This document shows positions 1 to 64,000 of a DNA stretch of 64,000 nucleotides, piece by piece. Position numbers and translations under genes: made by a program. This DNA is from a virus. The notes beneath the pieces were generated by a model, which did not search any database, had not been told where the DNA came from, and saw only the letters and a list, made by a program, of their open reading frames with translations. Every line of letters starts with the position of its first letter. Position 1 is the first letter of the stretch. The stretch spans positions 32,001 to 96,000 of IMG/VR virus record IMGVR_UViG_3300035490_000050. The stretch is one strand, 5' to 3'.

Positions 1-2
1 TA

Positions 3-1619
3 TTGGACGTAATGCCTACGCAGGTGCCGTCAAAGACAAATGATGTTCAGGATGCCTATTCGGTAACGATTTACGACTATATGCCGATTGCGGAGGCGTG
101 TGCAAGATTTCCTCTATTCGCAGGCAAATTTCAAACAGTCGGGCGCAATAACTACAAATCTCTGATTCAGGCGCAGCGGCAGGACTTTGCTGCAACGTGG
201 CGTTACGGGCAAGTGGGGGAGACGCAGAGCAGGAGCTTCGGAAACCTCTACACAGAGATAAGATACACATTTGTAAGGGACATACGAATCAACACATCTG
301 GTTTAGAAATGAAGATGGGAGACGAGGGAACGTCCTGGTTTTATAAAGTACCGGCGCTAGGACAGGAAATCTTTGGAGGGATGAAGAATGGCCAACCTTA
401 CTATCGCCCTGCAATGGTGGAGGACTGCCGCATCTACCCTAACCTTCGGCTCATCATTACGTCTTCAGGACTCGACCAAGTTATGTACGACGGTACTTCT
501 TTCGACTGGGACCCGGAAATTCCAATAATCCAATACACAGTAGACGATGTAGCGTGGGAGCCTTCAGGAAGATCGTTAGTAGGGGATGTAGCGTCAATCC
601 AGACAACGATTAGGAAGCATGAGCGCAAGGTCGATCAGACCATGACGGCCAAAAAGAATCCTCCAATGGGCTACGATCTGGATACCAATGGAGGAGCGAA
701 GATTGAGCACTTCGATATATTTGAGGAAGATGTTCGTCTAGGACTAGCAGGCGGTCAGGAGCCAACAAAGGCATTTCAATCCCTGCTTCCTGATACGGTT
801 ACAGTCGATAATATAGACTTCACTTGGCTGAAATACCTTTCTGAAAAACTCCTAGCGCAATTAGGATTGAACGATGTTGGCAACTTGGCCAATATGAAGT
901 TGAATATCGCCAACGACACAGCAGATAAGGAAGTAGGGGCTATCGGTCCTATCGCCAGAGGGATTGCGATGAGGATTGAGAAGGCGAATAAGAAGTTGGG
1001 CGAGAGGATGAAGTACCTTATTCCTCAATGGTTTGACGCTGCTAGGCTTATTGAGTATGTTGGACCTGACGGAATTGCAAAGGAGATGTTCGACCTCAAT
1101 CCTGATGACATGGTTCCAAGCCATTTGCCTGATGAATTCATAAACGGAAATATGTACCCCACCACGCCGTCGATGTACGACAGACTGACGAGGGCAAAGT
1201 ATTTCGTTCGGAAACTAAGGTTGATTTCCGTGCCGAGTACACTGTTGAAGATCACACAAATCCAGGAGCAAATGAAGTGGCTTCAACTAAAGCGCCAGCC
1301 TGATTGCCCGGTAAGCTGGGAAACGACAATGGAGAAGTTGGACATTGCCAACCCAAAAGACGAGATGAAGAAATACTTCAAGGAGCAACAGGAACTCACC
1401 AAAGCCAAACTGATTGGTATGGCAATGGCGCAGGAGGAAATGAAGAAGCTCGGTATCCAACCGCCAGAGGAAGGTGGAGGTAAGGGCGGCGGTGGAGGCA
1501 AGGGTGGAGGCGGAGGATTACACGCAGGTGGACGGCCCCCTTCGGGAAGCAAGCCGCCTCGCATATCGCAAAAAGGTGCGGCAGGTGGAACGCCCAGAAC
1601 CGTGGTGAAGGAATCCTGA
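3..1619 (+). CDS. Portal protein (5'-truncated by window edge), Gly/Lys-rich C-terminal tail
   Basis: Long ORF directly upstream of scaffold/capsid; P22-like portal pattern (GRSLVGDVASIQ..I.K..R..D..M....NPP); synteny. Confidence 0.7.
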   Translation: MDVMPTQVPSKTNDVQDAYSVTIYDYMPIAEACARFPLFAGKFQTVGRNNYKSLIQAQRQDFAATWRYGQVGETQSRSFGNLYTEIRYTFVRDIRINTSGLEMKMGDEGTSWFYKVPALGQEIFGGMKNGQPYYRPAMVEDCRIYPNLRLIITSSGLDQVMYDGTSFDWDPEIPIIQYTVDDVAWEPSGRSLVGDVASIQTTIRKHERKVDQTMTAKKNPPMGYDLDTNGGAKIEHFDIFEEDVRLGLAGGQEPTKAFQSLLPDTVTVDNIDFTWLKYLSEKLLAQLGLNDVGNLANMKLNIANDTADKEVGAIGPIARGIAMRIEKANKKLGERMKYLIPQWFDAARLIEYVGPDGIAKEMFDLNPDDMVPSHLPDEFINGNMYPTTPSMYDRLTRAKYFVRKLRLISVPSTLLKITQIQEQMKWLQLKRQPDCPVSWETTMEKLDIANPKDEMKKYFKEQQELTKAKLIGMAMAQEEMKKLGIQPPEEGGGKGGGGGKGGGGGLHAGGRPPSGSKPPRISQKGAAGGTPRTVVKES

Positions 1620-1654
1620 TAACTGTAAGAAAACAAACAACATAAGGAGAAGGA

Positions 1655-1897
1655 ATGGCAATCAAGGTCAAGACACAGAAATCATATTACGTCACGGAAT
1701 TTAATCTGGAATTACCTGCTCACGCTGGTGAACTCGACGACACATTGAAGGCAATCCAAACCACAGGAAAAAGCGTCACTCTGTATAATGATGGGAGCGT
1801 GCTTGGAATTAACGTAGAGCAGAAAGAAAAGATTCCATCTGAGGTGATTGACCAGAAAATTCGTGATCTTTTAGGTTTGGATACAAAATTTCTGTAA
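1655..1897 (+). CDS. Hypothetical protein
   Basis: 80 aa ORF with AAGGAG RBS. Confidence 0.75.
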   Translation: MAIKVKTQKSYYVTEFNLELPAHAGELDDTLKAIQTTGKSVTLYNDGSVLGINVEQKEKIPSEVIDQKIRDLLGLDTKFL

Positions 1898-1904
1898 AAA
1901 GTGC

Positions 1905-1934
1905 TTGACAAACAGGTACGAATTGCTGTAGGTT
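1905..1934 (+). promoter_or_regulatory. Putative sigma70 promoter for head operon
   Basis: TTGACA-18-TAGGTT in an intergenic gap. Confidence 0.5.
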
Positions 1935-1994
1935 TTTGAAAGAGATTCATCGAGATACATGCGCCCCTCGCGCAGAAGTTTAGAGGGAATACGC

Positions 1995-2037
1995 AATGGC
2001 TCATTAGGCGAAGTGGCCTGATGGGCCATTTCCTTTT
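1995..2037 (+). terminator. Intrinsic terminator-like hairpin in head-operon leader
   Basis: aatggctcattaggc/gcctgatgggccatt stem followed by tcctttt. Confidence 0.6.
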
Positions 2038-2071
2038 GCAGTCAACCTCAAACAAAAAAGGAGTATTCCCA

Positions 2072-2176
2072 ATGGCAAAGCATCGTGTAGGCGGAAAAAA
2101 GGCGCACGTGAAGAAAGTCGGCAAGAAGCGCAGAGGCGGCAAGCGTCACAGCAAGAAGAGCGCAATCAAGGCGTAG
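2072..2176 (+). CDS. 34 aa protamine-like basic microprotein MAKHRVGGKKAHVKKVGKKRRGGKRHSKKSAIKA
   Basis: Hand-translated, below ORF-track cutoff; AAGGAG RBS. Confidence 0.8.
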   Translation: MAKHRVGGKKAHVKKVGKKRRGGKRHSKKSAIKA

Positions 2177-2208
2177 TTGGTAGCCACTAACCGTTAGACG
2201 GAGACGAA

Positions 2209-2514
2209 ATGGCTACACCAGCAATGCCACCAACGCCAGATCAAGGAGGATCGCCCCCTTCGGGAGCAGGTGGTCCTCCTTCTCCACCTCAAAGTGGACC
2301 ACAAGGAGGCGCACAGCCTCCATCGCAAGGTCCAGCCAATCAAATCCAACAATTGCTCGGCCAATGGTCGCAGGTAGCGCAGCAAATCGCATCTGCGTAC
2401 CCTCAGATTGCTTCACAGATGAACAAGGTCGTACAGGCGATAGGAGAGGCACAGACGGCAATGGTTACGCCTTCTCAGCCGACTCCAATTTCGCAGCAAC
2501 CTCAAGTAAGCTAA
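2209..2514 (+). CDS. Pro/Gln-rich head-module protein
   Basis: GGAG RBS; between portal and scaffold. Confidence 0.7.
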   Translation: MATPAMPPTPDQGGSPPSGAGGPPSPPQSGPQGGAQPPSQGPANQIQQLLGQWSQVAQQIASAYPQIASQMNKVVQAIGEAQTAMVTPSQPTPISQQPQVS

Positions 2515-2536
2515 CGAACACAAATCCGGGAGAATA

Positions 2537-3532
2537 GTGCAAATGACATTAGCCGAAGTTTTGAAGAATTCGGGCTGGAGCCAGGAGCAGATTGATGCTC
2601 TTGACGCGAAAGCCATGAGTGGGCTTACCAGCTACGTTTCCAATATCGAACAGACAGCGGCACAGAAAGAACAGGCGGCAAAAGATTTAGCAGCAAAGGC
2701 GGAAGCGGATCGTAAAGCACAGGAAGCAGCCGCCGAAGCTGCCAGAGTTGCACGGGAAGCAGCAGAAGCATCCGAAAGAGGATGGGCTGATTGGCGGGAT
2801 AATGTTTATAATCCTGGCATCGCCGCATGGGAAACCGAAAGACAAAAGTTGGCGAAGGCAGCATCAGATGCCGCAGCGGAAGCAGCGTTCTACAAGGCGC
2901 AGAGAGAAAGTTATTTGGGGACGCTCAACATCAACCCGGAAGACGCTCCGGTATTCACTCCTCCAGCCGCAGTTGTAGTTCCTCCCGCTCCAAAGACTCC
3001 CGGAACTCCCACATTTACGATTGATGAAGTTCGCAACGAACTAGGAAATTCTCTTGGAACGGTAGCCAATATCCAATGGGAGTACCAAACGCTTTACGGA
3101 AAGCCAATGCCGATCTCTCCTACCGAACTTCTACGGCAGGCTGAGGCGAACAAGTTCAAAGACCCTGCAACCTACGCCTCTCAGATTTTCAAGTTCTCGG
3201 AGAAGAAAGAAGAGATGCGTCTAGCAGCAGCGAAGGCCCATGACGATGCCGTAGCCGCCGCTGCTGTAGCTGAGAGGGAAGCAAAGTACAAGGAAGAGAC
3301 CGACAAGCTCAAGGCTGAATTTGCGGCTAAGGAACGTTTAAGAGCGGAGCAGGCCGGTAGCAATCCTGATACGAAGTTGCCTCCAGGATCATCGAAGTTC
3401 TCCGATTTACAGAGAGCAACGAAGGCGGGTGAGCGCAAAGACCCGACAAAGATGACTCAAGCCGAACGCAGACAGACTTCTCTCGACAATATTCACAAGG
3501 CTCTGGAAGAAAGACAAGCAGTTGTAGCGTAA
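2537..3532 (+). CDS. Scaffolding protein
   Basis: Ala/Glu/Lys coiled-coil ORF immediately upstream of capsid gene. Confidence 0.7.
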   Translation: MQMTLAEVLKNSGWSQEQIDALDAKAMSGLTSYVSNIEQTAAQKEQAAKDLAAKAEADRKAQEAAAEAARVAREAAEASERGWADWRDNVYNPGIAAWETERQKLAKAASDAAAEAAFYKAQRESYLGTLNINPEDAPVFTPPAAVVVPPAPKTPGTPTFTIDEVRNELGNSLGTVANIQWEYQTLYGKPMPISPTELLRQAEANKFKDPATYASQIFKFSEKKEEMRLAAAKAHDDAVAAAAVAEREAKYKEETDKLKAEFAAKERLRAEQAGSNPDTKLPPGSSKFSDLQRATKAGERKDPTKMTQAERRQTSLDNIHKALEERQAVVA

Positions 3533-3578
3533 GCGGAAGATTCAGAAAAACAGCGTAAATCGCTGAAAGGAAACGAAA

Positions 3579-4856
3579 ATGCCAATTACACCGACCGATC
3601 CAACCTTCGGCGAAATTGATTCCACAAACCTAGAGAGCGTCCGCAAAGAGGTGGTCTGGAATAACTTCTTCGTCGGGACTCCTTTCTTGGAAGAGTTACG
3701 CCGTGCCGGTGTAGCTGACCCGTATCTTGGCGGCGCAGGTATGACGGAAGTCTTCCTGTACGGTCGTCCGCAGGGCGCTGGCGTGAATCCAGGTCAGACG
3801 ATCACTGTGACCCGTCAGCAAATTACCGACAAGCTGAAGTTCTATGAGAAGGGCTACGCTTCATGGTTCCCGATGGACGATTGGCAGATGGATGACGGCT
3901 CTGGACAGGGTGGTGTGATTAACTCCGGTCCTGCGCGGATTTGCGACATCTACGCGATCTTTATGGAAGCGTTGGTGATGCAGATCAACACGATGCTGGA
4001 AATGGACTCGTTCCGTCACGGTCAGCAATCATCTTCAACCGTGCAGGACAACCGTTACAAAGTATCGAACGGCTTGGACGAAGCGTTGAATAACGGCATT
4101 GATCCTTCGCTCTATGGCAATATCTACAAGAGCTACGGACAGCAAGCCAGAAACGGCGCGGTAGGTGCTGCAATCAACGTGACACCGCTTTACCTTGGAC
4201 AACAGGTAACGACCGGAACCGTGGCCGCACCTGCAACGTCAGGACCGGGACAAATCAACTTTGGTTCTCTGATGCAACTCTGGTCGCAGTGCAAGGCGGT
4301 GGGTGGAAAACCGAAGCTGGGCATCACAAATGTGTTCGGATTCAAGGCAATTGCGATTGCTCTTGACGCTTATCGGCGTGACATCTCGAACACGAAGCAC
4401 GACATCATGTGGGATGCTCTGGACTTCAACGGTACGCAGATTTATTCCGATCCTCTGGCTCCTTCGGCAGTTGCGCAGTATTACATTCCGCTTGCAACAG
4501 GTGGAGCATCTGGAAACACGAGCTTGGTGGACGGCGTTGGATCGAACACGACAACCATTACCTATACGACTCCTCAGTTTGTCAACTCGTCAGGCGCATC
4601 GGTTACGACTTCGCCAACGAACTCCGGTTTGCCATCGAACGCGAACATTCAGCCTTCGGAAGCGATTTACTTCCTGACGCCTGAGACGTTCAAGTTGCGT
4701 ACAACGGACAAGCCTGGATGGAACTTCGGAGTGCGCAGGACGAGCCAATGGAACAACGTTAGCGTGGACACGATCTTCATGCGCTTGGCAACGAACCTGT
4801 ACTGTGTGCAGCCTCGTCAAAACGCATACGCTTTCGGCTTTACGTCAATCGGTTAA
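3579..4856 (+). CDS. Major capsid protein (HK97 fold)
   Basis: 425 aa; synteny; NGLDEAL motif, F..L..LW..C segment, C-terminal NLYCVQPRQNA. Confidence 0.8.
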   Translation: MPITPTDPTFGEIDSTNLESVRKEVVWNNFFVGTPFLEELRRAGVADPYLGGAGMTEVFLYGRPQGAGVNPGQTITVTRQQITDKLKFYEKGYASWFPMDDWQMDDGSGQGGVINSGPARICDIYAIFMEALVMQINTMLEMDSFRHGQQSSSTVQDNRYKVSNGLDEALNNGIDPSLYGNIYKSYGQQARNGAVGAAINVTPLYLGQQVTTGTVAAPATSGPGQINFGSLMQLWSQCKAVGGKPKLGITNVFGFKAIAIALDAYRRDISNTKHDIMWDALDFNGTQIYSDPLAPSAVAQYYIPLATGGASGNTSLVDGVGSNTTTITYTTPQFVNSSGASVTTSPTNSGLPSNANIQPSEAIYFLTPETFKLRTTDKPGWNFGVRRTSQWNNVSVDTIFMRLATNLYCVQPRQNAYAFGFTSIG

Positions 4857-4912
4857 TCCGTACTAGGGTGACGGAACAGGAAAAAACGAAGTAGTTTTAA
4901 GGAGATTTAATC

Positions 4913-5776
4913 ATGCCACAGCAACAGGCACTTCCTACCTGGCTTTGCATCAACGACGTAAACTCCCCGTACCAGTCGGGGCAGGGGGATAGCAATACCG
5001 GCTTCCCGTACAACGCTGGCGGGTTGAATCAGGGCGACTACTTCGACTTGACGAATGACGAAGCTGCTGGTGCGTCCTATCCGACCAACGGCCTTCTGTA
5101 TAGCGGTCGTTACCGTTATGTGCAGGTTGATTCAGGCGCGACGGCGGCGAACGTGAAGACGGGAACCGTTGGCTTTATCCGCTCAGGATCATCGGTAAAG
5201 AGTGTGGTGGTTTTGACCCAGGGTAGCGGTCAGACTATCGGCACCTATACTGTTGCGGCAAATGTAGGCAGCGGCGGAGGATCGGGCGCAATCATTCAGG
5301 TTATCGTAACGGCTGCGAACGCGATAACAGCTACTGTGGTCAATGGTGGGCAGGGATACGTTTCGCCTCCAACATTCACATTAGCAACTGGCGGAACTCC
5401 AGGCACGGTTGTGGCGCAGTTGGGAATCAGCCAGAATATTTTCACCAGCGCAGACGTTGCCTTGAGCAGTTCTGCCACGGCAGCGGCAGTAGGACCAGTC
5501 CATCCGGTAGTGTTCTTGAATTCTATCACTCCTGGAAACTATGGCTTTGTTCAGGAATCTGGTGTGGCGACTGTGATAGTACAAAACACAAGCGCCACTC
5601 AAACGGCACAGCAGTTTGCTATCGTGCAGAGTTCATCGCCAAACGGAACGATGGCTCCATCGAGCGCAACTTATGGACCGTTCGCAATCGGCAACGTTCT
5701 CGATCCACTGCCAACTACGCCGCCTGCTGGAACTCCGTTTAAGATTCAAATGGACTCGCCAATCTACCAAGACTAA
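4913..5776 (+). CDS. Capsid decoration / cement protein
   Basis: Follows capsid; YRYVQV and ITPGNYGFVQ.SG motifs typical of minor capsid proteins. Confidence 0.65.
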   Translation: MPQQQALPTWLCINDVNSPYQSGQGDSNTGFPYNAGGLNQGDYFDLTNDEAAGASYPTNGLLYSGRYRYVQVDSGATAANVKTGTVGFIRSGSSVKSVVVLTQGSGQTIGTYTVAANVGSGGGSGAIIQVIVTAANAITATVVNGGQGYVSPPTFTLATGGTPGTVVAQLGISQNIFTSADVALSSSATAAAVGPVHPVVFLNSITPGNYGFVQESGVATVIVQNTSATQTAQQFAIVQSSSPNGTMAPSSATYGPFAIGNVLDPLPTTPPAGTPFKIQMDSPIYQD

Positions 5777-5785
5777 TCGCGCATT

Positions 5786-5811
5786 CGGGGTGGGTAGGAA
5801 TATCCACCCCG
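5786..5811 (+). terminator. Hairpin after capsid/decoration genes
   Basis: cggggtgggta-ggaa-tatccaccccg; weak U tract. Confidence 0.45.
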
Positions 5812-5836
5812 CAGTTCTCGGAAATAAGGAGCGGAA

Positions 5837-6184
5837 ATGATTCTCAACACGCTAACCCCGGTGAAGTACCCGATCCATACTGGAAACCGTCAGGTTTTTG
5901 TGGGATACGGTAATCCTACTGCTTCTTATAACCAGACCACAGGCGATATTATTTCGGTAAGTTTTATTCCGTTTAATATTGATGCTGTGCTTGGACTTGC
6001 CGTGACGACAGACGGAACTTATATTGGCGTTCCTGTTCCGGTTGGTGGTGTTGCAACTGCGGCAACATGGGCGATTTTCTGGTACACGTTCTCTCTCACA
6101 AGCACTCCAGAATGGGTTCCATTAGGAAGCGGAGCCAGTATCGCAACGAAGTCGGTGCAGTTGACAGTGATTGGTGGGGCTTAA
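5837..6184 (+). CDS. Small virion structural protein
   Basis: Beta-rich 115 aa; AAGGAG RBS; synteny. Confidence 0.65.
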   Translation: MILNTLTPVKYPIHTGNRQVFVGYGNPTASYNQTTGDIISVSFIPFNIDAVLGLAVTTDGTYIGVPVPVGGVATAATWAIFWYTFSLTSTPEWVPLGSGASIATKSVQLTVIGGA

Positions 6185-6324
6185 CGAGTTTCAACACAAG
6201 GTCTGTCTTTCCCTCTCCCGGTGATTGCAGACAATTGACGCCCTCTGTAGCCCCGGAAGGGTAAACTATGGAGGGCGTTTTAAGTCAGGGGCGGTAGAAA
6301 AATCAGAAACAAAGGAGAACTGAA

Positions 6325-6498
6325 ATGCACAGAGGTTTAGGAAAAGCAAAAATTCACAAGGCTTCCGCACCAAGGAACGCTAAGCACACGGTAGCAGCAA
6401 ACCATCATGTCAAGGGTCACAGCACGATTCATGTTCACAAAGGTGGCAAGGGCAAGGGACGCGGGAAGAAAGCATCGCACAAGACGATCCTCAAGTAA
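6325..6498 (+). CDS. 57 aa His/Lys-rich basic microprotein
   Basis: MHRGLGKAKIHKAS...GKGKGRGKKASHKTILK; AAGGAG RBS. Confidence 0.75.
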   Translation: MHRGLGKAKIHKASAPRNAKHTVAANHHVKGHSTIHVHKGGKGKGRGKKASHKTILK

Positions 6499-6543
6499 TG
6501 AGGTATGTCGAATCGAAAGTTCAACAGACGGAAGGGAACAGTC

Positions 6544-6645
6544 ATGGCTAAAAAGAAGGTAGCATCGAAAACAAATCCGTTGTTATCGGAAAAGATACCG
6601 TCCAACAAGAAGAAGGGCGGCAGGAAGCGCGTAGCTGGAAAGTAG
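6544..6645 (+). CDS. 33 aa basic microprotein ending RKRVAGK
   Basis: MAKKKVASKTNPLLSEKIPSNKKKGGRKRVAGK; AAGGGA RBS; alternative in-frame ATG at 6505. Confidence 0.7.
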   Translation: MAKKKVASKTNPLLSEKIPSNKKKGGRKRVAGK

Positions 6646-6652
6646 GTAGCTG

Positions 6653-6814
6653 ATGGCAAAGCCAAAGGCAGGCTCTAGGAAACACCTAGTCGGAGCGGGA
6701 AGCAAAAGCAACGGCAGACCGGATGTTGTGTACCCTATGGGCCACATGACGAAGGTCAGCGGGAGCGGACGGACTGGCGGCAAGCGAGTGGCGCGGAAAC
6801 GGGCGGGGAAGTGA
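6653..6814 (+). CDS. 53 aa basic microprotein ending KRVARKRAGK
   Basis: Hand-translated; tiles between neighbouring genes. Confidence 0.7.
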   Translation: MAKPKAGSRKHLVGAGSKSNGRPDVVYPMGHMTKVSGSGRTGGKRVARKRAGK

Positions 6815-6824
6815 GTGTTCATAC

Positions 6825-8060
6825 GTGGCACTGCAAAACATGATTCAGGATGTGCTCGGCATTCCTGGCATGAACCGGGGACTTGCGGTATCGCGCATAA
6901 ACGAGGCATTCCAAAAGATTCAGAATGAGAATGTATTTAGTTTTCAGTGCGTGACTGGAGGGTGGTTAACACCCTCTCTGCTTGGTGGTCCTAATACTTC
7001 ATTCCTTAGCCCCGGAACGATCACTGTAGTACCCTACACAAACACGATCACAGGTGATGCTATAGCGACGGCTGCATGGACGGCTGCCGTTCCTTATCCC
7101 CCTCTGTTGACCCAGCAGCAGATTCGTGTACCCTCATACGGTCTATATTCTATTATCGCGTTAGGAAATAACGGAACAGTTGCTTATGCTACCTTGTTGA
7201 CTTCTGGTTCTGGTCAGACCCCAGGACAATATACGGTTCCAGTTCTTGATCCGGCGACAGGCGCAGGTGGAACCGTGTCCATCACGGTAAATGCAAATGG
7301 CACCGTAACTCTTCCACCTGTGCTAGTGACGGCAGGAAATAATTATACCGCTCCATACATCGCTTTTGCAGAGGGTGGCACTCCAGCGACATTTTCGGTG
7401 ACACTAATTGCTACAATCACCATAGATAGACTTTGGACGGAGCCGCCGCAGGTTGCGTCTAGCTACATGATTTATCAGGCTTACTACCCTGCACCTGCTA
7501 ACTTCAAGAGGTGGTACAACGTCCGCGACACACAAAACAATCAAGCAATGAAGTTCTCGGATATGACACAGATCGACTTAGCCGAAGAAGACCCGCAGCG
7601 CGAGATATTCGACCAACCTGAGTATGTGGTTCCTTTCGGACCAGATACAAGACAAGGAAGCGCGACCTATGGGCAATGGCTAGTAGAATTATGGCCACAT
7701 CCAATTAGCCAACTAAGCTATACATTCATGTGCCAGTGTAACTGGCCAGCACTTATGAACCCTACCGACACGCTTCCTTTCCCTCTGACAGATGAGATTG
7801 TTAGAGAGAGAACTTATGAGGTAATAAGTTTATGGAAAGAGGGACAGAAGGGCAATGATATGGAACGAGGATCGGGCGCAAATTGGCAGTTTCTCGCAAA
7901 AGCTCATCACGAAGAGTACAAAGACTTGCTCCGTCAAGCAAGGATTATGGACCGTCATCTTGTTGACCTATACTTCACAAAGGCGAAGATGAACGCACCA
8001 TTTAACGGAGGCGAACCATTTACAAACACTAACGGAACTGCCAACGTAGGCAGTTGGTAA
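6825..8060 (+). CDS. Head-tail adaptor / tail tubular protein A-like
   Basis: RINEAF..I N-terminus, LWPHP...YT motif, C-terminal helix; synteny. Confidence 0.65.
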   Translation: MALQNMIQDVLGIPGMNRGLAVSRINEAFQKIQNENVFSFQCVTGGWLTPSLLGGPNTSFLSPGTITVVPYTNTITGDAIATAAWTAAVPYPPLLTQQQIRVPSYGLYSIIALGNNGTVAYATLLTSGSGQTPGQYTVPVLDPATGAGGTVSITVNANGTVTLPPVLVTAGNNYTAPYIAFAEGGTPATFSVTLIATITIDRLWTEPPQVASSYMIYQAYYPAPANFKRWYNVRDTQNNQAMKFSDMTQIDLAEEDPQREIFDQPEYVVPFGPDTRQGSATYGQWLVELWPHPISQLSYTFMCQCNWPALMNPTDTLPFPLTDEIVRERTYEVISLWKEGQKGNDMERGSGANWQFLAKAHHEEYKDLLRQARIMDRHLVDLYFTKAKMNAPFNGGEPFTNTNGTANVGSW

Positions 8061-8070
8061 GGAGAATAAC

Positions 8071-8466
8071 ATGCCGAGCTATCCGGGACCGGGACTAGCA
8101 GCACCTTTGGCTTACACGAAGCAAGGAATCTTTTGGGCAGGGGAGACAGTAGGAACGACCTTCCCACAATCGTTAAGCACCGCGTTTCAGTTGCAGCGGG
8201 TGGATGGCAATTATTATCCGTGGGGATTTGCTGTGGAGGTACAGTTTACAGGGAATCCTGGCACGACTAAGGTTGACATTATGGGAGCGGAGACGGACAA
8301 CCCTGCCAATTACATCAGTATCGGGTCAATCCAAACATTTACCGCCCCAGTTGCGGGACAGTATGTAGGGCGTTTTGAATCGTTAGCATTATATCCGAGA
8401 TACGTTGCTTTGAACATGACCACGCTAGGAAACTCAGTTCCAGTGACGGCGAAGATTTCGAGGTAA
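8071..8466 (+). CDS. Small beta-sandwich virion protein
   Basis: 131 aa beta-rich; AAGGAG RBS. Confidence 0.65.
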   Translation: MPSYPGPGLAAPLAYTKQGIFWAGETVGTTFPQSLSTAFQLQRVDGNYYPWGFAVEVQFTGNPGTTKVDIMGAETDNPANYISIGSIQTFTAPVAGQYVGRFESLALYPRYVALNMTTLGNSVPVTAKISR

Positions 8467-8470
8467 AAGG

Positions 8471-11400
8471 ATGAAAAGATTTCTCTTACTTTTGGCGCTT
8501 TTGTTTCCTATCGCGGCTCATACACAGACCGCTGCGTATTCGGGATTTTGCGACCAAGGGGCAACTTCGGCTACAACTTCAGGATTGAATAGCACGAATA
8601 AGCTACAGGGGATTATTCCGTACTGTACTGTGACAGTGTACTTAGACGGTGTGGGTCAGGTTTCCAGTGCATCCTATACGAGCGGAGGAACAATTACCGG
8701 AAATATTGGTCAGACTTGCAATGCAACATTTCTTGGAGGCGGTCCTAGCGGATCGGGAGTGATTGCGTTGACTGGAATAAATACAATAGCTGGAGGGACA
8801 GCATTTTCTATTACACCTCCCGGAGTAGGGATATATCCGACAGCACCAACCACAGCTACACTTACGAGCGGAACTGCCACTTGCTCAGGAACAGCTACGG
8901 TTGTTACTTCGTTAATTCCAATCAAGGCTACGATATACAAAGACGCAGCCAACACGCCGCTGACAAACCCTTACCAAACAACTGTAAACGGGCAGATTAC
9001 TTTCTTTGCAGCGACAGGAGTAGGGTACGACATTGTTAAGTCGGGTGGTATTTATCCGCTTGTTTACACAACTCCACTAACTGTTACGGATTGGATAGCG
9101 GGCGGTGGCGGCATGATCTATCCCGGAGCTAATACTATAGGTGTGGGAAATAGTGGGAATAACGCATGGCGGACTCCGACTTACGGTGACATTCTGGCTC
9201 TGTGGAGCGGGATCAAGGACGCGGAGTATTGTCTTGCTGGGGATGGGACCATGCAGCTTTGCGGCAATCTCATCTCCCTTACCACCACAGGCAACCCCGG
9301 TCCGGCAACGCTCTCTCCTACTGGTGCGCTCAATATCCCTACTGGGGTGAACTGGTTTGGATCGGGGAATGCAAATGTCGGTGGGTCGCTGCCGACAGCA
9401 TCGACAGGAAATTATAATACCGCAAGTGGACAATCCGCTCTAATTGCAGATACGACCGGCAGTTATAACACCGCCCTCGGCTATCAGTCTCTCAACGCTA
9501 ATACGACGGGTGTCACTAACACTGGAATTGGATACGAAGCCTTGCAAAATATGGTGACTGGCCAGGAAGATACTGCCGCTGGCGCTTTCACTCTGACTTT
9601 TGACACAGGCGTCGGGTTTAACACTGCCGTGGGTGAAGGAGCACTGTACAGGAATACGACTGGAGGCTACAACGTCGCCATAGGTGACAGTGCGCTTACA
9701 AACCCAACCACAGCATCGGGAAACACGGCAGTTGGGTACAACTCACTCAATGGTGTGTATGGCGGGTCGAGCGTCGGTGGTGAAAATACGGCGGTAGGTA
9801 ACGGCGCTCTCGTGGCTAACACTACAGGAACCTATAACGTCGCCATCGGAGCGATTGCCGGAAATGGAACACCTGCGCTACAAACGGGAACTTACAACAC
9901 GTACCTCGGTTCCGCCGCTACGGCTAATGCGGACGGCTATACAAACAGCACAGCCGTGGGTCACGGTGCTACAATCACCGCCAACAATCAAGTGACCTTG
10001 GGCAATAGCGCCGTTACCAGCATTACAGCACCAGGCATTGCTCCTTCCAGCGGCGGTCCTGATTGTTTGCAGATCAGTAACGCATCTACGGGCGGGCAAG
10101 TTACAACTGGCGGAACAGGCTGTGCAGTCTACTACAACGTGGTCAACTACGGGGCAGTAGCCGACAAGCAGCCGCTATCCGGGTATCTGGTAGCGAGCTT
10201 GACCGCCAGTAGCACGACACTGACTTGCTCGACCTGCGCGTTTACTACGGCAGCGGTGGGGAAGTACGTCACTTTCCAGCCTTACTTCGATGCTTTTACG
10301 CCGTTTGCTACGACGCCAGCCGTAGCTGAGATCACGGCTTATATCTCAGCCACGCAAGTGACACTTAGTAAGACAGCCGCAAACACGGGTAACTTTAGCA
10401 TTGAGTGGGGCACGGACAATGTACCGGCCTTCAATGCCTGTGCAGCCGACGCAATAGCGAAGACTCTTGGGGGAACCTGCATCATCCCGGCCGGAAACTA
10501 CCTGCTGGCGACCTATCCGTACTACATGCTTAACGACGTAAGCGACGATGGTAGTTACTCAGCCAATCCTGGTGGCTCAGGCGGAACGGTCACTTGTACG
10601 CCGTCTTCTGGATCGCTGACTAGTGGTGGCTGTGTAGTGAGCGGAGGAACGCTTTACAAGCACAGCGCGACTTTGCAAACGAGCTATGCAAGCGGCGGCG
10701 GATGCCCTGGAGTTGGGTGGGGTTATGGTCCGTGCGGGTCGGATGTAGTGGTAACAGTGACAACCAATTCCAGTGGCATCCCCACAACCGCAACGGTGGT
10801 GTATGGTGGCTTCAACATCAACTCCCCGGTAACATTCAATGTGGTTCCTCTCGGTGGCGACGGCGCTACGCTGACCGCTACGGAGACAGGCGGCACAATG
10901 AACACGCCCACCTTGACGGCTGGCGGGGATGGCTATACCGCATCCTCAACAGTGCCCTGGTACGCGATTGGCGGAGGCTGCACGGCCTATGAAGGTGTTG
11001 CGGGCGGCCCTAACCCAGTGGCTTACGGAACCGTGCCAACGAACTCCAACGGCTTTGCTTCCGGTGCAGTGACGGTGACACAGAATGCTACCGGCTGCAC
11101 ATCCAATCCGACTATTGTCACAGGACCGGCGGCTTGCAATACAGGTACACTTGGCAGTCCTGTGTGGGGACAGTGTTCCAACATAGCTCCATTGAATTTA
11201 GTTGCGCTGCCGGTTCAGGTGTTGCTGACTGCGGACGTGAATTTTAACGGAGCTTCGGGAGCGGGAGGTCCAGGAGGCGGCGTCAATCTCTATTCCGTAT
11301 GGGATGGAGTGACCGTGGACAATAACCAGCCCATCATGTTCGGCGGCACGATGCAGTACGAGGATATTGGGCAATTCTCGCTAAACAATGGATTTATGGG

Positions 11401-13216
11401 AATTGCGGCAGTCAACAATGCGAACTACACAAAGATTCACGACATCAACTTCAACACCGCTATCGGAATGTGGACAGCCGCGACCGATATTGGGTTCGTT
11501 GCGGATAACTTTGTATTCAATGGGTATGCGTCATGGATCAATGGCGGCGTCTGGTCACACCGTCTCGATTTCCCGGAAGCTAACGGGGGGTTCTTCGATG
11601 CTTTCGCAGTCAGTAACATTCTAGTCCGGGTTGCAGCCTATGGTGGGCCTGGTTCTATTTCGCAGCAACTCGACGACTGGTTCAACAACAACTTCTGGCA
11701 CGCGGAGTTTAGTGGAGCGAGCACAGACTTTCCCGAGACGTGCAAATTTCCGCAAACTGTGAATCAGCGGCAAACAAGCGCGACTTTTAACATCCCTCAA
11801 AGAGCAAACGATATGTGCTATCGTGGCATCTCTTCTCTAGGCATGGCAATTCTCACAAGGGATGCCAGGAGCACCGGCGCGGCTGAGTTCAACAATCTGC
11901 AAGTAAAGGGCGGCAGCAGATATATCTTCTATGGCAGTATCGGCGCAATGCGTATGACAAACCTCGGCGGCGAGGGTCTGACCCCCATTACGGGGACAAG
12001 TGACCCATACCGCAGCGCCACAACGCAGGAAGGTTGGCTGGTTTATACAGGGGATGGCTCCTCTGCGCCTAGCGAGGGGCCACAAATCAACGGGATAGCA
12101 GCTACCGCAAATTCCAACGTCACGCAGACGTTGTGGGATATTAGCGGTCTACTTGTAGTCGGCACTGCGGGACTGCCGTTCGGCACCAAGTGGTACAACC
12201 TTTCCAATAGCAACACGAATACGAGTCAGACGAGCCAGAATCCCGACTTCAACGATCTTATCTCTTTCTACGGAGGGGCTGAGATGGGAGGGCCGACGCC
12301 GGTTAACTCAACCTCTCCCCCGCTCTACTTCGACGCCTATTACACTAACGCTCTACACAGAGTGGGAGCAGTCGTTGGGGAGATGGGTGGTATGGAGTTC
12401 ATGGACCCGACACTCACAACAGACTGGCTGGATGTGCTAGGCACAGGAGTAACGTTCCACGTTCCTGTGAGTGGCATTACGAGTGTCAACGGTCTGCCGA
12501 TGGGTGTTTATAACACGTACACTTACAACATCGGTGGAGCTATTCCGGGGACTTCCACCGGCCAGTACAATACTGCGAGCGGCTACGGTTCCTTAGTGGC
12601 GCTGACTTCGGGAACCAATAACGTCGCATATGGCGCAGAGACGCTAACAACCAACACTACTACCGGCAGTTATAACGCCGCTTTTGGCACGGGAGCTTTG
12701 CAGTTCACAAACGGAAACTACAATACGGGCATCGGTCAGACCGCCTTGGAGTACAACACCAGCGGCACGAACAACACAGCGGTCGGCGCGCTGGCGAGCG
12801 ATTCCAGGAGTTACCTGTCCGGCTGCTCGTTCTTTGGATACAACTCGCAAGCCTCCGCCGACAGCTTATCTGACTGTATGGCGCTCGGAGCGAACTCGAC
12901 TGTAGGAGCAAGCCATCAAGTAGTAATAGGAGCAAGCACGATTACAAGCACGATACTGCAAGGAGCCGTGCAGATTAACGGCACAATCAATGTGGCAACG
13001 GCGCGAAAGGGAACTTTTGTCTGCACTAGCGGGGGCAGCATCGTAGTTTCAAACGCAAACTATTTGGCAACCTCGGATGTAGTGATTACAAACAATTCTC
13101 CTGGGGGAACTGTGTCTTGGGCCCCAAACATCAAAGCATCCACTCCTGGCACCAGCTTTACTGTCATTTGTGCGACTAGCGACACTAGTACGTACAACTA
13201 TGACATTTTGAATTGA
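8471..13216 (+). CDS. Tailspike / tail fibre with NTAxGxxAL repeats, beta-helix domain and N-terminal signal peptide
   Basis: YNVVNYGAVAD...TDNVPAFNACA...GGTCIIPAGNYL (pectate lyase 3-like start); YadA-head-like repeats; MKRFLLLLALLFPIAAHT N-terminus. Confidence 0.8.
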   Translation: MKRFLLLLALLFPIAAHTQTAAYSGFCDQGATSATTSGLNSTNKLQGIIPYCTVTVYLDGVGQVSSASYTSGGTITGNIGQTCNATFLGGGPSGSGVIALTGINTIAGGTAFSITPPGVGIYPTAPTTATLTSGTATCSGTATVVTSLIPIKATIYKDAANTPLTNPYQTTVNGQITFFAATGVGYDIVKSGGIYPLVYTTPLTVTDWIAGGGGMIYPGANTIGVGNSGNNAWRTPTYGDILALWSGIKDAEYCLAGDGTMQLCGNLISLTTTGNPGPATLSPTGALNIPTGVNWFGSGNANVGGSLPTASTGNYNTASGQSALIADTTGSYNTALGYQSLNANTTGVTNTGIGYEALQNMVTGQEDTAAGAFTLTFDTGVGFNTAVGEGALYRNTTGGYNVAIGDSALTNPTTASGNTAVGYNSLNGVYGGSSVGGENTAVGNGALVANTTGTYNVAIGAIAGNGTPALQTGTYNTYLGSAATANADGYTNSTAVGHGATITANNQVTLGNSAVTSITAPGIAPSSGGPDCLQISNASTGGQVTTGGTGCAVYYNVVNYGAVADKQPLSGYLVASLTASSTTLTCSTCAFTTAAVGKYVTFQPYFDAFTPFATTPAVAEITAYISATQVTLSKTAANTGNFSIEWGTDNVPAFNACAADAIAKTLGGTCIIPAGNYLLATYPYYMLNDVSDDGSYSANPGGSGGTVTCTPSSGSLTSGGCVVSGGTLYKHSATLQTSYASGGGCPGVGWGYGPCGSDVVVTVTTNSSGIPTTATVVYGGFNINSPVTFNVVPLGGDGATLTATETGGTMNTPTLTAGGDGYTASSTVPWYAIGGGCTAYEGVAGGPNPVAYGTVPTNSNGFASGAVTVTQNATGCTSNPTIVTGPAACNTGTLGSPVWGQCSNIAPLNLVALPVQVLLTADVNFNGASGAGGPGGGVNLYSVWDGVTVDNNQPIMFGGTMQYEDIGQFSLNNGFMGIAAVNNANYTKIHDINFNTAIGMWTAATDIGFVADNFVFNGYASWINGGVWSHRLDFPEANGGFFDAFAVSNILVRVAAYGGPGSISQQLDDWFNNNFWHAEFSGASTDFPETCKFPQTVNQRQTSATFNIPQRANDMCYRGISSLGMAILTRDARSTGAAEFNNLQVKGGSRYIFYGSIGAMRMTNLGGEGLTPITGTSDPYRSATTQEGWLVYTGDGSSAPSEGPQINGIAATANSNVTQTLWDISGLLVVGTAGLPFGTKWYNLSNSNTNTSQTSQNPDFNDLISFYGGAEMGGPTPVNSTSPPLYFDAYYTNALHRVGAVVGEMGGMEFMDPTLTTDWLDVLGTGVTFHVPVSGITSVNGLPMGVYNTYTYNIGGAIPGTSTGQYNTASGYGSLVALTSGTNNVAYGAETLTTNTTTGSYNAAFGTGALQFTNGNYNTGIGQTALEYNTSGTNNTAVGALASDSRSYLSGCSFFGYNSQASADSLSDCMALGANSTVGASHQVVIGASTITSTILQGAVQINGTINVATARKGTFVCTSGGSIVVSNANYLATSDVVITNNSPGGTVSWAPNIKASTPGTSFTVICATSDTSTYNYDILN

Positions 13217-13303
13217 GCATAACCGCAGCGCCGCGCATCGCTGGCTTCCCAGTAATCGGAAGGGCCGGGACGAGCAAGGCAAACTGAAAACTGGGGTGAA
13301 GGA

Positions 13304-13810
13304 ATGGAGTCACACGCTGACACCGAAACACAGCGCCAGCATGTTAACCGAATTGAGCGCATGGAGGAGCATGTTGGCACATTGGAGACGAAGATGGAAC
13401 GGGTGATTGAGCGTCAGAATACTGTCTGGTCTGATCTATACGGAGGGGCAGGAGAAACGGGGATAGTAGATACCGTAAAAGCCTCTTTTATTAAATCAGC
13501 AACGATTGCCGAAGTGTCAGAGGCATCGGCAAAAAGGCGGCATAATACAATCCTCATTTTGCTTGCCATTCTCTCGTTGCTTGTTGCGATCGCCGCACTT
13601 CCTCAAGTCGTCAAACTCTTTCATGCCATCACCGACAATGCTCCACAATTATTCACCCCGCAAGGTTTTCACAAAGTGATTGACGCGGCAACGATACCCC
13701 CTGAAGGGCTTACGCGCCGGAAGGATGAACCAGTGTACGCAACCAAGCAATCTACGCAGGACGCCGGAGGATTCAACGCCACTACAATGTGGCAGAAGGA
13801 GAACCAATGA
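13304..13810 (+). CDS. Single-TM coiled-coil protein (lysis-cassette membrane protein)
   Basis: One hydrophobic helix ILILLAILSLLVAIAAL. Confidence 0.6.
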   Translation: MESHADTETQRQHVNRIERMEEHVGTLETKMERVIERQNTVWSDLYGGAGETGIVDTVKASFIKSATIAEVSEASAKRRHNTILILLAILSLLVAIAALPQVVKLFHAITDNAPQLFTPQGFHKVIDAATIPPEGLTRRKDEPVYATKQSTQDAGGFNATTMWQKENQ

Positions 13811-14073
13811 CAGAGCCTATCGTACCGCCGCGCCCGTGGGACCCGCCAGGGCCGATACAGTGCGTCCATTGCGGCGCGAAGCTCAAGGGTACAAAGGTTT
13901 GCCCGAAGTGCGGTAAGAAGCAGGTTCCCGTGGCCGACTTCTCTGTGCAGCAAATCGCGGCAGGGCTGGAGATTCCGAACAACCCCAGCCGTCTGAGCAT
14001 GGTTGCGGAGATTGGCGACCGGGCGCTGGCGAAGGCAGTCGAGGCCAAGCGCGGGCTGAAACCGATCATCTAG
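13807..14073 (+). CDS. Zinc-ribbon protein
   Basis: CVHC...CPKC; AAGGAG RBS; ATGA overlap. Confidence 0.65.
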   Translation: MTEPIVPPRPWDPPGPIQCVHCGAKLKGTKVCPKCGKKQVPVADFSVQQIAAGLEIPNNPSRLSMVAEIGDRALAKAVEAKRGLKPII

Positions 14074-14101
14074 GCGCGCGCAGAAATAGTTTCGCAACCC
14101 C

Positions 14102-14136
14102 TTGACAAGGCGCTGACGTAGGGTACATTATGTACC
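14102..14136 (+). promoter_or_regulatory. Promoter with palindromic operator for leaderless RHH gene
   Basis: TTGACA-16-TACATT overlapped by ggtacat-t-atgtacc. Confidence 0.65.
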
Positions 14137-14137
14137 T

Positions 14138-14272
14138 ATGAGTACCAAGGTTGTCAGATTCGAGCCGGAACTTCACGCCAGAATGAAGGCGCGGGCGGCT
14201 GTCTGCCAGATGACCATCAAGGGCTGGTTGAAGGCGCTGATCGAGGTCGAACTCAAGCGGGAGCCGAAATGA
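14138..14272 (+). CDS. Ribbon-helix-helix (Arc/HicB C-terminal-like) DNA-binding protein
   Basis: MSTKVVRFEPELHARMKARAAVCQMTIKGWLKALIEVELKREPK. Confidence 0.75.
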   Translation: MSTKVVRFEPELHARMKARAAVCQMTIKGWLKALIEVELKREPK

Positions 14273-14487
14273 GCGTCTGTTACATTGCCGCCCCGTTCAT
14301 TCCTTGGTGGGATGAGGCTGAAACAGGACCAGCCCCATTATGTGAAAGATGCGGGGCCGCGATGGTGCGTTTCCCAACACCTACAGACGCACTTCCAGAG
14401 AACACGCCTCCATTGGGTTGGCGTCCTGGCTGGAAATGCCTCTCTTGCGATAATTACCGCGGCGACGAACTCACGGAGCCGCGATGA
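14269..14487 (+). CDS. Zinc-ribbon hypothetical protein
   Basis: CERC...CLSC; ATGA overlap. Confidence 0.6.
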   Translation: MSVCYIAAPFIPWWDEAETGPAPLCERCGAAMVRFPTPTDALPENTPPLGWRPGWKCLSCDNYRGDELTEPR

Positions 14488-14515
14488 TGCCTGTCGAGCG
14501 CGGGAAGGAGCCGAA

Positions 14516-14644
14516 ATGAGCCTGACCTTTTGCATTGTCGGTATCGCGCTGGGCTTTGCGCTTATCATAGCGGGCCTATTTGCAGCCTTTATAGGCGTGG
14601 GAATGCTCCTGGCATGGGCGGAGCGGAAGGAGAACGGAAGATGA
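14516..14644 (+). CDS. Small membrane protein
   Basis: 42 aa hydrophobic; AAGGAG RBS. Confidence 0.55.
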   Translation: MSLTFCIVGIALGFALIIAGLFAAFIGVGMLLAWAERKENGR

Positions 14645-14934
14645 ACTATCTGAGCGCGTGGTTTAAGGCGCACAACTGGAGTACGCACAGCATCGCCGTG
14701 GTGCTGGCCGGACTTGCAACTTTGATTGTTACGGACCCTCAGGCAAAGGCATTCGTGCTGCAATTCTTCAAAAACAACCCTGACCTGGGTACGGCCATCG
14801 TGACGCTGGCGGGCATCTATGTGACCTACAAGACTTCGCACAGCCCCGCCGGAATCGTGGCAGCATCGAAGGCTATCATGTCCAACGGCAACGCCCCCAC
14901 CGCCGCGCAGATAGACGCGGCCACAACGAAGTAA
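14641..14934 (+). CDS. Putative holin
   Basis: 97 aa with two hydrophobic segments; near endolysin. Confidence 0.55.
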   Translation: MNYLSAWFKAHNWSTHSIAVVLAGLATLIVTDPQAKAFVLQFFKNNPDLGTAIVTLAGIYVTYKTSHSPAGIVAASKAIMSNGNAPTAAQIDAATTK

Positions 14935-14961
14935 CCCGCGCTCCGGCGCAAGGAGAACACC

Positions 14962-15561
14962 ATGAAGTATTATGTCTACGCACCGATCATCGCAGTGTTA
15001 TGTGCGCTGATGATCGTTCCCATAACCGCGTGTTCGCCGTCGCAAGCGAATATCAACAAAGCCGTCACTGACATTGGAAACGTGATGGGGATTGTCAACA
15101 CTTCCCTGACCGCTCTCCAGGCTGACATCGCTCTGTTCCCCGCAAACGACCAAACGGTGATTGGGCCTTACGTCTCCAAGGGAATCACGGACAGTGCAGC
15201 GGTCAAGTCTTTGTGTGCAACCTACCTAGCGGCTCCGAGTGCGAGCGTGTTGAGTCAAATCTCTGCCACGTTCTCATCTTTAGCGGCTGATGGAGCATCG
15301 GCAACATTGAGCATTCTGCAAATCAAAGACCCCAATTCGCAGCAGATCGCCAGGGGCATCATAGCCGCTATCGCTACCGCATTAGCTATTGCCAGCGTTT
15401 ATCTGGCTAATACGGGCGTAGCAACTCCGGCCTCGACCACAGCTTCGATTGAGACTATGAAGCCATTTGTAGACCGCGCACAGTTGGCAAATGAACTCCA
15501 GAGAGCGAAGAATCAGGGACTCGCGCCACAGAGCTACACGCTGGCACAGGCTGGATTTTAA
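14962..15561 (+). CDS. Lipoprotein, candidate spanin
   Basis: Signal peptide with ITAC lipobox plus a distal hydrophobic helix. Confidence 0.6.
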   Translation: MKYYVYAPIIAVLCALMIVPITACSPSQANINKAVTDIGNVMGIVNTSLTALQADIALFPANDQTVIGPYVSKGITDSAAVKSLCATYLAAPSASVLSQISATFSSLAADGASATLSILQIKDPNSQQIARGIIAAIATALAIASVYLANTGVATPASTTASIETMKPFVDRAQLANELQRAKNQGLAPQSYTLAQAGF

Positions 15562-15835
15562 TGGCGAACGCCGTCATCAAGTAGGGCGGCGGCAAGGTTG
15601 CGCGGCGGCGTGGATAGGACACGCGGTGAAGACCAGACCGAGGCGCATTGGAACTGCCCACGTGGTGAGCTTTCATACAATGCGCAGCGGCGTAATCTAG
15701 GCCAAAAGCCAAAGGCTGGAGCCGGTATCAAACCCGGCCCGCGCAATAAGTATTTGCTTTATGTGGGAATGTTTCACACTATCCCACACAGGTTGCGCCG
15801 GTCGCGGGATGCGGAGAAACGGCGTAAGGAGACGC

Positions 15836-15934
15836 ATGACCTACAACGCGCAGTGCGCCGCGTTCGTGCTCGTGGTCGCTGGTCTGTGCTGGGCGCTCCT
15901 GCGAGCGGGCATTCAGAGAGGATGGTGGGAGTGA
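15836..15934 (+). CDS. 32 aa membrane peptide
   Basis: MTYNAQCAAFVLVVAGLCWALLRAGIQRGWWE; AAGGAG RBS; abuts endolysin. Confidence 0.55.
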   Translation: MTYNAQCAAFVLVVAGLCWALLRAGIQRGWWE

Positions 15935-16447
15935 ATGGCAGATTTTTCTACTTGTTTAGCTTGGACGTTGACTTTTGAAGACCCATTGCACAAGTACGCT
16001 ACAACTCCTGATTCTCCACTCGGTTCCTATGCTATTGCCGGAATCAACTCTGCCGCATGGCCGAAGGATTTTGCTACAATTAACGCGCTAGGACCAGACT
16101 ATCGACCAGCGGCGGTGGCACAGTTCTATCAAGAAGAATTTTGGAATCAATGGTTTGAGCAATTGACATCAGATGATGTTGCTAAACGTGTCTTTGATGA
16201 AGGAGTAAACGACGGGACTGGACCAGATGTAAAGATTTTCCAGAGAGCGATAAATTCTCTTAGAGGTACGCTTGTTGTCGATGGTCAATTAGGACCGGCT
16301 ACGATGGCGGCTGCAAATAATCTTCCTTCGGATGCTCTTGTAGCCGCGTTTAAGGCAGGGCGAGTGGCTCACTACCAAGCCATTGTTGCCGCCAACCCTG
16401 CGGATGAAAAATATTTAACAGGGTGGCTTGCACGAGCTAATATGTAG
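15935..16447 (+). CDS. Endolysin, glycoside hydrolase 108 with PG-binding domain
   Basis: FY..EFW, VFD.GVN.G, VDG.LGP.T..A.N and GWL.RA motifs. Confidence 0.9.
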   Translation: MADFSTCLAWTLTFEDPLHKYATTPDSPLGSYAIAGINSAAWPKDFATINALGPDYRPAAVAQFYQEEFWNQWFEQLTSDDVAKRVFDEGVNDGTGPDVKIFQRAINSLRGTLVVDGQLGPATMAAANNLPSDALVAAFKAGRVAHYQAIVAANPADEKYLTGWLARANM

Positions 16448-16477
16448 GTTAGAATGTAGACAACGGTCCACCGGGAG

Positions 16478-16506
16478 AGGGGCAGGCTTCGGCTTGCCCC
16501 TTTTTG
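16478..16506 (+). terminator. Intrinsic terminator
   Basis: aggggcaggc-ttcg-gcttgcccct followed by T run. Confidence 0.85.
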
Positions 16507-16522
16507 CGTGTAGGATGATGAT

Positions 16523-16693
16523 GTGCCGACAGAACACTTCAAAGACGAGGAATCGTACCGGAAATCAAGAGCATACACTCATATTCACGGAATCAAAACA
16601 AACGCAAAGTACGTCGTAGTTGGCGGCAAGAAGCACAAGGTTAAGCACAGCAAAAAGAAGTCGGCGCACAAGAAAGTTTCCGCAAAGCGATAA
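16523..16693 (+). CDS. 56 aa basic microprotein ending KKVSAKR
   Basis: GTG start; MPTEHFKDEESYRKSRAYTHIHG...KKSAHKKVSAKR. Confidence 0.7.
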   Translation: MPTEHFKDEESYRKSRAYTHIHGIKTNAKYVVVGGKKHKVKHSKKKSAHKKVSAKR

Positions 16694-16703
16694 GGAGAAA
16701 CCA

Positions 16704-16994
16704 ATGGCAGACGCGACAGACGATTTGATTGACGCAGCATCATTAGGACCGCTGCGTAGGAAGCTAACTGAGTACAACGATAAGATCGACAACGCTTCCG
16801 ACAAGGTTCGGGACGCTTGGAGAGGCAGTCCGTTGAAGAGAGCCATCGATTCCGCTTCCGATGCTTATACGAAGTACACAAGCGGAAACAAGAAAAAAGT
16901 TGCGGGTGGAGATCAGTCGTCAGGATACACCGCGAAGAGTACTCCTCCCAAAAAGAAGACTCCGCAACGCAAGAGGGTGGCGACTAAGAGGTGA
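16704..16994 (+). CDS. Basic-tailed small protein ending RKRVATKR
   Basis: AAGGAG RBS before ATG 16704. Confidence 0.75.
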   Translation: MADATDDLIDAASLGPLRRKLTEYNDKIDNASDKVRDAWRGSPLKRAIDSASDAYTKYTSGNKKKVAGGDQSSGYTAKSTPPKKKTPQRKRVATKR

Positions 16995-16997
16995 GCG

Positions 16998-17231
16998 ATG
17001 AAAAAGAAGGCTAATAAGTGGATTCAGTCTGCGGTGAAGCATGAAGGTTCTCTAACCGCTGCTTCTAAACGTCACGGCGTCTCTGTTCTCTCTGAAGCAA
17101 AGAAAGAGGCACATTCTCCCAATAAAAAGATTGCTGCTAGAGGACGTTTAGCATTGCGCTTCAAGGGTAAAGCCAAGCACGGAAACATCAAAAAGCATCA
17201 CACTAAGAAAAGAGTGGCTGGCAAGGCATGA
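16998..17231 (+). CDS. Basic small protein ending KKRVAGKA
   Basis: KWIQSAVKH.GSL motif; GAGGTG RBS. Confidence 0.8.
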   Translation: MKKKANKWIQSAVKHEGSLTAASKRHGVSVLSEAKKEAHSPNKKIAARGRLALRFKGKAKHGNIKKHHTKKRVAGKA

Positions 17232-17377
17232 GTGAAGTAGACAGTGCGAATCTTGAATTCGTCAGGAAACGCAATGGAGGGAAAAAGGTTGCGTGTGCTG
17301 GAGTACCGAAGTCGGTAGGAAGGAAAACAGGGAGAGGAAAATCCAAGCGGAGGAAGATTTCAAATGGCAAAACGTAA
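17228..17377 (+). CDS. 49 aa basic microprotein ending RRKISNGKT
   Basis: ATGA overlap; fills gap between neighbours. Confidence 0.6.
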   Translation: MSEVDSANLEFVRKRNGGKKVACAGVPKSVGRKTGRGKSKRRKISNGKT

Positions 17378-17636
17378 AAAGAATCGCGGAGAAAACCCAT
17401 CACCTGCTCCCTCGTCTGGAGGTAGCAATATGCACTTAGGAATTGACTCGGCTGAGAACGGATTCACAATCCGTATTAGCGGTAATAAAGATGGGAACTA
17501 CCATGAGAAGACTTTTATTGCCACGTCTCCACGTCAAGCCTTCCGCGTAGCAGCCGCGCACATGACGACGATGGGAAAGAAAAAGGCCGGTAAAAAGTCG
17601 AGAGGAAAGAAGTACACGGCTGGCAAAAAGGTTTAG
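17364..17636 (+). CDS. Basic-tailed small protein ending KKYTAGKKV
   Basis: GGAGG RBS; AENGF motif. Confidence 0.75.
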   Translation: MAKRKKNRGENPSPAPSSGGSNMHLGIDSAENGFTIRISGNKDGNYHEKTFIATSPRQAFRVAAAHMTTMGKKKAGKKSRGKKYTAGKKV

Positions 17637-17645
17637 AATGGACGC

Positions 17646-18968
17646 ATGGGAAACGGCGTTTATACTTGGTTGCCCGTATCGACCGCTGTGCAGCAACTTG
17701 CGCAAAGGCTGAATGACCCCACTTACCAGTTTTGGGTCTACGATGAACTTTTGACGTACATCTCGCAGAGCCTTCGTCAATTCAACTCACTTACCTGGAC
17801 TTGGAGACAGGACTTCACTTATAACGATCCTCTCAACATCTGGAATTCGTTGGGTTCTCTTCCCAGTAGCCCACGACTGAGGACGATTACAGATGTAGAA
17901 GTATACGCCGAATTAGAGTATATGTTGCTTGAGCCAAGCAACTTAACAGGAACATGGACCGGCACAAACCAATTCAATCTCAGTGTAATCTCTCAGGCTC
18001 TCCAGCGCCGCAGGGACGAGATGATTCAGATCGGTAATCTGAATCAGTCGTTGATGACGGGTATACCGATTGTTCCGAACACAATCCGCACAGAACTTCC
18101 TGATAATATAATCGACGTAGAGCGCGTCAGGTACATACCAGCTACAGGAAGCCCAAACACCCTCTACCGAGACGATACAGTGGCTTCCGAGTGGTACGAA
18201 GCCCCTCTTTACCAGTTGAACCCAGGAACGCCACAGACGTTTTCACTATCGTCTGAGCCGCCTTTATCGTGGCAGGTGGATATTGCTCCTAACCAGCCGG
18301 GAACCTATGAGGCTATCGTATTGCAATCAGGAGCACCGTTTAATCCTCCTACGCCGACACTGGTAGGGATACCCGACGATCTTATATGGGTGTTGGAATA
18401 TGGCGCACTTGCAGACCTTCTAGGACAGGAAAGTGAAGCGACTGACAGAGAACGCAGTGCCTACGCTCTCAAGAGGTATCAGGACGGCTTACAGTTGATG
18501 ATGAAGAGTCCGTGGATCGAATTGGGGAAGATAAACGGGGTGGCGGTGAGTTTGGATTCAATCGTGAGCATGGATCGTTATTCTCCGGAATTCGACTCGA
18601 ATCCTACCGGCTTTGGGCCTGTGATCGTGGTAGGAGGCCAAGACTTCATCGGCGCTCCAGTGGGAAGCGGCGTGGGGGTCACGGTGCTTGGATCAGCCCC
18701 TATTCTCGATAGCACAAATACGTATATCCAAGTGTCAAGATCGGATGCTGACATCATGTTCGATCTTGCCCAGGCGAGAGCGGCGTTCAAGCAAGGTGGG
18801 GCAGAATTCATGGCCGCATTGGAGATTGAGAAGCGTGCGTTGCTTGCTTGTGCCGCAGAAAACACAAGGTTGAAGTCGCTCGGAGCCTTCAGTGATGTGA
18901 TCGACCAGCGCGGGAATCAACAAGAGCGCGACATGCAACGCTTCAATAACGCCAACAAAAGAAAATGA
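17646..18968 (+). CDS. Second head-tail adaptor-like protein
   Basis: LAQRLNDP...FW..DEL..YI adaptor N-terminus; LEYGALADLL. Confidence 0.65.
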   Translation: MGNGVYTWLPVSTAVQQLAQRLNDPTYQFWVYDELLTYISQSLRQFNSLTWTWRQDFTYNDPLNIWNSLGSLPSSPRLRTITDVEVYAELEYMLLEPSNLTGTWTGTNQFNLSVISQALQRRRDEMIQIGNLNQSLMTGIPIVPNTIRTELPDNIIDVERVRYIPATGSPNTLYRDDTVASEWYEAPLYQLNPGTPQTFSLSSEPPLSWQVDIAPNQPGTYEAIVLQSGAPFNPPTPTLVGIPDDLIWVLEYGALADLLGQESEATDRERSAYALKRYQDGLQLMMKSPWIELGKINGVAVSLDSIVSMDRYSPEFDSNPTGFGPVIVVGGQDFIGAPVGSGVGVTVLGSAPILDSTNTYIQVSRSDADIMFDLAQARAAFKQGGAEFMAALEIEKRALLACAAENTRLKSLGAFSDVIDQRGNQQERDMQRFNNANKRK

Positions 18969-19025
18969 TGTAAACTAGGTTCATCCGCGCTTTCCGGGAG
19001 AGGCGTGAGGATGAAAAGGTGATTT

Positions 19026-19256
19026 ATGCCGTTTCCTGCTCCCGATCCCCGCTGGTTGCCATTCCTTAAACTTGGATTTGGTTTCATTCTCCTTATCGTC
19101 CTAGCGATATTGGCGGCTGTGATTGCCTTGGGAAAGGTGGAGCAACAGACCTCATACGGCCTTAATATAATCCTTGGCGGCTTGCTTACGCTTGCTGGAG
19201 GGTTTACACAGTGGGCTTACGGCAGCACTAAAGGCGTGGACGGTGAGGAGAAGTGA
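19026..19256 (+). CDS. Two-TM small membrane protein
   Basis: Two hydrophobic helices. Confidence 0.65.
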   Translation: MPFPAPDPRWLPFLKLGFGFILLIVLAILAAVIALGKVEQQTSYGLNIILGGLLTLAGGFTQWAYGSTKGVDGEEK

Positions 19257-22200
19257 TGGCAGAGTTTAATAGGAACAAGGGCGGCGAACGTCTCGACTTT
19301 CACGGCATGAGCGTTGCTAGTCCCATAGACATGCTCCCCTCTGGAAAATTTGTCTTTGCACAGAATCTCAGAAGATATATTAAAGGTGCAATAAAAGGCC
19401 GCAACCTTCTCACGGCGGAGCTCTATGTATTATCTGCTGCGGTGCATAGTCTAAAGCGGCTTAATGACTCTACTCCTAACAGCCCAGTTTCCGGCTACTC
19501 GATCATCAATGGTGCGAACACTGTTCTTTCTATTTGGAACTCAACGTTAGGGGTTGAGTCTGTTGCGACAGGATTGAGCGGAAACCCTGTTTCAATGGTT
19601 CCTTTCCGGCCAAATACATCAGTACAACCATGGATGTATGTGGCTGATTCAGCGCCGCAAGGAAACGTCACGATCACAACTGAGTATCTGATTAACGGGA
19701 CAGGAACGACATTCCAGACTGACGGAATGGTAAAAGTTAGGTCGGATGGCATTATTTACAAGATGGGCATAGAAGAGCCTCAGACTGCTCCTGTGGTTTC
19801 TACATCCAATTCGGCAGTGACCGTAACAGGATCATTGTTAGCAACATCTATCCCATGGACAAACTATACAGGGGCGAACTCCTCTTACAATTATGGTGAG
19901 ACGAATGGTTATCCTCATCCGCTAGTAGGAAGAGATGGAACGGCACCGTTTGTTGTCAATTGCGCCAATGCCTCAACAATCACAGTAGCACTTAGTGGCT
20001 CCGCAACCATTAACGGAGGTGCGGCAAGCCCTACAACAAACGGACCATCGACAGGATCGTCTACAAATCCCGGTCACTATGTGATGGTGCAGGGAACAGG
20101 AATGACGCCGCCAGTCACGGCATCGGTAGTCATCGGAGCGTTTACGGATGGTTCTGGAAATGTTATTCCTGTTGGCGTAGCGCCCCTTTATATTCCATCG
20201 GTTGTAGACGTTGGAGGGGCATTAGGTGGGCCTATAACAGTTCCTTACGGCGCACAGGCATTTCAAATAGGCATAAACTCGACAGGAAACACATTCTCTT
20301 CCAACTCTGGATCGTTCTCAATGACGGTTACGGTAACGACAAATGCTCTTCCTTCCGTGACTTCGACTCTCGGTACGATGACGGCGTATTACTGGGGAGA
20401 CAGTCCTACATCTGGTCCAGTAGCGGGGTATATATTCAAGAATCCTGACGATCCGGGTGGATCGGGTCCAACACGTTCAACCTCAGATGCGATAGGAAAC
20501 ACAACCGGAAACTCATTCATCTTTGATGCTACTTTTACTGGAGGAATTCCTGCACTTCCCGGAATAGGTTCGCCTACTGTTCCGATGTTGTGGGCAGATT
20601 TGAATCCAGACAGTGTGGTTGTTGGGTCTAATCCAGTATTTGCGGCTCCGATAACAAACCCCTATACTACAAATACTCAATTTCAGAACTTCAATTTTTG
20701 CCTAACAGGTAGCATCTACTTTCCTTCCGGTGGAAACTACACATTCGTCTTAACTAATCATGATGACGTTATTTGGGGTATCGGCGGTGGAGTAACGTTA
20801 GTTTCAGCAACCGTATCAGGAAGCGGCGAAGGAGCAAGCGCTTCAATCTCAGGTTACGGTCAGACCATTACAGTTGTAGGAGGATACCCTCTACTTCCAA
20901 GACAGAATTATACGTCTGGAAGCGGTGGAAACTACGCTAAGACGACGGTCGTAGTCAGTGTTCCTGCGGCTGGAATTTACCCGATTGAACTTGACTATGA
21001 TTATTGGTATCATTCAGGACGTATTTTGCTCTTGATGGCCTCTGCGACCGCTGGAGGCGCTGCAACGATCATCCCACCTTTGACCGCAGGAGTTCGTCAA
21101 CAGGTACAATATCGCTACGTGTACCGCTCAAGCGCGACAGGAGCAATGTCGAATCCATCTCCTGAATCGACGGCTGAATCCGTTCCAGTCACAGCAAACA
21201 CGATTACGTCTATTTGGTCTCCTGACCCTCAAGTGGACGTTGTTGACTACTACCGAATTGACTCCGTGACTTCTGAGTTTACCTATGTGAACACAGGACC
21301 AAATGATAATCTCGGCGTAGGAGGGACAAACACTCCGGTTACGGATTCTCTGCTCGATACGGAACTTGGAACACAGTTGCTTCAATACGATAACTATGAG
21401 CCTTTTCCATCCATCGATCTTCCGCAGAAAGGAACTTGCACAGTAAGCGGTGGAGTAATTACATGGGTTTCCGGTGGGGCGATAGGAGGATCGGCAACTG
21501 GATTCAATAACCGTTGGCTGGCAGGAACCGAAATTCTTATTGGTTCTCCTACATCTCTGGCTTACACATTCATTGCCCGTCCTGTTTCTAACACGATCAC
21601 GATACCCGGAGTTCCTGATGGAACAGGACTAGCGTATGAGATTCCTGAGCCGATTTTGGCTGCACAGCCATTGCCGTACATGTGGGGTCCGACAGATAAC
21701 ATCAATTATGTCTTTGCCGTAGGTGACCTGTTTAGGCCAGGAACACTGTATTGGTGCAAGGGATCAAACCTGGATGCTGCTCCCGACACAAACCAAATGG
21801 ATGTCACTGATCCTGGAGAACCGCTGGTCAATGGTGCAATTGCCGGTGGGCTAGGAGTGCTATTCTCGATTAAGCGTGCATGGCTGATTGTTCCCAGTTC
21901 CGGTAGTGCTGTTGCCGCCGCCACAGGAACTGTAGGATCGATATGGAATTTGCAGGAATCCTCAATTACGAGGGGACTGTATATTCCTCGTTGCGTTTGC
22001 GTTTCAGGGGGTGGATTGATTTATTTCAGAGTAGATGATGGGATTCACGTTTCTTCTTACGGATCGGCAAGTAAGTCAATTACAGACCAAGATTTGTACC
22101 CGTTATTTACCCATGAATCCTCTGCGCCTGCTGCTGCGGTAACAATTGCAGGGTATACTATCTATCCGCCAGATGATACGCAGCCTAATCTCCAACGCTT

Positions 22201-22513
22201 CTCAATACAAGGTGCTTACATGTACTGGGACTATCGAGGAATCGATGGAAACCCTCACACACTCGTGTTCGACGAAGCGGCGATGGGGTGGGTTTATGAC
22301 GTTTACACGCCAGCAGCTACCATTCACGCTCCAGACGAAGGGCAGAGTATAGGAGAAACGCTTGTAGGATGCTCTGACGGAAGCGTAAGATTGATGAGCA
22401 GCGCAGGAACAGAATCGGCTACGGCGGTATTGTTGACGCCAGCGTTCGATAAAGGCGATACGAGATCGATTGCTCAGTGGGGCGATCTCTATATCGAAAG
22501 CACTAATCCATAG
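19253..22513 (+). CDS. Tail nozzle / stabilisation protein (P22 gp10 or tail tubular B-like) with PA14-like insertion
   Basis: Size, synteny and propeller-like segments; LTGSIYFP..GNYTF....DD...GIYPIELDY. Confidence 0.65.
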   Translation: MMAEFNRNKGGERLDFHGMSVASPIDMLPSGKFVFAQNLRRYIKGAIKGRNLLTAELYVLSAAVHSLKRLNDSTPNSPVSGYSIINGANTVLSIWNSTLGVESVATGLSGNPVSMVPFRPNTSVQPWMYVADSAPQGNVTITTEYLINGTGTTFQTDGMVKVRSDGIIYKMGIEEPQTAPVVSTSNSAVTVTGSLLATSIPWTNYTGANSSYNYGETNGYPHPLVGRDGTAPFVVNCANASTITVALSGSATINGGAASPTTNGPSTGSSTNPGHYVMVQGTGMTPPVTASVVIGAFTDGSGNVIPVGVAPLYIPSVVDVGGALGGPITVPYGAQAFQIGINSTGNTFSSNSGSFSMTVTVTTNALPSVTSTLGTMTAYYWGDSPTSGPVAGYIFKNPDDPGGSGPTRSTSDAIGNTTGNSFIFDATFTGGIPALPGIGSPTVPMLWADLNPDSVVVGSNPVFAAPITNPYTTNTQFQNFNFCLTGSIYFPSGGNYTFVLTNHDDVIWGIGGGVTLVSATVSGSGEGASASISGYGQTITVVGGYPLLPRQNYTSGSGGNYAKTTVVVSVPAAGIYPIELDYDYWYHSGRILLLMASATAGGAATIIPPLTAGVRQQVQYRYVYRSSATGAMSNPSPESTAESVPVTANTITSIWSPDPQVDVVDYYRIDSVTSEFTYVNTGPNDNLGVGGTNTPVTDSLLDTELGTQLLQYDNYEPFPSIDLPQKGTCTVSGGVITWVSGGAIGGSATGFNNRWLAGTEILIGSPTSLAYTFIARPVSNTITIPGVPDGTGLAYEIPEPILAAQPLPYMWGPTDNINYVFAVGDLFRPGTLYWCKGSNLDAAPDTNQMDVTDPGEPLVNGAIAGGLGVLFSIKRAWLIVPSSGSAVAAATGTVGSIWNLQESSITRGLYIPRCVCVSGGGLIYFRVDDGIHVSSYGSASKSITDQDLYPLFTHESSAPAAAVTIAGYTIYPPDDTQPNLQRFSIQGAYMYWDYRGIDGNPHTLVFDEAAMGWVYDVYTPAATIHAPDEGQSIGETLVGCSDGSVRLMSSAGTESATAVLLTPAFDKGDTRSIAQWGDLYIESTNP

Positions 22514-22521
22514 GAAACATC

Positions 22522-24012
22522 ATGGCGCTTGTAGGAATAAGTCTGACGGTCGACTGCTACACGGCACTCTATACGTCACAGGTGTCTAACGCCAATATTA
22601 CCGTCTCAAGTTCTGTATCTCAGGGACGCACAGAAACAGTCCTAGATTTTAACAATGGAGATGGAGTATACGCCCGTGACCTTGAGACCTCCTTCTCATG
22701 GCCTATCTCAGCAGGAACTATTCTCTACACATGGCAACCGACGCTAATTGAAAAACCGGAAAACACTTATAATCGCGCGACAGATTGGGATAATGCTGGC
22801 GTGCCGGGGAATAAACTTATCCGTGGATTTATCCTTGAACTTGACACGCTAGGAAATGCAAAAGAGGTAATAGTACAGCGCGTAGAAGACAATGGATTTT
22901 TTACTCCTAGCGAGTCACCGGCTACAACAAACTCGCAAGTTCTAAAGGCATTCAGTTTCAATCCACCGTTTGTATCACATAATGTTCGCATAACCAGCAC
23001 TGATAGTGTGGCATGGAGAAACTTTGGAGTAAAATGGATTGCCGATCCGTGGGTAGAATACGCAACATTAAGGAGCGCATGGTCTAATTTGGGAATGCAG
23101 GGAGCCAAGTATATTCGCGGATTAGTTATTCCTATGGATACGCAAGGGATAGCCGCAAACATAAACATACTTACGTCGGATGGAGGAAGTGTAGGATTTA
23201 CGGCGACGACTCCAACGGCTGTTAAAACTCCTGTATCTTTCGCATTTGATCCTCCAATAGTTGCACATGACGTGCAGATTGAAATGCTTACTGCTACAGC
23301 AGGAGCATGGGTTGAAGAGGCACGATGGGACTTCGATCCTTACCCTGAAATAATTCCAGAATATACGCCGATTATGGAGATCGGTGGTCCTGACAATAAG
23401 TTTGTACAGGGAGTGAAGCTAATAGCGGATACGGCGAACACTTCCGTAACATTTCAAGTATTGTACGATGGAGGGCAGATAGGTCCGACATTTACTGGAA
23501 CATTCAACGGTAAACAGACGTTGATATTCTCATGGATACCATTCCTAGCGCACGATATTCAGTTGGTTCCACAAGCAAACGCAAGAGTTTGGTACGGAGG
23601 GGTTGGACAAGGTCAATCGGAATGGGTTTACCAGCCATTCCCAGAGTCATCTACGTTATGGCAAACGGAAATGACATCTCTCGGAGGAGTTGGTTTCCAT
23701 CATTTGAGGCTTATCAACATTGAGTACATATCCACTGCGGCTGCAACGCTGTCGTTTGTTGTGGATACAGGTAATGGAAGTTATGCTCCGCTAAACATAA
23801 CGATTCCATCTTCGGGAGGAACGCAGACTAAATGGTTCACACAGGTGTCTCCGAATAAGTGGAAATTGATTTCTTTCAAAGTAGTATCATCGGCTCCAAT
23901 CACAATTTTCCAAGAGGGTTTTGAGGTCTGGACTAAAAGTTGGGGAAGCACAGGCGAGTACAACAAACAAAAGCCATTTGCAGGACCGTCAAATTCAGGA
24001 GCAATTGTTTGA
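22522..24012 (+). CDS. Tail protein with four ~95 aa beta-sandwich repeats
   Basis: Repeated W...G..G.K.IRG..L..DT units. Confidence 0.65.
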   Translation: MALVGISLTVDCYTALYTSQVSNANITVSSSVSQGRTETVLDFNNGDGVYARDLETSFSWPISAGTILYTWQPTLIEKPENTYNRATDWDNAGVPGNKLIRGFILELDTLGNAKEVIVQRVEDNGFFTPSESPATTNSQVLKAFSFNPPFVSHNVRITSTDSVAWRNFGVKWIADPWVEYATLRSAWSNLGMQGAKYIRGLVIPMDTQGIAANINILTSDGGSVGFTATTPTAVKTPVSFAFDPPIVAHDVQIEMLTATAGAWVEEARWDFDPYPEIIPEYTPIMEIGGPDNKFVQGVKLIADTANTSVTFQVLYDGGQIGPTFTGTFNGKQTLIFSWIPFLAHDIQLVPQANARVWYGGVGQGQSEWVYQPFPESSTLWQTEMTSLGGVGFHHLRLINIEYISTAAATLSFVVDTGNGSYAPLNITIPSSGGTQTKWFTQVSPNKWKLISFKVVSSAPITIFQEGFEVWTKSWGSTGEYNKQKPFAGPSNSGAIV

Positions 24013-24118
24013 AGAATCCGGTGACTCCAAGGCGATGCAAGCGTTGCGGGGCGATAGGTCATGTGCCTCACGCTGGAGGATTATGCCCTTCATGCACTAA
24101 GTGGCAGGAGAATAAGAA

Positions 24119-24967
24119 GTGAGTACAACTCCTACGATCACGCCGAAATTCCCGTTTGAACCGCATATTGCATCGCTTTCAAGCGAGCATCAGTACGTTC
24201 TTAGAAATTTATGGTACTCGATAAATGATGCACAAAATGCTGTTCCAATATTAAAGGCTCAAATTGACGCACTTACGAAAACAACGGCAGCGAATACAAC
24301 AGCCATAAACACAATTTCATCCAGCGAAACAGTTACTCCATCGTCCTCTTCTTCTATAGGATTTGTTAACAATCAGACTGGAAATACAACTTACGCGACA
24401 ACGCAGGCAGATGCGGGAGCATTTATCATCTTAGACGATGCTTCTCCGATTGCGGTTACATTAACGAGCGATCCTTCTATTCAATTGCCGTGGGAGACAA
24501 ACTTTCTCAATTTAGGGGTAGGAATAGCGACGTTAACGCCAGCGACAGGAACAATCAACGGACTTGCTTCGCTGACTTTACCTCAAAATGGGTATGTCAC
24601 GGTGTCGTTCGATGGAACAAATTTCTGGCTTGGACCGCCTCCACAAATCATTACAAAGGGCGGAACGGTTCTTAATCCTACGGCTCCAATCAACGTCATT
24701 GTGTGGTTTGCGCCATATTCTTTCACGATCACAAACGTTTTGGGGTACACTTCAGGGACGACAGGATCGGTGATAAACGCGCAGAGGAACGGTTCTTTAC
24801 CTCTTTTGGTGAGCAATTTGACCCTTGGAAGCGCAAATACTTGGACGGATGGAGGGGCAGTACAGAACACGGCGGTTTCAATCGGTGATAAACTGGAAAT
24901 CGTGATAGTAAGCGTTTCAGGGACGCCGACAGAGATTGCTATAGAAATTCAGGGTACGAGGCCATAG
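24119..24967 (+). CDS. Tail needle/fibre-like protein
   Basis: Coiled-coil N-terminus and beta-rich C-terminal domains. Confidence 0.55.
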   Translation: MSTTPTITPKFPFEPHIASLSSEHQYVLRNLWYSINDAQNAVPILKAQIDALTKTTAANTTAINTISSSETVTPSSSSSIGFVNNQTGNTTYATTQADAGAFIILDDASPIAVTLTSDPSIQLPWETNFLNLGVGIATLTPATGTINGLASLTLPQNGYVTVSFDGTNFWLGPPPQIITKGGTVLNPTAPINVIVWFAPYSFTITNVLGYTSGTTGSVINAQRNGSLPLLVSNLTLGSANTWTDGGAVQNTAVSIGDKLEIVIVSVSGTPTEIAIEIQGTRP

Positions 24968-25312
24968 ATGGAGATTCTCCCCGATTCCCGATGCAAGAAC
25001 GCGACAGGAGTAGTGCAGATAAATGGGGTGAATCATGTTCCTATTTTCTGTATGAATTGTGGAACACCGGGAGGATTGGTTACCGAGAGAGGGATAAACT
25101 TTGTTGGGTGGATGTGTGACTCTTGTCAGGAGAAGTATCCTTTGCCGCCAGGAACCTATGCATTACCGGATGACGAGCATAATCGTAAAGTGGCAGAGGA
25201 ATTGGCAAAGGTTGGGCCTCTGAATCTCAACAGGATAGCGGAACTTTTGAAGGATGACCGTAGTACTTTGGCGCGGCTTGCCAGAGACAATCCAATTTTC
25301 GGTAGCAACTAA
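24968..25312 (+). CDS. Zinc-binding hypothetical protein
   Basis: CMNC...CDSC. Confidence 0.65.
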   Translation: MEILPDSRCKNATGVVQINGVNHVPIFCMNCGTPGGLVTERGINFVGWMCDSCQEKYPLPPGTYALPDDEHNRKVAEELAKVGPLNLNRIAELLKDDRSTLARLARDNPIFGSN

Positions 25313-25323
25313 GGAGAATCACA

Positions 25324-25809
25324 ATGGCACAAATGGTCTATGTTGACGGGTTAGCAACCCCCGGAAACTTCACAACGAGCGGTTCGGCAAACACGGAAGT
25401 CGGTGCTATTGACTTCTTAGCGGCAGCAACAGGGCAGAGCGTAAACATGCTTGCGCTAAGTTGCGGCGGAAAAAGCTCAGGCTTGACAACTCTGACTGCA
25501 ATCGCACTCCGTGTGCGCAAGTATGGAACCGCTTCAACGGGTGGAACTGGCTCATCTATTGTCGCGGTGGACCCAGCAATGCAGGCGGCTACGCACACGT
25601 CGAATACAGGCCAAACTTTAGGGTCTACACCAACCTATTTGATGAGCGTGATCTTTGGTGCAGCGGGTCCGGGTGGATGGGTAGCTCCTAACCCTGATGC
25701 CATGCCACGTTTGAAGGCTGCGTCTACTACAGCTTCTTTGGATATTGTTTCAACCACAGGCGGAACGTCATTGCCGTTTGAACTCACGGCTCAGATTGTA
25801 GAACTGTAA
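25324..25809 (+). CDS. Putative virion structural protein
   Basis: Beta-rich, T/A/G-rich; AAGGAG RBS. Confidence 0.65.
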   Translation: MAQMVYVDGLATPGNFTTSGSANTEVGAIDFLAAATGQSVNMLALSCGGKSSGLTTLTAIALRVRKYGTASTGGTGSSIVAVDPAMQAATHTSNTGQTLGSTPTYLMSVIFGAAGPGGWVAPNPDAMPRLKAASTTASLDIVSTTGGTSLPFELTAQIVEL

Positions 25810-25818
25810 GGAGCGGCG

Positions 25819-26403
25819 ATGGCAAGGCAGTATTTCAACACTCTTCTCGCGGATTCTCTTGTTGCGGCGCTTGCTACTACGCCGACGACCACTCAGACTG
25901 CTCTCTTCACTCAAGCACAAGCGAATCTCTATCTGCCTGTACCGTATGGAGCGAACGCCCCATCGGTCGGGCAGGTATTCCGGTTCGTGGTCGGTGGGAT
26001 TATCACCACGCCAGCCACAGGCACCCTCATCATAACCCCGTACTACGGGTCGAACACCGCAACGACTACGTTCGGCACGAGCATGGGTGCCAGCGCCGCG
26101 CAGACCGTGACAGCCAGCCTTTCAAGCGCGCCATGGAGGCTGGAAGGGTCGTTGGTATTCCGCTCGATCTCCGCGACCGCTTCTTCCTCCACGGCATGGC
26201 TCACCGGAACTTTCTGTTCACAGGGAACTCTTGCGACGGCTGGTGGCGGATGGACTATCGTTTTTGGCTCAACTGCCGCAGTGACCGTGGACACGACAGG
26301 AACGGTGACAACGAATTCGCAAAATTTGAATTTCTCAGTGACCTTCTCCGTGACCGGGGCAACGGTCACCGTCGAATACACAGCGATGCAATCGCTGAAC
26401 TAA
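25819..26403 (+). CDS. Putative virion structural protein
   Basis: Thr-rich beta protein; AAGGAG RBS. Confidence 0.65.
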   Translation: MARQYFNTLLADSLVAALATTPTTTQTALFTQAQANLYLPVPYGANAPSVGQVFRFVVGGIITTPATGTLIITPYYGSNTATTTFGTSMGASAAQTVTASLSSAPWRLEGSLVFRSISATASSSTAWLTGTFCSQGTLATAGGGWTIVFGSTAAVTVDTTGTVTTNSQNLNFSVTFSVTGATVTVEYTAMQSLN

Positions 26404-26404
26404 T

Positions 26405-27733
26405 ATGCCGCATGTAACCGGCACAGTCGGCGCGCACGGCCCGATCAAGCCGTTCGAGTTCTTCACTGAATCACCCGCCAATCCGCCCGCCCAAACGGCG
26501 ATTGACGACGGCTCCGATGGGTGGGACGGATTAGCTAGTACCTTCGGTCAGACAGCGGTAGCAATCGCCGCATCTCTTGCGTTAACCGTCTCCATGACGG
26601 CGGCGGCGCAACAACCGTATATCCAAGATGAGCTTCCGCAACAGGCTACTGTAGTCGATGATATTCAGTGGCAGAATCCTACTTTCCCCATTGCTCCGTC
26701 ATGGAACATTCAACAGTTCCTTGTTGACACGGATTACATCCCACAGATTTCGGTTGATGAACAGTACAGGGTCGAGCCGGTACAGCCTGTCGCTTTTGAG
26801 TCCGACTGGACAACCCCACTCATCTTCACGGACCCGGATTATCCTCCGCAAATAGGAGTAGATGAGAGTCCTTGGCAGAACCCTGTCCAACCTTTCTCTC
26901 CAGCATGGAACCAGCAAGTAACATTCTACGATTCCGATCCTCTTCCTTCGCTGGTTGATGAGGTTTACTGGTTTTATTCTACTCCGTTTAATCAGCCTTC
27001 ATGGAATATTCAACTATCTCAACCCGACATCGACTACGTACCGCCCATAGCCGCAACAGTTGTAGATGAAATCTATGCTCTTCCTCTGCCGTCAAGCGTT
27101 CCTGGTGCGGATTGGTTTACTCAGCCTGTTACGGTAGATGGAGACTACACACCTCAAATCTCAATAGAGGAGCAATTCTGGCAGAACCCTGTAATTCCTG
27201 TCCCGCCACAGGCGAATCTACAGTCTCCAGTACCACTCGATGCAGATTATCTTCCACAGATCACAGTGGATGAGCAGTACTGGATAAACCCTGTTAAGCC
27301 GCAGGTTCCTGGCGCGGATTGGACCTACCAGCCACCGCCTGTTGAGGATGACTACTTACCATCTCTTTCGATAGACGACACGCCGTGGGTCAATCCTGTA
27401 GCGCCGGTAGCGCCTCAGTGGAACGCTCAACCCCCTACGGCTCCAGACGCAGATTACATTCCTCAGATAGCCGTTTCTGATGACGTTTGGCAGAATCCTA
27501 TTGCGCCGCCAGGACCAGGAGCGGATTGGAATAAACCGCTGGTCACAGTTGATGAGCAGCGGGTTACCTACGTTGCGCCGCCGTTAGTTCCTGAAGAAAT
27601 TTACTGGATAAACCACGTCAAGCCGACAGGAATAGAGAACATTCCTTTACAGCAGTGGACGTTTGATGAGTGGGGATTACCGATTGCGCCGTCAGTGACG
27701 ACATCGTTTGTGGTCTGGCTAAATGATGATTAG
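26405..27733 (+). CDS. Acidic Pro/Trp-rich tandem-repeat protein (~10 x 33 aa)
   Basis: Repeat VDEQYWQNPVxPxxPxWxxQPxxxDxDYxPQI. Confidence 0.8.
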   Translation: MPHVTGTVGAHGPIKPFEFFTESPANPPAQTAIDDGSDGWDGLASTFGQTAVAIAASLALTVSMTAAAQQPYIQDELPQQATVVDDIQWQNPTFPIAPSWNIQQFLVDTDYIPQISVDEQYRVEPVQPVAFESDWTTPLIFTDPDYPPQIGVDESPWQNPVQPFSPAWNQQVTFYDSDPLPSLVDEVYWFYSTPFNQPSWNIQLSQPDIDYVPPIAATVVDEIYALPLPSSVPGADWFTQPVTVDGDYTPQISIEEQFWQNPVIPVPPQANLQSPVPLDADYLPQITVDEQYWINPVKPQVPGADWTYQPPPVEDDYLPSLSIDDTPWVNPVAPVAPQWNAQPPTAPDADYIPQIAVSDDVWQNPIAPPGPGADWNKPLVTVDEQRVTYVAPPLVPEEIYWINHVKPTGIENIPLQQWTFDEWGLPIAPSVTTSFVVWLNDD

Positions 27734-27851
27734 TAAGAGAACTGTTGCGCTATCTGTGTTTTGGGGTACAATAGGGACGTTGAGCAATGGCGACCGGGAG
27801 CCAGCCGTTCTCTAAGGAACAACTTGATGTAAGTTGTTGATAGGAGGGAAC

Positions 27852-28412
27852 TTGGGAGGCTTTTTCAGCGCACTCTTCGGCGGCCAAAATTCCGTTTTGA
27901 ATTCCGACATCGGTAAAATGGGGCAAATTGGTGGATTTGCCACTGATACAGGAGAGAAGAATATCTCTGCTGGCAGCGATTTTATGCGTGCCTTGACCAG
28001 CGGGGATGCTTCAAAGATAAGCCAAGTTCTTGCGCCAGCTATTTCTGCTGCGAAAACATCGAATCAGCAGACCCAAAAGACAAATGCAGAGATGGGCACT
28101 CGTTCAGGCGGGACGGCTGCGACCAACGCGGCAAGTAGCGATAAACTCCATTCTGACATAACAAACCTCACTGGGAGTCTCACAGGAAACGCTGCGTCGA
28201 ATCTGTTGAGTTCGGGAACTAGCCTGTTAGGGCAAGGAGCGGCGGCAACACAAGGGGAGGCCGATCTATCTCAAATCAGATACCAGAACTGGATGGACAG
28301 CATCCTTGGGAAGGGGATTACAACAGCGGTATCGGCGGCAGAGACTTATGCCTTGGGAGGTATGGGGGGGGCTAAGAAACCAAAGGAAAATGACGACGAT
28401 GATGATTCGTAA
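27852..28412 (+). CDS. DNA ejection protein (gp7-like)
   Basis: TTG start after AGGAGG; MGGFFSALFGG; Gly/Ala/Ser-rich. Confidence 0.6.
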   Translation: MGGFFSALFGGQNSVLNSDIGKMGQIGGFATDTGEKNISAGSDFMRALTSGDASKISQVLAPAISAAKTSNQQTQKTNAEMGTRSGGTAATNAASSDKLHSDITNLTGSLTGNAASNLLSSGTSLLGQGAAATQGEADLSQIRYQNWMDSILGKGITTAVSAAETYALGGMGGAKKPKENDDDDDS

Positions 28413-28454
28413 CATACGGGATGGGACAAGAAAAATCAAAGGAAGGAAAGCATC

Positions 28455-28766
28455 ATGGCAAACGACGCAGCATGGCAAGCAGGAGTGGATATTGCATCAA
28501 AGCACAAGGACGACAAGAAGAACAAAGGTTCATGGGGAAACTTTGGTCAGACTCAGCAACCGAAGGAAAGCGGCTGGAAGAAAGCCATGCACGTCCTGTT
28601 TCCTATTTCCAACTTCGACAAAGGCGGTAAGGTCAAAAAGACGGGCGTATACAAGTTGAAAAAGGGTGAGCGTGTATTGACCGTAGCGCAGCAAAAAGCG
28701 CATGGATTGAAAAAGGGCGGAAAGAAGAAGTCTACGTCTCGCAAGCGTGTTTCGTCGAAGGGATAA
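28455..28766 (+). CDS. Basic small protein ending RKRVSSKG
   Basis: FDKGGKV..TG...L..GERVL motif; AAGGAAGG RBS. Confidence 0.75.
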   Translation: MANDAAWQAGVDIASKHKDDKKNKGSWGNFGQTQQPKESGWKKAMHVLFPISNFDKGGKVKKTGVYKLKKGERVLTVAQQKAHGLKKGGKKKSTSRKRVSSKG

Positions 28767-28771
28767 TTTCA

Positions 28772-30496
28772 ATGGCAAATGCTGAGGCATGGGCAGAAGG
28801 CGCAAGGATAGGATCAGAACTTGCACAGGAGCGCCGCGCCCACAAGCAAGCACTGTATGACCAGCAATTTCAGGATAAGCACGATGAAATTCAGGGCATG
28901 ATCGACAATCTTGGAACGAAACTTGCGGCTTTTTCTGAAGACAAAAGGAATACCCGAGATTACCTCAAGATGCAGGACCAACTAGCACAAGCCATCCAAT
29001 CAAGAGACGCGCACTGGAAGAGTTTAGATCATCCTAACGCGATTCAGAAGTTTGGAAAGATGCTTGGCAAGGACTTGAGGTTTAAGAAGCAAGCAGCACC
29101 TATTCCTGTCGCGCCTCCGGTCTACGGACAGCCTACGATGGACGTAAACGGAGAAAAGGTACAAGGCCCACAGACGCCAGCACAGAGGAGAGCGGCGGCG
29201 GAGGCTAGTCAGCTAGTAGCGGCTGCACCGCTGTCTCCTGAGCAGCAAGCGACTACGACAGCTAATGCTGGAGCGGCAGGTAATTTGGCGTCAATTCAAG
29301 CCGCTTTGAAAAACTTCGATACGCTTAATCCTGATGCGACACAGGAGGAGCGGAATAGTTTCCGTAATACTTTGATACAGAGAGGGCTGCTTGGACAAGA
29401 GAAGCCAACTCTGAAACTATACACTCTGCCAGATGGAACAAAAGCATGGTTGGATGCTACCCGTCCAGACCTGATTCCTCCAGGTTCTACGGCAGCAGTT
29501 ACGGAGACGGAAGGTACTCGTAAACGTGCCGACTATGAAGAGTTCAAAAAGAAGAATCCTACATATAACGGTTCATTTGAAGAGTGGACGGCTTTAGAAG
29601 CAGCTAAAGGAAGAGCACAGGCTCCGAAACCTGAGACTTTCGATACACAGTATAAGGCAATTCTGGTCAAGGAAGCGTCTGGACAACCTTTAACAGCAGA
29701 TGAACAGGCACATAAGGCGGCATGGCAGATTTACAACAAAGAAACAAAAATTGATCCCGGTGTAGCAAGAGCGGCGGCGTTCGGTGCAATGCGTTATATC
29801 CCTATAATCGATCTCAACAATCCCGAAAAAGTTGTAATGATGCGTGCAGGAGATGCGGCTAAGGCAGGAGCAAGCACACCACAGAGTATTGGATTTAAGA
29901 CAGATGCGGCAATCACTCGTTATATGACGAGCGGTCAGGGTGCGACTAATATCAACTACTTCAACACAGCCACAGGCCACTTGGAACTTTTAAGGCAAGC
30001 TGGAGAAGCATTGAATAACGGTGATTATCCTGCATTCAATAGTTTTGCAAATCGTTTTGCAACTGCGACAGGTGATCCCGCACCAACAAACTTTGATACC
30101 GTAAAAAGCGCCGTAGCTGGTGAGCTATCCAAGACGTTTAAGGGCACAGGAGCAACAGATCAAGAAATCGCCGAGATTAGCACTACGCTCAATAATGCGC
30201 AATCTCCGCAACAGATTGTAGGATCAATAACGTATTACACGAAACTAATGGGAGAGAAATTAGATGCCTTGAAGGGTCAGTATGAGGCTGGAAAGACAGG
30301 AAAGCCGAACTTTCCAACGCCTCCACCAGGATTGGGAGACGGAACCACACCGCAAGGAGGAGGGAATACCACCCCTAAATCTAAAGGGAGGCGTAGTATC
30401 AAAGGTGCTATGAAGTTGCCAGAAAACAAAGGGAAGACGGAAGCAGAAGTCACAAAACATCTGACTGATTCTGGCTATACTCCGGTGAAACCATAA
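28772..30496 (+). CDS. DNA ejection / internal virion protein
   Basis: Helical, A/Q/K-rich; synteny. Confidence 0.6.
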   Translation: MANAEAWAEGARIGSELAQERRAHKQALYDQQFQDKHDEIQGMIDNLGTKLAAFSEDKRNTRDYLKMQDQLAQAIQSRDAHWKSLDHPNAIQKFGKMLGKDLRFKKQAAPIPVAPPVYGQPTMDVNGEKVQGPQTPAQRRAAAEASQLVAAAPLSPEQQATTTANAGAAGNLASIQAALKNFDTLNPDATQEERNSFRNTLIQRGLLGQEKPTLKLYTLPDGTKAWLDATRPDLIPPGSTAAVTETEGTRKRADYEEFKKKNPTYNGSFEEWTALEAAKGRAQAPKPETFDTQYKAILVKEASGQPLTADEQAHKAAWQIYNKETKIDPGVARAAAFGAMRYIPIIDLNNPEKVVMMRAGDAAKAGASTPQSIGFKTDAAITRYMTSGQGATNINYFNTATGHLELLRQAGEALNNGDYPAFNSFANRFATATGDPAPTNFDTVKSAVAGELSKTFKGTGATDQEIAEISTTLNNAQSPQQIVGSITYYTKLMGEKLDALKGQYEAGKTGKPNFPTPPPGLGDGTTPQGGGNTTPKSKGRRSIKGAMKLPENKGKTEAEVTKHLTDSGYTPVKP

Positions 30497-32691
30497 TGCC
30501 ACCAAAGAAACAACCCGTCGCGGATATTTACGCGAATCTACCTGAAGCTCCAGAGCAACAGGACATTTACGCGAATATGCCTGATGCGTTTGCTGCGCCA
30601 GCAGACAACACAGAAGGTAAGTTTAGAATGCGCACCCCAGAAGGCACAGAAATTAGTGTCCCTTACAGCAGGGTTATGGATGCCTATAAGTACGGATACA
30701 AGATTCATCCTGACGACAGGAATAAGTTCGGCGATGCCAAAGTTGCCGAATTGAAAAGAAAAGGACTTAAAGGTACATTCAATCCCGATACAGACTTGCC
30801 AGAGGCGTTTGATGTAGTGAAAGCGTCTCCGCCTACAGGGTCGCTGGATTGGATTAAACAAAAAGGTAACGCTATACACGAGGGTATAGTAAATGCTCTT
30901 CCTACTATTGGAGGCATTGCTGGCGGTGTACTCGCTGGAGGGGCAGGACTAGAGACTGGACCGCTTGATGCCTACGTTATAGCTCCAGCGGGAGCGGCGG
31001 CGGGTGGTGGGTTAGGAGAAGATATTCGCCAATCCATAGAGGAGTTTGAACATCCTTACGACCACAGAATGACCGCCAAGGAAGCGGCAGGTCATATTGC
31101 CGGTCAAGCAGCAGTGCAAGCAGGAAACGAAATAACGGGACGTTTCGCAGGCAGGGTACTATCTCCGGCTGCGAAATTTTACGGTGAGACCGCTATAGAA
31201 TCAGACAAAGCTGGATTTAGGATGCTTCCTTCTGAGGCGAGAGGAACTAAGCCTAATGTATTTGAGACATATCCAAAGGGTTCTATTTTTACGTCTGGAA
31301 AAATGTCTGAATGGAGAATTGCACAAAATAAAGAAACTGAGCAAGCGGCAAAAGATTTAGCAGATTCTATATCGACTAAATCGTTAAGTAAAACCTCATC
31401 CAGAGAGGAGGCTGGAAAGGTTATTCGTAGCGGTATTGAAAAACACATGGAGAAGTTCCGAGCTATTCAAACCTCCATGTACAACAGGATCAATAAACTA
31501 GCTAGTGGAGTTAATCCTTCGCGCACTGATATGGTTGCGTTCGCCAAGCAAGAACTGCAAAGATTGAACGCCGCCCAAAAAGCGGGTGGTGCCACTCAAA
31601 TGACTCCATTCCGTCAAAGGCTTCAAAGTATTGTGGATAATAAGATGCCCACTGCCCCATTCAATGCAATGAAGGATTTGAGATCGGCTTTGCTTGCTGA
31701 GGCAAGAGATGATAATGATCTATTATCCGGTCCGGAAAAGGGATTCTTGAAGAAGATGGCTGGAATAATAGACAACTCAATAGAGGATAGTCTCAAAAAA
31801 TCTGGAGTTAAAGGACTGCCGGAATTATGGCGTTCCGCTAATTCCATGACCCGCGAAGAGCATGAGATGTTTGAAAAGAAACTCATTGAAAACCTAGCGG
31901 CCAAGAAAAATCCGGAAGATATAGCTCTTGTGTTAAGAGGGAACTCGCCGAACGCGATTTCTCAAATTGGAATACAAGAGACAAGAGACGCGATGAGCGT
32001 CATACCTAAGCAAATGATCCCTCGTGTTCAAAAACAGATTCTTTTGGACACAATATATGAAGCGACAGGAAAAGAAACAAAAGCGTTCGATGAAAAACTA
32101 TTTGCCAAGAGAATGCTTCAAATAGGAGATGAGAGAGGAGAGGTATTATTCGGTAGAAATTGGCCTAAAATAAGGGATTTTTCGGAATTATTGAACAAGA
32201 TAAGCGAGAGCGGTGGCTTACAAGCTGCATCTCTATCAAATCCAGAAATAGCCAAGCAAACAAGCAGGTTTATTTTGGAAACAGTTTTTGCAGGAACAGG
32301 TGCTCACGTTACAGGCACTTCACTTACAACTGCTGCAATTCCTGTGATGTCAGAGGCTATTTTATGGAAGACTGCTGCTGCTGCTCTCACCCATCCAGCG
32401 GCAGCGGAAAAAATAATCATTGCAATGCAAATCCTTGCCCGGTTAACTCCTTACGCTGGAAGCGGAGCATATTACATTCATAAGGAAGCGCATAGGGACC
32501 ATACTAAGCCATCACATAATATAGAGGATATAAAGAAGCAGGCAGAGGAACTTCAAAAGTCAATGCACTTAGGAGGATTCGCACCTGCACCGAAAGAGAC
32601 ACCACCACCTGCTCCGGGGCCACAGTCGAATACAAAGCCTGTATGGACTCATGTGTTTAATCCCACCACGGGCGCAATTGAGGCTGTCTGA
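30496..32691 (+). CDS. DNA ejection / internal virion protein (gp16-like)
   Basis: Gly/Ala-rich membrane-inserting segment; long helical body. Confidence 0.6.
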   Translation: MPPKKQPVADIYANLPEAPEQQDIYANMPDAFAAPADNTEGKFRMRTPEGTEISVPYSRVMDAYKYGYKIHPDDRNKFGDAKVAELKRKGLKGTFNPDTDLPEAFDVVKASPPTGSLDWIKQKGNAIHEGIVNALPTIGGIAGGVLAGGAGLETGPLDAYVIAPAGAAAGGGLGEDIRQSIEEFEHPYDHRMTAKEAAGHIAGQAAVQAGNEITGRFAGRVLSPAAKFYGETAIESDKAGFRMLPSEARGTKPNVFETYPKGSIFTSGKMSEWRIAQNKETEQAAKDLADSISTKSLSKTSSREEAGKVIRSGIEKHMEKFRAIQTSMYNRINKLASGVNPSRTDMVAFAKQELQRLNAAQKAGGATQMTPFRQRLQSIVDNKMPTAPFNAMKDLRSALLAEARDDNDLLSGPEKGFLKKMAGIIDNSIEDSLKKSGVKGLPELWRSANSMTREEHEMFEKKLIENLAAKKNPEDIALVLRGNSPNAISQIGIQETRDAMSVIPKQMIPRVQKQILLDTIYEATGKETKAFDEKLFAKRMLQIGDERGEVLFGRNWPKIRDFSELLNKISESGGLQAASLSNPEIAKQTSRFILETVFAGTGAHVTGTSLTTAAIPVMSEAILWKTAAAALTHPAAAEKIIIAMQILARLTPYAGSGAYYIHKEAHRDHTKPSHNIEDIKKQAEELQKSMHLGGFAPAPKETPPPAPGPQSNTKPVWTHVFNPTTGAIEAV

Positions 32692-35600
32692 TGGCCGAAC
32701 CCAAGCGGAAACTCGTCAAAGTGGACGATAGCATTATTGCTTTTCCTGACGCGATGCCAGATGAGCACGTCGCAAGAGCTATAAAGTCCTTTCGCGCAAA
32801 GAAAACTCCTCAACCTCTAGCGACAGAGGAATCGGAACAGGACCGTCAACTTAAGCCTGCACAGCCGTTAAGCACTGCAATTCCTAGCCTTCCACAGTGG
32901 GCAAATACTCCTTTGTCTCCTATCCTCGATAAGAAAGTGGATTATGTAGATCGCGCTCTGTGGCCGGGAGGAACTGCGAACTGGGATAAAGGTACAGCGG
33001 CAGCGGAAGCCGATAAACAGAAATTCATGACTAACCATCCTATCGGCGGTGGGATATTTGAGGGCGTTTCTGAGACGGCTGAGGGACTGACGACACCGGC
33101 CAATTTAGCGTTGATGATATTAGCGCCGGAGTCAAAGATCATGAGCGGTCTGTTCGCTATCCAGTCGCTCCACGGCTCGTACAAGGACGTAGAAGAGGCT
33201 AGGAAGGCTTACAGGGAGGGAAGGAACGCCGAGGCAAGCAAGTACGCCACACAAGCCATCCTGAATCTAGGAATAGCTGGTCTAGCAGGGCATCACGCAG
33301 TCAAAGATATTCCTGTTCCTGAGCCGGTAAAGGCGTTCATGAAAGATGAAAGTGGATTTGTCGATCCAATCAAGCAATGGCCTCAATTCAAGCAGTGGTT
33401 CGGGAACTCTAAGGTTGTAGAACAAAACGGAGCACCACGCGCTGTATTTCATAGCACCCCAGAAGAGTTTGATGAGTTCGACCCACGTAAGAGCCACGAT
33501 ATAGGAATCCATTTTGGTACGCCTGAGCAAGCAGACGCGGCGGCAAAACCTATAGGAAAATACAGAGAAGGTACTCGCCTTATTCCAGCCTACATTAAGG
33601 TGGAAAATCCTCTTCGCGTTAAGGATATGTTCTCCACATTGAAAAACAGATTCATAAACCGAGCAAAAATCCTAACGTTGGATACGCCGGGACTGTATTT
33701 CAGCAGTGACGAAAGGGCAGAGATTTACGACGCCGCAAAAAAGGCTGATGCGGCAAGGAGTAAAGCAGGCGGGGATTATAGTATTGAGCTAATCCCATCC
33801 AACGCAAAGTTGCGAGAAGAATACAATACTCAAAGCAAACGGTTTTGGAGTGTAGCTGAGAAAGCGATACGACGTAACGGTTACGATGGTCTTGTCTACA
33901 ACAATAAAGTGGAAGGCAAAGGAGACAGTTACGCTGTATTTGAACCTACGCAAATCAAATCCGCCATCGGCAACAGTGGAGCATTTGATCCTAAGAGCGG
34001 AAGCCTAACAGACCCACGTGCTCCCAAACTTGCCGACGTAAAGGCTAAAGCAGCCGAACTCAAGCCCACCACTGCGTACAAGTCAGCAGACCAGTCTCAG
34101 CCGTTCTACCTAAAGTCTGAGAACCTGATTAACGAGAAGATGAAAGGTCCAATGCCCGCAGAGGACGTTCACAGGATGCTCTTATCGAACGGGGTAAAGC
34201 CAGAGGAGATGAAGTGGACAGGATTGGATGAATTGCTAACGTCAAAGGGCAAGCAAAAGGTAACGCCACAGGAGATTCAGGAGCATCTGGCAGGGAATAA
34301 TCTTCAGATTCAGGAAGTGACAAAGGGTGCTCCTTCCCGCCCTTCTAGTGGCCTAACTTTTGACAGTGTTGCGAATCAAGAGTACGGGAAACCATTCAGC
34401 GAGTTGACAGATAAGGAAAAGGGGATCGTAAAGCGCGTCTTTGATGAACAGTTGGATTCTTTTCAAGCAGGAGAACCAACCAAGTTCGGCTCCTACGCTC
34501 TTCCCGGCGCAGAACCAGGATCATACAGAGAACTACTGGTAACGATGCCACCGAAAACAGCGCCACAACATTTCATCGCGTACAAAGGTGGTCCAACAAT
34601 AGGGCAAGGATACGCTAACCTAACGGAAGCGCAATCTGAGATGGCCGATCTGTTTCCTAATCGAGACGATATTGAAATTCGTCAAGGTAGAGGCGACAGG
34701 TCCACAACAACTAGGACACCTGAGAATTTCCGCTCCTCTCACTGGGACGAACCCAACGTACTAGGACACGTCAGATTCAATGACAGGACTGGTCCTAACG
34801 GGGAGAGGATTTTGCATCTGGAGGAGCTTCAGAGCGATTGGGGACAACATATTAGGAGCGAAGGAGTTAAAAAATCCCCTGTGGAATTAGCCAAACTCCC
34901 GATGAAAGCCGCAAGACACGCTGGATTTTGGGAAATCCATACTGAAGATGGACAATTCGTAACGAACGTACAAGAGTGGGAACATCCAGATGTTAAAACT
35001 GATGAAGATGCCATAAAGGAGGCGCGTAGAAGGATAATTGAAGCTCCGAACAGGACGAAGATTGTGAATAAAGGTCATCCCGACATGCCCTTCAAGAAGA
35101 CGGAGGATTGGGCAGGACTTCTCTTTAAGAGAATGATGCGCTATGCCGCAGAAAAAGGATACGACGGTATTTCATGGACACCGGGAGAGGAACAGGTAAA
35201 AAGGTATCCTAATCTTTCGGAAGTCACAGACAGGTTGATGTATGATCCAAAAACAGAAACGTTGAGGACTTGGAAATACGATAACAATGAAAGCCAATCG
35301 TTCAACGTCCCGCCTGAAAAGCTGTCGGATCATATAGGAAAAGAGGCAACACAAAGGCTATTGAACTCTCCGCTAGAAGAAGGAGAGCATGTTTTGGAAG
35401 GAGAAGGCTTAATAACAGGCGGCAAAGGACAGCGTGTGTTTTATGACACGATGGTTCCGCAAATGGCCAACAAACTAGGAAAGCAGTGGGGCGCGAAGGT
35501 AGGAGAAACGAAAATAAATACTGGACGCCCTACATCTGGCGAGGGTTGGGAACAAACAAAGATGTGGGACCAGTTAAGATCAGATGGGCGTCGTGGACAG

Positions 35601-35927
35601 ATGCCATTATATGCAATCTTTGATAGAGGGGGGAATTGGGTAGGCACAACGGGTGACCCATCTTCGGTAGATGATTCTGGAGGGGAAGAAACAGCCGTAA
35701 AAGTAATAGACGAAAAAGGAAACCTACTCAAAGATGCGAAGTTGCCATCTACACAGAAATCCGTCCCCTACCTTCCCATCACTCCCCAGATGCGGGCAGG
35801 AGTCAAGTCTATTCCTTATTCTCTTTTCTCTATTCCTCTGGCTGCTGGTGCGCTAACATTGCAACAGGTGAAGGCGCAGGGTGATGAATTGCAAAAGAAA
35901 TTCAAGCCGACAGGAGTGACAAAGTGA
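32691..35927 (+). CDS. Large polyvalent protein with ADP-ribosyltransferase-like domain
   Basis: WFGNSKVV..NG.P..VFH...GIHFG...GYDG..Y.N..EG..SYAVFEPTQIKSA; second domain SHWDEPNVLGHVRF..R...LEELQSDW. Confidence 0.75.
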   Translation: MAEPKRKLVKVDDSIIAFPDAMPDEHVARAIKSFRAKKTPQPLATEESEQDRQLKPAQPLSTAIPSLPQWANTPLSPILDKKVDYVDRALWPGGTANWDKGTAAAEADKQKFMTNHPIGGGIFEGVSETAEGLTTPANLALMILAPESKIMSGLFAIQSLHGSYKDVEEARKAYREGRNAEASKYATQAILNLGIAGLAGHHAVKDIPVPEPVKAFMKDESGFVDPIKQWPQFKQWFGNSKVVEQNGAPRAVFHSTPEEFDEFDPRKSHDIGIHFGTPEQADAAAKPIGKYREGTRLIPAYIKVENPLRVKDMFSTLKNRFINRAKILTLDTPGLYFSSDERAEIYDAAKKADAARSKAGGDYSIELIPSNAKLREEYNTQSKRFWSVAEKAIRRNGYDGLVYNNKVEGKGDSYAVFEPTQIKSAIGNSGAFDPKSGSLTDPRAPKLADVKAKAAELKPTTAYKSADQSQPFYLKSENLINEKMKGPMPAEDVHRMLLSNGVKPEEMKWTGLDELLTSKGKQKVTPQEIQEHLAGNNLQIQEVTKGAPSRPSSGLTFDSVANQEYGKPFSELTDKEKGIVKRVFDEQLDSFQAGEPTKFGSYALPGAEPGSYRELLVTMPPKTAPQHFIAYKGGPTIGQGYANLTEAQSEMADLFPNRDDIEIRQGRGDRSTTTRTPENFRSSHWDEPNVLGHVRFNDRTGPNGERILHLEELQSDWGQHIRSEGVKKSPVELAKLPMKAARHAGFWEIHTEDGQFVTNVQEWEHPDVKTDEDAIKEARRRIIEAPNRTKIVNKGHPDMPFKKTEDWAGLLFKRMMRYAAEKGYDGISWTPGEEQVKRYPNLSEVTDRLMYDPKTETLRTWKYDNNESQSFNVPPEKLSDHIGKEATQRLLNSPLEEGEHVLEGEGLITGGKGQRVFYDTMVPQMANKLGKQWGAKVGETKINTGRPTSGEGWEQTKMWDQLRSDGRRGQMPLYAIFDRGGNWVGTTGDPSSVDDSGGEETAVKVIDEKGNLLKDAKLPSTQKSVPYLPITPQMRAGVKSIPYSLFSIPLAAGALTLQQVKAQGDELQKKFKPTGVTK

Positions 35928-36139
35928 TTGAACTAGCTGAAGGTGTTTGGATTGCTCCAGAGCATGTAACGATGGTCAAAGAGGCGGGAGAGGATAAATG
36001 CCTTATCTATTTTGTAGGTCAAAGCACGTTGGAAGGGTTTGCTCTTCCTTACCCGGCAAGTGAAGTCGCAGAGGCGATTGAGGACTCGTTTTGCGATGAC
36101 GGAAATGACGTAGAGGATGAACCGGACGAAGAAGAATAG
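35924..36139 (+). CDS. Acidic hypothetical protein
   Basis: GTGA overlap; 71 aa. Confidence 0.65.
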   Translation: MIELAEGVWIAPEHVTMVKEAGEDKCLIYFVGQSTLEGFALPYPASEVAEAIEDSFCDDGNDVEDEPDEEE

Positions 36140-36398
36140 GAAAATGATTGGATTAAATAATCCTCGAAGTCCATGTATTATTGCCGTTTAGATGGCACGA
36201 ATATACTTGAAACACCATGCCTATGGTGTGTCTGCTACACAGGGTCAAAGGAGGATTATCCTGCACTTATCGACTTACATAAGGTCAAGTGGATGCGTAA
36301 AAATTTGAAAAGACACAACTTAGGTCTTGACAAGAACATAAGAATGTGCCTTTGATAGGGAATGAGTGTTTCTGCTGAATCCGCAATCGCGCAACCGC

Positions 36399-36677
36399 TC
36401 AACCGTGTTCCTTCTTCAGCCGGTCCCGAACCTCAACCTCAGCCAACTGGGACTGTAGTAGAACTGTTTGAGGCTTGTCTCGAATTGGCTGCTCTTCGCG
36501 CAAGGCGTCGGCTAGAGAGTTGTAGACTTCATCCGACTCTTCAAGGAAAATCTTGTGAGCCGTCAGCCAATCCACCTCTGGATGCTCCTGTAAATAGCGG
36601 TACTCCTGAAACGTCATCCACAGATGCCTATGAGCAAACAGGAGTTCGGTAAATAGCAACATTTCAGCTTCTTTCAT
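36399..36677 (-). CDS. Hypothetical protein
   Basis: ATGA overlap with upstream ORF; protein-like composition. Confidence 0.5.
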   Translation of the reverse strand: MKEAEMLLFTELLFAHRHLWMTFQEYRYLQEHPEVDWLTAHKIFLEESDEVYNSLADALREEQPIRDKPQTVLLQSQLAEVEVRDRLKKEHG

Positions 36678-36808
36678 TTCTTCTTGTTCTCCAGTTCATC
36701 AATTCGCTTAATGATTCGGTTTGCCGCGTGGTCGATAGTCATTTTCAGAATCCAGGTCCAGCAAGTACCTGCAATAAGGGCAACATAAACGATTTGGTTG
36801 CTAGTCAT
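36674..36808 (-). CDS. Small membrane protein
   Basis: MTSNQIVYVALIAG...; GAGGA RBS. Confidence 0.55.
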   Translation of the reverse strand: MTSNQIVYVALIAGTCWTWILKMTIDHAANRIIKRIDELENKKK

Positions 36809-36843
36809 ATTCGTTTTCCTCGAAACTACAGGAGTGTGCCAAG

Positions 36844-37032
36844 ATGCAAACGCTGCTAACGCAAGCCGAATTGATCTCCATTTACGACAGGCTGGCATCG
36901 GAAGATTTAGGTATTCCAACGCCCCTGTATTCTCACCGCGAACATCTCTTGTTGGCCCTTAAAAGGTGGATCGAGTCATTCGGGCCAACGACGGAATATG
37001 ACAAATGGTTCAACTCAATTTCGACCAGTTAA
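36844..37032 (+). CDS. Hypothetical protein
   Basis: CAGGAG RBS. Confidence 0.45.
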   Translation: MQTLLTQAELISIYDRLASEDLGIPTPLYSHREHLLLALKRWIESFGPTTEYDKWFNSISTS

Positions 37033-37324
37033 TTGCTCCGAACAGTGTTCCATCGCTCTTGATTTGGACTTGGGCCAGCCAAGCGGTGCAGTTTGTGTTA
37101 CGTGCCGCTCTTGCAACGATGGCTTTCTGTTCCACCAACTCACCCTTCCGCCGTTGTGGTACACTACGGCTAGAAAGGGTCAGGGTAGCGATCAGGGGGG
37201 CAACCCTGGCGGCTATCGGCCCAGCGCAACAGCTAAATTAGGTATATCCCCGCCACTCGCCACGAGCAGCCGGTACTTCTATGCGAATCTTCGCACAGGA
37301 CTGGCCCTACATGCAATCCCCACG

Positions 37325-37636
37325 CTATTCGGAGTCTTCTTCCTCAAAGATCAGCCACTCGACATCGCCGCGCGAGACGACCATTCTGCCAGGTTCAATG
37401 GAAAACTCCGCCGTCGTCACATCAAACTGCCCAAAGGAATGCATAGCTTTCCCCACGACTCCAACCAAAGACTGCTCCCAATCCAGCCCGCAGATTCGGA
37501 CAGAGAGCGCGTCCTCCGGCTGGCCGCGCTCTATGACTGTCACTTTGAGCCAAGTTTTATCCTTGCTCCACGTCGAGAATTTCTCGAATGCTTCAGATGC
37601 AGAAGCCATGTTCTTCTTCACCCTCTTTTTTCGCAT
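37325..37636 (-). CDS. Hypothetical protein
   Basis: Beta-rich 94-103 aa ORF. Confidence 0.6.
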   Translation of the reverse strand: MRKKRVKKNMASASEAFEKFSTWSKDKTWLKVTVIERGQPEDALSVRICGLDWEQSLVGVVGKAMHSFGQFDVTTAEFSIEPGRMVVSRGDVEWLIFEEEDSE

Positions 37637-37945
37637 GTGCGCTAATGCGAAGACTTTGACGCGCGATGCAGACGGGAAGTGCGACCGCGCAAGTCAAGCG
37701 TTCATTGCGGCACTGGAAGGCATCACCGGCCCACCGGATTATAGTATTCTAAAAGCGCATCCTCAATCAAAGGGATAATTGTTCCGATCGGTAAACAAAA
37801 CCGGCGAATTTTGGCCCGTTTGAGCTGGTTTTGAGCCAAAGGACAACGCTTTTCCGCCCAAATCCCCGAATATCCGCGCCTTCATTCGCCTTTGCCTGGC
37901 GCGTATAATCGCTCCGGCGTCTCAACGGAAGGAAGGAGTCTGCGA

Positions 37946-38026
37946 ATGCGCGCCAAGCTGCTTCTCGCGATTGCGTTGTCCGCCGCCGCCATTCTTCCCG
38001 CGAACCCCTCCCCTACGCCAAATTGA
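37946..38026 (+). CDS. 26 aa signal-peptide-like microprotein MRAKLLLAIALSAAAILPANPSPTPN
   Basis: Own promoter TTCATT-17-TATAAT (37881-37909) and GGAAGGAG RBS. Confidence 0.55.
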   Translation: MRAKLLLAIALSAAAILPANPSPTPN

Positions 38027-38045
38027 AGGGCGGGGATAATCCGTT

Positions 38046-38201
38046 CTAGTCGCTGGCAGGTTCGGCACGTTTACGGCGTGGGGATGTGCCGATTACGTCC
38101 TTGAGCGGCAAGGGTTTGGTGCTGATGATCTTCCGAAGTACAGCATCGAACTTGTCTTTATCCACCATTATTTCTTGAGGTTCTGGCGAAGGTGTGTCCA
38201 T
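38046..38201 (-). CDS. 51 aa protein resembling small IS1595-associated ORFs
   Basis: DKDKFDAVLRKIISTKP, loosely similar to 41962..42153. Confidence 0.6.
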   Translation of the reverse strand: MDTPSPEPQEIMVDKDKFDAVLRKIISTKPLPLKDVIGTSPRRKRAEPASD

Positions 38202-38269
38202 TGGGAATATCCTAACATCTTATCGAAAAAACACTTGCATAGACGTGCAAGATCAACTACACTAGGCAG

Positions 38270-38496
38270 CGTAACCAGTAGTACCGAGTGCCACTCGGAA
38301 TCCCGATGGCACCCGGCATGAAGGTTGGTCTGGAGTGTCCGCTCCAGTCGGTACAGCAAGGACGAGGAAGAATCTTAAGCATAGTACTCCTCGTTTGTCG
38401 GCTTTCTGCTGTTTTGGTGCTCCCACACCGTTCAGATCAGGATTGCCGAACCTCGTAATATCCAAGCCCCGGTCCTAAGCCGGGGCTTCGGTTTTT
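38270..38496 (+). ncRNA. Candidate structured ncRNA A (~225 nt)
   Basis: TTGCAT-17-TACACT promoter, nested multibranch stems, terminator; no credible ORF. Confidence 0.6.
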
Positions 38497-38888
38497 CCCT
38501 CTCCTTTCGTCCAAAGTTTCGCTAGACCTCTCTTGCCAACATTCTGCACTTGGTCCTCCAGCGAGACCAAGGCTTCATTTACGGCGATCATCGGCGTCTG
38601 GGAAACGAACACAAAGCCACTTCTCTGCATGGCGTCGGCGATTTCCTGAGTAGTTATTCCTGGATGTCCAGCAGGCGGAAGAGTTTCCCAGACCCTGCGC
38701 TTCAGTTCCCCGTAGGGCCGTGGCCGTGGTCGTATGGAGAAGTTGCCAGTCGTCGGCGGCGCGGCAATCTGGCTGATTCTGGGGTCAAGGAAGACGGCTT
38801 TTGCCCTTTCCCAGAATGCCACTTCCTCTTTGGCTTTCGCCAACTTTTCGTCAATCGTGTTGAGATCAATACTTGGCATGTTCCTCAT
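38475..38888 (-). CDS. Coiled-coil plus winged-helix DNA-binding protein
   Basis: N-terminal heptads; ITTQEIADAM..SG helix-turn-helix-like segment; stop codon inside the shared terminator. Confidence 0.65.
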   Translation of the reverse strand: MRNMPSIDLNTIDEKLAKAKEEVAFWERAKAVFLDPRISQIAAPPTTGNFSIRPRPRPYGELKRRVWETLPPAGHPGITTQEIADAMQRSGFVFVSQTPMIAVNEALVSLEDQVQNVGKRGLAKLWTKGEGKTEAPA

Positions 38889-38977
38889 TACCCATTTAGA
38901 TTCTCCTTCTACGCAGAGGAGTTGTCAAGATTCTTTACTATGCAAATATGGAATGTGCGAAACTCCGCACATTGCCA

Positions 38978-39199
38978 ATGCCTGATCTTGCAGAGCAGCT
39001 AGGAACTCGGATTCGAGCCGCCAGAATCTCCAAGGGACTCCGACAGGAGGAACTCGCGGCGCGCTCCAACATGACGCGCGCGCACATCAGCCACATAGAG
39101 AACGGCCAGTTTAATATGCGCTTAGAAACACTTGAAGGGATTTGCAGAGGCTTACAGATTCAACCATTTACATTATTTGAGGGGATCAATATAGATTAG
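38978..39199 (+). CDS. XRE-family HTH regulator
   Basis: LG.RIR..R...GL.QEELA....TRAHISHIENG..N. Confidence 0.85.
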   Translation: MPDLAEQLGTRIRAARISKGLRQEELAARSNMTRAHISHIENGQFNMRLETLEGICRGLQIQPFTLFEGINID

Positions 39200-39266
39200 C
39201 GCCGTCCCTATAATCCTACGTCAAAGTGATAATCGTCCTAATTGATAAACACAGTAGGTTACCTAA

Positions 39267-39571
39267 GGAACCTCTGAAAAGCGCCGAGTTAGAAGAGTCC
39301 GTCGCCGGTATTTTTCTGCAAGGGCATGAAATCAGCGCATTTTCGTATGTCCGGCAGGTCGTTTAACCCGCCGGAAGCCGCCGTGGCCTGCGGCGGGCAC
39401 ACTACGCCCCTTGGTGGGCCAGCCGAAGGTTGATCTTGGCCAGTCGCTTGCGGTTCCCGTAGAGGTTGGCCAGCGCATCGCGGCAACGAAATCAACGCAC
39501 ACGTCAGGGTCCGCGAAATAGCGGGTTGCCTGTAAGAGGCTTTTCGGCATATTGTTGGTACTCATTTTCAC
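39267..39571 (-). pseudogene. Chimeric IS remnant: IS1595 transposase N-terminus fused to an IS5-like 3' end
   Basis: MPKSLLQATRYFADPDVCVDFVAAMRWP parallels the 40944 ORF; another frame reads LANLYGNRKRL; IS5-like end ggaacctctgaaaa after ctaa. Confidence 0.65.
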
Positions 39572-39628
39572 CCCACAAGGATTAAGAAAACAGTTGCGGT
39601 CATCTCTGTAGAGGTGTATAGTTTCTAC

Positions 39629-39832
39629 AGAGAGAAGCTCCTAGGACTCCCCACGCTTGATTGCGTAGGGAGCCTGATAGGCCATAGACTCCGGTGTTCT
39701 AGCACCATTGCCTGTGGGTATTACTGTGCGAAAGTACATTTCGCTTCTCCACCGTCCTAAGATTTGCCTGTCCGGGCTGAGGACGGAAATTCGTTGTACT
39801 CAAGGGACCTCTTTTCGGGGTCCCTTGTTTAT
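39629..39832 (+). ncRNA. Candidate structured ncRNA B (~200 nt)
   Basis: TTGCGG-17-TATAGT promoter, four-way junction plus hairpin, terminator. Confidence 0.6.
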
Positions 39833-39877
39833 TCGGCATAAATATACTTGAAACCGCGTTAGGCGTAGAATAACGGA

Positions 39878-40801
39878 ATGAACAGCCCCCAACTCCTTTC
39901 CGCGTATGAACGCTGCAATCGGGCGGGCGTATGGAACCGTGACTGGCGCAGGTGGAAAATCTCTGATACCGAGATGCTCCAGCGGTCCATCCGCGCAGGA
40001 CTCCTTTCCGATAGACCAGATTTCAATATCGCGTCAGGCGAAGAGACGATGACTCTGAGCGCGGAGCCGGGACTAGAAAGCAAAGAATACAACCTGTACG
40101 ACCAATGTGTTCACTTAGCCGCACTCTCAGACATCCTCACCGCCGCCGTCAGGAAGCCCTCAGAGCGGCCTTGGTTGCTTCCAGAGGATGTGAGGATAGG
40201 CGACGGACCTACGTGGCGCAGCGCGGCCTATCTCAGCCCCAGCGGTGATTATCTTAGGCGCATAGCGATTGTGAGCAATTGGGGGGATGATCGCCATTTC
40301 GGGGAATGCAGGGGCTGGTTTTCGATGGGAGAGATTTGCGCTTACTCTTTGCCGATGCAGTTGGTCGTAGCTGTCATTGGCCAGAGCAGGAGTGGGAAGC
40401 GCCACAGCCCGTTTACGAAAGGACTTTTACATCCCGCAAATAAAAAATTGCGATTCAAGAAAAAGAACTCGGTCAATGAACCTTTTAAGGCGTCATGGCT
40501 TCCCGTTTGGAGGGAAGATCACGATGAAATTTCAACCGAATCATGGCTTCAAAGTATGCTCACTGATTTAGTTCTTGAGGACCATCTCTTTAAGGTTGAT
40601 ATTCCTCTGCCAACCAAAGAAGCGCAAAGGAAAATAAGAGACTTGGCATCGAAGAAACTAGAAGAGATCGAAACAGCTAACATTATTCCTGACCAGCAAT
40701 TGTCAACCTGCGATCATCCTTATCCCTGCGTATTCCGAAACCCATGCCATTCTCAGCAAGAGCCGAGTGGACGGCATGGGTTTGTCAGAATTACAACCTA
40801 G
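39878..40801 (+). CDS. PD-(D/E)XK superfamily (RecB/Cas4-like) protein
   Basis: SAYERC.R N-terminus and C-terminal C....PC.F...C Fe-S staple pattern; catalytic motif not recognisable. Confidence 0.55.
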   Translation: MNSPQLLSAYERCNRAGVWNRDWRRWKISDTEMLQRSIRAGLLSDRPDFNIASGEETMTLSAEPGLESKEYNLYDQCVHLAALSDILTAAVRKPSERPWLLPEDVRIGDGPTWRSAAYLSPSGDYLRRIAIVSNWGDDRHFGECRGWFSMGEICAYSLPMQLVVAVIGQSRSGKRHSPFTKGLLHPANKKLRFKKKNSVNEPFKASWLPVWREDHDEISTESWLQSMLTDLVLEDHLFKVDIPLPTKEAQRKIRDLASKKLEEIETANIIPDQQLSTCDHPYPCVFRNPCHSQQEPSGRHGFVRITT

Positions 40802-40885
40802 ACGTTGCGTTGCATCGCAGGACAAAACGACACGCCACAAGACGGGATGAGGCGTAGTGGGGCGTTGTGGTGCGCGGCGGTGCGG
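40801..40885. repeat. Degenerate 5-bp periodic repeat, 17 units of NRYRN
   Basis: gACGt tGCGt tGCAt cGCAg gACAa aACGa cACGc cACAa gACGg gATGa gGCGt aGTGg gGCGt tGTGg tGCGc gGCGg tGCGg. Confidence 0.75.
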
Positions 40886-40943
40886 ATGAATTTATGGTAA
40901 TAATATACTTGACATTCCACGATTGTAGGTCTATATTTGAATC

Positions 40944-41909
40944 ATGGAAACGCCAAAGACTCTCCGAGATGCAATTATCTGGTTTGCGGATTTCGAGCAT
41001 TGCCGCAAGTTCATGGTACAACTGCGCTGGCCTGATGGCGCTGTAAAGTGCCCGATCTGCGGTGCGGAGAAGGTCACCTATCTGGAAAAGCAGCGTGTGT
41101 GGAAGTGCTACGCCAAACACGAGCGACCGACATTCTCCCTCAAGACTGGCACGATATTTGAAGACTCTCCGATTCCGCTGGAGAAGTGGCTGTGCGCGGC
41201 ATGGCTGCTCATCAACTGCAAGAACGGGATTAGCTCGTATGAAATACATCGTGATCTTGGTGTGACACAGAAAACAGCTTGGTTTATGCTTCACCGGATT
41301 CGGCTGGCAATGCGAGAGGGTGGATTCGACAAGTTGGGTGGTGAGGGTGGCCCAGTGGAAGTCGATGAATGTTTCATTGGCCCGAAGCCTCAGAAAATGC
41401 ATCGCTATAAGAGACTCGCCTTGCAGAGCGGCATCAACGCAAGGGCGAAGAATCCCATTATGGGGATGCTGGACCGTGAGAGCCGTAAGGTCCGCGCGAA
41501 GGTAGTTCCAGATGTGAAGCGGAGCACGTTGCAGCGGGAGATTCTGAACCATATCGAAAAGGGTTCCAAGGTCTACACCGATGGGTGGCCGGGATATGAT
41601 AATCTGGCCGCGCAGGAGTACATTCACGAGACGGTCAACCACGTCGAGGAATATGTACGTGGACAGGTTCACACTCAGGGAATCGACAACTTTTGGAGTC
41701 TCCTGAGACGCGGCCTGACCGGAACGTATATTGCCGTGGAACCGTTCCATCTTGACCGCTATGTTGGGGAGCAGGTATTCCGCTACAACAACCGCTTGAT
41801 CTCCGACGCTGAGCGGTTCACTACCGTCATGAAGCAAATCGTCGGTCGTCGGCTGACGTATGATGAACTGACAGGCAAGACTGAACGCTCATCAGAGATG
41901 CGTCCTTGA
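40944..41909 (+). CDS. IS1595 (ISXO2-like) DDE transposase
   Basis: Zn ribbon CPIC; VEVDE, YTD, H.TVNH, VHTQGIDNFWS, RRLTY motifs. Confidence 0.95.
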   Translation: METPKTLRDAIIWFADFEHCRKFMVQLRWPDGAVKCPICGAEKVTYLEKQRVWKCYAKHERPTFSLKTGTIFEDSPIPLEKWLCAAWLLINCKNGISSYEIHRDLGVTQKTAWFMLHRIRLAMREGGFDKLGGEGGPVEVDECFIGPKPQKMHRYKRLALQSGINARAKNPIMGMLDRESRKVRAKVVPDVKRSTLQREILNHIEKGSKVYTDGWPGYDNLAAQEYIHETVNHVEEYVRGQVHTQGIDNFWSLLRRGLTGTYIAVEPFHLDRYVGEQVFRYNNRLISDAERFTTVMKQIVGRRLTYDELTGKTERSSEMRP

Positions 41910-41961
41910 AGCAGAAGAAGAGGCAGGGACGCGGCAAGCGCAAGCCCGCTTCGGGAGGGTT

Positions 41962-42153
41962 ATGACGGAACCAGCCTTCGATTCAACGCCAGAATTCCAA
42001 CACTTCACGGAAGTCATGCGAGGCGTGTTGTCGGTTCCTAAAAAGCGTTTAGATGAACTCGTTGCGGCTGCAAAGGAAACTTCGCCTCGCAACGGCAATC
42101 GGAGTGCGCCTGGGAGAAAGGCCGGAACTGTCAAGAGGCGCAAACGGAAGTAA
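41962..42153 (+). CDS. Small IS1595 passenger protein
   Basis: PEFQHFTEVMRGVLSVPK; GGGAGG RBS. Confidence 0.7.
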   Translation: MTEPAFDSTPEFQHFTEVMRGVLSVPKKRLDELVAAAKETSPRNGNRSAPGRKAGTVKRRKRK

Positions 42154-42162
42154 TTCTTGGAC

Positions 42163-43257
42163 TTAGGAGCCTTTACCAACCTTGTAGGCTAAATCCCAAA
42201 GGCTCCGAGCAATCTTCCGAACATTCACTTCAGCATCTCTCCCACTAATGGGTAAGGATAACGCCGCAGCCTTGAGTCCCCTTAAAGCGAAGAGGTTGCT
42301 CAGTAGTTGGACCCGCATGGAGAAGCGTTGGAGGGCATAGCCTGCCTCCACTCTGTCGCACCACGTCTTAAGCGGCCCAGTAAATTCATGTCCCTGCGGA
42401 TAGTGAAATTCGCAAGCATCCGTATAGTCCACATCATTCGCATCGATCAGGGAACGCATCTTTGCGTCCGGCATGGTACGTACCTCTTCTTCTGTGTACT
42501 TGGGCGTCGGTCGTGGTCCAAGTTCATTTAGGAACTGGAGCAATTTTACCGAGAGTCGAAGCGCATGTCTCTGTAGAGGCTCAAGCACAATATCCTCTGG
42601 TAAAACCAACAGATCATCTTCCATACTCTCGGTCGTCACAGGTGGGTCGTTTTGATAAGAGTACGTGACCTCCACTCGCTTTATTTGGCCCTCAAACGGA
42701 TCGCGGGAAACAGGATCAAGTCCAGGTGCCTTAAAATCGCCTCTGTCCACCTTAAACACCAAACTATCGCCGACGATTTTGTGCTTCAATACTTCTGTTA
42801 CATCAGGTTTGTCGCCTCCTTCAGCGAACGCTCGGAACTCGGCTTTGATGATGTTCAACTGCGATGCAGATGAGTCAGTTCTTGACAACTTTTTTAACAA
42901 GGCATCTCTCTCCACAATTGCGGCCTGCTGAGATTCCATGGAACCTTTCAATCGCATCACAGAAATAGTAGTGCCGAACGTGCATAGCACCACAAAAGCC
43001 CAAGGAATCGCTATAGAGACCGTTCCGTTTTCAGCCAAAACAACTCCGACCCCTACGGCGAGAAGAAGTGCCGCAATTGCAGGCCAATAAAGTCCAATTT
43101 TATTGCGCCGAGTCGTCTCAGGCATTTTGATACCCGCCTGAGCAGCGAATATCCTGTTCTGCTCTCTGAATATTTGGTTTTGCTGCCAGCCGAAGAATAT
43201 ACCTGCCGCGTTGCTTGTGATCGCAACAATCGCAACGATCAAATCGAACGTGCTCAT
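42163..43257 (-). CDS. Passenger membrane protein with DUF3395/SUEL-lectin-like domain
   Basis: Three N-terminal TM segments; L.I..A.F....DVT..L...DP..G..K.VEV.Y pattern. Confidence 0.65.
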   Translation of the reverse strand: MSTFDLIVAIVAITSNAAGIFFGWQQNQIFREQNRIFAAQAGIKMPETTRRNKIGLYWPAIAALLLAVGVGVVLAENGTVSIAIPWAFVVLCTFGTTISVMRLKGSMESQQAAIVERDALLKKLSRTDSSASQLNIIKAEFRAFAEGGDKPDVTEVLKHKIVGDSLVFKVDRGDFKAPGLDPVSRDPFEGQIKRVEVTYSYQNDPPVTTESMEDDLLVLPEDIVLEPLQRHALRLSVKLLQFLNELGPRPTPKYTEEEVRTMPDAKMRSLIDANDVDYTDACEFHYPQGHEFTGPLKTWCDRVEAGYALQRFSMRVQLLSNLFALRGLKAAALSLPISGRDAEVNVRKIARSLWDLAYKVGKGS

Positions 43258-43320
43258 ATTCCAAGCCCTCGAAGCAGTTGCCTACAAAGGTAAAGGAACG
43301 CTCGTGGAATGTCAAGTATA

Positions 43321-43572
43321 TTATTGCCATTTCTTTTCCTCTCCCTCTACCTGCGTATTCGGCCAGCGTTTCCTTGCTTCTTCGATGGGCATTTCCTGTG
43401 TGAACTCAATCATGCTAGGCAAATCCTGCGGAAGAGGATCAAGAACTTGAAACTCAATCTTTCCCTCGGCGAACATAGTCCTGTGCGCGAACAGGAGGCT
43501 GTACAGTGCCAACTCCTCTTGCGTTGGAGGAGGAACGCGATGAATCGACCCATCACTCCATTGGTAAAGCAT
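43321..43572 (-). CDS. Hypothetical protein; stop codon lies inside the IS right TIR
   Basis: AAGGAG RBS before ATG 43572. Confidence 0.6.
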   Translation of the reverse strand: MLYQWSDGSIHRVPPPTQEELALYSLLFAHRTMFAEGKIEFQVLDPLPQDLPSMIEFTQEMPIEEARKRWPNTQVEGEEKKWQ

Positions 43573-44017
43573 ATCTTTTCTCCTTAAACTCAAGCGCGTC
43601 AAGATAGTCCTTGCGCTGAGGGCATCGACACTCTTCCACTGCACCGAAAGGCATACCGGGAACTATGTGAATGTGAATCATACAGAATGGATGCGTTCCA
43701 ACGGTACGGTGTGCTTCAATCTCGTTCTTGTAGGGAGCAAAATTAGGACGCATAGCCTCCCATGTTTCAGGACTCATATCCGCTCCGTTTTGATATTTGA
43801 GCGGCTCAGGAAACTGCTTGTCGAAATCCTCTTTCATCTTGAGAAGTCCGCTAAGAGTAATAGGTTGAGTCTCTATTGGAGATGGATGGTACGGAGCGTT
43901 GTTGATCGGAGTGCCATTAAACATCCCTGTTACGGCATCCTGAGAGGCAAAGAACTCTTCCATCTCCTCTGGCGACCACTCTCTTTCACTTGGCGGATTC
44001 TGGTTTGCGTCCATCAT
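43553..44017 (-). CDS. Hypothetical protein
   Basis: Tiled minus-strand operon. Confidence 0.6.
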   Translation of the reverse strand: MMDANQNPPSEREWSPEEMEEFFASQDAVTGMFNGTPINNAPYHPSPIETQPITLSGLLKMKEDFDKQFPEPLKYQNGADMSPETWEAMRPNFAPYKNEIEAHRTVGTHPFCMIHIHIVPGMPFGAVEECRCPQRKDYLDALEFKEKRYALPME

Positions 44018-44351
44018 TAGCCTCCAACATTAAATCGTCTGCTCTTCCACAACCGGGAAAACCAAAGTAGCACCTTCCCATATCCTTTTTTGGTAATCCG
44101 CAGTAAATACAATCCAAATCACTCTTGGCCAGTATGCCACGGAGCTTATCGTTCTCATCTTTGAAACGCGCTAGGATTTTCTCGTGGTCGCTAGTCCACA
44201 TCATCGAACCGTTAGGCTCATCGGCGCTGTCTACGAGAGCCTGCAACCTATCGGCCTTAGCTTTCGTGCAGGACATGCATAGGTCACCTTCTTCGAACTC
44301 GTAGCCGTCAGGAACGTGGACGGAAACGTTGCAGTTGGCGCACTCGCTCAT
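43986..44351 (-). CDS. Cys-rich hypothetical protein
   Basis: CANC, CMSC and CIYC motifs. Confidence 0.6.
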   Translation of the reverse strand: MSECANCNVSVHVPDGYEFEEGDLCMSCTKAKADRLQALVDSADEPNGSMMWTSDHEKILARFKDENDKLRGILAKSDLDCIYCGLPKKDMGRCYFGFPGCGRADDLMLEANDGRKPESAK

Positions 44352-44773
44352 CAGTATTCTCCGATCATCGTGCCGCAACGCTTGCAATGAATGGAACCAC
44401 GCTCTTTCGTCGGCCTTCCCTCAAGCCATTTATCCCTGACCCAGTCGTTAAGTCCGCGTGCGGAGGACTCCATAAAGAACCGAGAAGGAGTACTGTAGTC
44501 CAGCGGCTCATTGAGCGCCGTCGCCACACCGCCATCTGGATAAAAGTCATGCGGTCCATCGTGAAACATTTGGAGACGACAAATTCCTCCCGGTCCTGGA
44601 TTCTGGCATACGGGTATGGAGCGTTTGCGGTTCTCCTCTATCTGCACTTTAATGTTGTCCCAATAAGGATCGTCATCATAGACGCCCTTCCACGGAACAA
44701 ACAGCGGTATCCGTACACCGTCTTGGTGCCCCTTGAATCGGCAGACAAAGTTGCGCATGAACCATTTTTTCAT
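44351..44773 (-). CDS. Hypothetical protein
   Basis: C.F.GH...CKRCG pattern. Confidence 0.6.
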   Translation of the reverse strand: MKKWFMRNFVCRFKGHQDGVRIPLFVPWKGVYDDDPYWDNIKVQIEENRKRSIPVCQNPGPGGICRLQMFHDGPHDFYPDGGVATALNEPLDYSTPSRFFMESSARGLNDWVRDKWLEGRPTKERGSIHCKRCGTMIGEY

Positions 44774-44943
44774 TCAGTCCCTCTGATCGCCTTCTCGATA
44801 CGTTCGGTGTAGTAATGGCGAAACACCTTTGTTAAGCAATACGCCGCTTCTGCGTAATCAAGCGTTCTGGATTCATAAATAACATCCTTAAATAGTGCAT
44901 CAAATACTCGCGCTGCCGCTTGTTTGATTTCGTCTTCGCTCAT
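44770..44943 (-). CDS. 57 aa hypothetical protein
   Basis: Hand-translated MSEDEIKQAAARVF...; ATGA overlaps on both sides. Confidence 0.6.
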   Translation of the reverse strand: MSEDEIKQAAARVFDALFKDVIYESRTLDYAEAAYCLTKVFRHYYTERIEKAIRGTE

Positions 44944-45356
44944 GGCTTTTCCACCTTACAGTCTTTGAGAGGCTTTCCTGGTATCCACTTATAGCGTCCA
45001 GCCTCAACACGTTCTCCAGTAAGACCGTCCGCCAGTTTCTCCGCTTCTGCATCGGAGAGGTCGAATACGGTTATAGGCATGGTTCTCAGTAACTCACCCC
45101 GAAGCCGATTAGACTCGTTCAACATGCGCTCCATCTCCCCGTACAGGATTTCTCCAAACACCCAAAGCATAGCGCGTAGTTCTTCATCGTTTGCAGGGAG
45201 TTCATCGTTTATCCATGACGCGAAGGCATCAGCAGTCATGCGGATAGGATGCATCTCAATGTGCATCATCTCGTTTGCTTTCCTTGGAACATCAGGCTTC
45301 TTCGGCATGATCTCCGCAAGTCTTTTCATCAGGGGTGAGCGATGGTCAGGCATCAT
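44940..45356 (-). CDS. Hypothetical protein
   Basis: Tiled operon. Confidence 0.6.
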   Translation of the reverse strand: MMPDHRSPLMKRLAEIMPKKPDVPRKANEMMHIEMHPIRMTADAFASWINDELPANDEELRAMLWVFGEILYGEMERMLNESNRLRGELLRTMPITVFDLSDAEAEKLADGLTGERVEAGRYKWIPGKPLKDCKVEKP

Positions 45357-45652
45357 TTCTCCTCCAACGGGTACTCACCCGGCATAGCAAGTTGCAACCC
45401 CACTGGCATCATCGAGTGATGATGTGGTTGAGAGAGGATAAGGTCAGCACCTTTCGCTATTGACTCACGCTCACTGTCTGAAAATCGGAAGCGTGTAAAA
45501 GAAACAGGATTAGGAGAATCGCAATCTCTATGGTCTGGCGACTCGCACCAAATTCTCGCCACGATGATAGGATAATATTCCTCTTGGCCAAGAGCGATAA
45601 CCTGCTCGGCTTCAACTTCGCGTTCAGTGAGAACTGGAGATATAGAATTCAT
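45353..45652 (-). CDS. Hypothetical protein
   Basis: GGAGG RBS; Q.EY.P motif. Confidence 0.65.
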   Translation of the reverse strand: MNSISPVLTEREVEAEQVIALGQEEYYPIIVARIWCESPDHRDCDSPNPVSFTRFRFSDSERESIAKGADLILSQPHHHSMMPVGLQLAMPGEYPLEEK

Positions 45653-45703
45653 TGTTTCCTCCCCCGTAAGCATCGTCTCACAAGCAAGCATAATATGCAA
45701 GCA

Positions 45704-45943
45704 TTAGTTCGGTTTTATTTCAACAATAGGAGATGTTTGGTGATCTATCTCTTTGTTAACCCACTCGAACACATCCCATTCTGAAACATTGAAAGCCTTT
45801 GCCACATGGCGCACAATATCTGCGATCACGATTCCGTACTCTTCGTATCGCATATTGTCGCTGTGAATGTGCGTCTCTATGTCGCCGTCACCATTCTTAA
45901 AGACGACCAAGAGAGGATTTTCAATCGGGATGATCTTCTCCAT
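45704..45943 (-). CDS. Hypothetical protein
   Basis: YGIVIADIVRHVA.A motif; AGGAG RBS. Confidence 0.65.
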   Translation of the reverse strand: MEKIIPIENPLLVVFKNGDGDIETHIHSDNMRYEEYGIVIADIVRHVAKAFNVSEWDVFEWVNKEIDHQTSPIVEIKPN

Positions 45944-45945
45944 CG

Positions 45946-46683
45946 CTATACTCCTTTCGCATCGACTCCAAAGTTCTTCTCGTCAAACTGCTCATTGTAT
46001 TCTTTACTCCCAATAAAAAATCCCCATTTGTCTCTAAATGTCAATCTATCAGCGTCGGCTTGCATTTCAATTTCCTTCTTCTCTCTTGGTGGTGCATTCT
46101 TGATTGTAGAGCTACCATAGTGGAAGAAAGGTACTTGGGCATGATTCAACCGTATCCCTTTCCTATGCGCTCTAACATGGAGGTCGCAATCCGAAGCGTA
46201 ATTTATCATGGTTTCGTCCAGTCCCCCAAACTTATTCCATGCTTCCTTGCGCCATAGGAGACAAGAGAAGTCTGGATTCGGATTGATAGGCTGGACAGGA
46301 AAAGGCTTTTCTAAGTCTTCCATCGTTACTCTGTGACCGTCAATGTCCTGCACACCTGAGACGACAGGAAGATTGAGTTCAAGCAGTAGACGATAGTAGG
46401 ACGGCGGCATGATCGTGTCTGATCCGGGGCATAGGCAATAGTCGGCGCTCATTGCATCGAACACCCACTTCAAGCCGACATTGATTCCATGGCTAAATCC
46501 AGTGTTGGTTTGTAACCTCATACATGGAATATCTTCCACGCATGAAAAATACACCACGGTATCATCACTGCTCCCATTGTCAACGATGAATATGGAAACA
46601 GGTATATCCTGCTTGCGCAAGGACTCGACACATTGTTTTGTAAGGTCCAGATTATCGTGCGTGAGTATGAGTACAGGATTCAT
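45946..46683 (-). CDS. Glycosyltransferase family 2
   Basis: ILTHDN...CVESL...IVDNGSSDDT...GFSHGINVG...SDCD. Confidence 0.9.
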   Translation of the reverse strand: MNPVLILTHDNLDLTKQCVESLRKQDIPVSIFIVDNGSSDDTVVYFSCVEDIPCMRLQTNTGFSHGINVGLKWVFDAMSADYCLCPGSDTIMPPSYYRLLLELNLPVVSGVQDIDGHRVTMEDLEKPFPVQPINPNPDFSCLLWRKEAWNKFGGLDETMINYASDCDLHVRAHRKGIRLNHAQVPFFHYGSSTIKNAPPREKKEIEMQADADRLTFRDKWGFFIGSKEYNEQFDEKNFGVDAKGV

Positions 46684-46687
46684 AATG

Positions 46688-47344
46688 TCACCATTTCTTT
46701 CTGTCTGGATGAAGTTTGTCATAGGCAGAACTAGTAATTGCTCTGCAAATCTTACATGTTCTTCCGCCATGTCTTTTGTCAATATACACATTATCATCTG
46801 ATAAAACATGACCACGCTTGCAATGAGTTCTCTTTCTACGGTTGATAACCTGTTCATGAGGTGTAGCCCAACGAACATTACCCGGTTCATAATTTCCGTT
46901 TGTGTCGGGATAGCGGTCAATGCTCATCGTGAAATCAGGTCGCGGTCCCATATAGTCAAAAAATTCTTCAAAGGAATTTTCCCATTCTCGGCAAACGCGA
47001 ATTCCTCTCCCTCCGTACAGGTTATAATCTTTGAACTTTGGGTTGTTGCAGCGAGTTTTCATCGCAGCCCAAATTCTATATTCGGCAGTTGTAGCGAGAA
47101 CGCGAGATTGGCCATGTGTAGTCGTCCTAGCGATGGTGTTTTCATCTCGTAGGCATCCGCAACTGCGAGAATTTCCATGTGTCAAATGATATGTATTTAC
47201 TCTTGTCTCTTTTCCGCACATGCATTTGCATATCCAGATTGTTTTCTTGTCTTTTTGGTCTTTGAAATACGACATAACAGTTAAGCGTCCGAACACTTGG
47301 CCGATAAGATTGATTGGTGGTACAGTTGCTTGTGGGGTTGTCAT
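46688..47344 (-). CDS. HNH homing endonuclease
   Basis: G..FGRLTV, SCGC, YGGRGI.VC, SIDR...NGNYEPGNVRWAT, THCKRGH. Confidence 0.9.
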   Translation of the reverse strand: MTTPQATVPPINLIGQVFGRLTVMSYFKDQKDKKTIWICKCMCGKETRVNTYHLTHGNSRSCGCLRDENTIARTTTHGQSRVLATTAEYRIWAAMKTRCNNPKFKDYNLYGGRGIRVCREWENSFEEFFDYMGPRPDFTMSIDRYPDTNGNYEPGNVRWATPHEQVINRRKRTHCKRGHVLSDDNVYIDKRHGGRTCKICRAITSSAYDKLHPDRKKW

Positions 47345-47404
47345 TCGTCCTCCTGTGACGATAGGTGAGAGCCGGGGTTCCAGCCCCGACAACCCCATTA
47401 TACA

Positions 47405-48019
47405 TCAACTGTGGACAACCATACACTGAGTAAATCGCCCATGTTTGATACCTTTGGCTACTAACTCGTTGATTAGTATACCATCACTTACGCCATACAT
47501 ATCTACTTTATGTGGCCACTCTTCAGGAAACCAATCCCGCCGAATCAGGTACGCCGTTTTGTCGCAACGACACGCTTCAGGGTATGCGTCGAAGTAGAAA
47601 TACGGCATGTCTGGACGCCCCTGTACAAAATTGCAAATCACTAGTTCAAAGTTTCCTTCCTCCGCAAATGGGATCACTCTTTCGGCAAAGTATTTTGCGT
47701 ATATTGAATCGCAATTTGGGAACATTAGATATTTTCCCGTCGTCATCTTTACGCCGATCTCTGCTGCATCGTAAAGTGAGGGGATGCCAACTCGCGGGAA
47801 GTTCGTTAATGCGTTGTCATGAGTCCACTCATAACGAATGCGCGGGTCCATTCGACACAGCAATTCAATCTTTGCTCTGCACATAGGATCGTCACTGTTA
47901 TCGGTGACGATGGCTTCCCAGTCCGTGAACGTTTGGTCGATAATAGACGAAAGGCAGGTTCGCATACTGTTTGGGCGATTGAAACTTCCGATAATCCACG
48001 ACAGCAGAGGTTCACTCAT
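47405..48019 (-). CDS. Glycosyltransferase family 2
   Basis: FNRP...CL.SII.QTF.DWE.IVTDNSDD. Confidence 0.9.
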   Translation of the reverse strand: MSEPLLSWIIGSFNRPNSMRTCLSSIIDQTFTDWEAIVTDNSDDPMCRAKIELLCRMDPRIRYEWTHDNALTNFPRVGIPSLYDAAEIGVKMTTGKYLMFPNCDSIYAKYFAERVIPFAEEGNFELVICNFVQGRPDMPYFYFDAYPEACRCDKTAYLIRRDWFPEEWPHKVDMYGVSDGILINELVAKGIKHGRFTQCMVVHS

Positions 48020-48693
48020 AACTCTCCCCATTCTCTACCGATATTCCTAACGGTAGGTTCTGACTTTTTGCGTTCATATACTGACTGGTTGGCATACAGT
48101 TCGTAAACCGCTGGCGGATGCCATTGATGATGTACGAGAATATCGGTGAAGATAAACTCTACTCCTTCGCGCCGAAGTCGATCTGCAAAATCATCGTCTT
48201 CCCATCCCGCTCCGATAAAGTCTTCATCGAATCCCCGCAGCCGTTCAAACCACTCACGCTTGATCGCTCCGCAGAAAAAGTAGGGACGAGGACGGTCGAT
48301 TCCACAATAGAGTTCACGTTCTGTTCCGTCCTCATTCAAGGCAATCACTCTGGCAAACACGGCGTTTGTAGGCGTCACGAGCGCAGTAAGTTTCTCAATA
48401 GTCTGCGAGTCAATATGCTTGCACTCTGCGTTTTGGAGAATGATAATATCTCCTATCGCCTGCCGCAGACCGCAATTCAACGGTCTCGCTGAATTACGTC
48501 GAGCGGTAGGATCGGGGCGAGAAGGATGACAATATCTCACCCCATACTCTTCGCAAATCACTGGAGTCTCATCGTCTGCGCCATCGTCTACCACGATGAT
48601 TTCGTAGTCTTTGAAACTCTGGAGACGAATTGACTCAAGTGTATTCCTTAGTTGATGAGGACGATTGTAAGATGTCATTACTATTGAAAGCAT
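48016..48693 (-). CDS. Glycosyltransferase family 2 with GT7C-like C-terminus
   Basis: SIVMTSYNR...IIVVDDG...GFDEDF.GAGWEDDD...HQWH. Confidence 0.9.
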   Translation of the reverse strand: MLSIVMTSYNRPHQLRNTLESIRLQSFKDYEIIVVDDGADDETPVICEEYGVRYCHPSRPDPTARRNSARPLNCGLRQAIGDIIILQNAECKHIDSQTIEKLTALVTPTNAVFARVIALNEDGTERELYCGIDRPRPYFFCGAIKREWFERLRGFDEDFIGAGWEDDDFADRLRREGVEFIFTDILVHHQWHPPAVYELYANQSVYERKKSEPTVRNIGREWGEL

Positions 48694-49190
48694 CACCTTT
48701 TCCTCCAAAGTAGAGCCGTCCATGGAACTTGGCGGTCATCGACTAAAATCAGTGTAAGACCAGCAGATGCATCCTGATATTCTGTCCTCTCAAAGTCATG
48801 CGCCACAACTAAAGAGCGTCCTATGTGTGAAGCTACCCATTTCAGGGTATCGCAGCGCCTATCCAGAGATAAACTATTGTCAACAAAAATCAAGTCAAAA
48901 GCATCTAAGGACACATCTTCAAGAAACAGTTCGATAGGTTCAGGACAGATCACTATCTTATGGCGCGGATCGTCCTCGGCAATTACCCACTTTCTGTCCT
49001 GCTCTACGGTTACAAGTTCTCCAAGGTTGGGATAGTATCTACGGCTTAGAAATGTGCGCGTAGAGAACTCTCCCGCGCCAAGCTCAAGAACGCTTGTGAT
49101 GCCAGGACCAATGAGACGCAGCAGGTTCAAATGCGTAGCGAATATGTCTGACTGCGGCTCGTATTCAGAGATCGCCTGTGAAAAGTTCAT
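48693..49190 (-). CDS. Class I SAM-dependent methyltransferase-like protein
   Basis: VLELGAG..ST, FDLIFVD and VAHD motifs. Confidence 0.75.
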   Translation of the reverse strand: MNFSQAISEYEPQSDIFATHLNLLRLIGPGITSVLELGAGEFSTRTFLSRRYYPNLGELVTVEQDRKWVIAEDDPRHKIVICPEPIELFLEDVSLDAFDLIFVDNSLSLDRRCDTLKWVASHIGRSLVVAHDFERTEYQDASAGLTLILVDDRQVPWTALLWRKR

Positions 49191-50269
49191 AGTTGTCTCG
49201 TCGCTTTCAATGCGGCGGCTACCACCTGATCCATATTCAGGTACTTGTACTGTGCCAGCCTTCCAATGAATATAACATCCTTTTCTTTTGCTGCCAACTG
49301 ACGGTACTGGGCAGCAAGAGCCTCGTTTGCTGCGGTGGGAATAGGATAGTACGGTTCTCCTTCGGCTTCTGGGTATTCCCACACAATCGAAGTTCCATCC
49401 ACCCTTTGCCCGGTCAAATGCTTGAACTCTGTGATACGAGTATAAGGGAAATCATTGGGATAGTTGACTGTCCCGACTGGCTGTAATTGGCTTATGAAAA
49501 GATAGTCATGCTCGAAGCGGAGGGAACGATACGGAAGAGAGCCAAGGCAGGAACCGAAGTAGGCATCTAATGATCCAGTGTAGACCGTAAAGTGAGCGGA
49601 GAAGGAATCTCTTTTCTTGAAGTAATCTGTTTCCAGTTCTATGCGGATATTCTTATGGTCCAGTATCCTTTCAAACATCTTCGTGTATCCGTTTCCCGGC
49701 ATGAACTGAATGGCGTCCGTAAAATAGCGGTCGTCATAGTTGGTACGAACTGGAATCCGTCCTGTCACTCCTGGACTTAATTCCGATAGTTCTAACCCCC
49801 ATTGTTTACGAGTATAGTTGCGATAGAACTTGTCACAAAGGTCGTGACCGACACTGGCAAGCACAGCATCCTCACTGGATTCGATACGATCCTTGGGAAC
49901 GCGGACGCGGCTCAGGAATTCTCCTGCTTCGCAAGTGCTCATAGATAGATCATAAACCTGATTCAAAGTATCGCAGTTTATTGGGAAAGGAACCAACTTG
50001 CCGTCTATTTGAGAAAGAACGCGATGCTGATAAGCGTGCCAGTCTGTGAATCGGGAAAGGTAGGCAAAGACTGCTTGGCTGTTTGTATGGAAGATGTGAG
50101 GGCCGTAGCGATGAACTAATACGCCATGAGCATCATACTCATCGTAGGCGTTTCCTCCAAGATGATCTCGCTTGTCGATGATGAGGATGGAGTGTCCTGC
50201 GGAGGCTAAACGCTCTGCGACAACACACCCAGCAAATCCAGCACCGACGACTAATACGTTCATCGTCAC
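49187..50269 (-). CDS. glf: UDP-galactopyranose mutase
   Basis: VGAGFAG, H.YGPHIFHT, YT.KQWG, RIPVR...DDRYF, GRLA.YKY.NMDQ. Confidence 0.97.
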   Translation of the reverse strand: MTMNVLVVGAGFAGCVVAERLASAGHSILIIDKRDHLGGNAYDEYDAHGVLVHRYGPHIFHTNSQAVFAYLSRFTDWHAYQHRVLSQIDGKLVPFPINCDTLNQVYDLSMSTCEAGEFLSRVRVPKDRIESSEDAVLASVGHDLCDKFYRNYTRKQWGLELSELSPGVTGRIPVRTNYDDRYFTDAIQFMPGNGYTKMFERILDHKNIRIELETDYFKKRDSFSAHFTVYTGSLDAYFGSCLGSLPYRSLRFEHDYLFISQLQPVGTVNYPNDFPYTRITEFKHLTGQRVDGTSIVWEYPEAEGEPYYPIPTAANEALAAQYRQLAAKEKDVIFIGRLAQYKYLNMDQVVAAALKATRQL

Positions 50270-50988
50270 AATCCTCTAATCCTATGCGCTTCAAACATAT
50301 CCTTTGGCATGAACGGCTCAGGAGAGAACCCTAAATGGCTTGTGATTGCATTGTTTCCTGATTGTGGTCCAGTCAAGAAATAGTGAGGCGTATTGACGAT
50401 GTATCTCCAATCTACATGAAGACGAATACCTTTGTCTCGCAACCTGTCTCCAACCCAAACATCGTCCCACGGTATAGCAACTGGCGCGTCAAGAAGGAAT
50501 TCAAACGCCTTTCGGCTGATCCAGTAACCTGCGCCTCCAGAGGCATACTCCAGATCGTCTCGGTAGAAGGGTGTGCCGATGTAGTCGAACTCTTGAAACC
50601 CGCTCTCCAGTAACCGAGGAACATCAACATAGGTGTCGGTATCAACTTTGAATACATAATCGTATCCGCGCTCCCATGCCCACCGAAAGATTTCTCTTAC
50701 CTTAAAAGGCAAATGTTTGAAGTCGTAGGGAACAGGAAGCAGGACTTCATCGTTTTTCGGGATGTACGATGTGAGAACGCTTTCGGAAGGTTTGTCCCTG
50801 TAGTTCCAAGGGCGATTATTCCATTCAACGTCGATAAGATCGTCATTCTCATGGACAGGTGTTCCGTCGCCCATAAAGAAACGGTAGTCTAAACCGTCCG
50901 CCTTTGTGAGCCAAGTGTCGCGGGAAGACTGATGATCTCCATTTTCCGCACTTGGAGGCCAACTAGCGATTGCGAGTAGAACTTTCAT
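50266..50988 (-). CDS. GT31/Fringe-like glycosyltransferase
   Basis: R.TW, DYVFKVDTDTYV, YASGGAGY..S, DD.WVG. Confidence 0.85.
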   Translation of the reverse strand: MKVLLAIASWPPSAENGDHQSSRDTWLTKADGLDYRFFMGDGTPVHENDDLIDVEWNNRPWNYRDKPSESVLTSYIPKNDEVLLPVPYDFKHLPFKVREIFRWAWERGYDYVFKVDTDTYVDVPRLLESGFQEFDYIGTPFYRDDLEYASGGAGYWISRKAFEFLLDAPVAIPWDDVWVGDRLRDKGIRLHVDWRYIVNTPHYFLTGPQSGNNAITSHLGFSPEPFMPKDMFEAHRIRGL

Positions 50989-51809
50989 TCCGAATACTTC
51001 CTTTGAATAGCTTCGGCAAGAGATACATCACGGTCGTACTGATGCAAGATAGGAAACACGACATCGCTTCCTGGGGTATAAACCACAGCGTTTTCCTTAT
51101 CGAAAATAGGCCATACATCGTTAACCCACGGCTTCCATACGGCCTCGTAGCAGGACAGATACCATGAGCAGGTTGCAATGAAACCAGAACTCATATTGAC
51201 TTCGCGGGTAACTTCCTTGAGTGGAGGAATTCTGAGCAGGTAATTAAAGTATGCCTGATCGTATCCCCATCCTGAAATCTTCGCTGCGAACTCACACATC
51301 TTTTCTACTACATAGCTCACAGCTTTTATGGTTCCCACGATAGTGCCGCAGCAGAGAACGTCATACTCACCTAGCCAATCGAGAACCTCCTGTCCCAATG
51401 TATTCCGAATCCACTCAGAGTTTGTCGGTTGATGTTTGATGAGCATACACTCTGACGGTCCTATGATCTCCGCAGGAGAAAGGTTATTTTCTAACCAGAG
51501 TGACGGATCGGATTGAAACACAGCGTCTCTCACATCTACATAAAGTACATACCTGTACCGTTCGATATTATCTTTCAAAAAGTCTCTGACTGGGATATGT
51601 CGTGCTGTGGCGTAGGACTGTGAAGGATCGGCCACAACCTCGATCAAGGTCCAGCCTTTGCTCCTGAGCCTATCCTGAGCGTCCTGTGTGACGTTCTGCA
51701 TGAACATCACCTTGTCGCCAGAGAATCCGGACCTCTCAACTGAGACGATAAAAGCCATGATTTCCGGCCAGCCATAGTTTGCGACTGTCGTTACGATCAC
51801 ATCTTGCAT
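50985..51809 (-). CDS. GT-A fold glycosyltransferase
   Basis: YVLYVDVRDAVFQSDP, DQA.FN and LHQYDR motifs. Confidence 0.75.
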   Translation of the reverse strand: MQDVIVTTVANYGWPEIMAFIVSVERSGFSGDKVMFMQNVTQDAQDRLRSKGWTLIEVVADPSQSYATARHIPVRDFLKDNIERYRYVLYVDVRDAVFQSDPSLWLENNLSPAEIIGPSECMLIKHQPTNSEWIRNTLGQEVLDWLGEYDVLCCGTIVGTIKAVSYVVEKMCEFAAKISGWGYDQAYFNYLLRIPPLKEVTREVNMSSGFIATCSWYLSCYEAVWKPWVNDVWPIFDKENAVVYTPGSDVVFPILHQYDRDVSLAEAIQRKYSE

Positions 51810-52576
51810 TCGAGTCTCCTTTTTAGTTCCGGAAGGAATCGTTGAATCTCCTTATCATCTACATCCCAACCCTGAATCTCATCAAAACACTTTTCTGGAC
51901 TTGGACCGCAAGCCACACAGGGTTTGCCAAGGAGTTGACGCTTGACCCACTCCTGCCGGGATTTGGAACCGTAGTGGTTGATGCGAAGAATGTCATGTTC
52001 ATGCGGTATGGAGTGAGGCCCAGACGTGATTCTTCCCGATGGAGTAAATGTTGAAGCGTTAGCACAGTGAGGGTCTTGAATAGTGAAATGTTTATCCATG
52101 CGGACGATAGGCTTGACATAGTGATTGGAGGGGATGTCGGCAGGCTTCCTCCATGTAAACCTTTCGATTACTGGAATGTCTTTCCATTCCTGTTCTCCAC
52201 TAGAGCCAAAGCACATCCAGTTTACCGCTATGGATTGCCAGTGTGCAGGAAAGGAATCGAGCGCCTCTATAACGGTATCGTATTTTGGTGAAAAAAGAAA
52301 TTCATCTATATCTATGAAGCCACACCACTCTGACATTCCAATATGACCTTCAATGTAGTTATTGTAAGCCTCTATCTGGCAGGGAGGCGGATAGGGCCAG
52401 TCTGTAACTTCCACTAACCCGCTATCGATGTATGGTTGAAGCACAGATTGCCAGTCATCCACGCTTCGATTCTGGTAAAGAAAGAACTTCTCACAGCCTT
52501 GAAGCGCATGGAATTGGACCCACTCGCGCAAGTATTTGGATTCATCACGAAAGATCGCGCAGATGGAGAGTTTCAT
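51797..52576 (-). CDS. GT92 / GT2_4-like glycosyltransferase
   Basis: LSICAIFRDE..YL.EW..FH, FIDIDEFL, INHY..KS..EW. Confidence 0.85.
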   Translation of the reverse strand: MKLSICAIFRDESKYLREWVQFHALQGCEKFFLYQNRSVDDWQSVLQPYIDSGLVEVTDWPYPPPCQIEAYNNYIEGHIGMSEWCGFIDIDEFLFSPKYDTVIEALDSFPAHWQSIAVNWMCFGSSGEQEWKDIPVIERFTWRKPADIPSNHYVKPIVRMDKHFTIQDPHCANASTFTPSGRITSGPHSIPHEHDILRINHYGSKSRQEWVKRQLLGKPCVACGPSPEKCFDEIQGWDVDDKEIQRFLPELKRRLECKM

Positions 52577-52908
52577 TCTCTCTCCAGATTTTCGATCTTG
52601 ACCACTTCCAGGTTATCTAGTCTGTTGTTAAGCACGTTCCCGTCTTTGTGCAGCACACCCTCTTTTGTCGTCAATTTGCGTCCAAGATGGTGGGCTACTA
52701 TTTCGTCTTCCATGTACACGATTTTGCCTTCCTCTACTCTCCAAGCGTGGCCAGGACGATTGTGCTCTGCTTCGGCGGCGTAACAAGCCATACATTCCCT
52801 GTAAATGTAATCATCATGACACACGTCGTTCATGTGCGAGACGTATGGATGGAACTTGTAGAAACGGCGTGGACGCTTGCGGATTGGACCTGAGTACGTG
52901 CGAACCAT
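52573..52908 (-). CDS. Small HNH endonuclease-like protein
   Basis: LGRKL...E.V.HKDGN.LNNR.DNL. Confidence 0.75.
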   Translation of the reverse strand: MVRTYSGPIRKRPRRFYKFHPYVSHMNDVCHDDYIYRECMACYAAEAEHNRPGHAWRVEEGKIVYMEDEIVAHHLGRKLTTKEGVLHKDGNVLNNRLDNLEVVKIENLERE

Positions 52909-52931
52909 GAGTACCTCCGAGAATCATTGTA

Positions 52932-53204
52932 CTACCGTAGCCACCACCTTTTTTCCGATGGCTCCTTGTAGGGATAGGCGGCAGGATCGACAATCTCCCA
53001 ATCGTCAGCTTGCAGGTCTTCGGGACTGAATCTCCAGCATGACGAACGGAACCATTCACCGGGAGCAAGAGGATGATCTAGGTAGAGCATCCAATATTTA
53101 ATGCGCTCTTTTGGGTCACGTTCGTAGCGGTAGCCATCGAAAGAACCGTGGCGAACTATATCCTTGCCTTCCTGTAAGGCTTTAGCGGCTTCGATGATGT
53201 TCAT
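52932..53204 (-). CDS. DUF2829 / Tad2-like protein
   Basis: MN..EA..AL..GK...R and D..ADDWEIV motifs. Confidence 0.65.
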   Translation of the reverse strand: MNIIEAAKALQEGKDIVRHGSFDGYRYERDPKERIKYWMLYLDHPLAPGEWFRSSCWRFSPEDLQADDWEIVDPAAYPYKEPSEKRWWLR

Positions 53205-53413
53205 TTTCCATCCTCAAATACTACGGTAGAAGTGCCATTCATTTCACGCTCCGCCAAAGCCAATGCCCCGGTTTCCGATTCGGTGTCAAGCAGAAAATCT
53301 GCTAGTTCACGGCTGTAAACTTTCTTCTCAAGAGGAAGATTAAGATGTACGTCGTCTACATAGGGAAGCAGGGTTGCTACCCGAAGACGCTCTTTTATTG
53401 TGTGTTCACTCAT
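53201..53413 (-). CDS. Hypothetical protein
   Basis: ATGA-coupled. Confidence 0.6.
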   Translation of the reverse strand: MSEHTIKERLRVATLLPYVDDVHLNLPLEKKVYSRELADFLLDTESETGALALAEREMNGTSTVVFEDGK

Positions 53414-53586
53414 TTCGCCGCCTCATCCCATATATGCATGACAGAAATTCGATACCCGGTCCAGCGGAGCACACCGTCTTTTTCAAGTTCCTTCACAAAT
53501 CGCAAACGCAGAGCATTCTTTCCAAGCAACCACCATCCAATCTTCCGCCGGACCGAATCTACTAGTGATCGCAACTTGGTTATCAT
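53410..53586 (-). CDS. Hypothetical protein
   Basis: ATGA-coupled to upstream glycosyltransferase. Confidence 0.55.
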   Translation of the reverse strand: MITKLRSLVDSVRRKIGWWLLGKNALRLRFVKELEKDGVLRWTGYRISVMHIWDEAAK

Positions 53587-54818
53587 TTCGCTGCCTCCCG
53601 CAGGTATGTTTCCCATGCCTTCCAGTTGTTTTCCCAATCGTACTTCGGGTCAAGACTTGTTCGCTTACCGATCCATTCCTCAGCCTTTGCAGCCCACTCC
53701 TCTGCGCGATAGACAGGACGCTTACACGCATAGGAACCTTCGTAATAGAATCCGATTGGATCAACAAGCATACCAGGATCAACCAGCGCAGCCCCTCCCG
53801 CGTAGGAGCCGGTCACGCAAGGTACGCCGCAGGCCATACCCTCCGCATGGACGTAGCCGAAGCCTTCGGGGGCGATACCAAGAACAAGATCGGCTGCGCT
53901 GTAGATAGTTGCCATCCTTGAGTCGGTAATATTGCCGAGCGAGATCACTGTTTTGTCCAGCATCCCAAAATCTGCCAAAAGATTAGGAATTGACCAATAG
54001 CGTTCAAGCGAATCTATGTGTAGATGCAGCCTTATTTTGTGCTTTTGCGCCAAAATGCCTGCTGTTTCAATCCCAAGCGCAAAATTTTTCCGACTCTGAT
54101 TTGTCCCTAAGATCGAAACCAACACTTCATCATCCGCGATAGGAGCAGTAGTTTTGACCTGTCCTATCATGTGGAAGAAGTTCTGTGCCCCAGTGTAGTC
54201 AAGGAATAGTTTTCTGCTCAACTTGCGCGGGAGTTCATAGAAAATCTCGGAATCAATACCATGAGGAAGGTGAGTCAAATGCCTCTGGTTAGCGTTCTCA
54301 TCCCCTATAGTCCTGCGGATAACGCCCTCTCCGAACGGCCCATAGGCCAACAGGCGGTCGAAGCCGAGTAGTGTCTTCATGATTGGAAAGGTAAGGCGGT
54401 CGTTAGGCCCAGAAGAATCTATCGGCACATAACCCCACAACTCAAACGGTCTGCTCATGGCCCACTGCTGGAGGCCAGGGAACTTGCTAAAGAGTTCGTT
54501 GCATCCTCTTGGCGCGGCAAGCCATGTTAAGCGATGAAGATCCCAAATCGTAAGGATGGTCGCTTTTTCTTTACCGAAGAAGTCGTCGCATACCTGCGGT
54601 AAGGAAGGCAGAATCCAGTCACTCATCCCCTCCATTGGAAATTGCGGAACCTTGATTTTGGATGTTCCTACTCCGCCGTAGCCCATGGTTGCTACTTCAT
54701 AGACATCACTCAAGTTTTCGATGATCTTTCCAACCAGATCGCGGTGGATTCTTCCCAAGCCAGTCTGCGCTGAAATCGCATCACTGATCGTTAATAGCTT
54801 TCTCTTCTTGTCGGCCAT
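53583..54818 (-). CDS. GT4 (GT-B) glycosyltransferase
   Basis: SD.....TGLGR, PHGID, N..RKN and EGFG....E.MACGVP motifs. Confidence 0.9.
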   Translation of the reverse strand: MADKKRKLLTISDAISAQTGLGRIHRDLVGKIIENLSDVYEVATMGYGGVGTSKIKVPQFPMEGMSDWILPSLPQVCDDFFGKEKATILTIWDLHRLTWLAAPRGCNELFSKFPGLQQWAMSRPFELWGYVPIDSSGPNDRLTFPIMKTLLGFDRLLAYGPFGEGVIRRTIGDENANQRHLTHLPHGIDSEIFYELPRKLSRKLFLDYTGAQNFFHMIGQVKTTAPIADDEVLVSILGTNQSRKNFALGIETAGILAQKHKIRLHLHIDSLERYWSIPNLLADFGMLDKTVISLGNITDSRMATIYSAADLVLGIAPEGFGYVHAEGMACGVPCVTGSYAGGAALVDPGMLVDPIGFYYEGSYACKRPVYRAEEWAAKAEEWIGKRTSLDPKYDWENNWKAWETYLREAAK

Positions 54819-54913
54819 GACGAAAACTGTACCGCATAAGAGAACGGCTGTCAAGCGGAAAATAAAGCAAAAAAGTTCTTGACAAGCATATTCGCTTTTG
54901 CTAGTCTCGCTCC

Positions 54914-55171
54914 ATGAAACTTGCAGACATGAAGCCGTCCAAGCGCGTATTGGCGACAACAAAGAAGCCAACTAAAACGCGCCTACTTGTTGATCTTCAA
55001 GGGTTAAGGGAGGGGAAAGGGGTAACAATCCGGCAGGTAGAAAAGGCAATTAAGGTGAGCAACGCCACGCTCTGCCAGATTGAGCATGGATGCACCCCGC
55101 GTTTGGATTCCGCTTTGAAGATTGCGGCATTTGTTGATATTCCTGTTGAAAAGATTTGGGCGCTGAAGTAA
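54914..55171 (+). CDS. Cro/XRE-like HTH regulator, divergent from the glycosylation operon
   Basis: LR...G.T...V......S.ATL..IE.G..P.L..ALKIA. Confidence 0.85.
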   Translation: MKLADMKPSKRVLATTKKPTKTRLLVDLQGLREGKGVTIRQVEKAIKVSNATLCQIEHGCTPRLDSALKIAAFVDIPVEKIWALK

Positions 55172-55223
55172 AAGTGAGGAACTAGCGAAGTATCCTGACG
55201 GGATTCCATTTTAGGAGAAACAC

Positions 55224-55631
55224 ATGAACGCACAAGATATTCGTACTCTTAACGAGAGGATTCAGGAGCAGATGCTCAACGCACAGACTGTAGGTGAGCA
55301 GGAGGCTGGATTTAAGTCTCTATTACTCTCGCTGCTCTCTGAATTGGCCGTACAGATGGCCGATGCGAACGACTACCTGAAAATGTACTCTAACCCACCG
55401 ATGGTATTTGAAGGCACTCACCTTAATCCTGCTGATTTCTCGGATTTACCTCAACCTATTACTTTTACGCCCGCAGAGCCACGCGCCACCCTGCGCGATC
55501 AGTTTGCTATGGCGGCGATGCAGGGGATACTTGCGAGACCGTTGGCCGGTTATCGCCCTAGTAGAGAAGAGCTTGCAAAGGATGCATATTTCTACGCGGA
55601 AGGAATGCTGGAGGCTCGCAATGCCAAGTAA
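55224..55631 (+). CDS. Conserved phage hypothetical protein
   Basis: TLRD.FA..AMQG...AY..A..ML.AR motif. Confidence 0.75.
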   Translation: MNAQDIRTLNERIQEQMLNAQTVGEQEAGFKSLLLSLLSELAVQMADANDYLKMYSNPPMVFEGTHLNPADFSDLPQPITFTPAEPRATLRDQFAMAAMQGILARPLAGYRPSREELAKDAYFYAEGMLEARNAK

Positions 55632-55821
55632 CGACCTTCCTAAGTGCTGTGAGGAATGCGGCGATCACGGTTCTCTCTACCTCCACAGCAGGTGTCATCC
55701 TGACGTTCCCACATGGTCTGTGCTGACAGGAAACGTGCTAACCATTCAATGCGCTGAGTGTGAAAACGTGATCGTTAGGTTGAAGGTTAGCGACGTGGTG
55801 AAAGAGGAGACGATTCAGTGA
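55621..55821 (+). CDS. Zinc-ribbon hypothetical protein
   Basis: CEEC...HSRCH...CAEC. Confidence 0.65.
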   Translation: MPSNDLPKCCEECGDHGSLYLHSRCHPDVPTWSVLTGNVLTIQCAECENVIVRLKVSDVVKEETIQ

Positions 55822-56057
55822 GCAGACATCCGTACACTTATGCAGATGATTATGTTCGTCATCTTGCGGGATATAATGAAACGGGTACAATCCTATCCAG
55901 ATCAGATGCCTCTAGGATATTGGAAGGTATTGCGTTAGCGATAGGATTGGAACATGAGCAACTCGCCACAAAGTTAAGCCTGTATTACCAAGATCACGAA
56001 GAAGAGTTCACAAACCAAGATGTAGAAGCATTTATTGCCTCTACTGGAGTACGCTAA
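55818..56057 (+). CDS. Hypothetical protein
   Basis: GTGA-coupled. Confidence 0.65.
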   Translation: MSRHPYTYADDYVRHLAGYNETGTILSRSDASRILEGIALAIGLEHEQLATKLSLYYQDHEEEFTNQDVEAFIASTGVR

Positions 56058-56332
56058 TGGCAAAAACACCGAAGTATGCAGGAATCAACCCGATAGAACG
56101 TCTACACAGGGGCGAACCCTACTTTTTCATTCGCGGGCAGGACCGTTTAAGTGTAGCCGCCGTCATTGAATACAGCCATCTCTTACGCCATGAGTCGGTC
56201 AATTCATCTCTGCGTGGAGACAACGAACTGTCAGACTCTCTCGATAAACAGGCAGACGAAGTTTTATCCTATGCGCAGAAGTTCAAGGACTGGCAGCGCG
56301 AGAACCCAGACAAGGTGAAGTACCCGGATTAG
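56057..56332 (+). CDS. Conserved phage hypothetical protein
   Basis: EP.F..R.QD...K.PD motif. Confidence 0.7.
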   Translation: MAKTPKYAGINPIERLHRGEPYFFIRGQDRLSVAAVIEYSHLLRHESVNSSLRGDNELSDSLDKQADEVLSYAQKFKDWQRENPDKVKYPD

Positions 56333-56535
56333 CGAACTAGCGGATGACCGAAGCCACCACCGAAGCCACTAGCCAGCGGGACCAAAAGGTACAGAAGCCA
56401 GATGCAGAATATTACGACGATCACAACTCTGGCGATTTGTGCAAACGGGGCAGGAAGAGGAATCTGAGTGAAAATCCACCAGATCAGGCCGAAGATGATG
56501 CACATTACAAGTACCGTTATCAGCAGAGAAAGCAT
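56329..56535 (-). CDS. Small two-TM membrane protein
   Basis: MLSLLITVLVMCIIFGLIWWIFTQIPLPAPF... Confidence 0.75.
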   Translation of the reverse strand: MLSLLITVLVMCIIFGLIWWIFTQIPLPAPFAQIARVVIVVIFCIWLLYLLVPLASGFGGGFGHPLVR

Positions 56536-56606
56536 GAGGCACCTCAGATTCCATTGAACGCCGATTTGATTGTGTAAGTTGAGCAAAACAGGACAGGAGA
56601 ACGAAA

Positions 56607-56864
56607 ATGGCTTACGAAGAATTTTCACATTACGCCCAAAACCGTACTAGCCTCTGGTGTCCGATCTGCGGAGCTGCGGAAGGAAAGGGATGTAACGAAG
56701 TACACGGACTGCGGTTTTCTGGCCATAATTCCTTCGCGCTAGGACAGGTAAGACAAACTCCATCTGTACTTCACTACTACGACCCGCCAGCGTTCTTGGA
56801 CGTTTACCCTGCGCGTAAGGACAAGCCAAGAATAAGTTCAGGGCTGAGGGGATGGGTAAATTGA
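56607..56864 (+). CDS. Zinc-finger hypothetical protein
   Basis: CPICGA..G..C; CAGGAG RBS. Confidence 0.55.
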   Translation: MAYEEFSHYAQNRTSLWCPICGAAEGKGCNEVHGLRFSGHNSFALGQVRQTPSVLHYYDPPAFLDVYPARKDKPRISSGLRGWVN

Positions 56865-57172
56865 CGAAAAAGAAATTCGAACACGCTCCAGAACTCAACA
56901 CCGATAGTCCTGCTTACGATAAGGTTATTTGTGAGTTGGATAAGATAATATACAGTGACCCGGAAGATGTGGCACAAGAGCTAACGCTCAGAGATGCTTA
57001 TATTTCGATTGAATCTCAGTTGGGAGATTTTATTACCCCGTTTGGAAAGACAAAAGAAGCGCGGCAGGAAGAAGTAAGAAAGTTGTCTGAGGTTTTGCAT
57101 CTGGACCTCACTTTGGGTACGCCAATCTGGAAGATTGTTAAGGACTACGAATCTATGATGAGGGTGAATTGA
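56852..57172 (+). CDS. Hypothetical protein
   Basis: Tiled operon. Confidence 0.6.
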   Translation: MGKLTKKKFEHAPELNTDSPAYDKVICELDKIIYSDPEDVAQELTLRDAYISIESQLGDFITPFGKTKEARQEEVRKLSEVLHLDLTLGTPIWKIVKDYESMMRVN

Positions 57173-57492
57173 AGACCACGAAGACTATTGAGATCACAAT
57201 TTGTGACGTGTGCGGAAACGAGAAGCGGCATCAAGACTGGCCGTGTTCTCGCTGCGGTCGGGATATATGCGATGGATGCGAAGAGCATTTTTACGTTGAG
57301 ATGCGTCACACGTCAAAAGAGAGAACATACGGCTCTGGAATGCGTGGATTTCATACGTCTCATATCGCACTAGGAGACTCAAAGCGTGTATGCAAAGAGT
57401 GCGCTGTGGCTATCGTGGAAGGTTTGAACGCCTTGGGGCTTGTGGGAAAGCCGCAGGATGAAGTAGACAAATTTATGGCGGTTATGGATTAA
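57169..57492 (+). CDS. Cys-rich zinc-binding protein
   Basis: Four CxxC motifs. Confidence 0.65.
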   Translation: MKTTKTIEITICDVCGNEKRHQDWPCSRCGRDICDGCEEHFYVEMRHTSKERTYGSGMRGFHTSHIALGDSKRVCKECAVAIVEGLNALGLVGKPQDEVDKFMAVMD

Positions 57493-57495
57493 CGC

Positions 57496-57524
57496 TTGAC
57501 ATCCATTTGATTCCGTGGGAGTAT
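57496..57524 (+). promoter_or_regulatory. Promoter of tRNA operon 1
   Basis: TTGACA-17-GAGTAT with TG extension. Confidence 0.65.
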
Positions 57525-57534
57525 TGAAACTGAC

Positions 57535-57618
57535 ATGCGATTCCTATTATCCAGTTCGCGCTATTGCCTCTCATCGTTGCTGAGAGCAGGCTCGCCATAT
57601 CTGGATAAAGGGATATAA
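57535..57618 (+). CDS. Attenuator leader peptide 1, MRFLLSSSRYCLSSLLRAGSPYLDKGI
   Basis: Codons match all 10 downstream anticodons; overlaps the antiterminator. Confidence 0.8.
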   Translation: MRFLLSSSRYCLSSLLRAGSPYLDKGI

Positions 57619-57643
57619 GATTTCAGAAATCCAGAGTTTGACG

Positions 57644-57673
57644 AGCCGCTCAGAAATGGGCGGCTTTTGTTTT
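57644..57673 (+). terminator. Attenuator terminator 1
   Basis: agccgctca-gaaa-tgggcggct-tttgtttt, ending 2 nt before the first tRNA. Confidence 0.85.
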
Positions 57674-57675
57674 GT

Positions 57676-57760
57676 GCGAGATTGGCGAAATTGGGAGCCG
57701 CGTCCGATTTAAGATCGGATTCCTTTGGGAGTATGGGTTCAAGTCCCTTATCTCGCACCA
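57676..57760 (+). tRNA. tRNA-Leu(TAA)
   Basis: Cloverleaf; tccga-tt-TAA-ga-tcgga; long variable arm; encoded CCA. Confidence 0.9.
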
Positions 57761-57761
57761 T

Positions 57762-57836
57762 GTACCGGAAGCCAATCGGTTAGGCGGCGGATTGCAGACC
57801 CGCTCTTGGCGAGTTCGATTCTCGCCCGGTACTCCA
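57762..57836 (+). tRNA. tRNA-Cys(GCA)
   Basis: gcgga-tt-GCA-ga-cccgc; U73; CCA. Confidence 0.9.
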
Positions 57837-57847
57837 AGTTTAGTAAG

Positions 57848-57930
57848 GCCCGGATGGTGGAATTGGCAGACACACCAGCTTGAGGGGTTGGCGCGAAAGC
57901 ATACGAGTTCAAGTCTCGTTTCGGGCACCA
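57848..57930 (+). tRNA. tRNA-Leu(GAG)
   Basis: ccagc-tt-GAG-gg-gttgg; CCA. Confidence 0.92.
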
Positions 57931-57931
57931 T

Positions 57932-58014
57932 GGGGTTGTGGCGGAATTGGCAGACGCACCCGGCTCAGGACCGGACGCTTTGGCATAAGAGTTCGACTCT
58001 CTTCAGCCCCACCA
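57932..58014 (+). tRNA. tRNA-Leu(CAG)
   Basis: ccgg-ct-CAG-ga-ccgg; CCA. Confidence 0.92.
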
Positions 58015-58021
58015 TAAGTTT

Positions 58022-58106
58022 GTCGATGTGGCGAAACTGGAAACCGCGATAGGCTCAAACCCTATTGTCTTATGACTTGCCGGTTCGATCCCGGCCATCG
58101 ACACCA
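58022..58106 (+). tRNA. tRNA-Leu(CAA)
   Basis: atagg-ct-CAA-ac-cctat; CCA. Confidence 0.92.
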
Positions 58107-58114
58107 AGTTTTAC

Positions 58115-58204
58115 GGAGACGTGGCACAATGGTACTGCACAGCATTGCTAACGCTGCGATACCCCATAAAGGTATTGGGAGTTCAAGTCTCCCCGTCTCC
58201 GCCA
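58115..58204 (+). tRNA. tRNA-Ser(GCT)
   Basis: cagca-tt-GCT-aa-cgctg; long arm; G73; CCA. Confidence 0.9.
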
Positions 58205-58213
58205 TGTTTTAAC

Positions 58214-58304
58214 GGAAGGATGAGCGGAATTGGTATCGCACTCGCTTGGAAAGCGAGCTTACGTCGAAAGGCGTATGCAGGTTCGAGTCCTGTTCCTTCC
58301 GCCA
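58214..58304 (+). tRNA. tRNA-Ser(GGA)
   Basis: ctcgc-tt-GGA-aa-gcgag; CCA. Confidence 0.92.
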
Positions 58305-58305
58305 C

Positions 58306-58395
58306 GGTAGAGTTGGGCATGGCTGGCAAGCCCACCGCTCTCGAAAAGCGACGTACCGCAAGGTACTGGCAGATCGTTCCTGCCCTCTACCGCCA
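58306..58395 (+). tRNA. tRNA-Ser(CGA), atypical T-loop
   Basis: cgct-ct-CGA-aa-agcg; T-loop ATCGTTC; CCA. Confidence 0.8.
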
Positions 58396-58400
58396 AGTTT

Positions 58401-58490
58401 GGATACGTTAGGCATGTGCCAAGCCTACCCCGTTTGAAGCGGGACGCTCCTGAAAGGGACTTGGGGGTTGAACTCCCTCCGTATCCGCCA
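58401..58490 (+). tRNA. tRNA-Ser(TGA), atypical T-loop
   Basis: cccg-tt-TGA-ag-cggg; T-loop TTGAACT; CCA. Confidence 0.8.
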
Positions 58491-58495
58491 GTTGT

Positions 58496-58586
58496 GCGCG
58501 TGTGGCTCAGTGGCGACGGCGGCAGTCTGTAGAACTGCTACCCTTTGCGGTGAACATCGGTGGTTCGACTCCATCCACGCGCACCA
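58496..58586 (+). tRNA. tRNA-Tyr(GTA)
   Basis: gcagt-ct-GTA-ga-actgc; long arm; CCA. Confidence 0.92.
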
Positions 58587-58588
58587 CT

Positions 58589-58741
58589 CTACTTTGCCAG
58601 CGCCCGTTTTACAGTTCTCTTTTTCTGAGAAACCTTGGTGTAGGGAGTCTGGTTGAGGGCAGGTTTCACTGTTCCTGAGACCTTGTGTTTGGTGTACGGT
58701 TTTTCTTGCAGGGCTGGCTTGACTTCGCGCTTCGTTGGCAT
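58589..58741 (-). CDS. 50 aa basic microprotein with internal VKPALxxxPYTK duplication
   Basis: MPTKREVKPALQEKPYTKHKVSGTVKPALNQTPYTKVSQKKRTVKRALAK; GAGG RBS. Confidence 0.7.
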   Translation of the reverse strand: MPTKREVKPALQEKPYTKHKVSGTVKPALNQTPYTKVSQKKRTVKRALAK

Positions 58742-58800
58742 TGATTCCACCTCATAAACAGATTAGCACAATAGGAATGTGTGGTACAATTCAGGTATTC

Positions 58801-58832
58801 CGTCGTTCCGGCCCGACGTTAAGCAACCGGAA
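58801..58832 (+). promoter_or_regulatory. H-type pseudoknot in 5' UTR
   Basis: cgtcg/cgacg and ttccgg/ccggaa interleaved, just after TACAAT -10 box. Confidence 0.5.
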
Positions 58833-58849
58833 AATCTGAAAGGAAAACC

Positions 58850-59311
58850 ATGAGCAAGATAAAAGGTGTAGACACGTCCGTTTCATCCACCCCAAAATTC
58901 TCACAGAACAAGCCTTCAGGCGATTTCACCCACAAAGACCTCAAGCCGTGCGGAGAAGGCGGTTGTCTCCCACTAGAACAGCCTGTAGGATTCGATGAGG
59001 TTGATATTCCTGAAGTGACCTCTCCTATCCCAACCAACTTTTCTACGGTCGTCCAGATCGTCAACGGCGTAGTAACGCCAACGCTGCAAGTACTGCTCTA
59101 CGATGTACTAAGCGTGATCGACGCCTCAATCCCAAACAAGGATCAGAATCGGGCGGTCAAGAAGTTGATTCACGATGGCTTTGACAAGGCGTATCTGGAC
59201 ATCATCCGAGAAGCCTACCCTGATTCCAACTTTGCAATTGGACCAGGACACGCCTTAACGCCTCTAGCCGACAAGAGTATGGCAATTCAGGCGGCAATCA
59301 GCAAGGTGTAA
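58850..59311 (+). CDS. Hypothetical protein
   Basis: AAGGA RBS; L..IDASI....Q..AVK.LI motif. Confidence 0.7.
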   Translation: MSKIKGVDTSVSSTPKFSQNKPSGDFTHKDLKPCGEGGCLPLEQPVGFDEVDIPEVTSPIPTNFSTVVQIVNGVVTPTLQVLLYDVLSVIDASIPNKDQNRAVKKLIHDGFDKAYLDIIREAYPDSNFAIGPGHALTPLADKSMAIQAAISKV

Positions 59312-59363
59312 AAAGCGCAGAATTATCCTTGACAACTCAGGAAAACGGTAGTACCTTGGGAAA

Positions 59364-59438
59364 TGCGGGTTGGTAGCGCAGTGTCATACGTCAGGCTCAT
59401 AACCTGAAAATCTGGTGCAAGTCCAGTACCCGCAACCA
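59364..59438 (+). tRNA. tRNA-Met(CAT), initiator-like
   Basis: tcagg-ct-CAT-aa-cctga; acceptor end ccgcaacca as in tRNA-fMet; own promoter TTGACA-17-TACCTT. Confidence 0.8.
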
Positions 59439-59646
59439 ATCTGGAGGATGTCATGGGAAATGGCATAATTCCGCATTAGCGGCTAGAAACCGCTAATCAG
59501 TAGAGCGAGAATCCGCTGCGGGAGGTAGTATATGCAGCAGCAGAAAAGGTTGGGGGAGATGGAGAAATCCCTCCCCCAGTCTCACAAGTAAAACGAGGCG
59601 TCGACACAAACCCACGCCTATCGCCTACAAATGAAAGTGGTGTGTT

Positions 59647-60330
59647 TTGAAAATCATCGGCGGTCATGATTATTATGATGTAGCACTGTCGATGGGCATT
59701 GATCCACGGATTGTTCTCTTGCGCGGAAAGAGTAAGAGCATACCAGTAAAGGCTGCTGGCGGGAGTTTGCTTGATCGGTACTTGGAACTCAAGCCACAGG
59801 TTACGTACAACACCTACGGCATAGGAATTGAGAATGTTGCCGTGGCATTTTGTGGGAAGGTTTATCGTGGCGCTGTAGGATTGAAGTCGCTGGAGAAGCC
59901 AGAAGGACTCTGGTCAGCAGATAAGGCAAGAGCATTCGTCGCGCAGGAAAAGAATAGAAAGATTGACGTGGACTCACGGTGGTATGATCGCAGAAACAGG
60001 ATGACCATGGAGGAATATTTCACTCCTTTTGATGCTCCTGATGCTTTGCGGAACTACATGATCGCCAACAAGATTTCGATTCTGGTTGAAGAGCCGCCAA
60101 AGTACCGTGGCGAGGAAAGCTATTTTCAGGTCAATCCTTTCACGCTGAAGCAACTAGGATTCGCAAAGGCTCTTGACCCATACACGGCTTTTCAGGAACT
60201 TTCGATGTGGATCGGTGGAGTTCTTGGGGGAACGAGTCCAGAGATCGTGACGATCAAGGATGACAAGGTTTTGATTGAGAATCACGGGTTTGACAACCGA
60301 TTCTCATTTCGCGGTCCTCGGATCGCATAG
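59647..60330 (+). CDS. Conserved phage hypothetical protein
   Basis: MKIIG..DYYD...LK.LGF.KALDP.TAFQELSMW...HGFD...SFR. Confidence 0.75.
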   Translation: MKIIGGHDYYDVALSMGIDPRIVLLRGKSKSIPVKAAGGSLLDRYLELKPQVTYNTYGIGIENVAVAFCGKVYRGAVGLKSLEKPEGLWSADKARAFVAQEKNRKIDVDSRWYDRRNRMTMEEYFTPFDAPDALRNYMIANKISILVEEPPKYRGEESYFQVNPFTLKQLGFAKALDPYTAFQELSMWIGGVLGGTSPEIVTIKDDKVLIENHGFDNRFSFRGPRIA

Positions 60331-60337
60331 GATTTAC

Positions 60338-60413
60338 GCAACCGTAGCATAGCGGCTAATGTACTTGATTGTCGATCAAGGGTACGCCAGTTCGAATCTG
60401 GTCGGTTGCGCCA
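60338..60413 (+). tRNA. tRNA-Asp(GTC)
   Basis: cttga-tt-GTC-ga-tcaag; G73; CCA. Confidence 0.9.
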
Positions 60414-60428
60414 TAATCTGAGGACGCC

Positions 60429-60935
60429 ATGAGAGATCGCGCAAAGACAATAGCATCTCTCAGACGGCTTATAGAGCGTCCTGGTACGCCGCAGGAAGGC
60501 GAAACAGCAAGACGCCTATTAGAAATGATGGGCGGGAAGGATTGGGTTCCGCGTCCTTTCGATGCAAGCATGTATCCTTGCGGAACTGAGGTTTTCTACT
60601 GCTACTGGACATACGATAACGAACATGGAGTGGTTTGCAAGCAGCCGCCAAAGATAGAAAGAGGCCAATGGTGGATGCGAATCAAATTCGATAAGCTGAA
60701 GCAGCCGCGTTGGGTAGCAGTAACGAGCGAACTTGGATGCCATTTAGGTTTTGAGCCGTTCAAGGGAAACGACAAGGAAGTTCTCTACCATCGGGATATA
60801 GAATGGGAAGAGACGTATCGGAAGATGATTGAAGAATTCAGGGCGCTAGGAATTGACGTAAGCCGACTTGAGCACGAAGAGGTACAAGATGCACGCGATA
60901 CCGGGTTGGATGTGCGGAGTGGACTTCTCCTGTGA
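60429..60935 (+). CDS. Hypothetical protein with DUF2786-like N-terminus
   Basis: I..L..L.ERPGT..E.E.A..LL. Confidence 0.6.
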   Translation: MRDRAKTIASLRRLIERPGTPQEGETARRLLEMMGGKDWVPRPFDASMYPCGTEVFYCYWTYDNEHGVVCKQPPKIERGQWWMRIKFDKLKQPRWVAVTSELGCHLGFEPFKGNDKEVLYHRDIEWEETYRKMIEEFRALGIDVSRLEHEEVQDARDTGLDVRSGLLL

Positions 60936-61176
60936 ATTAGGGGAAGCGAACGGCGGGAATACGATCTATCCGTCAGAGGAAAATCTCCGCGCCAACAGGA
61001 AATGCGTAAATTCCTCAGCGCCAGAGGATAAGATGTGCTACCCTGTTGAAGTCGTCACGATGTCGAAAGAGGACTTTCTTGAACTGGTAGAGAAGGCTGG
61101 CATTGATCCTGCGGCGATTCGGTCAAGCAATTGGGGACCAGCGGTTTGGACGAAAGAACAGGGATTGATTCAGTAG
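60889..61176 (+). CDS. Hypothetical protein
   Basis: GWMCGVDF..ELG...G..IYPS motif; GAGG RBS. Confidence 0.65.
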   Translation: MHAIPGWMCGVDFSCELGEANGGNTIYPSEENLRANRKCVNSSAPEDKMCYPVEVVTMSKEDFLELVEKAGIDPAAIRSSNWGPAVWTKEQGLIQ

Positions 61177-61183
61177 AGTTTTT

Positions 61184-61261
61184 GAGATGGCAGAGTGCGT
61201 TGGTTTGCTCCACGGCTTTTCACACCGTGCCACGCGGGTTCGATTCCCGTCCATCTCGCCA
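61184..61261 (+). tRNA. tRNA-Glu(TTC) with C31-A39 mismatch
   Basis: acggc-tt-TTC-ac-accgt; CCA. Confidence 0.75.
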
Positions 61262-61267
61262 AGTTTT

Positions 61268-61345
61268 GGGGTCACCGTCTAAATGGATTTGGATACCTGA
61301 TTCTCACTCAGGAGATTGCGAGTTCGATCCTCGCTGACCCTACCA
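61268..61345 (+). tRNA. tRNA-Glu(CTC)
   Basis: cctga-tt-CTC-ac-tcagg; CCA. Confidence 0.9.
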
Positions 61346-61423
61346 CAATTCAAGACTCGCGACCTGATCTGAGTCAACGGGCTGGCACGGTGACCAGTGC
61401 ATCAACCGAAAAGGAGAATAACG

Positions 61424-61798
61424 ATGCGTACCCGTTGCAAGTTCAGAGTCGTTGGTATTGAGAGTGTTGAACACGCGATCTTCAAGAAGGTATACAAGGC
61501 CGATGTGAGCGCCGAAGAATATGAAGCGATCACATCTCAAGAGTGGACCGAATATCCTCCCAATCCAGACAGGCGTCTCGGTGGTGGTCCTGAGCCAAAG
61601 TTGTACAAGCAGATATTTCTAGCGAACGCTCAGAATATCCGATTGGCTGCTCAGTACGACCCTTCCATTCCCGAAGATCAGCGGTTCATGGAAGCCACAC
61701 CCTCTGGGGAAATCAAGATGTATATTTCCAATCCCGCAGTGATAAACGGCTTCAAGATCGGAACGAACTACTACGTTGATCTGACGCCCTGCGATTAA
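61424..61798 (+). CDS. Conserved phage hypothetical protein
   Basis: R.KF...F.EATPSG.I.M.I.NP....F..G..YYVD.TP. Confidence 0.75.
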   Translation: MRTRCKFRVVGIESVEHAIFKKVYKADVSAEEYEAITSQEWTEYPPNPDRRLGGGPEPKLYKQIFLANAQNIRLAAQYDPSIPEDQRFMEATPSGEIKMYISNPAVINGFKIGTNYYVDLTPCD

Positions 61799-61820
61799 CA
61801 TTGTCTGCCGTACCAGCACA

Positions 61821-61860
61821 AAAAGAGAAGCCCACCGATGTCTTGGTGGGCCTTTCTTTG
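61821..61860. terminator. Bidirectional terminator
   Basis: gcccacc/ggtgggc hairpin with A-rich and T-rich flanks, between convergent genes. Confidence 0.7.
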
Positions 61861-61886
61861 CACTCCCCTCGTAAGGTGATACCAGT

Positions 61887-62636
61887 TTACTTCTTTGGAC
61901 TTCCCATGTCAACAGGAGCCATCCGACGCGACATTCCTGCCGCTCTCATTGCCCGCACGGGAACGCTCTTGTAGAAGTCGTTCGTCGTTCGTCCAACGCT
62001 TGCGGAGAACGCCATCGTAGCGTGCGCAGTGTTGGCGTAGGCTGCTCTTACATTGCTTTGGTCGAAGACAACCGAATTGGAGAGATTGATGCCCATTGAA
62101 TCTCCAGCCGTGAACGCACTGAGATCAGCGCCGAGGAAGACGAAGGTCCAGTTTCCTTCCTTCTCTTTATTCTCGATCAGTTCCTTGATCTTCGCAAGAT
62201 TGAATTCTCGTGACGAATTTTCCTGCCCGTCCGTCAAGATGACGGTGAGAATCTTTGGCATCATCCCAAGTGACGGAACGCCTGCAAATGATGCTTCGAC
62301 CTTGGAAACAGTGGACCCGATAGCGTCGAGAAGCGCGGTGCCGCCGCATGGAACGTAACTCTGCTTGGTGAGTTCCGGCACCTCAGAGAGAGCGATGGAT
62401 ACGTGACGGTTTTCAAACCGCGTATCGAACAATGTAAGGCTGAAAGCATACGTCGATTTCTTGTCTTTTTTCAACTCACTGATATACGTGTTGAAACCGC
62501 CGATGGTGTCGTCCAAACAGGTAGCCATGGAACCGGACTTGTCGAGAACAAAGTTGATGAGAACCTTACCGTTTTTTGCGGCGGCTGGATTTGACTTCTT
62601 TGCAATCTTCTTTGGTGCGGATTTCTTTGCTGGCAT
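61887..62636 (-). CDS. vWA domain protein with basic N-terminal tail
   Basis: MIDAS motif DKSGSM, GGTALLDAIG, ILTDGQENSS. Confidence 0.9.
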   Translation of the reverse strand: MPAKKSAPKKIAKKSNPAAAKNGKVLINFVLDKSGSMATCLDDTIGGFNTYISELKKDKKSTYAFSLTLFDTRFENRHVSIALSEVPELTKQSYVPCGGTALLDAIGSTVSKVEASFAGVPSLGMMPKILTVILTDGQENSSREFNLAKIKELIENKEKEGNWTFVFLGADLSAFTAGDSMGINLSNSVVFDQSNVRAAYANTAHATMAFSASVGRTTNDFYKSVPVRAMRAAGMSRRMAPVDMGSPKK

Positions 62637-62871
62637 TCGTATTCTCCTGTGCTGCTAACGCGGTTGAAAGTGTTGATTCAGGTACGCGGTAGCACCGCTC
62701 CGCGCCAAGGAAGCTGTAGATTGCAGGTCCAGGTTCACGCCGCGAGTTGTAAACGTCATTCAGATATTGCGGCGAGACACCCATCGTCTGCGCAAATTCC
62801 TTTTGCGTCCTCTCCCCTTGAATCTTCTGCATGATTTCCAAGAGTCCTGCGATATTCGTCACCCTGTACAT
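62566..62871 (-). CDS. XRE-like HTH protein
   Basis: TQKEFA..MGVSPQYL.DV....REPG. Confidence 0.7.
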   Translation of the reverse strand: MYRVTNIAGLLEIMQKIQGERTQKEFAQTMGVSPQYLNDVYNSRREPGPAIYSFLGAERCYRVPESTLSTALAAQENTNASKEIRTKEDCKEVKSSRRKKR

Positions 62872-62933
62872 AAATACTATAATACGCGGATTTGTGGTAT
62901 AATGCAAGTAGAAAGTTTTTGAAAAGGAGTTTC

Positions 62934-63524
62934 ATGGGAGCGAAGCGTTTACCTGCCACCGTAAAAAATCTGACGCCTATGCGTGCTGCATGGCTTGCTG
63001 CTCTGATTGATGGAGAAGGAACAATCAGTATCCACCTAACGCCTAACGGATCAAAACGTGCGTGGATCGCGGTTTACAACACAAACACCGATATTCTTGA
63101 CAAATGTGCCTATGTGTGTGGCGCTGGCGTTGTTCGGAAGAAAATGCCGGGAAAGAAGAATGATGGATTCAAACGATTGCAAATGTGGGAATGGGAACTT
63201 GATAGAGCAAGAGATGCTCACCATCTTCTATGCCAACTTTATCCGTACCTGATAATCAAGCAACACAAAGCAATAGACCTCATTGTTCATTGGAGGGACG
63301 AAAGAACCAACGATATTTCAGAAAACGACCACGACGACGTAAAGGAAATGAAGATGGCGCAGCGTCATTTAAGCAACAGGGAATTTTCGGTCGCACTTGG
63401 TTTCGGATACGGATGCGTCAGCGGAATATATTCTCGGAATGATCCGCTTTCATCGAGAGTCAGAATCGCGTTGGATAAATACAAGACAGAAATGCCAAAC
63501 AGAAAAGAATTATCTTGGCGATGA
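62934..63524 (+). CDS. LAGLIDADG homing endonuclease with C-terminal HTH-like segment
   Basis: WLAALIDGEGTI...NTN...L.PYL.IK. Confidence 0.85.
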   Translation: MGAKRLPATVKNLTPMRAAWLAALIDGEGTISIHLTPNGSKRAWIAVYNTNTDILDKCAYVCGAGVVRKKMPGKKNDGFKRLQMWEWELDRARDAHHLLCQLYPYLIIKQHKAIDLIVHWRDERTNDISENDHDDVKEMKMAQRHLSNREFSVALGFGYGCVSGIYSRNDPLSSRVRIALDKYKTEMPNRKELSWR

Positions 63525-63533
63525 AAATAGTCC

Positions 63534-63562
63534 TTGACAGCGATTCCCATCTGCGCTAAGGT
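63534..63562 (+). promoter_or_regulatory. Promoter of tRNA operon 2
   Basis: TTGACA-17-TAAGGT; ATG 7 nt downstream, so leaderless. Confidence 0.7.
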
Positions 63563-63569
63563 AGAAAAC

Positions 63570-63650
63570 ATGAAGACGCGATTCCAAAACGCCAATCCAA
63601 CAGCGACGGCAACGCCGCAGGGTCATGGTGCGGAATCAGGGTCTCAGTAG
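63570..63650 (+). CDS. Attenuator leader peptide 2, MKTRFQNANPTATATPQGHGAESGSQ
   Basis: Contains CAA, CAG, AAC/AAT and GGT/GGG matching the downstream tRNAs; 3' end pairs with the terminator arm. Confidence 0.75.
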   Translation: MKTRFQNANPTATATPQGHGAESGSQ

Positions 63651-63683
63651 GATTTTTACTCGCATAGAGCGAGTAAAACTGAA

Positions 63684-63724
63684 GAGGCCCGGTCCAAAGA
63701 AGCGGATCGGGCCTCGGTGCTTTT
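63684..63724 (+). terminator. Attenuator terminator 2
   Basis: gaggcccggtcc/ggatcgggcctc 12 bp stem then ggtgctttt (imperfect U tract). Confidence 0.7.
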
Positions 63725-63732
63725 AGGGATGT

Positions 63733-63808
63733 TCCACGGTCGTCTAACTGTGAAGACACCGAACTGTTAATTCGGGTAATGCAGGTCAGAATCCTGCCTG
63801 TGGAGCCA
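63733..63808 (+). tRNA. tRNA-Asn(GTT), atypical T-loop
   Basis: ccgaa-ct-GTT-aa-ttcgg; T-loop TCAGAAT; CCA. Confidence 0.85.
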
Positions 63809-63817
63809 GTTTGAAGT

Positions 63818-63893
63818 TGGGGAGAAGTTCAACGGGTGGAACAATCGGCTCTGACCCGATAGGCAGAAAGTTCGAGACTTTCCTCCCCAGCCA
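63818..63893 (+). tRNA. tRNA-Gln(CTG)
   Basis: atcgg-ct-CTG-ac-ccgat; U1-A72; CCA. Confidence 0.9.
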
Positions 63894-63900
63894 AGATCGT

Positions 63901-63974
63901 TGCCCGTTCGTTCAACGGTAGGACACCGCCCTTTGGAGGCGAGGATGGCGGTTCAAGTCCGTCACGGGTAGCCA
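63901..63974 (+). tRNA. tRNA-Gln(TTG)
   Basis: cgcc-ct-TTG-ga-ggcg; CCA. Confidence 0.9.
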
Positions 63975-63981
63975 AATTAAC

Positions 63982-64000
63982 GCGGGCATAGCTCAGTGGT
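63982..64000 (+). tRNA. 5' fragment of a tRNA, probably Gly (cut by window edge)
   Basis: gcgggcatagctcagtggt acceptor and D-arm start. Confidence 0.55.

Follow-up and report, generated by a model that had tools for sequence, protein, structure and literature searches.

A one-codon-per-isoacceptor leader that likely gates a phage tRNA operon by ribosome-mediated attenuation

The stretch of DNA analysed here (64,000 nucleotides, hereafter the window) belongs to the 136-kb genome of an uncultured phage, which carries three tRNA operons, each with its own leader (A, B and C); leader A is the one described in detail here. Between positions 57496 and 58586 the + strand holds, in this order, a promoter, an open reading frame of 27 codons, an intrinsic terminator and ten tRNA genes, and all of these parts, listed in a preliminary description of the sequence, could be located. 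The genes upstream on the + strand end at 57492, and neither PHROGs nor Pfam matches were informative as to what the flanking genes encode. We regard the phage as one without a cultured relative, because a blastn search of 50,697 phage records with positions 57300-58700 returned only short tRNA matches in 7 records, and because the sole matches of its major head protein were two Tunturiibacter phages at 25% identity. The ORF at 57169-57492 was also tried as a neighbour-protein probe for relatives and was rejected, having retrieved 7 spurious loci, all without tRNAs.

The array opens with tRNA-Leu(taa) (57676..57760) and tRNA-Cys(gca) (57762..57836), which are followed by tRNA-Leu(gag) (57848..57930), tRNA-Leu(cag) (57932..58014) and tRNA-Leu(caa) (58022..58106), then by four serine tRNAs with the anticodons gct (58115..58204), gga (58214..58304), cga (58306..58395) and tga (58401..58490), and lastly by tRNA-Tyr(gta) (58496..58586), all on the + strand. 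ARAGORN at its default setting calls nine tRNAs in 57676-58586, and the tenth, tRNA-Ser(tga), is found at the 85% threshold only. The Rfam tRNA model scores eight of the ten and misses Ser(cga) and Ser(tga), both of which have an unusual form. In the related locus L134, a Ser(tga) tRNA that is called by default occupies the same array position as the one in the window.

Upstream of the leader, a sigma-70-type promoter (57496..57524, + strand) could be read from the sequence, with a -35 box TTGACA (57496-57501), a -10 box GAGTAT (57519-57524) and a spacer of 17 nt whose 3' end is TGg, an extended -10 TG. It was not listed by the program scan because its -10 box matches at 3/6 positions only. 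The same layout, that is, TTGAC(A/G), 17 nt and a hexamer with A at its second and T at its sixth position, is shared by 16 of the 17 type A and type B leaders (14 parsed by script; the window and L135 read by eye), and leader C is without a comparable -35 box. A conserved spacer motif, TGATTCCGTG, occurs a single time in the window.

The leader ORF (57535..57618, + strand) consists of 27 sense codons from the ATG at 57535 to a TAA stop at 57616-57618. Its ATG lies 10 nt past the -10 hexamer, a spacing that is conserved in the relatives (6-10 nt), and from this spacing only the leader mRNA is probably leaderless or nearly so. A Shine-Dalgarno sequence is absent upstream of the ATG in the window, which would count against translation but would be explained by the conserved spacing if, as this suggests, the start is leaderless. 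The ORF had been expected to be conserved in homologous arrays, and indeed 16 of the 17 related loci with upstream sequence have an ATG leader, a codon run and a terminator; frame, start and stop of the leader are likewise kept in 16/17 loci, and L141 has AAG in place of the expected ATG.

Codons 4-16 of the leader (57544..57582, + strand) form the putative regulatory run, CTA TTA TCC AGT TCG CGC TAT TGC CTC TCA TCG TTG CTG, in which every one of the ten anticodons of the array has one codon, with CTA and an Arg codon in addition; the run lies 94 nt upstream of the tRNA array. As had been claimed, 12 consecutive codons of this run, from TTA to CTG (57547-57582), cover all ten anticodons, 11/12 of them being cognate, and under strict decoding no other of the ~272,838 twelve-codon segments in six frames of the whole 136-kb genome reaches 10/10. 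Coverage of 9/10 under strict decoding is found in two segments, both overlapping the top segment of the leader, and coverage of 8/10 in six, three of which overlap the leader while three lie at one other locus. If U34 is also allowed to read G, two segments reach 10/10, both inside the leader. All Leu/Ser decoding classes are used by the leader in the window (9/9, P = 0.004 given the peptide).

A similar correspondence was found for the other two operons of the genome, each leader covering every anticodon of its own operon (A 10/10, B 11/11, C 8/8) and between 0 and 6 of those of the other operons (5/11, 2/8, 2/10, 3/8, 0/10 and 6/11). Leaders B and C have hydrophilic compositions unlike that of A and matched to their own tRNA sets. 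Between them, the three leaders distribute 18 amino acids over the three tRNA operons, with the Asp and Glu tRNAs standing apart. A filter for leaders that relies on T-runs does not pick up B and C.

The transcript of this region is predicted to fold in two mutually exclusive ways. In minimum-free-energy folds, region 1 (57540..57554, + strand), which contains a conserved motif, (T/C)(C/T)CAGTTCG, seen in all leaders, is the 5' strand of helix 1:2, and region 2 (CTGGATAAAGGGAT, 57601..57614, + strand) is its 3' strand, with an alternative partner at 57629-57635. The antiterminator 2:3 (57589..57647, + strand) pairs GGCTCG (57589-94) with CGAGCC (57642-47) and TCTGGAT (57600-06) with ATCCAGA (57629-35), and thereby occupies 5 nt of the 5' arm of the terminator. 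The intrinsic terminator 3:4 (57643..57675, + strand) has a 10-bp stem (57643-57666), a GAAA loop followed by TTGTTTTGTG, a T-rich tract to 57675 and a dG of -16.7 kcal/mol. Only 9 nt separate it from the first tRNA, too few to accommodate a separate promoter for the array. The three sets of helix coordinates proposed in the preliminary description proved to be exact complements, and the alternative structures fold as claimed there: helices 1:2 and 3:4 are present in the minimum-free-energy fold of the window element (z = -2.85), and for the 2:3 helix set the folding energy is -22.3 kcal/mol.

Across the leaders folded, the terminator was found in 9/9 and helix 1:2 in the minimum-free-energy fold of 7/9, with a compensatory change from TCCAG:CTGGA in the window to CTCAG:CTGAG in relatives. 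The antiterminator pairs vary in sequence among relatives and keep their complementarity. When compared with shuffles, the antiterminator duplex gave P values of 0.001 (window), 0.002, 0.008 and 0.029 in four of eight leaders and was marginal in L134 (P = 0.07) and L008 (P = 0.125), and in L153 (P = 0.46) and L152 (P = 0.55) complementarity was no better than in the shuffles; the cognate antiterminator pairing was the best in its row in only 4/8 rows.

The response of these folds to the position of a ribosome, and with it the polarity of the switch, was read from thermodynamic folding with an assumed ribosome footprint. At equilibrium, a ribosome mask in the run brings the terminator probability below 0.35 in 7/9 leaders and to 0.01 in the window, and with the ribosome at the stop codon of the window leader the terminator probability is 0.97. 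No terminator loss is seen in L139 and L152 among the nine leaders folded at equilibrium. With the ribosome stalled on any of the final four run codons of the window leader, the terminator probability stays at 0.71-0.94, and the model predicts that not all run codons are equally effective stall sites. When the RNA is cut before the 3' arm of the terminator, the 5' arm is paired with a probability of 0.76-0.92 in 9/9 leaders if the ribosome is in the run, and of 0.23-0.69 if it stands at the end of the ORF or at the stop codon; for the antiterminator of the window, this folding of cut RNA gives a probability of up to 0.92 with the ribosome in the run. In 7/9 leaders, a stop-codon ribosome hides most or all partners of the terminator 5' arm. 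The order of the parts, the mutually exclusive folds and this in silico response to ribosome position all agree with the attenuation architecture that had been proposed for the locus.

The metagenomic relatives, all of which represent one phage lineage, keep the order of promoter, ATG, Leu/Ser/Cys/Tyr run, terminator and first tRNA, while the codon order is permuted. There are eight distinct leaders besides that of the window (L135/136, L134, L139, L142, L008, L147, L153 and L152), and all eight have a Leu/Ser(/Cys/Tyr) run in which the codon order differs. The sequence of the leader peptide is not what is conserved across the relatives; its composition and codon set are. In 4/5 relatives with a full array, all, or all but one, of the segments with the best coverage at the locus fall in the leader (2/2 in L134, 3/3 in L135, 3/3 in L008 and 7/8 in L139), and the leader of L142 holds 2/10, at a coverage of 8/9. 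As a negative control, a matched leader was found at none (0/21) of the tRNA clusters of phages T5 (14) and DSS3_MAL1 (7), where the best candidate had 13/51 readable codons.

It had also been anticipated that the content of the leader would co-vary with that of the array, and this holds for amino acids and only imperfectly for isoacceptors, for which the match is not strict. In all six leaders of full arrays, TAT and TGC each occur exactly once in the run, and the leaders before Leu/Ser-only arrays have no Tyr or Cys codons (0/3), the joint loss of Tyr and Cys being a single evolutionary event; the three leaders of the genome carrying the window point in the same direction. Full-array leaders use 8-9 of the nine Leu/Ser decoding classes (P = 0.003-0.07 each) and reduced-array leaders 6-7 (P = 0.19-0.39). 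At the level of isoacceptors, the run in the window includes CTA without a Leu-tag tRNA in the array, L139 has TCC and TCG codons without gga or cga tRNAs, L142 has a gga tRNA and lacks TCC/TCT codons, and L147 has TTA and TCG codons without matching tRNAs. Moreover, the window and L135 have the leader in common and differ in their sets of Leu tRNAs. The gaps in the reduced arrays contain no hidden tRNAs according to Rfam and ARAGORN at 70%, and have small ORFs instead.

From these sequence features and folding models we consider it likely that the element is a ribosome-mediated leader-peptide transcription attenuator that gates the ten-gene tRNA operon, and we infer leader translation, switch polarity and physiological trigger as follows. 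Transcription would start at, or a few nt from, the leader ATG, such that a ribosome loads at the 5' end and reads about one codon per Leu and Ser isoacceptor, one Cys and one Tyr. Slow decoding at any codon of the run would keep the ribosome on region 1; the 3' portion of the ORF would then be unoccupied and could pair with the terminator 5' arm, so the antiterminator would form and the polymerase would enter the tRNA genes. With fast decoding, the ribosome would reach the stop codon and cover the 5' strand of the antiterminator, and the terminator would form and end transcription before the tRNAs. If no ribosome translates the leader, as when transcription reads through from the genes upstream, both helix 1:2 and the terminator would form, which would make off the default state. 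Since the products are the very tRNAs that would relieve the stall, such a device would amount to demand-driven negative feedback on tRNA supply. As its trigger we infer anticodon nucleases or uncharged tRNA, with the run behaving as an OR gate. One codon per isoacceptor is a design of low sensitivity when compared with the his or thr leaders.

It is tempting to extend this model to all three leaders, which together may constitute an isoacceptor-resolved surveillance of decoding, where a slow codon would switch on the very operon with the gene for the missing tRNA, until the tRNAs newly made turned that operon off. Possible causes of the slowing are a host without the tRNA, host shut-off and a defence based on anticodon nucleases. 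We advance this circuit tentatively, as plausible but falling somewhat short of probable.

A translated leader might also act with another polarity or by another mechanism, for instance if a stall terminated transcription, if it exposed the RNA to Rho or RNases, or if translation did no more than open helix 1:2 and permit constitutive read-through at an early stage of infection. Only thermodynamic folds with an assumed footprint speak for the polarity given above, and at equilibrium L139 and L152 have no predicted switch. Such schemes nonetheless seem unlikely to us, in that 7/9 leaders place the partner strand of the terminator 5' arm under the stop-codon ribosome, which is the classical geometry where fast translation terminates, and leader B of the same genome, as read from its sequence, repeats it; a design in which a stall terminates would, moreover, make less tRNA when tRNA is short. 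Could the run be read without any ribosome? T-boxes are structured RNAs that recognise one uncharged tRNA directly, without ribosomes, and share with the phage element the choice between terminator and antiterminator by the state of a specific tRNA via codon-anticodon pairing. Run triplets that bind free tRNA anticodons in the manner of a T-box specifier would be in keeping with a string of triplets complementary to the anticodons of the operon, and the absence of a Shine-Dalgarno sequence is what ribosome-free reading would allow. But the triplets follow one another without gaps, in the frame of a conserved ATG, a conserved in-frame stop overlaps the antiterminator strand, and adjacent triplets cannot hold ten tRNAs at once; as neither the T-box family (RF00230) nor any other riboswitch family of Rfam matches 56500-64000 at E <= 1, we find a ribosome-free element very improbable.

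We give just as little credence to the proposal that the ORF encodes a functional micropeptide rich in Leu and Ser, that the hairpin is the terminator of the upstream genes and that the tRNA match is incidental. With six codons for Leu and six for Ser, short ORFs rich in both are common, and the upstream genes on the + strand, which end at 57492, do need a terminator. Against this, the peptide is conserved in composition and codon set and not in sequence, leaders B and C differ from A and yet match their own tRNAs, the site covering ten anticodons occurs nowhere else in the genome, and the 9 nt ahead of the first tRNA are too short to hold a separate promoter for the array. We rejected chance, a functional micropeptide and a T-box-like element on these grounds, that is, the unique site, a composition conserved where the peptide is not, and the lack of a riboswitch match, and a ribosome-mediated attenuator is the reading that we retain.

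Leader-peptide attenuation has been known for fifty years from amino-acid operons, and enterobacteria have multivalent attenuators, such as thrL (Thr and Ile) and ilvL and ivbL (Leu/Val/Ile), in addition to trpL, hisL, leuL and pheL. The phage element resembles these in having a promoter, a short ORF for several amino acids, exclusive 1:2, 2:3 and 3:4 helices, a terminator and regulated genes, and in that a ribosome stalled for lack of charged tRNA would select the antiterminator, the general principle of such attenuation (PMC1183508, in excerpt). It differs in that the regulated genes are ten tRNAs and not biosynthetic or aminoacylation enzymes, in that the run samples each isoacceptor about once and does not repeat one codon, in that the leader has no Shine-Dalgarno sequence and is presumed leaderless, and in that the product of the operon would affect the sensor directly. 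None of the Rfam leader families (Leu, His, Thr, Trp and Phe) matched in 56500-64000 at E <= 1. Within the decoding machinery there is pheM, the leader of pheST and thus the attenuator of an aminoacyl-tRNA synthetase operon. There too a component of that machinery is attenuated with feedback via the supply of charged tRNA; unlike the phage element, however, pheM responds to a single amino acid through repeated Phe codons in a Shine-Dalgarno-led ORF, and it controls protein genes.

A leaderless arrangement has been described in mycobacteria, where polycysteine short ORFs on leaderless transcripts are cysteine-responsive attenuators (bioRxiv 10.1101/834739, in excerpt). As is presumed for the phage, a short ORF that opens a leaderless transcript senses particular codons, but as far as that excerpt goes these ORFs concern one amino acid with repeated codons and belong to protein operons that are bacterial and not viral. 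In Anabaena sp. PCC 7120, the trn operon of 26 tRNA genes is silent until translation is impaired and is controlled by the repressor TrcR, which acts on direct repeats over the -10 box and the transcription start (PMC8421152, PMC10272220, both in excerpt). This is likewise an accessory tRNA array that is turned on when translation is in trouble; according to the same excerpts, it relies on TrcR repression and its response is not codon- or isoacceptor-specific, and the words 'leader peptide', 'attenuat' and 'terminator' do not occur in PMC8421152. Full-text searches of the literature found no codon-run leader in control of tRNA genes, in accordance with the earlier suggestion that a leader-peptide attenuator on a tRNA operon had not been described.

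Why tRNA genes are present in phages, and how phages express them, is an open question, for which a connection with tRNA-cleaving host defences has lately been drawn. If our reading is true, this phage monitors how fast each codon is decoded and makes tRNAs as they are needed, and attenuation extends to RNA genes, to leaderless transcripts and to a design with one codon per isoacceptor. Should the three-leader circuit be true as well, viral tRNA supply that regulates itself in this way would be a class not described before, and the phage would carry its own response to immune systems that target tRNAs. The element is only ~180 nt long, and could serve as a compact natural biosensor of how available single tRNA species are.

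Weak evidence at the RNA level comes from RNA libraries, where between 5% and 14% of the sampled words were present in five runs. Contigs came from four RNA-library runs and carry no information on RNA starts, ends or levels, nor does missing cover in part of the stretch count as evidence; an RNA-library contig of 212 nt, of the L135 type and possibly derived from library DNA, begins at codon 4 of the leader, crosses the terminator and reaches into the first tRNA.

We consider it likely that leader A, the short ORF (57535-57618) ahead of ten Leu, Ser, Cys and Tyr tRNAs (set A, 57676-58586), serves as a ribosome-mediated attenuator, leaderless and codon-sampling, through which this tRNA operon is driven by demand. 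The preliminary description had proposed a codon-sampling attenuator on the basis of a dense run of matching codons; the anatomy and a codon run beyond chance bear this out, but the match to individual isoacceptors is loose, and we infer that the leader is translated, as well as the switch's polarity and trigger. The codon run itself is real and far beyond chance. When each 12-codon window of the whole genome was scored in six frames (~272,838 windows) by the number of set A's ten anticodons that it could serve, strict decoding gave 10/10 in a single window, at 57547; a score of 9 was reached by two windows, both overlapping that one, and a score of 8 by six, three overlapping leader A and three at one other locus. 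Allowing U34 also to read G, two windows scored 10, both within leader A. With the peptide's five Leu and five Ser fixed and codons drawn by phage usage, the presence of all nine Leu/Ser decoding classes had P = 0.004.

Rfam leader families and the T-box had no match in the region, and a full-text literature search found no leader-peptide attenuator on tRNA genes. Mechanistically, the multivalent thr and ilv leaders are among the closest systems. So too are the leaderless polycysteine short ORFs reported in mycobacteria (bioRxiv 10.1101/834739). The nearest published stress-induced tRNA array is the Anabaena trn operon, where the repressor TrcR exerts control at repeats in the promoter (PMC8421152, PMC10272220); the words leader peptide, attenuat- and terminator are absent from the 2021 paper (PMC8421152). 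In a crude survey, none of 21 tRNA clusters of T5 and DSS3_MAL1 had a matched leader, and the design is therefore not universal.

The window corresponds to bases 32001-96000 of a single contig of 136,454 bp with 50% G+C and 31 tRNAs by ARAGORN. Because its major head protein resembles those of two Tunturiibacter phages only, at 25% identity, and few of its genes match PHROGs, the phage is a member of an uncultured lineage. Upstream of leader A, a -35 TTGACA (57496-57501, read from the sequence) is followed, after a 17-nt spacer with TGg at its end, by a -10 GAGTAT (57519-57524). The 27-codon ORF runs from ATG 57535, 10 nt past this hexamer, to TAA 57616-57618, and a 10-bp terminator hairpin with a GAAA loop (57643-57666) and a T tract follows, its stem 9 nt from the start of the first tRNA. 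ARAGORN called nine tRNAs of the array at default settings and the tenth, Ser(tga) at 58401-58490, at 85% of threshold; the Rfam tRNA model scored 8/10. Ser tRNAs and one Cys tRNA of unusual form (58306-58490; at related loci, L008 3567-3750, L142 5556-5746 and L139 4060-4148) are missed by the Rfam model and default ARAGORN, yet their array position is conserved across relatives. Elsewhere, 61268-61342 is a tRNA by Rfam (46.6 bits) uncalled by ARAGORN, where relatives have Glu(ctc); 59369-59434 is a weak tRNA-like Rfam match (22.8 bits), and ARAGORN at 90% called a Met(cat) between Tyr and Asp. RNA-library contigs, in which DNA carry-over is possible, cover parts of the window; one of 212 nt, from a variant of the L135 type, extends from codon 4 through the terminator to the first tRNA, shows no RNA ends and may likewise be carry-over, and weakly suggests a leader-to-tRNA transcript.

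Promoter layout is shared by 16/17 leaders of types A and B (14 parsed by script, the window's and that of L135 by eye): TTGAC(A/G), a 17-nt spacer and a hexamer whose second and sixth bases are A and T, with the ATG 6-10 nt past it. Given this conserved spacing, transcription would start at or a few bases from the AUG. No Shine-Dalgarno is present ahead of the leader; a leaderless mRNA would explain this, even though one stands before roughly half of the long ORFs in this phage (67/136 vs 29/136 control windows). If the mRNA is leaderless, only transcripts begun at the leader's own promoter would be translated. Within the spacer there is also a conserved motif resembling TGATTCCGTG (57508-57517, and at the equivalent position in L134, L139, L142 and L008), beyond the needs of a sigma-70 promoter, with a second L008 copy at 2647, ahead of a small gene; it may be the operator of some regulator.

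A conserved 102-aa protein (60868-61176), encoded 3.3 kb downstream, has 42 homologues, and an alignment of 23 of them used as probe retrieved 34 metagenome and 4 viral loci. In 17 loci the sequence reaches 80 nt or more ahead of the first Leu/Ser-type tRNA: 16 of these have an ATG leader, and eight distinct sequences occur among the relatives, the window's own excluded. Full arrays are headed by MNFT-LSSRLSSLSYLLC (L134), MKT-LSLSSCLYLSSS (L139), MENT-LSLSLSSYCLSL (L142), MKN-LCLSSLSYSSLL (L008) and a window-like leader (L135), and reduced arrays by MPRLTPSSSSLLSDR (L147 group), MTRLMLSSSSLLSDR (L153) and MTRLMLSSLSLLSDR (L152). Codon order varies while the codon set is nearly constant, which argues for selection on codon content, not on the peptide. 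Once the odd tRNAs missed by the finders are added, Leu, Ser, Cys and Tyr are all represented in the full arrays, and TAT and TGC each occur exactly once in the run of all six full-array leaders. Where the array consists of just Leu-tag, Ser-gct and Ser-aga, Tyr and Cys codons are absent from the leader, and Rfam found no hidden tRNAs in the gaps of these arrays. The covariation of leader and array foreseen in the preliminary description held for Tyr and Cys codons, which track their tRNAs (one evolutionary event), but not closely for isoacceptors. The window's leader has a CTA codon and its array no Leu-tag tRNA; L135 has the window's leader, but Leu-tag replaces the gag and cag tRNAs; L139 has TCC and TCG codons but neither a gga nor a cga tRNA, L142 a gga tRNA without TCC/TCT codons, and L147 TTA and TCG codons with no tRNA to match. 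In L141 the ATG position reads AAG. In L135, whose leader is near-identical to the window's, a 549-nt insert (6098-6646) that carries the ORF of an HNH-type endonuclease lies between tRNA-Cys and tRNA-Leu(tag); homing elements evidently remodel these arrays. Between the Ser tRNAs of reduced arrays lies a conserved small Cys-rich ORF of the CKLCGKLSY... type (L147 3027-3198, L153 700-870, L141 6553-6723).

Two further tRNA operons of the same genome are headed by short ORFs. Leader B (63570-63650; putative attenuator 63534-63732), with 26 codons encoding MKTRFQNANPTATATPQGHGAESGSQ, has the promoter TTGACA-17-TAAGGT with the ATG 7 nt later and heads Asn, Gln, Gln, Gly, Thr, an HNH gene, Thr, His, Ala, Phe, Pro and Arg. 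Leader C (genome 100646-100732, 4.6 kb past the window's end; MQTTTRRGTITRMTKRVIWGIVREGWDD) heads Trp, Met, Lys, Lys, Val, Thr, Ile and Gly; its upstream sequence showed no -35 of the TTGACA type. The matrix of anticodon coverage is diagonal: for sets A, B and C in that order, leader A scores 10/10, 5/11 and 2/8, leader B 2/10, 11/11 and 3/8, and leader C 0/10, 6/11 and 8/8. No leader precedes the lone Asp and Glu tRNAs. B-type leaders are kept in relatives, covering 9/9 to 11/12 of the array at loci with the whole array. Operon B ends with an ARAGORN-called tRNA whose anticodon is tca (genome 97379-97452; a UGA reader, labelled SeC), which may be a suppressor.

All helices placed in the preliminary description proved to be exact complements. 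The minimum-free-energy fold contains helix 1:2, the anti-antiterminator (57540-54 with 57601-14), and the terminator (z = -2.85); in isolation the 1:2 domain has -28.7 kcal/mol, the antiterminator (57589-57647) -22.3 kcal/mol and the terminator -16.7 kcal/mol. When a ribosome footprint was masked at each codon in turn before folding, the predicted equilibrium probability of the window's terminator fell from 0.97 to 0.01-0.5 with the A-site at codons 5-11, and was back at 0.97 past the run and at the stop codon. A predicted fall at one or more run codons was found in 7/9 leaders, and none in L139 and L152. In transcripts cut before the 3' arm, the terminator 5' arm was paired with probability 0.76-0.92 in 9/9 leaders with the ribosome in the run, and 0.23-0.69 when it stood at the stop codon or the end of the ORF. 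In 7/9 leaders, the nucleotides that pair with the terminator arm lie mostly or wholly under a ribosome placed at the stop codon; in the window and in L135, what such a ribosome covers is the inner helix. Antiterminator pairs change yet stay complementary (GGCUCG:CGAGCC in the window, GAGGGC:GCCCUC in L139, GAGGCU:AGCCUC in L008), and against shuffles this complementarity was significant in 4/8 leaders, marginal in two and absent in two. The motif (U/C)(C/U)CAGUUCG is conserved in all leaders; its pairing partner, close to the stop codon, is CUGGA or CUGAG, and the window shows a compensatory change. The CAGTTCG of this motif (57550-57558) resembles the T-arm start (AGTTCG) of the phage's own tRNAs, a likeness that may be accidental or may reflect how the leader arose.

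Follow-up and report, generated by a model that had tools for sequence, protein, structure and literature searches.

A probable leader-peptide attenuator responsive to tRNA supply ahead of an eleven-gene tRNA operon in an uncultured phage

We describe a self-contained element of about 190 nt that lies ahead of a tRNA operon at one end of a 64,000-nucleotide stretch of viral DNA, the whole of which is referred to here as the window; all of the features of this element and operon are on the + strand. The element opens with the -35 hexamer TTGACA (63534-63539), read in the sequence, which is followed 17 nt downstream by the -10-like hexamer TAAGGT (63557-63562), too weak a match to TATAAT for a consensus promoter scan to list it. 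Seven nucleotides past this hexamer stands the ATG of a leader ORF of 26 codons and a TAG stop (63570-63650, the TAG at 63648-63650), whose translation is MKTRFQNANPTATATPQGHGAESGSQ. A short ORF in this position, between the promoter hexamers and the tRNA-Asn gene, is one of the features by which leader-peptide attenuators are recognised. No Shine-Dalgarno sequence precedes the ATG, for which leaderless initiation is predicted, so that translation of the leader would depend on this predicted mode of starting. A preliminary description of the locus had reported the TTGACA-17-TAAGGT promoter, the ATG and the 26-residue leader, and these, as well as every other statement it made about the sequence, are present in the window.

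The operon begins with tRNA-Asn(GTT) (63733-63808), followed by tRNA-Gln(CTG) (63818-63893), tRNA-Gln(TTG) (63901-63974) and the 5' part of a gene cut by the end of the window (63982-64000), which ARAGORN, run on the whole record, identifies as tRNA-Gly(GCC); the three complete genes and a probable Gly had been recognised earlier. In the whole record the ARAGORN order is Asn, Gln, Gln, Gly(GCC), Thr(CGT), an HNH gene, Thr(TGT), His, Ala, Phe, Pro and Arg(ACG), an operon of eleven tRNA genes for nine amino acids that extends past the window to genome position 97262. The preliminary description had also forecast, from the leader codons and before those genes were seen, which tRNAs would lie downstream. 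ARAGORN finds the Gly, Ala, Thr, Pro and His genes that were forecast beyond position 64000, while Lys, named as a possibility, sits in a third tRNA cluster; no tRNA for Leu, Ser, Tyr or Cys occurs in this operon in the ARAGORN annotation of the whole record, an absence that was likewise predicted. Phe and Arg tRNAs are present without having been predicted for this operon, and the leader holds the matching TTC and CGA codons.

The codons of the leader match the operon that it precedes. Under strict wobble it contains a cognate codon for all eleven operon tRNAs and 19 of its 25 codons are cognate; if U34 reads whole four-codon boxes, every one of codons 3-21 is readable by the operon tRNAs. 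Within this cognate run GCC (in all eight of the natural variants described below) and ACC (in five of them) are cognate under the relaxed U34 wobble only. The same leader covers just one of the nine tRNAs of cluster 1 and three of the eight of cluster 3. The codon list given earlier for this leader is correct, and a check of the sequence bears out that it has no Leu, Cys or Tyr codons. As a control for rarity we examined 272,760 windows of 25 codons in the six frames of the whole genome, among which 178 cover all eleven tRNAs and 13 contain at least 19 cognate codons under strict wobble. The only windows that combine cover of all eleven with at least 17 cognate codons lie in the leader frame (genome 95552-95579), and the best eleven-tRNA window outside that frame has 16.

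Two sister leaders in the same genome behave in the same way with different codons. Leader 1 (57535-57618) starts ATG CGA TTC, and it is true, as had been noted, that CGA TTC near the start is common to leaders 1 and 2 and that leader 1 lacks Gln, Asn, Thr and His codons. A third leader, proposed at the outset for Arg, Val, Ile, Phe and Trp, exists at genome 100646-100732; it precedes Trp, Met, Lys, Lys, Val, Thr(GGT), Ile and Gly(TCC), and so has the expected Trp, Val and Ile, whereas Phe and Arg(ACG) belong to operon 2. When each of the three leaders is set against each of the three operons, cover of the own operon is 9/9, 11/11 and 8/8, and cover of another operon is at most 6/11. The three operons may, we infer, be separately inducible.

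Uncultured relatives supply eight distinct variants of the element, which, being relatives, are not independent draws: those of the window, L048, L023 (identical in L012 and L024), L026, L021, L047, L018 and L051. The tRNA sets of L012, L018, L021 and L026 are incomplete where their contigs end. The -35 hexamer is identical in all eight, the -10 hexamer keeps A at position 2 and T at position 6, the spacer is 17 nt in seven variants and 18 nt in one, and the distance from the -10 to the ATG is always 7 nt, such that the whole start geometry (TTGACA, 17-18 nt, NANNNT, 7 nt, ATG) is conserved. A search for this geometry followed by an ORF of 15-35 codons, made blind over the genome and all loci, returned 12 distinct matches, comprising the eight leader-2 variants, three leader-1 variants rich in Leu, Ser, Cys and Tyr and one unrelated sequence. 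From the ATG to region 2, a segment defined below, the distance is 69 or 75 nt in one class of variants and 74, 77, 77, 74, 77 and 74 nt in the other; indels within a class are therefore multiples of three.

The frame stays open in all eight variants, and what is held constant within it is the set of codons and not their order. All eight variants cover the eleven tRNAs in frame and contain both CAA and CAG and both ACA and ACG, and in the seven variants tested the +1 and +2 frames of the same letters cover 4-9 of the eleven. The sole His codon is codon 19 in the window and falls at codons 6-8 elsewhere, and the window and L048 differ by reciprocal single-base changes that swap His and Asn. The match between leader and operon thus has the character of the regulatory codons of known leader-peptide attenuators, in its cover of the own operon, its rarity, its persistence in every variant and the failure of the out-of-frame controls. 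L023 has an extra tRNA-Arg(TCG) and its own leader has neither a CGA nor a CGG codon; the leader does not visibly follow lineage-specific extra tRNAs.

These observations bear on the proposal that the ORF encodes a functional micropeptide, or is an untranslated frame, with the hairpins serving as a constitutive terminator or as a signal for processing, and with composition or shared descent yielding the codon match as a by-product. The C-terminal half of the peptide (TPATA..PQGNRG) is fairly conserved, both as peptide and as RNA, and this, together with the missing Shine-Dalgarno sequence, is what such a proposal would expect. Against it stand the shuffling of residue order while cover of the eleven tRNAs persists in all eight variants, the failure of the out-of-frame controls, the uniqueness of the codon match in the genome and two further leaders in that genome that match their own, different tRNA sets. 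The homologues of leader 1 in the relatives are also rich in Leu, Ser, Cys and Tyr in shuffled order, and a stop codon lies at region 2 in every leader-2 variant. We regard this explanation as very unlikely.

The RNA of the element can adopt alternative pairings. Region 1 (63571-63585), at the predicted transcript 5' end and taking in the UG of the start codon, pairs with region 2 (63631-63647), whose core GGGTCTCAG is at 63639-47 and whose other partner is the 5' arm of a terminator-like hairpin (63684-63715; 12 bp, of which 9 are G-C). The first seven nucleotides of this arm, GAGGCCC, form region 3. Between regions 2 and 3 lies a middle hairpin (63654-63678) with arms TTTTACTCGC and GCGAGTAAAA at 63654-63 and 63669-78, around which the antiterminator closes; this had been described as perfect and is so. 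Pairing of the leader 3' end with the terminator 5' arm was correctly anticipated, but in a bulged register that gives way to a simpler one, in which GGGTCTC (63639-45) pairs with GAGGCCC (63684-90) over 7 bp at -13.9 kcal/mol, overlapping the base of the terminator. In the window the energies of the three structures are -27.3 (1:2), -26.3 (antiterminator) and -24.8 kcal/mol (terminator), and the minimum free energy (MFE) of the whole leader has a z-score of -5.15. The pairing of region 1 with region 2, a further hallmark of leader-peptide attenuators, appears in the single-sequence MFE structure of all eight variants as a hairpin of the 5' end and region 2, with z-scores of -2.2 to -4.8. RNAalifold, applied to a MAFFT alignment of the full leaders, recovers the terminator hairpin only and misses the 1:2 hairpin; indels misalign the 5' halves in this alignment.

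Comparison of the variants shows how far each pairing is conserved. The terminator hairpin is paired in 93.1% of cells across the eight variants and 6 of its 13 pairs have changed on both sides; the terminated-state structure as a whole is paired in 85% of cells with 11 of 27 pairs changed on both sides, a result reached by none of 500 shuffles, and slid controls are at most 56% paired. When distal terminator arms were cross-paired between variants, the diagonal mean was -6.1 kcal/mol against -2.3 kcal/mol off the diagonal, values that include wrongly cut arms for L047 and L051 and to which we give no weight. In the middle hairpin 5 of 10 pairs have changed on both sides, and the hairpin is degenerate in L018. 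The antiterminator helix is paired in 92.9% of cells, three of its pairs being invariant and none of the seven having changed on both sides. The core of region 2 is invariant in seven of the eight variants and is altered in L018, where regions 1 and 3 have changed to match: region 2 is GGGGCCTCAG and region 3 is CTGAGGCCCC, which form 10 perfect pairs at -22.7 kcal/mol, and in region 1 GCC replaces GAC. The antiterminator is thus conserved without column covariation, the sole covariation being that of the register-shifted L018, a single lineage.

In all eight variants the stop codon lies between 5 nt upstream of region 2 and 1 nt past its end, the position expected of a leader-peptide attenuator. 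When the ribosome footprint is masked, the 2:3 pairing can form with the A-site at up to approximately codon 18-21 and is blocked at the last 4-6 codons and the stop, which agrees with the suggestion made from the window alone that a ribosome at the stop codon would mask region 2. The ribosome positions that permit 2:3 pairing also agree with the extent of the cognate codon run. Equilibrium folding of the full transcript gives the terminator a probability of 1.0 at every ribosome position, with no switch, and in a truncated transcript at equilibrium the 2:3 pairing forms even with no ribosome. Since the terminator forms at equilibrium regardless of the ribosome, any switch must be kinetic.

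The terminator-like hairpin is followed by the tail GGTGCTTTTAGGGA (63716-63729), with a short T-run (63721-24) and a TTAGG motif. The hairpin is present as first described, but the strength then implied for it is not matched by its T-run, which in the window consists of four T only, 5 nt past the stem. Within 10 nt of the stem there are at least five T in four of the eight variants and at most three in L026, L021, L047 and L018. Termination at the hairpin is the weakest step of the model because the T-run is poor or absent.

This leaves room for the view that the same sensor has another output, in which the 63684-63715 hairpin is no intrinsic terminator and the alternative folds govern access by Rho, the stability of the pre-tRNA 5' leader or its processing by RNase, or, in some relatives, the expression of ORFs past the hairpin. 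In its favour, the hairpin covaries and persists despite a T-run that is poor in the window and missing from four of the eight variants; a TTAGGAG, TTAGGAT or TAGGAG motif is moreover conserved 3' of the hairpin in all eight, and in L021 and L047 an ATG-started ORF comes after this motif. Set against it, both sister leaders finish in canonical terminators with T-runs, the exclusive pairing removes precisely the stem base, on which intrinsic termination hinges, and the window, L023, L048 and L051 have a T-rich tail with no ORF after it. On balance we think such an output unlikely.

No known family of regulatory RNA was recognised. A cmscan of 63480-63760 against Rfam with E up to 10 gave two chance snoRNA matches only; neither the T-box covariance model nor those of the Trp, His, Thr, Leu and similar leaders matched. 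As its regulated genes encode tRNAs and its RNA is highly structured, the leader might be supposed to sense tRNA by itself, as a T-box does, with no part played by a ribosome. Such a mechanism would need to bind eleven different tRNAs, finds no counterpart among the Rfam models at that threshold, and sits poorly with the frame-preserving indels and the fixed geometry of ATG and stop, which indicate translation; we consider it extremely improbable.

Searches for further copies and for a host were made in several collections. With the leader and 20 kb of the window as queries, blastn and megablast found no match in the phage collection, and tblastn with a neighbouring 227-residue protein gave matches of at most 29.9% identity over the full or nearly full query and at most 33.7% over one third of it, so that no cultured phage can serve as a stand-in. 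A vWA-like neighbour used as a probe of viral contigs found no relatives. A pattern scan for the region 2 and region 3 motifs in bacterial and archaeal genomes returned no matches, and there is therefore no prophage copy and no clue to the host from this source. A pattern scan for variants of the L018 type gave five matches, all of them unrelated palindromic hairpins, and L052, one of the four matches of a looser pattern scan, was rejected as a chance match. Four metatranscriptome runs from two studies contained 6-14% of the sampled words, and they yielded contig pieces identical to the window (for example 58495-58739, 59396-59662 and 61364-61785), which places this phage, or a nearly identical one, in those RNA libraries; the matched contigs fall outside 63552-63785 and are silent on the leader either way.

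Taken together, the layout, the codon match, its conservation and the alternative pairings argue that the element is probably a ribosome-mediated (leader-peptide) transcription attenuator that senses tRNA supply ahead of the eleven-gene operon. In the mechanism that we propose, transcription would begin at or adjoining the A of the ATG to give a leaderless mRNA, and a single ribosome would read the 26-codon frame, in which codons 3-21 would serve as a panel for the operon's own tRNAs. Were all the panel codons read fast, the ribosome would reach the stop and cover region 2, the terminator at 63684-63715 would form and most transcripts would stop before tRNA-Asn. With no ribosome, the 5' end would pair with region 2, hiding the start codon and again leading to termination. 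If any panel codon were slow because its charged tRNA was scarce, the ribosome would stall upstream, melting the inner 1:2 stem and freeing region 2 to pair with GAGGCCC, the base of the terminator 5' arm, across the middle hairpin, and transcription would read through into the tRNA genes. The expected outcome is negative feedback on tRNA supply, with the logic of an OR-gate over eleven tRNAs.

The closest parallels are the multivalent attenuators of enterobacteria, in which thrL senses Thr and Ile and ilvL, of ilvGMEDA, senses Leu, Val and Ile. Like these, the phage element has a short promoter-proximal ORF with regulatory codons for several amino acids, predicted alternative 1:2, 2:3 and 3:4 pairings, a stop codon placed for a finishing ribosome to mask region 2 and a hairpin ahead of the first regulated gene. 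It differs in that the regulated genes are tRNAs and not biosynthetic enzymes, in a panel that allots one or two codons to each of the eleven tRNAs where the enterobacterial leaders have runs for one to three amino acids, and in its predicted leaderless start, its start codon within region 1 and its weak T-run. The pheM leader of the pheST attenuator controls phenylalanyl-tRNA synthetase in E. coli and is likewise a case of leader-peptide attenuation of a translation-apparatus gene in response to charged tRNA supply, though for one amino acid, a protein product and a host gene, with no tRNA genes regulated. The T-box likewise places the choice between terminator and antiterminator under the influence of tRNA state, but it binds one uncharged tRNA directly and without the ribosome. 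The trn operon of Anabaena sp. PCC 7120, an inducible long tRNA array, is comparable as a set of additional tRNA genes that moves horizontally and is induced under impaired translation (PMC8421152); the terms 'attenuat', 'leader peptide' and 'terminator' do not occur in the main text of that article. An attenuator-like leader of E. coli tRNA-Phe, considered as a possible precedent, was dropped: the K-12 record annotates no leader ahead of either pheV or pheU, has only a promoter-like site in the approximately 105 nt before pheV (the one gene of the two for which the sequence was read) and places pheU some 106 nt after dicD. We found no description of leader-peptide attenuation of tRNA genes in the literature searched, most subscription journals lying outside the search. 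To our knowledge, published cases of this form of control concern amino-acid and synthetase genes and not tRNA genes, of which phages can carry nearly complete sets.

If the proposed mechanism is correct, decoding speed would feed back directly on tRNA synthesis. The leader codons also offer a practical rule for annotation, having foretold the downstream tRNAs. Its small size of about 190 nt, the eight natural variants and the two sister elements with different codon sets make direct tests in reporter or cell-free systems feasible. We further suggest, much more tentatively, that large uncultured phages may split the genetic code among tRNA regulons, each gated by a leaderless, single-shot 'codon panel' that refills the tRNAs in short supply, which would amount to a general tRNA homeostat and counter-defence device as yet undescribed in print. 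Such a device would allow a phage to refill exactly those tRNAs that have been depleted, for example after the action of a host anticodon nuclease or the loss of host tRNAs driven by the phage itself.

The 26-codon frame that precedes the eleven-gene tRNA operon (cluster 2) is probably a leader-peptide attenuator of that operon. Direct reading of the window bears out all that the preliminary description stated of its sequence: a -35 box TTGACA (63534-39) is followed after 17 nt by a -10 box TAAGGT (63557-62), which is too divergent from the consensus to be listed by a simple promoter scan, and 7 nt further on by the frame itself, from ATG at 63570 to TAG at 63648-50. Beyond it lie a perfect 10-bp middle hairpin (63654-78) and a 12-bp, G+C-rich hairpin (63684-63715), listed as terminator-like, with a weak T-run of four T placed 5 nt past the stem. 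The genes for Asn(GTT), Gln(CTG), Gln(TTG) and the start of Gly(GCC) follow to the window end. Immediately upstream of the promoter, a 210-aa ORF (62892-63524) has a LAGLIDADG-like stretch by eye and no match in Pfam; it may be a mobile insertion, because three contigs of uncultured relatives (L023, L026 and L048) carry different sequence at that place.

The virus record comprises 136,454 bases, of which the window covers 32001-96000, and ARAGORN finds 31 tRNA genes in the whole of it: cluster 1 (Leu x4, Cys, Ser x3, Tyr), solitary Asp and Glu genes, cluster 2, which starts inside the feature studied here, cluster 3 (Trp, Met, Lys x2, Val, Thr(GGT), Ile, Gly(TCC)) and, between clusters 2 and 3, a tRNA with anticodon TCA. 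Past the window end, cluster 2 reads Gly(GCC), Thr(CGT), an HNH endonuclease gene (genome 96237-96779; Pfam HNH, E 1.3e-14), Thr(TGT), His(GTG), Ala(TGC), Phe(GAA), Pro(TGG) and Arg(ACG). It had been predicted from the leader codons that the operon would continue with Gly, Ala, Thr, Pro and His and without Leu, Ser, Tyr or Cys, as it does, and perhaps with Lys, which is absent. The Phe and Arg tRNAs lie outside that prediction and both have leader codons (TTC and CGA); far from being unrelated to the leader codons, the downstream tRNAs match them.

Three further observations concern this neighbourhood. The TCA-anticodon tRNA (genome 97379-97452, window-equivalent 65379-65452; L001:3346-3419) is called SeC by ARAGORN and scores 63.4 bits against Rfam tRNA; UGA may be its decoding target. 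It has its own promoter-like site downstream of the operon (TTGCAA, 17 nt, TAGGCT; seen by eye and not in the promoter scan), no leader codon matches it, and the leader stop is TAG. Between Gly(GCC) and Thr(CGT), genome 96075 (window-equivalent 64075) is the start of a short ORF that has a good ribosome-binding site (GAAAGAGGAAGACGATG) and extends into the Thr tRNA gene; a resembling sequence precedes Thr(CGT) in a relative (L017:1640 onward). RNA-library contigs from one study are identical to window 58495-58739, 59396-59662, 61364-61809, 62394-62655 and 63912-64000, which fits transcript or carried-over DNA alike; as the matches show zero differences, this phage, or a near-identical one, was present in those samples.

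Under strict wobble rules (G34 reading C/U; C34, G; U34, A/G; A34, U/C/A) every operon tRNA (11/11) has a cognate codon in the leader, and 19 of the 25 internal codons are cognate; should U34 read entire four-codon boxes, the stretch from codon 3 to codon 21 becomes an unbroken run of 19 cognate codons. Each leader in this genome covers its own tRNA cluster fully (9/9, 11/11 and 8/8 for leaders 1, 2 and 3, the present one being leader 2), off-diagonal cover being at most 6/11. Among 272,760 windows of 25 codons, taken in six frames over the whole genome, 11/11 cover is reached in 178 and at least 19 cognate codons in 13, and the combination of 11/11 cover with at least 17 cognate codons occurs solely in the frame of the leader (genome 95552-95579), the best other 11/11 window having 16.

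No close cultured phage was found by a nucleotide search of a phage collection with the leader and 20 kb of the window, or by tblastn with the neighbouring 227-aa protein. That protein has 148 metagenome homologues, and the loci of relatives were taken from viral and metagenome contigs by alignment of 30 of these and through two scans of viral contigs for motifs. This gave eight distinct leader versions, each ahead of an Asn-Gln-Gln-Gly... tRNA cluster: MKTRFQNANPTATATPQGHGAESGSQ in the window, MMTTRFQHANPTAATTPQGNRARKTGSQ in L048, MRLIPQHRAFTPATATPQGNRGAD in L023 (identical in L012 and L024), MRLTFTHTTFTPATAQAPQGNRGAD in L026, MKTLFHTATFTPATAQAPQGNRGAD in L021, MMTFTTHTATQAPTQPAGNRGSAG in L047, MSSRFHNFAQTPAANQPTGNRATTG in L018 and MRVQFTHTANQAPTQPAGNRGSA in L051. 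The downstream set serves the same nine amino acids in the contigs that are long enough, namely L023/L024, L047 and L051 (the Ala gene of the last being assumed); those of L012, L018, L021 and L026 end before the whole set is visible. In L023 and L047 the tRNA between His and Phe was missed by ARAGORN and found by Infernal, and is Ala by its anticodon and G3:U70 pair. These two tRNA-Ala(TGC) genes (L023:5356-5427 and L047:6388-6459) are identical, score 51.6 bits and carry C33 in place of the universal U33.

What is kept among the variants is composition, not order. In-frame cover of the core anticodons is 11/11 in all eight leaders, against 4-9/11 for the +1 and +2 frames of the same letters in the seven variants tested, and CAA, CAG, ACA and ACG are each present in every leader. 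The single His codon is codon 19 in the window and lies at codons 6-8 in the other variants; CAA is found at codon 6, 7, 6, 16, 16, 11, 10 or 11, and the Phe positions range over codons 4-10. Between the window and L048, His and Asn have traded places through a reciprocal pair of single-base substitutions (CAC/AAC near codon 7-8, AAT/CAT near codon 19-20), and cover of both is retained. Region 2, a pairing segment that forms the 3' end of the frame in the window, begins 69 or 75 nt from the ATG in variants whose stop comes after it and 74, 77, 77, 74, 77 or 74 nt from the ATG in those whose stop is at its start, so that within each class indels are multiples of three.

The start geometry is equally constant: TTGACA, 17 or 18 nt, NANNNT, exactly 7 nt and ATG recur in 8/8 variants, and a conserved Shine-Dalgarno sequence is absent. 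Given this fixed spacing, the transcript is predicted to start at or beside the AUG. When all loci and the genome were scanned blind for such a geometry ahead of a 15-35-codon ORF, 12 distinct peptides came back: the eight variants, three Leu/Ser/Cys/Tyr-rich leaders and one unrelated sequence. The three are leader 1 homologues in relatives (L010:1462, L011:1365 and L022:3859; MGNLSLLSSLSYCLSS..., MKNLCLSLSSSYSLSLS... and MKTLSLSSCLYLSSS...), with TTGACA, 17-18 nt, a -10 box, 6-8 nt and ATG. Leu, Ser, Cys and Tyr are abundant in them in shuffled order, and they lie ~125-140 nt upstream of the first Leu tRNA of a Leu/Ser/Tyr cluster.

The leader folds well beyond shuffled sequences (z -5.15), and three pairings compete. 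Transcript nt 2-10 (region 1) pair with region 2 (core GGGTCTCAG) in a long hairpin that encloses the whole frame; region 1 includes the UG of AUG in 7/8 variants, and the hairpin is part of the single-sequence MFE structure in 8/8 (z -2.2 to -4.8). Alternatively, GGGTCTC of region 2 pairs with GAGGCCC (region 3), which makes up nt 1-7 of the terminator 5' arm, spanning the middle hairpin as a putative antiterminator, or region 3 pairs with the 3' arm (region 4) in the putative terminator. The respective energies in the window are -27.3, -26.3 and -24.8 kcal/mol. Covariation was counted on the eight-sequence alignment against 500 shuffles and slid structures. In the terminated state 85% of 213 cells are paired, which 0/500 shuffles matched and slid controls approached at no more than 56%, and 11/27 pairs change on both sides (terminator 6/13, middle hairpin 5/10). 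The antiterminator helix is 92.9% paired with both-side changes in 0/7 pairs, three being invariant, and hence no column covariation. Its single informative lineage is L018, where region 2 (GGGGCCTCAG) and region 3 (CTGAGGCCCC) form 10 perfect pairs (-22.7 kcal/mol), GCC replaces the GAC of the other variants in region 1, and the middle hairpin is degenerate.

We modelled a ribosome as a 29-nt footprint at each A-site codon, on the full transcript or on one cut before the terminator 3' arm. In the cut transcript the antiterminator forms even without a ribosome; it also forms while the A-site is no further along than about codon 18 in the window or 21 in relatives, and a ribosome on the stop or any of the last 4-6 codons blocks it. 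Nearly all of the cognate run falls within the permissive zone, and the non-cognate codons lie at both leader ends, inside regions 1 and 2. At equilibrium the terminator prevails in the full transcript at every ribosome position; any switch must therefore be kinetic, as in classical attenuators.

The hairpin might instead feed another output from the same sensor, through processing, Rho, or the ORFs inserted after it in L018, L021 and L047. This alternative is retained because the stem in L026, L021, L047 and L018 is followed by GNGCGT(T)AGGAG without a T-run and the window T-run is short and offset; however, sister leaders 1 and 3 of the same genome end in canonical terminators, and we consider it unlikely. 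A TTAGGAG, TTAGGAT or TAGGAG motif stands 6-10 nt past the hairpin in 8/8 variants (window 63721-63729); it is the ribosome-binding site of the inserted ORF in L021 and L047 and adjoins tRNA-Asn upstream in the window. Small ORFs are inserted at the junction of leader hairpin and tRNA-Asn (L018:2340-2950, HNH-like by eye; L021:3087-3248; L047:4590-5030) and in the gap between the two Thr tRNAs.

The attenuator interpretation of the preliminary description is supported: the layout, the codon panel and the alternative pairings are established from the sequences, and the steps of the mechanism are proposed on top of them. The transcript would begin at the ATG, a ribosome would read the frame, and the hairpin would stop RNA polymerase unless slow decoding allowed read-through. 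Shortage of any one of the eleven tRNAs would stall the ribosome, let region 2 pair with region 3 and so allow the operon to be made; with all eleven plentiful, the ribosome would reach the stop, mask region 2 and end transcription, the net logic being negative feedback. As a guess, a T-rich stretch just past the long hairpin (GATTTTTAC) might be a site of pausing that gives the ribosome time to catch up.

The leader would be a known kind of control in a new form. Its proposed working principle is that of the multivalent leader-peptide attenuators of amino-acid operons, from which it differs in regulating tRNA genes, in being a panel of one codon per tRNA, in its predicted leaderless start and in having no sequence kinship with them. 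No Rfam family, T-box included, matches it at E up to 10, and our literature search brought up no description of tRNA genes under leader-peptide attenuation. The nearest paper found concerns an Anabaena tRNA array induced by translational stress (PMC8421152); it describes control via promoter repeats and makes no mention of attenuation. The attenuator reading has a confirmed blind prediction behind it, and the eight natural variants make it directly testable.
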